Shown here in pieces: positions 1-5,193 of a stretch of DNA of 5,193 nucleotides. Origin of the DNA: a virus. Its lineage: Duplodnaviria; Heunggongvirae; Uroviricota; Caudoviricetes. A model generated the notes under the pieces. That model saw only the letters and a program-made list of their open reading frames with translations, made no database searches and had not been told where the DNA came from. Numbering within the stretch: the stretch's first letter is position 1; each line of letters opens with the position of its first letter. The DNA is taken from IMG/VR virus record IMGVR_UViG_2548876868_000016. One strand, given 5' to 3'. The position numbers and the translations under genes are program-made.

Positions 1-392
1 CCGCAATAGCTGCAATGTCTTTCGCGCATCAGCCTGCGCATTCACCACAACGCTGATAGCATTGCCGGTGTCCGAATCGAACGGACCTTTTCCCTGCCCA
101 ACCCTCCCATCTGAATGGGACTGTCTGGAATTGAACCAGCACTTATGCCTTGCTCGTCAATGCTCTCATCGTTGCGTCCTGGTCTCTTCCCAGGCGTCAA
201 ACCGAATCGCCACGCTGGTTAGGCGTCTTATCAGCATCCTCATTGACTTGCACATTCCGGCTACCTGGTTTGTTTGCCCGAGCAAGGAGTGGATTGTCCC
301 CTTTAACGTCCCCAGACCGCTAACGACGCATGTGCCATACGCCGTGTTACAACCAACCTTTCGTTAACAACAGTCTGTTGTTTGTTCAGATA

Positions 393-434
393 ATGATGCT
401 ACTAAAAGTAGCAAAAATCAACAACAAAAAGTAG
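393..434 (-). promoter_or_regulatory. PL/OL-like leftward promoter with two operator-like sites
   Basis: Read on the minus strand: -35 TTGATT (plus 416-421), 17-nt spacer, -10 CATCAT (plus 393-398). The spacer holds an inverted repeat GCTACT-aaa-AGTAGC (398-412) matching the 13-bp motif CTAYTWWWAGTAG at 399-411; a degenerate second copy (11/13) lies at 422-434, 23 bp away. The 23-nt spacer-plus-(-10) element is 21/23 identical to the one beside the cro-like gene (2792-2814). Function inferred by analogy to lambda OL/PL. Confidence 0.4.
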
Positions 435-647
435 AAGTGTGTATTTAATTTTTAGTTTTCTATATAACGTTATGAATTAAAAGGTTTTTCACAGATGGGG
501 TGATGTGGCGTAGTTACGTATAGAAAATATCGAGTGTCTTTTGTTTTGGTTTAATTATTAGGTTAATTAGATAGTAATAATTTGGGGGAAAATAGTGGGA
601 ACTATGGATACAACGGGTCAGGAACAGTGTTATTAAGCAGGCTACGA

Positions 648-673
648 GTATAAAACCCGACCGGTTGGTCGGG
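648..673 (-). terminator. Rho-independent terminator downstream of the ParA-like gene
   Basis: On the minus strand a 7-bp GC-rich stem CCCGACC/GGTCGGG (plus 656-662 and 667-673) with a 4-nt loop is followed by TTTTAT (complement of plus 650-655). It lies 37 nt downstream of the stop codon at 710-712. There is no T-tract on the plus-strand side. Confidence 0.6.
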
Positions 674-709
674 CGAGAATTATGTTCGTTCTAAATCATG
701 GTTATTGTA

Positions 710-1795
710 TTACAGACACTTGACTACTGTTGAAACATCAGATTCTAGTGCTTCAATTTGTGCTCTATTAGCTTGGGTCGCCATACCATAGATAGTGTAA
801 CTCTTATGCTGCAGCCTACTTAAAGGGCATCCCTCATGGTTTATTATTGCTGCAAGAGTATTACCATCTTTGACATTTTGAACTCTCTCGAAAGTAGCCA
901 CATTTGTGAACAGATGAGGATGTGTATTTAACAGGTCATCCGTGATTCTTTTGATCTCTTCTGCATGTGATTTGAATGCTTTTGCTGCATCACTTTCATT
1001 AGTTCTTGAGCGGTTTTGTACGAAAAGGTGTAGTTCAGGTAGTTCGATAAGGTTTTGCTTTGCTTCTTTGTTGAAATCTAAGAACATTTCATCTTGTTCT
1101 GACTTGTCAATAGACACTCCATAAATAAGTTTAACAAGGTTTTTTATTCCGCGAATTGATGCAGCATCGGCAGTGCAAGGGATAATTATTCTATTTGCCG
1201 CGACTACTCCCAATTCTGTGTAGCTGGCAAAACTTGGATTACAATCAATAAAAAATGTTTTTGCTCTGTCAGAAATGTTTTTATCGGCTTCAAAAGATGC
1301 TATTAGATCTACCAGCAAAGATCGGCTTTTCTTCCATGCTTCTTTTACTGGGGATGAGCCAATGTGAGATATTAAGCGTGAACAGATATCAAGATCGACA
1401 TCACCAGGAAGAATATATAAGTTCTCTGGCATTTTTGCATTAACATCATGGGCTCGTACAAAGTAAGAAGATTCATTTCCTAAACGAGACAAAGGAGATT
1501 TGCTAAAACGCTCCTTGATATAACCTGCGATTGTAACATTTCTGTCTCGCAATTTATTTAGATTTTCTTCCCCGGTACCATTGCCACCAAGAATAATTTC
1601 TGAAACGTTTGATTGAGGGCATGAGTCAATAACCACAACATCTTGATCCGGATGAGATATAGCAAACTCAACGGCAAGATTATATGTAAGAAAAGTTTTT
1701 CCTACACCACCTTTGTTGTTCCATACTAAATATTTTGTATTGGTGGAAATCATATCTGCTACCCCATCTGTCGCTTCAGTACGTTCATTAATCAT
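710..1795 (-). CDS. ParA/MinD-family P-loop ATPase (deviant Walker A), orphan; candidate lysogen-expressed accessory gene
   Basis: 361-aa ORF with ATG at 1795-1793 and SD AGGAT 7 nt upstream. Deviant Walker A KGGVGKT at residues 28-34, switch-like IDSCPQSN, Walker B-like FFIDCNPS and the IIIPCTAD motif typical of ParA/Soj. About 100 aa of C-terminal extension beyond a minimal ParA core. No ParB-like gene or parS-like array in the window. Co-oriented with and downstream of the cI-like gene, and terminated by the hairpin at 648-673. Confidence 0.85.
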   Translation of the reverse strand: MINERTEATDGVADMISTNTKYLVWNNKGGVGKTFLTYNLAVEFAISHPDQDVVVIDSCPQSNVSEIILGGNGTGEENLNKLRDRNVTIAGYIKERFSKSPLSRLGNESSYFVRAHDVNAKMPENLYILPGDVDLDICSRLISHIGSSPVKEAWKKSRSLLVDLIASFEADKNISDRAKTFFIDCNPSFASYTELGVVAANRIIIPCTADAASIRGIKNLVKLIYGVSIDKSEQDEMFLDFNKEAKQNLIELPELHLFVQNRSRTNESDAAKAFKSHAEEIKRITDDLLNTHPHLFTNVATFERVQNVKDGNTLAAIINHEGCPLSRLQHKSYTIYGMATQANRAQIEALESDVSTVVKCL

Positions 1796-2029
1796 TATCG
1801 TATCCTGTTGTATAGAATTGTCTATTATTTATGTTTTATTTTGGTTTTTTTTGTGTTAGTAACGCACCCAAAGATAACATATGGTCTTTATCTTTTCTTA
1901 CTTAGGGTAACAGCTCAGTGTTAATCCATTTTTATGGACCAATGTGCCAAATAAAATTTGTATAAAGATTTTCTATCCTTATCTTTTATCATCTGTGCTC
2001 GTTTGCTTTAACGATTGCTAGATGCCTAA

Positions 2030-2770
2030 TTAAAGTCGATTATATTTAATCGACTCATGAATCAGTGCCTTACCCATAACATAAAGCTGATCTTGCGACT
2101 TCTCATCAATGTACCATTTCTCATAGGCGGGGTTATCCGAAAGAACAGCTAGTTTGTTGCCTTGCATTTGTAGACGTTTAACATGGAAAGTCTTACCGTA
2201 AACGAAAGAGTAAACTCCATCAGTCTGGAAGTGGCGAACGGAAATGTCGACAAACAATCGATCCCCGGAAACAAGAGTTGGGGACATACTATCTCCATTT
2301 ACCGTCATAACTTTTATATCATTCTGAGAACGGTTTCCGAAAAGAGAACGGGCATGTTCAGTTGTGAACTCAATGGCGTAGAGCACATCAACATAGTCTG
2401 AAAGCATATAGGTCCCAGGTCCTGCGCTAACGCTAAGATCCAAAACTTCTATCCTGTATACATCGGGCTTTGTTGGATTGGGGATGCTTGCCATTTCCTT
2501 ACATTCCTCTCTATCTCCAACACCATATTCTAGATATGAAGCTGATACTCCAAGAGCCAACGCAAGTTTACTCATGACAGAGACACGTGGCTTCGCTGCG
2601 CCGATTGTGTATCGACGAGCCATTTCATATGTAACGCCCACAAGACTTTTGAGTTGAGTGACAGAGATTCCTTTGATTGTCATCAATTCGTTTAGTCTCT
2701 TGGCGAAATCTGGATACTTCTGTTCTTCTACCATAGGTAGAAGATTACTCACATCACACGCGCTAGTCAT
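2030..2770 (-). CDS. CI-like phage repressor (N-terminal HTH, C-terminal S24/LexA-like autopeptidase)
   Basis: The six-frame ORF spans 2030-2791 but its first codon is TTG; the first in-frame ATG is at 2770-2768 (246 aa). HTH-like segment ISVTQLKSLVGVTYEMARRY; Ala-Gly candidate cleavage site in VSAGPG; catalytic Ser in GDSMSP and Lys in VKRL, as in LexA and lambda CI. A further ATG at 2734-2732 is also possible. Confidence 0.85.
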   Translation of the reverse strand: MTSACDVSNLLPMVEEQKYPDFAKRLNELMTIKGISVTQLKSLVGVTYEMARRYTIGAAKPRVSVMSKLALALGVSASYLEYGVGDREECKEMASIPNPTKPDVYRIEVLDLSVSAGPGTYMLSDYVDVLYAIEFTTEHARSLFGNRSQNDIKVMTVNGDSMSPTLVSGDRLFVDISVRHFQTDGVYSFVYGKTFHVKRLQMQGNKLAVLSDNPAYEKWYIDEKSQDQLYVMGKALIHESIKYNRL

Positions 2771-2840
2771 TTCTATTTTAAGTAGTTGCAATTTGCTATT
2801 TTAAGTAGCATCATCCCTCTGAATTTCAGAGGAGAAAGGT
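2771..2840. promoter_or_regulatory. OR-like divergent promoter/operator region (PRM and PR analogues)
   Basis: Two identical 13-bp sites CTATTTTAAGTAG at 2773-2785 and 2796-2808, start-to-start 23 bp. Candidate rightward promoter: -35 TTGCAA 2786-2791, 17-nt spacer, -10 CATCAT 2809-2814. Candidate leftward -10 TAAAAT on the minus strand at 2780-2775, 4 nt upstream of the cI-like ATG, implying a leaderless or near-leaderless transcript. SD GGAG 2831-2834 for the cro-like gene. Confidence 0.55.
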
Positions 2841-3104
2841 ATGTCATCTCAAAACTACACAGAGAAAGCAGTAAAGGCTGCGGGAAAGTCTTTATCTGAA
2901 GTAGCCCGTCGCTTTGGTTTTAAGTCCACTCAATCCGTCGCCAATTGGGTAATTAACAATCAAGTCCCGTCAGAACGGGTTTTACAACTTTGTGAGTTGG
3001 GAAACTGGTCCGTGACCCCTCATGAACTGCGTCCTGATATTTACCCCAATCCAAATGATGGATTACCTGAGTGCTATTCAAAAGTTAGCGGTTCAACTGC
3101 GTAA
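2841..3104 (+). CDS. Cro/YdaS-like small HTH transcriptional regulator
   Basis: 87-aa ORF, ATG 2841 with SD GGAG 6 nt upstream. HTH-like segment SLSEVARRFGFKSTQSVANWV; C-terminal HELRPD motif that I recall as typical of Cro/YdaS-type phage regulators. Divergent from the cI-like gene across an operator-bearing spacer. Confidence 0.8.
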   Translation: MSSQNYTEKAVKAAGKSLSEVARRFGFKSTQSVANWVINNQVPSERVLQLCELGNWSVTPHELRPDIYPNPNDGLPECYSKVSGSTA

Positions 3105-3132
3105 ACGTAACCACAGAAACGAGGAATGAACC

Positions 3133-3717
3133 GTGGGTAAAGAACCTGAATGGAAAGTTGATAAGCAACCAGCATGGCTGGTGGCAGCAATACGAAGAAC
3201 GATTGCTGATTTACCTCATGGCTATGAGGAAGCAGCGGAAATTCTTGGTTTGTATAAATCTGATGATATCACCCCAGCGAAAGATCAATTGCATAACAGA
3301 CTGCGTAGCGGTGGGGATCAAATTTTTCCACTTGAGTGGGCCATGGTTTTACAGGATGCCAGTGGTACCAGGCATGTAACGGATGCGATAGCGCGTCGTA
3401 GTAATGGGGTGTTTGTGCCGCTGGTGGACATTGATGACATTGACAATGGTGACATTAATCAGCGGCTGATGGAGTCAATAGAATGGATTGGCAAGCATTC
3501 CCAGTACTTACGCAAGGCAACTGCTGATGGAGTTATTGACCAGGCTGAGCGTGAGCAAATCGAAGAGAACAGCTACCAAGTAATGGCGAAGTGGCAGGAG
3601 CATTTAACACTGTTATTTCGTGTTTTTTGTGCGCCGGAAAAGAGTAACGCCCGCGAGTGTGCAGCTCCGGGCGTCGTGGCGTCGATTGCTTCTGGTTGTG
3701 GAGAAACTAACGCATGA
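3133..3717 (+). CDS. CII-like / YdaT-like phage regulatory protein (family assignment tentative)
   Basis: 194-aa ORF, GTG start 3133 with SD GAGGA (3121-3125) 7 nt upstream. Sits directly after the cro-like gene, the slot of cII in lambdoid phages and of ydaT in Rac-type prophages. Stop codon overlaps the next start (ATGA at 3714-3717). Family not verifiable without an HMM search. Confidence 0.7.
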
Positions 3718-4072
3718 ACAGTTTAACAACACACTACCGTCGCTCGCAACTGATTGCGCTTCCTGTACCGGGTGGAAAAGCGAAGGTGGAGTATTGCTAT
3801 GCGGTGAATGTACCAGGTGACAGGGAAATTGTAACCCACAGCTTTGCAGAGTGGGCTGTGGGTGATTTCAACCGGCAGAAGGAGACAGTCCTTTGCAACA
3901 AGTTAACCGCTGGTTCAAAGATCACTACGGAGTGCCCGTCAGAGTCATTCGTTGGGAACCGGAAACACAACGGGTTATCTACCTCCGCGAAGGCTATGAG
4001 CATGAGTGCTTCAGCCCGCTCGAACAGTTTCGTCGTAAATTCAGGGAAATAGAGGTCGGTCATGAGCACTAA
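3714..4072 (+). CDS. Small phage protein of unknown function with a coding-frame switch (frameshifted gene or two overlapping ORFs)
   Basis: ATG 3714 is translationally coupled to the upstream gene (ATGA), with SD GGAG 3700-3703. The frame of ATG 3714 looks protein-like for ~60 codons ([60 protein letters not shown]) but then gives a Ser-rich low-complexity tail to the stop at 4050-4052. The -1 frame is open from 3866 to the stop at 4070-4072 and encodes a convincing sequence ([59 protein letters not shown]). A TTG at 3893-3895 is preceded by AAGGAGA (3879-3885) at 7-nt spacing. The span 3714-4072 is 359 nt, consistent with a 1-nt deletion at the T-run 3892-3894. Confidence 0.5.
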
Positions 4073-5003
4073 ATTAACCGGCTATGTATGGGATGGTTGC
4101 GCTGCGTCAGGCATGAAGTTATCCAGCGTGGCAATTATGGCCCGCCTGGCTGATTTCAGTAATGACGAAGGTGTGTGCTGGCCATCAATTGAAACCATTG
4201 CCCGCCAGATTGGCGCGGGGATGAGCACCGTCAGAACGGCTATCGCACGGCTGGAAGCAGAAGGCTGGTTAACGCGTAAGGCGCGTCGCCAGGGTAACCG
4301 CAATGCGTCGAATGTTTATCAGCTTAACGTTGCGAAGCTTCAGGCAGCGGCATTTTCTCAACTGTCAGATTCTGACCCGTCAAAATCTGACGCATCAAAA
4401 TCTGACCAGTCAAAATTTGATGCGTCGAAATCTGGCAAAAAAGCGGGTTTTCACCCGTCAGAATCTGGCGGGGATCCGTCAGTAAAATCAAAACATGATC
4501 CGTCAGATAAAAAAACTTCTCGTCCGGACGCTTCGCAACCGGACACGCAGACGGCTGAACAGGAGTTTTTAACTCGCCATCCTGATGCGGTTGTATTCAG
4601 CCCTAAAAAGCGCCAGTGGGGAACGCAGGATGATTTGACCTGCGCACAGTGGCTCTGGAAAAAAATCATCGCCCTGTACGAGCAGGCCGCCGAATGTGAC
4701 GGCGAGGTGGTTCGTCCCAAAGAACCGAACTGGACAGCCTGGGCAAACGAAATTCGCCTTATGTGTGTGCAGGATGGTCGTACTCACAAACAAATCTGCG
4801 AGATGTACAGCCGCGTCAGCCGCGATCCGTTCTGGTGCCGTAACGTGCTCAGCCCGTCGAAGCTGCGGGAAAAATGGGATGAGCTTTCCCTGCGCTTATC
4901 GCCGTCCGTCAGCACGTACACCGAAAAACGCGAAGACCCGTACTTCAAATCCAGTTACGACAACGTGGACTACAGCCAGATCCCGGCAGGATTCAGGGGG
5001 TGA
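4062..5003 (+). CDS. Replication initiator (lambda O-like; N-terminal winged-helix DNA-binding domain) with internal ori iterons
   Basis: 313-aa ORF, ATG 4062 with SD GAGGT (4052-4056) 5 nt upstream. N-terminal segment GVCWPSIETIARQIGAGMSTVRTAIARLEAEGWL resembles the HTH/winged-helix module of phage replication initiators. Iteron array inside the coding sequence encodes a low-complexity linker (SDSDPSKSDASKSDQSKFDASKSGKK). Gene order cro-cII-O matches lambdoid replication modules. Confidence 0.85.
   Translation: MSTKLTGYVWDGCAASGMKLSSVAIMARLADFSNDEGVCWPSIETIARQIGAGMSTVRTAIARLEAEGWLTRKARRQGNRNASNVYQLNVAKLQAAAFSQLSDSDPSKSDASKSDQSKFDASKSGKKAGFHPSESGGDPSVKSKHDPSDKKTSRPDASQPDTQTAEQEFLTRHPDAVVFSPKKRQWGTQDDLTCAQWLWKKIIALYEQAAECDGEVVRPKEPNWTAWANEIRLMCVQDGRTHKQICEMYSRVSRDPFWCRNVLSPSKLREKWDELSLRLSPSVSTYTEKREDPYFKSSYDNVDYSQIPAGFRG
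4365..4516. repeat. ori-like iteron array: five regular 15-bp-spaced iterons plus degenerate copies and an A-rich tract
   Basis: 12-bp cores at 4365 (TCAGATTCTGAC), 4380 (TCAAAATCTGAC), 4395 (TCAAAATCTGAC), 4410 (TCAAAATTTGAT) and 4425 (TCGAAATCTGGC), exactly 15 bp apart; each core is a partial palindrome of form TCAGA-w-TCTGA. Additional copies at 4458 (TCAGAATCTGGC) and, more degenerate, 4479 and 4503. A-rich tract GATAAAAAAAC at 4506-4516. Architecture parallels the lambda ori inside the O gene. Confidence 0.7.
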
Positions 5004-5005
5004 TC

Positions 5006-5193
5006 ATGAGTCTGTTAAATGACGTTCAGAAATTCATTGAAGCCCATCCGGGGTGTACTTCCGGAGACATTGCGGATGCTTTTACAGGTTACTCACGGCA
5101 GCGCGTTCTGCAGTCAGCAAGCAAGTTACGTCAGAGTGGGCGTGTGGCTCACCGTTGTGAAGGAGATACACGCAGACATTTCCCGCGCCTGAC
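5006..5193 (+). CDS. Hypothetical protein, N-terminal 62 codons only (ORF continues beyond window end)
   Basis: ATG 5006-5008 lies 2 nt after the initiator stop (5001-5003), with a GGGGG SD-like run at 4996-5000. Open to the window end: MSLLNDVQKFIEAHPGCTSGDIADAFTGYSRQRVLQSASKLRQSGRVAHRCEGDTRRHFPRL. Position suggests a replication partner (helicase loader or similar) or a small DNA-binding protein, but identity is unresolved. Confidence 0.55.
   Translation, partial: MSLLNDVQKFIEAHPGCTSGDIADAFTGYSRQRVLQSASKLRQSGRVAHRCEGDTRRHFPRL

Follow-up and report, generated by a model that had tools for sequence, protein, structure and literature searches.

Mirror-image dyad cassettes on either side of a cI-like gene as the probable left and right operators of a lambda-like prophage switch

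Genes of the immunity region

The DNA analysed here, called the window throughout, is a stretch of 5,193 nucleotides from a virus of the Caudoviricetes (IMG/VR record IMGVR_UViG_2548876868_000016). It very probably represents the immunity region of a lambda-like E. coli prophage of the e14/SfII/SfIV type that bears yfdP-yfdQ-yfdR, whose early control regions, left and right, would be the two cassettes described below. A gene at 2030-2734 on the minus strand encodes a cI-like repressor of 234 aa, in which an N-terminal HTH_3 domain (E=1.7e-5) is followed by a C-terminal self-cleaving peptidase domain of the S24 (LexA) type (Peptidase_S24, E=1.9e-16). Ala104-Gly105, Ser149 (within GDSM) and Lys186 are invariant in an alignment of 17 sequences; with this Ala-Gly site and Ser/Lys catalytic dyad, CI is predicted to possess the machinery for self-cleavage. 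A sequence search of CI against the PDB (E up to 0.01) returned no match to any solved structure. Two longer reading frames were considered, from a TTG at 2791 (253 aa) and from an ATG at 2770 (246 aa; the choice of many automatic gene calls). We rejected both, since the 12 added codons are highly variable while the remainder of the protein is conserved, since immunity group D has an in-frame stop two codons before the ATG-GTT that corresponds to the 234-aa start, and since the start annotated in RefSeq is identical to that of the 234-aa protein.

Diverging from cI across an intergenic region of 106 bp is a cro-like gene (2841-3104, plus strand), which heads the PR operon. Its product of 87 aa belongs to the YdaS/Cro HTH family (YdaS, E=4.6e-11) and matches the solved Cro structure 3BD1 (E=1.9e-5). 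Further downstream lie a gene for a CII-like protein (CP76/YmfL) and then an O-like gene.

The slot between cI and the left cassette is occupied by a gene for a ParA-like P-loop ATPase (710-1795, minus strand). An earlier note on this DNA had placed this gene between the cassettes and inside a repressor loop; its position stands, but as to its role it is one among many interchangeable cargos, outside the switch proper, and relatives carry other genes or nothing at this position. Besides the ParA-like ATPase, HicAB, HigB and HipA-like genes are found in the slot. PADLOC returned for the ParA-like protein a weak Drt5 match alone (E=0.007), and on account of that weakness we make no defence assignment. 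On the 3' side of the gene is a terminator-like hairpin (655-674, minus strand; eight pairs, six of them G-C, then a T-run), which would stop the leftward transcript of cI and cargo short of OL.

Two mirror-image cassettes

The earlier note had described a 23-nt element that occurs on the minus strand at 393-415 and on the plus strand at 2792-2814, and direct reading bears this out: the reverse complement of the first, TTTGCTACTTTTAGTAGCATCAT, and the second, TTTGCTATTTTAAGTAGCATCAT, are identical at 21 of 23 positions, and immediately 5' of each stands the -35-like hexamer that had been named for it, TTGATT (421-416, minus) and TTGCAA (2786-2791, plus). The similarity is part of an inverted repeat of 47 nt (393-439 against 2768-2814, 79% complementary), which in a repeat search was the longest in the window. 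Either cassette has the order O2, TTGnnn, a 17-bp spacer with O1 inside it, and CATCAT. The operator dyad itself is 13 bp long, with the core CTAC-N5-GTAG and a half-site of approximately T(G/T)CTACTT. The motif CTAYTWWWAGTAG is exact at 399-411, 2773-2785 and 2796-2808. Two copies per side, as had been claimed, are thus present on the right, while on the left the copy at 422-434 carries two mismatches; the start-to-start spacing of 23 bp is exact on both sides.

These sites are far more numerous than chance would predict. With up to two mismatches allowed, the motif gave 12 strand-hits in the window against 1.05 expected, a count that none of 200 dinucleotide-preserving shuffles equalled. A match with two mismatches over the cI stop codon (CTAATTAAAGTCG, 2026-2038) is taken as chance, because it occurs only in the window and an identical copy (L001/L042) and is absent from the cI stop of the other scanned alleles. 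The earlier note had proposed a motif search of the whole phage genome, and in 49.9 kb of identical prophage the core, as CTAY-N5-GTAG, proved to be confined to the immunity region, in four places only, namely OL1, OR1, OR2 and the site OR3 described below (six strand-hits against 0.88 expected; none of 100 shuffles of the same kind equalled this).

In the right cassette, OR1 (2796-2808) and OR2 (2773-2785) both read CTATTTTAAGTAG. OR1, whose extended dyad TGCTA...TAGCA spans 2794-2810, lies inside the spacer of the predicted promoter PR, centred at about -19. OR2 lies between the predicted -35 hexamers of PR and PRM, its centre at about -42 from the predicted PR start and about -45 from the predicted PRM start, and begins with CTAT in all 12 of the related loci (group A) compared below. 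The predicted PR -35 is TTGCAA (2786-2791, plus), whose TTG is invariant in 12/12 OR cassettes, and the predicted -10 is CATCAT (2809-2814, plus), which appears as (C/T)AT(C/T)AT in 12/12 loci and would place the start near G2821.

The left cassette repeats this layout on the opposite strand. OL1 (399-411) is a perfect dyad, CTACTAAAAGTAG, with an extended form TGCTAC...GTAGCA at 397-413; it lies within the 17-bp spacer of the predicted PL, centred at about -19 from the predicted start, and is kept as CTAC-N5-GTAG in 12/12 group-A loci. OL2 (422-434) abuts the PL -35 at 23 bp from OL1. Its sequence, CAACAAAAAGTAG (reverse complement CTACTTTTTGTTG), has one degenerate half-site, and we consider it a real, weaker site because it is kept as CTACTTTTTGT(T/A)G in 12/12 related loci. 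The predicted PL -35, TTGATT (416-421, minus), has an invariant TTG in 12/12 OL cassettes and stands 17 bp from the predicted -10, CATCAT (393-398, minus; predicted start near A386 of the minus strand), of which A2 and T6 are kept in 12/12 OL cassettes and the remaining positions vary. Taking both sides together, the -35 TTG and the -10 A2 and T6 are kept in 24/24 cassettes, and the spacer is constantly 17 bp. A third left site (OL3) was sought beyond OL2, and no conserved dyad was found there in the 12 loci. In 133 E. coli genomes with a cI allele about 92% identical, only 390-435, the OL cassette, survives of the interval 367-709. A consensus promoter scan called neither PR nor PL, each hexamer scoring 4/6 for a total of 8/12 against a threshold of 9.

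The predicted PL leader (1-392, minus strand) has a fold z-score of -1.7. We considered it as an antiterminator RNA of the put type and set this aside, as it has no significant similarity to the annotated putL-like RNA of HK639. Searched against Rfam at E up to 1, the whole window gave one chance miRNA-like match inside the iterons of the O gene and none at the cassettes or the leader, and a tRNA scan of the window found none. In one phage record a 'tRNA-Arg' is annotated beneath the homologous leader.

A fifth site on the cI start codon and a candidate PRM

We add a fifth site, OR3, which the first reading had overlooked. OR3 (2728-2740, CTACCATAGGTAG) is a dyad whose midpoint is the A of the cI start codon (ATG, 2734), 45 bp from OR2; 12/12 group-A loci have it at this distance, and three distant phages have it at 44-45 bp. 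Two further immunity groups have a start-site dyad with half-sites of their own, GAAC..GTTC and TAAC..GTTA, so that, counting the present one, three immunity groups each carry half-sites of their own at the cI ATG (CTAC/GTAG, GAAC/GTTC and TAAC/GTTA). Part of the conservation of OR3 could be protein-derived, since its right half also codes for Met-Val-Glu.

Between OR2 and OR3 lies, on the minus strand, a candidate for PRM, a promoter to which the earlier note had assigned no position. Its predicted -35, ATGACT (2765-2770), is 2 bp from OR2 within an AAATGAC that is invariant in 12/12 loci; its predicted -10, TAATCT (2742-2747), is conserved as TAA(T/C)CT in 12/12; and the spacer between them (2748-2764) is constant in length at 17 bp and highly variable in sequence across the 12 loci. 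Because the -10 ends 7 nt upstream of the cI ATG, the cI mRNA is predicted to be leaderless or nearly so. The same geometry with better hexamers is seen in group D (CTGACA-17-GATATT-6-ATG), in Aaphi23 (TTGAAT-17-TATCTT) and in AbTJ (TTGGTG-17-TAAAAT), and we consider it likely that ATGACT-17-TAATCT is the PRM that yields a leaderless cI message. The consensus scan instead called TTAAAA-18-TAAAAT (2804-2775, minus), which places a leftward promoter within OR1 and OR2; we rejected it as the maintenance promoter because, with its hexamers inside these operators, it would shut off together with PR.

The operators follow the DNA-binding domain of the repressor

We compared 15 loci with this HTH type, from Escherichia, Citrobacter, Gibbsiella-type, Rouxiella, Providencia, Aggregatibacter and Acinetobacter sources, in which the N-terminal HTH is 48-100% identical. 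Twelve of them form group A (five alleles of E. coli, C. freundii, C. koseri, Gibbsiella-type, metagenomes and Rouxiella) and the other three are the distant phages Providencia PSTCR8lys, Aggregatibacter Aaphi23 and Acinetobacter AbTJ, which share the dyads and the layout at 48-54% HTH identity. Dyads occur on either side of cI in 15/15 loci, and OR1, OR2, OR3, OL2 and OL1 are all present in 12/12 group-A loci, at constant spacings of 23, 45 and 23 bp (OR1-OR2 is 22 in two loci). Over 44 unique sites, C1, A3, G10, T11 and G13 of the dyad are invariant. The dyads stay put while the flanking DNA, the cargo and the OL-OR distance vary, the last from 867 to 2911 bp between OL1 and OR1 in group A. 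The separation of about 2.4 kb that the earlier note had reported is therefore correct for the window but not a conserved property, as the relatives span 0.84-2.9 kb.

Twenty loci whose CI has a related C-terminal domain and another HTH gave no match to the motif at up to one mismatch in about 10 kb each, it being understood that these 20 and the 12 group-A loci are related by descent and not phylogenetically independent. Many of the other-HTH groups have mirror cassettes of their own with different dyads. The Rouxiella locus is a natural domain swap: its CI diverges in the C-terminal domain (38% identical) but has this type of HTH (60% identical), and the motif is present. The operator sequence thus appears to change with the DNA-binding domain of the repressor and to be specific to the immunity type. 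The Cro-like protein, 64-99% identical across the 12 loci, is co-inherited with the operators. The existence of the sites, their non-randomness, their conservation and geometry and the tie between dyad and HTH domain are established at the level of sequence comparison. Given that the repressor and cro-like genes diverge, that dyads lie over the predicted PR and that a second cluster lies over the predicted PL, it is almost certain that a lambda-like prophage switch has its left and right sets of operators and promoters in these cassettes, and the proposal of paired OL/PL and OR/PR cassettes around the repressor gene is strongly supported by sequence and comparison alike.

A full-text literature search with five operator strings returned irrelevant matches only, and a search for Aaphi23 operators returned nothing relevant. 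As far as we could find, CTAC-N5-GTAG is an operator sequence without earlier description and its immunity specificity is uncharacterised.

A model of the switch and its alternatives

From this layout we infer binding, promoter activity, start sites, cooperativity, looping and autoregulation, and propose the following model. The CI-like repressor would bind the operators through its HTH domain, and the Cro-like protein probably binds them too. A repressor dimer on O1, and a second on the weaker O2 aided by its neighbour, would block RNA polymerase at PR and PL. PR would be read rightward into cro, the cII-like gene and the replication genes, and PL leftward through its long leader into yfdP, yfdQ and yfdR. 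PRM, between OR2 and the cI start, would begin the cI message at the AUG or 1 nt earlier, and OR3, centred on the PRM start, would switch PRM off at high repressor levels, giving negative autoregulation. During SOS induction, CI would cleave itself at Ala104-Gly105 through the Ser149/Lys186 dyad when stimulated by RecA. Finally, the OL and OR tetramers may join, looping out cI and the variable cargo gene, here the ParA-like gene; we lean slightly towards such a loop, by analogy with known repressors.

The alternative that survives best, and to which we would give a substantial chance if somewhat short of an even one, is that the cassettes are genuine CI/Cro cassettes in which OL and OR act independently, with no long-range loop and with OR3 filled by its own affinity alone, as reported for 933W. 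The 933W repressor binds OR1 and OR2 non-cooperatively and its phage lacks OL3 (PMC5977221), for which reason mirror cassettes are insufficient as proof of a loop. Here likewise there are two OL sites only, OR3 is without a partner at OL, and the OL-OR distance is unconstrained (0.84-2.9 kb). Against independence, the constant 23-bp phasing of O1 and O2 at both ends and the consistently weaker OL2, with its degenerate half-site, argue for pairwise cooperativity. Looping, which is compatible with a variable OL-OR distance, was demonstrated for all three lambdoid repressors tested, those of lambda, HK022 and phiKO2, at natural distances of 0.63-2.3 kb (PMC8053113).

It is very improbable that the dyads serve another protein, either as centromere-like sites for the ParA-like ATPase or as sites for Cro without CI. 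The cassettes do bracket the ParA-like gene in the window, but no such gene is annotated in the slot in 9 of the 12 group-A loci or in any of the three distant phages, which have the dyads nonetheless, and the window holds no ParB-like partner gene as a ParABS system would. With regard to Cro, its co-inheritance with the dyads matches that of the CI HTH domain, so that the targets of CI and Cro are inseparable by comparison alone; in known lambdoid switches the two proteins share operators. That the dyads overlap the predicted promoter hexamers and the cI start fits a repressor, and they track the CI HTH domain through the swap of the C-terminal domain.

About as improbable is a reading of the 47-nt inverted repeat as a structural relic with no regulatory role, left either by the ends of a mobile cassette, as its terminal inverted repeats, or by recombination where modules meet. 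Homology to other phages does break close to OL, no more than about 30 bp beyond its outer edge (window position 366; also at the limits of 390-435), by which the cassettes coincide with mosaic boundaries, but mosaic joints are expected at the edges of lambdoid immunity regions. No transposase lies between the repeats, the two dyads at fixed phase and the promoter hexamers are conserved while the rest of the repeat is variable, a third dyad is present at the cI start, and other immunity groups show an equivalent layout with different dyads. Chance similarity, for which one might cite the AT-richness of this intergenic DNA and the all-A/T central 5 bp of the dyad, is already ruled out by both sets of shuffles and by conservation, with five invariant dyad positions and sites conserved across families of the Gammaproteobacteria.

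Returning to the model of a CI/Cro switch, it can be extended into a joint proposal of three parts, which as a whole we put forward tentatively and regard as unlikely to hold in full. First, the window would exemplify a widespread class of CI/Cro switch in phages of Enterobacterales, Pasteurellales and Moraxellales, in which autoregulation would run through an operator sitting where a leaderless cI mRNA begins, at its AUG, and not through a lambda-style OR3 adjoining OR2. Second, tetramers on the 2+2 sites of OL and OR would loop. Third, the interior of the loop would be a bay dedicated to lysogen-expressed cargo, with contents that can be swapped freely, and expression of the cargo would then depend on which way the switch is set. 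The operator on the start codon changes along with the HTH type across three or more immunity groups, and under this reading it would amount to a design rule that holds generally for the repressor family.

Significance

No new principle is at stake, as the design is that of a textbook lambdoid switch. The value is practical, in that this immunity type, found in about 200 of 5,426 complete E. coli genomes, now has a defined operator sequence, probable positions for PL, PR and PRM, and a third site that putatively serves autoregulation. One carrier is an O157 strain, in which the immunity region is predicted to control the Stx1a prophage; repressor-operator affinities are thought to set the ease with which Stx prophages are induced (PMC5977221). 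Since CTAC-N5-GTAG recurs in Providencia, Aggregatibacter and Acinetobacter phages, one footprinting study would annotate many genomes. Furthermore, natural domain swaps offer a clean assignment of specificity for an HTH family, and toxin-antitoxin or defence-like cargo expressed in lysogens can be looked for at a predictable position, between cI and OL.

Comparison with known systems

The closest parallel is lambda itself. As there, a leftward cI gene encoding an HTH and a self-cleaving domain of the S24 type lies opposite a rightward cro, dyad operators lie over PR and PL (predicted here) with O1 in the promoter spacer, and the cI message from PRM is leaderless (predicted here). O1 and O2 stand at roughly -17 and -41 in lambda and at about -19 and -42 here, 24 and 23 bp apart, respectively. 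The cargo slot and terminator between cI and OL correspond to the position of rexAB and t_imm, and the OL-OR distance of about 2.4 kb in the window compares with 2.3 kb in lambda (PMC8053113). In contrast to lambda, the operator sequence here is an unrelated dyad of 13-17 bp, CTAC-N5-GTAG, and there are two OL sites and not three adjacent operators per side. OR3, at 45 bp from OR2, coincides here with the predicted PRM start and the AUG of cI, whereas that of lambda is 23 bp away over the core promoter of PRM. OR2 is more distant than in lambda from the predicted PRM start, by about 3 bp (centre at about -45, not -42), which makes positive control of PRM uncertain. Where lambda has its N gene, none is seen here but a long non-coding leader behind PL, and Cro is of the YdaS/HTH family.

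The switch of the Stx phage 933W (and of BAA2326) is likewise lambdoid with three OR sites, two OL sites and no OL3 (PMC5977221), and the present immunity region is itself part of an Stx1a prophage in one O157 genome. The repressor, the operator sequence and the placement of OR3 differ, and 933W is without cooperativity between OR1 and OR2 (PMC5977221). HK022 and phiKO2/N15 have other repressors and operators, and the loop was seen there by loopometer, whereas the present system is known from sequence; their OL-OR distance of about 0.63-0.7 kb (PMC8053113) resembles the 0.84-0.87 kb of the Providencia and Rouxiella relatives.

The literature search found no operator study for PSTCR8lys, Aaphi23 or AbTJ. 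These three phages differ from the window in their hosts, in the C-terminal domains of their repressors and in their neighbouring genes, and the OR3 of Aaphi23 and of AbTJ falls a short way upstream of the start annotated for cI and not on it. They nevertheless have OR1 and OR2 of the form CTAC-N5-GTAG, 23-24 bp apart, and an OL cluster downstream of cI, as in the window.

Results

Direct reading of the window gives TTTGCTACTTTTAGTAGCATCAT on the minus strand at 393-415 and TTTGCTATTTTAAGTAGCATCAT on the plus strand at 2792-2814, identical at 21/23 positions; the earlier note's account of one 23-nt element on opposite strands at the two ends of the immunity region thus holds, as does that of the -35-like hexamers, TTGATT (421-416, minus) and TTGCAA (2786-2791, plus), directly preceding the respective 23-mers. 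The repeat finder places both elements in a 47-nt inverted repeat (393-439 and 2768-2814, 79% complementary), the longest in the window. The same note had counted two copies of CTAYTWWWAGTAG per side, 23 bp apart. Both sides show the 23-bp spacing, and the right-hand pair is exact (2773-2785 and 2796-2808), but on the left only the copy at 399-411 is exact, that at 422-434 (CAACAAAAAGTAG) carrying 2 mismatches. The motif search of the window returned 12 matches against 1.05 expected (0/200 shuffles reached 12) and included a fifth site, CTACCATAGGTAG at 2728-2740, absent from that note's list. Within the left and right operator cassettes, OL and OR, we call the dyad inside the promoter spacer O1 and the dyad abutting the -35 O2.

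ORF and Pfam analysis identified a leftward repressor gene, cI (2030-2734; HTH_3 and Peptidase_S24), a rightward Cro-like gene of the YdaS family (2841-3104; match to the PDB Cro structure 3BD1, E=1.9e-5), a CII-like YmfL/CP76 gene (3133-3717), a DUF4222 gene and an O-like initiator gene (4062-5003). The last contains, at 4350-4472, a set of 15-nt direct repeats of the TCAAAATCTGAC type (five to six) overlapped by inverted repeats; as in lambda O, these are probably the iterons of the replication origin. Between cI and the left cassette lies a leftward gene for a ParA-like ATPase (710-1795), followed by a terminator-like hairpin (655-674); this gene lacks a neighbouring ParB, and PADLOC gave no match for its product.

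The window is identical to prophages of 70 complete E. coli genomes. In O157 strain FDAARGOS_293 its exact immunity region is part of a Stx1a-converting prophage, integrated beside mlrA (yehV), with yfdP, yfdQ and yfdR in the left arm and a Q antiterminator. In this same prophage (NZ_CP022050.2, 4227500-4277400), a second integrase-bearing element sits inside the terminase gene. None of the isolates in the phage collection carries the immunity region; matches there are limited to the C-terminal half of cI, at ~70% (e.g. HK639), and the best match to the CI N-terminal domain is 54% identical.

A second cI allele, ~92% identical, occurs in 133 further E. coli genomes, which keep only 390-435, the OL cassette, of window positions 367-709. 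We compared four such alleles and relatives with 70-84% identity in CI (C. freundii, C. koseri, a Gibbsiella-type prophage and metagenomes). All five sites (OR1, OR2, the cI-ATG site, OL2 and OL1) were present in every locus, with OR1-OR2 at 23 bp (22 bp in the two Citrobacter loci), OL2-OL1 at 23 bp and the cI-ATG site exactly 45 bp from OR2, while outside the cassettes the DNA was unrelated from locus to locus. The cassettes go with the repressor and not with the flanking DNA. OR2 starts with CTAT in 12/12 loci of the window's HTH type and OL2 with CTAC in 12/12; this suggests an extra constraint on OR2, for example affinity tuning or overlap with a promoter element.

The earlier note had also made features of the ~2.4 kb between the cassettes and of the ParA-like gene enclosed by them. 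Both are incidental, because the OL1-OR1 distance ranges from 867 to 2911 bp among relatives and the genes between cI and OL vary. This slot (435-2029) is a variable cargo bay (seen besides the window in loci L003-L006, L022, L029, L033, L036-L038 and L044), holding the ParA-like ATPase in three loci, the window included, and elsewhere HicA/HicB, HigB, HipA_2 with DUF3037, or small hypothetical proteins; nothing occupies it in Rouxiella or Providencia phage PSTCR8lys. In lambda, rexAB occupies the same position.

By the earlier note's own criterion, many equally good copies scattered at random through the genome would have spoken against operators. In the 49.9 kb spanning the O157 prophage, the immunity region instead contains every copy of CTAY-N5-GTAG, and these mark just four sites, OL1, OR1, OR2 and the one at the cI start (6 strand-hits, with 0.88 expected; 0/100 shuffles reached 6). 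With 2 mismatches allowed, the search also picks up OL2, a site across the cI stop codon and an unrelated one. Among 44 unique sites, C1, A3, G10, T11 and G13 are invariant around an A/T-rich centre.

All 24 stacked cassettes run from O2 through TTGnnn and a 17-bp spacer ending in O1 to a hexamer, (C/T)AT(C/T)AT at OR and nAnnnT at OL; the -35 TTG and -10 A2/T6 are retained in 24/24. A consensus scan of the window did not call the rightward and leftward early promoters, PR and PL, because their hexamers match modestly (4/6 each). The predicted starts, ~2821 (+) and ~386 (-), put the O1 centre at ~-19 and the O2 centre at ~-42; in lambda these lie at roughly -17 and roughly -41. Between OR2 and the cI start, the blocks AAATGAC and TAA(T/C)CT are conserved and separated by 17 bp of fixed length and highly variable sequence, the putative -10 of the cI maintenance promoter, PRM, ending 7 nt before the ATG. 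The same geometry recurs with better hexamers in immunity group D (CTGACA-17-GATATT-6-ATG), Aaphi23 (TTGAAT-17-TATCTT) and AbTJ (TTGGTG-17-TAAAAT). From these blocks and this recurring geometry, we predict PRM at 2770-2742 (minus) and a cI mRNA that is leaderless like lambda's. Longer cI starts (246 aa and 253 aa) and the scanner's TTAAAA-18-TAAAAT promoter were rejected.

Downstream of the PR -10 and ahead of the cro ribosome-binding site, an inverted repeat, CCTCT-N7-AGAGG (2816-2832), recurs in 11/12 related loci with invariant arms and a variable loop, and is absent from Rouxiella and the Providencia phage. With a PR start at ~2821 its left arm would stay untranscribed, so the element may act as DNA, bound by another factor, and not as an RNA hairpin. 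The PL leader, ~670 nt without a convincing ORF, comprises window 1-366 (minus) and ~280 nt further left to yfdP in L001, an identical copy of the window. Many lambdoid phages of other immunity (Stx2a, Stx2c, mEp460, cdtI and others) share it at 95-99% identity, up to position 366, where the homology breaks off 27 nt short of the PL -10. Searches of the leader gave no Rfam match or tRNA, nor did it resemble the putL-like RNA of HK639, and no N-like gene was seen. Lastly, an A/T-rich box at ~465-480 (minus, AATTCATAACGTTA) resembles the IHF consensus WATCAANNNNTTR and is a perfect AATCAATTGGTTA in related locus L004. Lying ~60-70 bp upstream of OL1 and conserved in most related loci despite differing surrounding DNA, it is a candidate for the IHF site that lambda also has upstream of PL.

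Discussion

We accept the operator reading mainly because natural swaps tie the motif to the N-terminal HTH domain of CI. Alignment shows one CI C-terminal domain joined to several unrelated N-terminal HTH domains, at least four among loci L007-L021, L024 and L027. Scanning a single genome from each species yielded 22 loci, 21 of which were searched for the motif, and 20/21 had no match at up to 1 mismatch in ~10 kb each. The sole exception, Rouxiella silvae, combines a diverged C-terminal domain (38% identical) with an N-terminal domain of the present type (60% identical, segment SYEMARRYT retained); its OR1/OR2 and OL2/OL1 lie only 867 bp apart. Providencia PSTCR8lys, Aggregatibacter Aaphi23 and Acinetobacter AbTJ, whose CI N-terminal domains are 48-54% identical, have the same dyads and layout, and the Cro-like protein co-segregates with the motif (64-99% identity, FKS(T/V)QSVANW conserved). 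Many other HTH groups have mirror-image cassettes of their own, with dyads such as TTAACC..GGTTAA, ATAAC-N4-GTTAT and the AATAGC type. That the motif follows the N-terminal HTH domain amounts to a natural specificity-swap experiment, and the CI family offers a ready-made collection of such swaps.

At 2728-2740, the dyad has its centre at the A of the cI ATG, also the predicted PRM start. Because its right half encodes Met-Val-Glu, conservation by itself says little. We nevertheless conclude from the comparison that it is a real operator, OR3, since at exactly the equivalent position groups B and D have dyads with their own half-sites (GAAC-ycATG-GTTC with Val-Gln, and TAAC-taATG-GTTA with Val-Lys), and since the corresponding dyad of Aaphi23 and AbTJ occupies non-coding DNA, immediately before the annotated start. 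OR3 most likely turns PRM off at high repressor concentration.

Whether the repressor loops OL to OR, as the earlier note proposed, is a closer matter. Paired sites and identical phasing at both ends count for it, as does the looping of OL to OR found in vivo for each of the lambda, HK022 and phiKO2 repressors, whose natural distances span 0.63-2.3 kb (PMC8053113). Looping is not to be assumed, since the 933W repressor is non-cooperative at OR1-OR2 and that phage is without OL3 (PMC5977221). On balance, we lean slightly towards looping here.

These results define the control sites for an immunity type present in ~200 of 5,426 complete E. coli genomes, in one of them within a Stx1a prophage, and phages of other genera share the operator. 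Judging by the searched literature, phage and structure resources, this operator specificity and the OR3 placement are both undescribed; the underlying principle is textbook. In contrast to the strict lambda pattern, there are not three adjacent operators per side, and OR3 lies 45 bp from OR2 without an OL3 partner. In sequence-level tests the region nonetheless came out as a lambdoid OL/OR immunity region, and we propose that it would work like the lambda switch.

Follow-up and report, generated by a model that had tools for sequence, protein, structure and literature searches.

An orphan ParA-like ATPase gene in the repressor-proximal slot of an Stx1a prophage of Escherichia coli O157 as a probable ortholog of the Salmonella anti-phage defence gene gipd474

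In phage lambda the interval between cI and OL is occupied by rexA and rexB, whose products, a sensor and a membrane protein, constitute a two-component exclusion system. Prophages of Salmonella carry defence genes of other kinds in their immunity regions, and one of these has recently been described by Bosma, Noireaux and Bowden (Appl Environ Microbiol, November 2025; PMC12724215), who started from the poor plating of phage Felix O1 (FO1) on Salmonella and reported on GiPD474, the product of STM474_RS13505 in the Gifsy-1 prophage of Salmonella Typhimurium 4/74. Deletion of gipd474 restored plating, a low-copy plasmid brought the resistance back, and plasmid-borne GiPD474 alone lowered the plating of the myoviruses FO1, Alf5 and T4 by ~5 logs in either Salmonella LT2 or E. 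coli K-12, while T7, SP6 and S16 were not restricted (PMC12724215). The range of phages affected is patchy among relatives: S16 and Jbel escape the restriction seen with T4, as does VpaE1 that seen with FO1 and Alf5 (PMC12724215). The gene is transcribed at >500 TPM in the lysogen during exponential growth, its product is suggested by the authors to act after adsorption, and their phylogeny, in which the family was delimited at a minimum of 70% identity and 70% coverage, already includes Escherichia homologs within clade I (PMC12724215).

The same slot of Gifsy-1 can hold a different cargo, RemAIN of S. Typhimurium 14028s (STM14_3218-3220), which consists of a ParA-like ATPase (RemA, STM14_3218), an immunity protein and a HEPN anticodon nuclease (PMC9879122, PMC13043305) and whose region has no sequence homology to that of GiPD474 (PMC12724215). 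Single-gene defence by a ParA-like protein is therefore already described and is not a discovery of the present report. New here are the range of the family, the limits of the mobile unit (an ORF plus its ribosome binding site, RBS), the dN/dS estimate, a cysteine at residue 59 of the protein, the absence of an added C-terminal domain and a second family of ParA-like proteins in the same type of slot.

The DNA analysed for the current report (the window, 5193 bases) covers the region for immunity and early replication in a lambdoid prophage. E. coli O157 strain FDAARGOS_293 matches it at 100% and has it within an Stx1a-converting prophage that is inserted beside mlrA, the integrase and excisionase genes being on one side of the region and Q, stx1AB and the lysis genes on the other. 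The window begins with a frameshifted remnant gene (1-360, minus strand), followed by an OL-like operator region detected by repeat analysis (393-439), which contains the palindrome GCTACTAAAAGTAGC and delimits the immunity region on the left. No ORF of 40 or more amino acids is present between 380 and 709 in the ORF list for the window. An intrinsic terminator (655-674, minus strand) closes the transcription unit of the repressor and the putative defence gene, and the latter (710-1795, minus strand) encodes a 361-aa ParA-fold ATPase, WP_000606712.1, that is named "ParA family protein" in RefSeq and "ParA-like partition protein" in phrog_164. An AT-rich spacer of 234 nt (1796-2029; 30% GC) lies on the same strand between the stop codon of the repressor and the ATPase gene. 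The cI-like repressor itself (2030-2734, minus strand, with HTH_3 and Peptidase_S24 domains) is given here with the RefSeq start, and its open frame reaches 2791. Beyond it are an OR-like operator region (2768-2814), in which CTATTTTAAGTAG occurs twice and which was recognised by a direct repeat and an inverted repeat, a divergent Cro-like regulator (2841-3104, plus strand) and, in the right part of the window, the cII-like, YmfM/DUF4222 and O-like replication genes. A scan of the whole window against Rfam detected nothing relevant.

An earlier note on this DNA had placed the ATPase gene in the slot that rexAB holds in lambda, and the repeats bear this out. A 47-nt inverted repeat, 79% complementary between 393-439 and 2768-2814, pairs the OL-like with the OR-like region, and since the gene is co-oriented with the repressor and lies between it and the OL-like operator, its position is exactly that of lambda rexAB. 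The window gene thus shares with rexAB the orientation of cI and a putative exclusion function expressed in the lysogen, but the proteins are unrelated: the window encodes a single soluble ParA-fold ATPase, and only ParA-type families match it, with no homology to RexA or RexB. The likeness to RemAIN extends to the slot in the immunity region, putative expression in the lysogen, a putative role in defence and an orphan ParA-like ATPase without ParB as the first gene, whereas RemAIN comprises three genes with an ATPase of 279 aa and the window has one protein of 361 aa and no nuclease. Identity with RemAIN was rejected, the gene being followed downstream only by the terminator and then by the OL-like operator.

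Comparison with GiPD474 gave a different picture. The two proteins are identical at 335 of 360 residues (93%) without gaps, within the limits set for the family by Bosma et al., and the window ATPase falls with the S. Typhimurium proteins into one cluster at 90% identity. Most of the 25 substitutions are in the N-terminal tail and around residues 297-302. The likeness spans the full length of 361 aa, a ParA-like predicted fold and the GGVGKT motif, at residues 29-34 as given for GiPD474. On translation, the arms of the published knockout primers give DNGRVEATDRPTE and ALESDVSTVVKCL, the termini of the Salmonella proteins, and the arms map to window positions 1755-1790 and 716-752. Each gene stands singly beside a repressor/cro/cII module in a prophage, although the neighbouring repressors are unrelated, the flanks differ and the host of the window gene is an Stx1a phage of E. 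coli O157. We consider it very probable that the window gene is orthologous to gipd474 and represents, in E. coli, the same kind of one-gene defence against phages, borne as cargo by lambdoid immunity regions. The features of the family that can be examined in silico, namely identity, fold, slot and a stand-alone gene, are all present. By analogy with the Salmonella ortholog, the window allele would be expected to confer resistance to FO1, Alf5 and T4. The earlier note had put the gene forward as a candidate for an undescribed function in defence or exclusion. The guess at defence gains support from an ortholog at 93% identity that is self-sufficient in defence and strongly transcribed in the lysogen; the word "undescribed" was overtaken by the publication of November 2025.

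The window ORF of 361 codons contains all four of the motifs from which a complete ParA/MinD-type ATPase core had been proposed: KGGVGKT at residues 28-34, D57-S-C-P-Q61, FFIDCNPS at 181-188 (Walker B) and IIIPCTAD at 203-210. Profile searches and structure prediction, both suggested beforehand as checks, returned ParA-type families only and strong structural matches that are all of the SIMIBI class (ParA, MinD, NifH, Get3). Pfam AAA_31, which is among the matching families, is a ParA-type model in spite of its name. The protein is a complete deviant-Walker-A ATPase of the ParA/MinD class, with its whole chain in the SIMIBI class, whereas the GiPD474 paper labels the family as AAA+ ATPases with an unknown C-terminal domain. 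An AAA+ fold was considered for the window ATPase and is at odds with the same structural matches. The reading of some 100 extra C-terminal residues as a separable region also has to be given up. At the sequence level the similarity to Soj stops at about residue 222; the ~100 additional residues are insertions and not an added domain, and the acidic C-terminus (...ALESDVSTVVKCL) belongs to the last helix of the core. No C-terminal amphipathic membrane helix is evident in the protein.

The deviant Walker A motif K28-G-G-V-G-K33-T34, with its dimer-forming signature lysine K28, is kept in all 88 aligned homologs, and the mean column identity of the alignment across phyla is 63%. Alignment to PDB 3pg5 and to a Soj sequence places Cys59 where the ParA switch I motif D-x-D-P-Q has its second Asp, and of 88 family members, down to ~30% identity, 87 have Cys there. 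The switch I Asp (D40 of both Soj and MinD) is the residue that activates water for the attack, and proteins mutated at it form stable dimers deficient in hydrolysis. An invariant LGGNGxG loop follows directly after switch I in the GiPD474-type family, along with many further invariant positions. These features set the window ATPase apart from the ParA/Soj, McdA and MinD positioning ATPases (PDB 8ray, 6noo, 7npd, 2oze, 1g3r), relative to which it has Cys in place of the switch I Asp, ~100 inserted residues and the LGGNGxG loop, and lacks a partner of the ParB, McdB or MinE type.

The names attached to the protein in the databases, the deviant Walker A motif KGGxxK[ST] with signature lysine that it shares with the ATPases of ParABS systems, and the location of one of 71 E. 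coli copies of the gene on a 205-kb plasmid might be taken to mean that the gene encodes an ordinary partition ATPase of a plasmid-maintained element, with its ParB gene and parS site outside the window. The window has neither a ParB gene nor a centromere-like repeat array, as had been noticed before, and a check beyond its ends, through the 41-kb context of the prophage, likewise found no ParB annotated. Neither a ParB nor an adaptor gene occurs in the window, in that context or at 92 homolog loci; no parS-like repeat array lies near the gene, and the only iteron-like repeats in the window are inside the O-like replication gene (4355-4511). The prophage is integrated by mlrA and has an integrase and an excisionase, 70 of the 71 copies are chromosomal, and the copy on the plasmid sits in the same prophage region with no ParB adjoining. 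Against partition also count a score of 48.9 bits with NCBIfam ParA_partition (cut-off 180), the missing catalytic Asp of switch I, and a homolog (35% identity) that is found just after repL in ~150 P1-like IncY phage-plasmids and has no ParB among its neighbours in a stretch of 13 kb. The partition reading, which we regard as extremely improbable, is refuted for practical purposes. Identity with MinD was rejected as well: there are no minC or minE neighbours, and the score with TIGR01968 is 15.9 bits (cut-off 212.9).

The gene has its own Shine-Dalgarno sequence, as had been proposed: AGGA (1803-1806, minus strand) ends 7 nt before the ATG (1795-1793). No terminator-like site was found in the spacer at 1796-2029, in agreement with the claim that the gene follows the repressor in the same orientation with no terminator intervening; the RNA of the spacer is predicted to fold into a modest structure (z -2.55). 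The strong intrinsic terminator that had been claimed at the other end of the gene is indeed present at 674-655 on the minus strand, with a stem of 8 bp that includes 6 G-C pairs, followed by UUUUAU (dG of the region -17.7 kcal/mol, z -2.9). A simple scan gave no convincing sigma-70 promoter in 1796-2029, although a spacer so rich in AT could hide one, and the match at 1824-1797 was dismissed since it abuts the ATG and cannot serve the ATPase gene. Because only the ORF and its RBS move between prophages (see below), and because there is no terminator after the repressor and one after the ATPase gene, we infer that most transcription of the gene is read-through from the maintenance promoter of the repressor, as for rexAB in lambda. 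The operon-like layout supports the probable transcription of the window allele in the lysogen. The AT-richness of the gene relative to the replication module, which had been judged by eye, was computed and holds: GC is 37.7% (GC3 27%) for the ATPase gene and 53% (GC3 56%) for the O-like gene.

The unit common to the E. coli and Salmonella loci is small. Their homology is confined to window positions 709-1829, that is, to the CDS with 34 nt upstream, which includes the RBS, and 1 nt downstream. Comparison of the spacer (1796-2029) with the Salmonella, Klebsiella, Siccibacter and Leclercia loci showed no conservation except in its last 34 nt, and a multiple alignment of the upstream spacers from 6 loci disclosed no common element beyond the RBS region. 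The gene travels as a bare ORF with its own RBS, a form of cassette that would fit expression from whichever repressor operon receives it. Within the gene, nucleotide identity between E. coli and Salmonella is 81% and amino-acid identity 93%, for a dN/dS of ~0.017 at which the synonymous sites are saturated. Judged from these values, the window allele is under strong purifying selection and likely to be functional.

Among 5426 complete E. coli genomes, 71 (~1.3%) have the ATPase gene, each at 99% identity or more, and these are exactly the genomes that have an allele of the adjoining repressor at the same level of identity. A repressor allele at 92% occurs in a further 133 E. coli genomes, and a different, distant gene for a ParA-like protein of 358 aa, WP_000167381.1, in 109. 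In MS20655, the one locus of this kind that was inspected, the latter gene sits in the repressor slot behind the 92% allele; other prophages with that allele, such as the one in strain TW14425, have small unrelated ORFs in the slot. The comparison of slot content that the earlier note had called for thus shows that the content varies among prophages with the same type of repressor. Relatives of the phage under study have different immunity modules, and these are without the ATPase gene.

These observations bear on the possibility that the gene primarily serves the prophage's own biology, either by tuning replication or induction or by acting on host segregation or division in the manner of Soj, MinD or MipZ, and that defence is secondary. 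Control of replication initiators or of division proteins is a common task of ParA-class ATPases, the gene adjoins the lysis-lysogeny switch in phages with unrelated repressors, and a dN/dS of about 0.02 is more typical of housekeeping than of an arms race. The gene nevertheless behaves as dispensable cargo, both where prophages of the same repressor type hold other genes in the slot and where relatives of this phage with other immunity modules are without it, and its homologs also occur outside prophages, in a type I restriction-modification locus, on a small integrative island, next to IS elements and singly in a chromosome. Deletion in Salmonella has a phage-sensitivity phenotype and expression from a plasmid suffices for defence (PMC12724215). 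We judge a primary role in prophage biology to be quite improbable.

The family is small and widely scattered. It comprises 66 clusters at 50% identity (E no greater than 1e-30) among 1.84 billion representatives. Relatives occur in 408 of ~186,000 species genomes, which include some archaea besides bacteria of many phyla, and IMG/VR has 117 contigs with a relative. Among 57 non-redundant loci from IMG/VR, the ORF that lies upstream in the same orientation encodes HTH_3 at 39 and Peptidase_S24 at 31, and the repressors found there are only 10-20% identical to that of the window. Pseudomonas phage phi297 (38% identity) and Klebsiella phage ST11-VIM1phi8.2 have the same arrangement of repressor and ATPase. 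The family extends well beyond the Enterobacteriaceae and usually lies just downstream of a repressor, which is a new observation. Other settings are represented by an Azospirillum homolog inside a type I restriction-modification locus, a Campylobacter homolog in a small integrative island with RhuM and ParE, an Acinetobacter homolog that adjoins HicAB at a cargo-gene position in a late region, and an Aggregatibacter homolog that is a lone chromosomal gene. A census of 148 neighbours of distant homologs with Pfam and PADLOC yielded a mixture of housekeeping and mobile genes and some defence genes; it was made without a background rate, and enrichment in defence islands is not claimed.

The neighbours are also relevant to a second alternative, in which the ATPase would not itself interfere with the phage but would serve as the sensor or switch for a toxic effector, supplied separately by the host or by another element, and so bring about abortive infection. 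RemAIN offers a model for it, since this other cargo of the Gifsy-1 slot pairs a ParA-like ATPase with a HEPN anticodon nuclease (PMC9879122, PMC13043305), and in three betaproteobacterial loci (L075, L079 and L096) of the 92 examined, family members with 35-37% identity have a HEPN_RiboL-PSP gene that adjoins their stop codon or overlaps it. The window ATPase also has no effector domain that can be recognised in domain and defence profile searches, where it matches ParA-type families only; PADLOC gave nothing beyond a spurious weak match to Drt5 (E 0.007) and no match for the phi297 and P1-like homologs. There is, however, no conserved partner gene across the 92 loci, where the commonest neighbour family, IS1595 transposase, is found in 7 and the HEPN neighbour in the 3 mentioned, and a Pfam scan of 10 unusually long homologs for domain fusions detected ParA-type domains only, hence no effector fused to the ATPase. 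GiPD474 suffices for protection in Salmonella LT2 and in E. coli K-12 alike, so that an effector, if there is one, would need to belong to the conserved core of host factors. Action through a separate effector, the main rival reading, seems to us unlikely.

In the mechanism that we favour, with low confidence, the ATPase acts without an effector: the protein might form an ATP-dependent sandwich dimer whose ATP-bound state would be unusually long-lived owing to the Cys in place of the water-activating Asp. Inside the cell this dimer might bind DNA or a specific phage protein and could block a step after injection, for example phage genome replication or packaging, without any cutting of nucleic acid by the ATPase itself. 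Dimerisation, DNA binding and slow hydrolysis are putative properties, and the role assigned to the Asp is the one published for Soj and MinD. Restriction that is patchy within phage genera points to a specific phage determinant or trigger more than to a general coating of DNA, and the extreme conservation might mean that much of the surface is held by something universal, such as the nucleotide, DNA or self-association. Three distinct ParA-like lineages are now placed in the repressor-proximal slot, namely GiPD474 with its relatives, RemA of RemAIN, and the 358-aa protein, which resembles 3pg5. We offer, as a speculation of doubtful standing, that orphan ParA-fold ATPases might be a general, effector-less class of lysogen-expressed defence, of which the GiPD474 lineage would be a hydrolysis-impaired dimer, locked with ATP by the substitution of Cys for the catalytic Asp, that immobilises phage DNA or protein on the nucleoid, a mechanism not yet seen in defence.

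As an observation on the alignment itself, the column identity given above is unusual for a protein that directly recognises fast-evolving phage proteins, and counts against such a proposal.

Shiga-toxin prophages and other prophages of E. coli carry a defence gene of a type proven against T4-like and Felix-O1-like phages, and phages of both groups are used in the biocontrol of O157 and Salmonella; the presence of the gene may predict failure of such treatments. Databases used for finding defence genes miss it, as PADLOC 2023 has no true match. The question of mechanism can be approached from the invariant Cys, the purifying selection, the cassette of ORF plus RBS and the wide range behind repressors, and the data hint at a repeated use of ParA-fold ATPases as defence genes expressed in the lysogen.

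The best sequence match to the window ATPase among solved structures is PDB 3pg5 (DIP2308 of Corynebacterium diphtheriae; E 8e-6, profile 2.6e-7). DIP2308 is, like the window ATPase, a ParA-like protein of 361 aa, similar in length and in its expanded ParA architecture, but it is only ~20% identical and keeps the Asp of D-x-D-P-Q. It is much closer (E 1e-21) to the 358-aa ParA-like protein of the other E. coli prophages.

The slot between the cI-like repressor gene and the OL-like operator, which in the window holds the 361-aa orphan ParA-fold ATPase, is occupied in at least one other E. coli prophage by a different protein of the same fold. In E. coli MS20655 (NZ_CP082080.1), the stretch that corresponds to window positions 710-1795 encodes another orphan ParA-like protein of 358 aa, WP_000167381.1 (locus L014, 3753-4829, minus strand), and in this one locus that we inspected the gene lies directly downstream of a repressor allele that is 92% identical to the repressor of the window. 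The WP_000167381.1 gene is present in 109 complete E. coli genomes. Its product, which retains the Asp of the D-x-D-S-Q motif, shows a clear relationship to 3pg5, a PDB entry that is uncharacterised (E 1e-21); its sole PADLOC match is to the candidate system PDC-M28B, covering the Walker A motif only. Because WP_000167381.1 differs from the window protein (only 23% identity) and yet occupies the equivalent place, one defence slot is common to two distinct ParA-fold families. Behind the same repressor type in E. coli TW14425, the slot is filled instead by two small overlapping ORFs of 115 and 126 aa (locus L015, 4279-4978, minus strand), for which searches of Pfam and PADLOC gave no significant family match and which are candidates for another cargo function.

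The association of the ATPase with a phage repressor is also found at a greater evolutionary distance. In Pseudomonas phage phi297 (NC_016762.1), the gene immediately downstream of that for the CI-like repressor (locus L098, 6010-7062) encodes a homolog that is 38% identical to the window protein and is annotated as a "ParA-like partition protein", and the rule of position downstream of the repressor therefore holds beyond the enterobacterial phages. Another homolog, of 35% identity, is carried by the P1-like IncY phage-plasmid CP057875.1 (locus L097, 6001-7056) and by some 150 plasmids like it, from E. coli, E. fergusonii, Salmonella and Klebsiella; it lies immediately 3' of repL, in the immI region (simA, icd, ant, kilA, repL), with no ParB gene adjacent to it. 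Among the 71 copies of the window gene itself in complete E. coli genomes, one is located on a 205-kb plasmid, pEND_Eco 18005, rather than on a chromosome (locus L016, NZ_CP126947.1, 155148-171958), where it is accompanied by the same prophage early region, including yfdPQR, the repressor, cro, the O-like gene and Q.

Other relatives have companions of their own. In three betaproteobacterial genomes, of Cupriavidus, an uncultured betaproteobacterium and Thiobacillus (L075, 10001-11628; L079, 2496-4123; L096, 648-2287), a family member with 35-37% identity to the window protein is followed by the gene for a 200-aa HEPN_RiboL-PSP protein, the two genes overlapping or being separated by a gap of 0-2 nt. 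This pair looks like a two-gene variant consisting of an ATPase and a HEPN protein, and is reminiscent of RemAIN, the three-gene defence system of Gifsy-1. In alphaproteobacterial loci (L009, 7680-9477; also L025, L052, L054, L060 and L063), the homolog is often accompanied by an IS1595-family transposase and two further proteins, one a DUF6471 protein of 76 aa and the other about 142 aa long and weakly matching HARE-HTH, and in Azospirillum thiophilum the group splits a type I restriction-modification system, being situated between hsdR and hsdS/hsdM. Possibly the group is carried by an IS as a cassette of passenger genes.

Positions 1-360 of the window (minus strand), which lie downstream of the OL-like operator, are GC-rich (54%) and read as the remnant of a single gene split across three frames, with fragments that include ...NEDADKTPNQRGDSV*, TPGKRPGRNDESIDEQGISAGSIPDSPIQMGG... 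and ...NAQADARKTLQLLR. RefSeq leaves the stretch without annotation in this strain, and in related prophages lists its equivalent as a frameshifted hypothetical protein adjoining yfdP. On the plus strand, a 112-aa ORF at 3714-4052, which matches phrog_1170 (1e-69) and is annotated as YmfM in phage records, overlaps in a different frame the 59-aa DUF4222 ORF at 3893-4072 that RefSeq has chosen in its place; each has database support. Within the O-like gene (4062-5003, plus strand), short repeats of the CCGTCAGAATCTG / TCAAAATCTGAC type, both direct and inverted, are clustered at 4355-4511 and fall on a Ser/Asp/Lys-rich low-complexity part of the protein; these repeats look like origin iterons, an arrangement that resembles the gene-internal origin iterons of lambda O.

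Follow-up and report, generated by a model that had tools for sequence, protein, structure and literature searches.

Does the DNA between positions 3714 and 4072 of this prophage hold a single gene whose reading frame is shifted or has been broken, or two genes that share the same letters? The question arises from an earlier, sequence-only reading, according to which a frame started at 3714 loses its protein-like character about halfway while the -1 frame gains it, so that a frameshift, a recent inactivating indel, a sequencing error and a genuinely overlapping gene pair were all put forward. The comparisons presented here indicate that the arrangement is ancient and conserved, and that two genes of the same strand appear to lie in different frames at 3714-4072. 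It is very probably a conserved overlapping pair, formed by the ymfM ORF and a gene of the DUF4222 family, in which the DUF4222 gene would be initiated independently; almost the same confidence attaches to the fuller reading, comprising the conserved pair, its independent initiation and, in addition, a ymfM frame that is kept open.

The window, by which we mean the entire stretch of 5,193 bases analysed, comes from an e14-like lambdoid prophage of E. coli, of which it spans the immunity and early-right region (Table 1), and has the ymfK-like repressor, the ymfT-like cro, ymfL and the O-like gene as neighbours in common with the e14 prophage of K-12. The O-like gene is annotated 'DNA replication protein O' in phage records. 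Positions 3600-4200, used as a query, match E. coli O157 strain FDAARGOS_293 at 100% identity and recur at 95-99% in ~1,900 complete E. coli genomes. Neither an Rfam scan nor a tRNA scan of the window gave a match, and no credible internal promoters or terminators were found in it. Both ORFs are already in databases, but never together: the RefSeq record of MG1655 lists ymfM (b1148, 'cell division inhibitor YmfM') as the sole gene at this place, and genomes annotated by PGAP have as their sole entry the DUF4222 gene, at exactly 3893-4072, with 3714-3892 left empty. Likewise, PHROGs holds one family for each form of the ORFs, that is, phrog_1170 (112 aa), phrog_20047 (the first 63 aa) and phrog_1343 (59 aa).

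Table 1. Features of the window, with the observations that bear on their assignment.
Feature	Position	Strand	Observations
ParA-family gene	710-1795	minus	
cI/LexA-like repressor	2030-2791	minus	
cro/YdaS-like gene	2841-3104		
ymfL-like (CII/CP76-like) regulatory gene	3133..3717	plus	NCBIfam phage_reg_YmfL E 2.7e-54; Pfam Phage_CP76
ymfM ORF, 112 aa	3714..4052	plus	108/112 residues as in K-12 b1148; phrog_1170 E 1e-69
N-terminal module of YmfM, ~59 aa	3714..3890	plus	pN/pS; stand-alone homologues; phrog_20047 (63 aa); AF2
AAGGAGA, Shine-Dalgarno sequence of the DUF4222 gene	3879..3885	plus	7 nt before TTG 3893
DUF4222 gene, 59 aa, TTG start	3893..4072	plus	Pfam PF13973; PGAP WP_001188051.1; pN/pS; AF2; identity with RgdR
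ymfM/DUF4222 overlap, 160 nt; Ser-rich tail of YmfM is +1 relative to DUF4222	3893..4052	plus	
TAGAGG (ymfM TAG stop plus AGG), Shine-Dalgarno region of the replication gene	4050..4055	plus	
O-like replication initiator (HTH_36)	4062..5003	plus	Pfam HTH_36 E 4e-11; DnaD_N
Antisense shadow ORF, no gene	3797..4069	minus	register of DUF4222 codons

The DUF4222 frame, which is the -1 (equivalently the +2) frame of ymfM, is open from 3866, that is, from 27 nt before the TTG at 3893. From this codon the gene comprises 59 codons up to the TAA at 4070-4072 and overlaps the next gene (ATG 4062) by 11 nt, so that the coordinates given earlier for a protein-like 59-codon sequence in the -1 frame hold. 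The 59-aa product matches Pfam PF13973 at model positions 3-52 of 53 (E 6.1e-19; 67.8 bits with a cut-off of 27) and, being modelled by AF2 with a pLDDT of 84.7, is predicted to form a small SH3/Tudor-like β-barrel of the Pfam family to which the EHEC regulator RgdR belongs. Most relatives use ATG or GTG as the start codon where the window has TTG, and in all 30 non-redundant overlapped lineages one of these three codons is preceded by a purine-rich tract 5-10 nt upstream, with GGAG, GAGG or GGGG occupying the Shine-Dalgarno position in 30 of the 30 relatives. The reading as an independent gene, which had been proposed on the grounds of the TTG and the AAGGAGA 7 nt upstream of it, is thus backed both by the PGAP annotation and by the retention of start and Shine-Dalgarno sequence in relatives. 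DUF4222 genes are also found without any ymfM N-terminal module, namely in P4-like elements (for example, RgdR/ECs1581). The minus-strand ORF at 3797-4069 was rejected as a gene: as suspected from the letters, it is a shadow in register with the DUF4222 codons, and hardly any DUF4222 gene, overlapped or not, has a stop in the corresponding antisense frame.

The ATG at 3714 and the TGA that ends the ymfL-like gene share an ATGA, and the frame that this ATG opens runs for 112 codons to the TAG at 4050-4052. Gene order and sequence (Table 1) make this ORF the orthologue of K-12 b1148; no Pfam or NCBIfam family matched its 112-aa product. Only the N-terminal module of ymfM is under protein-level selection (pN/pS 0.33-0.5 in the closer pairs), and, at a length of 59-65 aa, this module forms a gene of its own in Hafnia phage yong2, a Providencia phage, Morganella, Xenorhabdus and the phiNP group of Citrobacter, where it is either start-coupled to a CII-like gene or located just downstream of one. 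These stand-alone modules end on the start of whichever gene comes next. In Morganella, a 63-aa module gene ends at the DUF4222 start via an ATGA overlap; the module and DUF4222 are set apart by a rha gene in the phiNP group, where DUF4222 itself lies just before the replication gene; and in Providencia and Xenorhabdus the module is present without DUF4222. A first protein search with the 59-aa module as query had yielded, for the most part, truncated or chimeric ORFs, from which nothing could be learnt about length. The AF2 model of YmfM (mean pLDDT 48.9) has strands and helices at pLDDT 50-70 for residues 7-66, and a tail with pLDDT below 40 and no secondary structure, which is thus predicted to be disordered. 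Judging by the stand-alone homologues of 59-65 aa, the tail appears to be dispensable.

The two frames were compared by calculating pN/pS for the window and 16 relatives. Over the first ~55 codons of ymfM the ratio is 0.3-0.5 in the ymfM frame (closer pairs), while the DNA of the overlap gives 0.07-0.3 in the DUF4222 frame (close to moderate pairs) and 1.2-8 in the ymfM frame. Among 55 distinct e14-type sequences, 15 of the 23 variable sites upstream of 3893 fall on position 3 of ymfM codons, and downstream of 3893 position 3 of DUF4222 codons, which corresponds to ymfM position 2, takes up 13 of 18. This pattern of codon positions implies that the coding frame switches at ~3893, and the switch is far beyond chance. 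Between the window and K-12, differences in the overlap DNA alter four amino acids of the ymfM tail and one of DUF4222. The degeneration of the 3714 frame into a Ser-rich tail, as it had been noticed from the letters, is real: the 112 codons continue to 4052, pN/pS exceeds 1 past ~3893, and 11 of the 52 tail residues are Ser. A 112-aa frame conserved as protein through to 4052 beside an unconserved -1 frame is the opposite of the pN/pS pattern found here.

How the ymfM frame behaves across DUF4222 was examined for 173 distinct DUF4222 core sequences taken from phage, viral-contig and genome collections. These were classed by upstream context alone, an entering ORF being a ymfM-type ORF ('MNSLT...') of at least 50 codons that reads into the DUF4222 start, and were clustered at 80% amino-acid identity. 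The ymfM frame stays open for 52-57 codons, that is, to about the end of DUF4222, in 12 of the 12 clusters with an entering ymfM-type ORF, as well as in 33 sequences of less than 90% nucleotide identity, and its openness extends to DUF4222 proteins that are just 45-50% identical to that of the window. Among the 15 clusters that lack such an entering ORF, the phiNP group and Morganella being examples, 10 contain 2-6 stops in this frame (Fisher's exact test for entered versus non-entered clusters, p = 0.002). With synonymous-codon resampling as the null model, the probability that 50 codons remain stop-free is 0.02-0.24 per cluster, and the product over the 12 clusters is ~1e-13 to 1e-14, a value that overstates independence because the clusters are related, and which is therefore an upper bound on significance.

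Codon usage within DUF4222 points in the same direction. In the overlapped genes, codons for Val, Leu or Ile standing before a codon that begins with A end in A or G in 0 of 95 cases, C and T both being common, while codons for the same residues do so in harmless contexts of the same genes (41/143, or 29%) and in the non-overlapped DUF4222 genes (49/85, or 58%). Between clusters, DUF4222 has reached saturation at its synonymous sites (pS 0.63-0.70), and the third (+2) frame of the same DNA contains 1-7 stops; taken together, these two observations suggest that the absence of stops is specific to the ymfM frame and actively maintained. Constraint on the peptide encoded by the tail, when sought as reduced synonymous divergence of DUF4222, amounts to a slight reduction at most (pS 0.63-0.70 in overlapped versus 0.67-0.79 in non-overlapped genes). 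Hence, the amino-acid sequence of the tail is free to vary, while stop codons are excluded across the whole of DUF4222, and we consider it probable, from these comparisons, that selection keeps the ymfM frame open. Neither such selection nor the identity of the ORF as ymfM had been foreseen in the sequence-only reading.

Could the two halves nevertheless make one protein? A programmed -1 frameshift, or else a recent indel or a sequencing error, would leave a 119-aa fusion as the true product, and it is indeed so that the halves adjoin, that the DUF4222 frame is already open from 3866, that a Shine-Dalgarno-like sequence lies upstream, and that fused ORFs of 118-119 aa occur in public assemblies. 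The latter, however, are rare Logan/ENA singletons, the only continuous ORFs found among relatives, and the shift is found at three different positions among them, as is expected of errors or sporadic mutations, so that a fused ancestral gene of 119 aa was likewise rejected. For programmed frameshifting we found no slippery heptamer X_XXY_YYZ in the zero frame of the overlap, either in the window or in the 30 non-redundant relatives; moreover, a start codon is conserved at the N-terminus of DUF4222, a stop in the DUF4222 frame lies just 6 nt before this start in six lineages, and the zero frame goes on for 53 codons without a stop. The T-run at which a shift had been suspected is absent from most relatives, which read ...NNATGCG... 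at this place. An inactivating indel of recent date is at odds with a frame offset that is kept down to 45-50% DUF4222 identity, and a sequencing error with the recurrence of the stretch, at the identities given above, in ~1,900 genomes and with the conservation of the offset in distant genera, with DUF4222 occupying the +2 frame, equivalently the -1 frame, of the upstream ORF in E. coli, Klebsiella, Raoultella, Citrobacter portucalensis and Pantoea alike. Since, in addition, the two modules are separate genes in other phages, we regard a 119-aa product as highly improbable. It is the last option of the earlier reading, a genuinely overlapping gene pair, which accords with the conserved offset, the frame-specific selection and the maintenance of both frames.

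Granted an overlapping pair, the long ymfM frame might still be an accident, arising when the TGA was lost at an ancestral ATGA junction and remaining open by chance or shared ancestry. A stop at the DUF4222 start does occur in Morganella, where the ORF is of the ymfM type, and in L215, where an unrelated upstream ORF ends there; the tail sequence is not conserved; and the DUF4222 genes of the YeP2 type, the L235 type and L207 are stop-free in the +1 frame though no ORF enters them, which implies that some openness arises or persists without the proposed cause. Such a history is nonetheless improbable in view of the complete set of open clusters, each having a low expectation at saturated synonymous sites, of the total avoidance of risk codons that the same genes use freely elsewhere, and of the stops accumulated in this frame by non-overlapped DUF4222 genes. 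Alternatively, the frame may be open because the tail of YmfM functions through its length or composition, be it in division inhibition or in protein stability. This would account for an open frame in every overlapped lineage, for the filamentation observed upon expression of the 112-aa ORF, and for a tail that remains rich in Ser, Thr, Ala and Gly across lineages. But the pN/pS of the overlap in the ymfM frame, the lack of predicted structure and the existence of stand-alone modules all weigh against a functional tail; its composition is that of conserved DUF4222 codons read in +1 (REGYEHEC of DUF4222 becomes KAMSMSA), and the clones that cause filamentation carry DUF4222 too. We thus consider a functional tail rather unlikely, although less so than an accidental read-through.

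If the ymfM frame is indeed kept open by selection, the junction at its end may indicate what is being selected. The ymfM stop of most lineages, a TAG or TAA with (A)GG directly after it, shares the frame of the replication gene and precedes the ATG of that gene by 9 nt, or sometimes by 3 nt; this junction, TAG/TAA-(A)GG-N3-6-ATGAGC, is conserved ahead of four different types of downstream gene; the ymfM stop thus forms part of the Shine-Dalgarno sequence of the downstream gene. Another architecture has the DUF4222 stop overlapping the downstream ATG (ATGA), with the stop of the ymfM frame 11 nt after this ATG. The placement of the stop fits a translational coupling of the replication gene to the early operon, but its constant position goes back to one homologous junction, and so counts as supporting evidence rather than as an independent line. 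RNA folds around the two starts offered no structural basis for coupling: the fold of 3850-3950, which includes the DUF4222 start, was no more stable than that of shuffled sequences (z -1.05), and the same was true of a structure that might sequester the start of the O gene (z -0.11).

On our main reading, ymfM would be translated through its ATGA coupling to ymfL, and DUF4222 very probably has an initiation of its own at its TTG, served by the AAGGAGA. Ribosomes that began on ymfL or ymfM might run across DUF4222 and end within the replication gene's Shine-Dalgarno sequence (TAG-AGG-N6-ATG), by which the translation of this gene would become coupled to the early operon, and initiation at the overrun DUF4222 start would probably also be modulated by the passing ribosomes. 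That such a delivery of ribosomes is the reason for the open ymfM frame is a possibility that we put forward tentatively, at somewhat below even odds. A more far-reaching view, in which the overlap is a 'ribosome relay' that gates DUF4222 initiation and, as a further option, the SfiC division block described below stems wholly or partly from the embedded DUF4222 gene, must be considered unlikely at present. As a side observation, the ymfM-type frame of some phages runs on into an Ash/Rha protein. The idea that Ash-domain proteins of SfV-type phages need a read-through of DUF4222 was dropped, however, as candidate internal starts exist.

Out-of-frame overlaps as such are well known in phage genomes, for example from lambda Rz/Rz1, the D/E and A/B/K genes of phiX174 and the L gene of MS2. 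As in pairs of the Rz/Rz1 and D/E type, ymfM and DUF4222 lie in different frames of the same strand, the embedded gene comes with its own ribosome-binding site, and the arrangement is conserved in relatives. In Rz/Rz1 and D/E, however, both frames yield a functional protein, whereas in the present overlap amino-acid conservation is found in the DUF4222 frame only, and the ymfM frame is conserved solely as an open one with its end in the Shine-Dalgarno sequence of the following gene. Programmed -1 frameshifting, as exemplified by dnaX and the lambda G/GT tail chaperone, offers a more superficial likeness: a -1 frame follows the zero frame, and a Shine-Dalgarno-like sequence lies upstream, but ymfM/DUF4222 is devoid of a slippery heptamer and the -1 ORF possesses its own initiation signals. 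What is new is the evidence suggesting that the ymfM frame is held open over a conserved embedded gene without its peptide being conserved. As a clean, well-sampled example of such an alternative frame, the locus is relevant for the origin of overlapping genes, for translational coupling in phage early operons and for the handling of such pairs by annotation pipelines.

The family to which the embedded gene belongs includes RgdR (ECs1581), a regulator of type III secretion and motility encoded by the EHEC prophage CP-933C (Flockhart et al. 2012, PMC3378721; PMC10877973), for which activation of LEE1, repression of motility and weak DNA binding have been described. The DUF4222 protein of the window is 41% identical to RgdR over 49 residues, and the RgdR gene is likewise located directly upstream of, and overlapping, a phage replication (primase) gene. 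RgdR differs, however, in having 99 aa, in being encoded by a P4-like element and in being free of an overlapping ymfM-type ORF. Its activities cannot be inferred for the 59-aa protein of the window from homology alone.

Finally, the overlap bears on a named and studied K-12 gene that has been identified as the long-sought sfiC. Ansari et al. (bioRxiv 10.1101/2020.11.19.390815) assigned ymfM (b1148) of the K-12 e14 prophage as SfiC, an SOS-inducible inhibitor of cell division, and treated the 339-bp ORF as one gene. The ymfM ORF expressed from pBAD24 blocks Z-ring formation, and deletion of ymfM leads to shorter SOS filaments in a sulA mutant. The overlap with DUF4222 is mentioned in no paper found by our literature search, which likewise turned up no ribosome-profiling or proteomic data on the two products. 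The ymfM ORF cloned in pBAD, however, contains the Shine-Dalgarno sequence, the start and 53 of the 59 codons of DUF4222, the whole DUF4222 gene is present in the original shotgun clone, and the published ymfM deletion presumably removes most of it. Since all published ymfM constructs and deletions thus carry or remove DUF4222 as well, the SfiC assignment is ambiguous, and the protein behind the published phenotype might be either YmfM or DUF4222. It is likewise a new point that frame-specific mutants are required for the SfiC assignment, and three single-base changes, which we have checked, would separate the YmfM and DUF4222 products.

In the loci from SfV, ST64B, an Stx2a phage and Hafnia phage yong2, the frame +1 to DUF4222 meets no stop ahead of the next gene and continues into a Phage_ASH (and Rha) domain, so that ORFs annotated as 'transcriptional regulator' or 'Ash family' enclose the whole DUF4222 gene out of frame. 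Since candidate internal starts are found close to the DUF4222 stop in these phages (e.g., ATGATGATTGA in yong2), the annotated N-termini of the Ash-type ORFs may be over-extended. The +1 frame over DUF4222 is also open in loci of the Yersinia YeP2 type and others (see table), in which a small upstream ORF either ends before the DUF4222 start or sits in another frame; such an open frame devoid of an entering ORF might be what is left where an overlapping ORF was recently truncated, or could have another cause.

Coordinates (within each locus) of DUF4222-containing regions from relatives
Feature	Locus	Source	Coordinates
Ash-type ORF region	L107	SfV	1052-1888
Ash-type ORF region	L108	ST64B	1058-2215
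Ash-type ORF region	L109	Stx2a phage	
Ash-type ORF region	L005	Hafnia yong2	2996-3679
RgdR (ECs1581)	L273	E. coli O157 Sakai	3720-4019
Open +1 frame, no entry	L112, L223, L228	Yersinia YeP2 type	
Open +1 frame, no entry	L224, L226, L235		
Open +1 frame, no entry	L207		

In a natural variant, IMG/VR contig 3300011527_000007 (locus L177), codon 2 of DUF4222 is a stop, and the ymfM-type frame over DUF4222 is intact. Two YmfM proteins (P0099 and P0105) are mosaics in which an mEp390-like or SfV-like N-terminal module is joined to an e14-type tail, which shows recombination at the module junction with the two-frame arrangement being kept.

RgdR is the sole DUF4222 protein that has been studied. The last 4 nt of its gene are shared with the beginning of the DNA primase gene that follows, and DUF4222 genes thus lie directly upstream of a replication gene in lambdoid and P4-like elements alike.

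Elsewhere in the window, the ∼700 bases at positions 1-709 carry no annotated gene (in the source genome the gap from yfdP to the ParA-family gene is ∼1 kb); the first ∼360 bases are GC-rich and are followed by an AT-rich stretch, and Rfam and tRNA scans gave no match in this segment. At positions 4380-4520, inside the O-like gene, the peptide motif 'SDxSKSDxSK' recurs imperfectly several times in succession (DNA repeat tcaaaatctga), as noticed solely by eye in the translation; iteron-like repeats of this kind often occur within lambdoid O genes.
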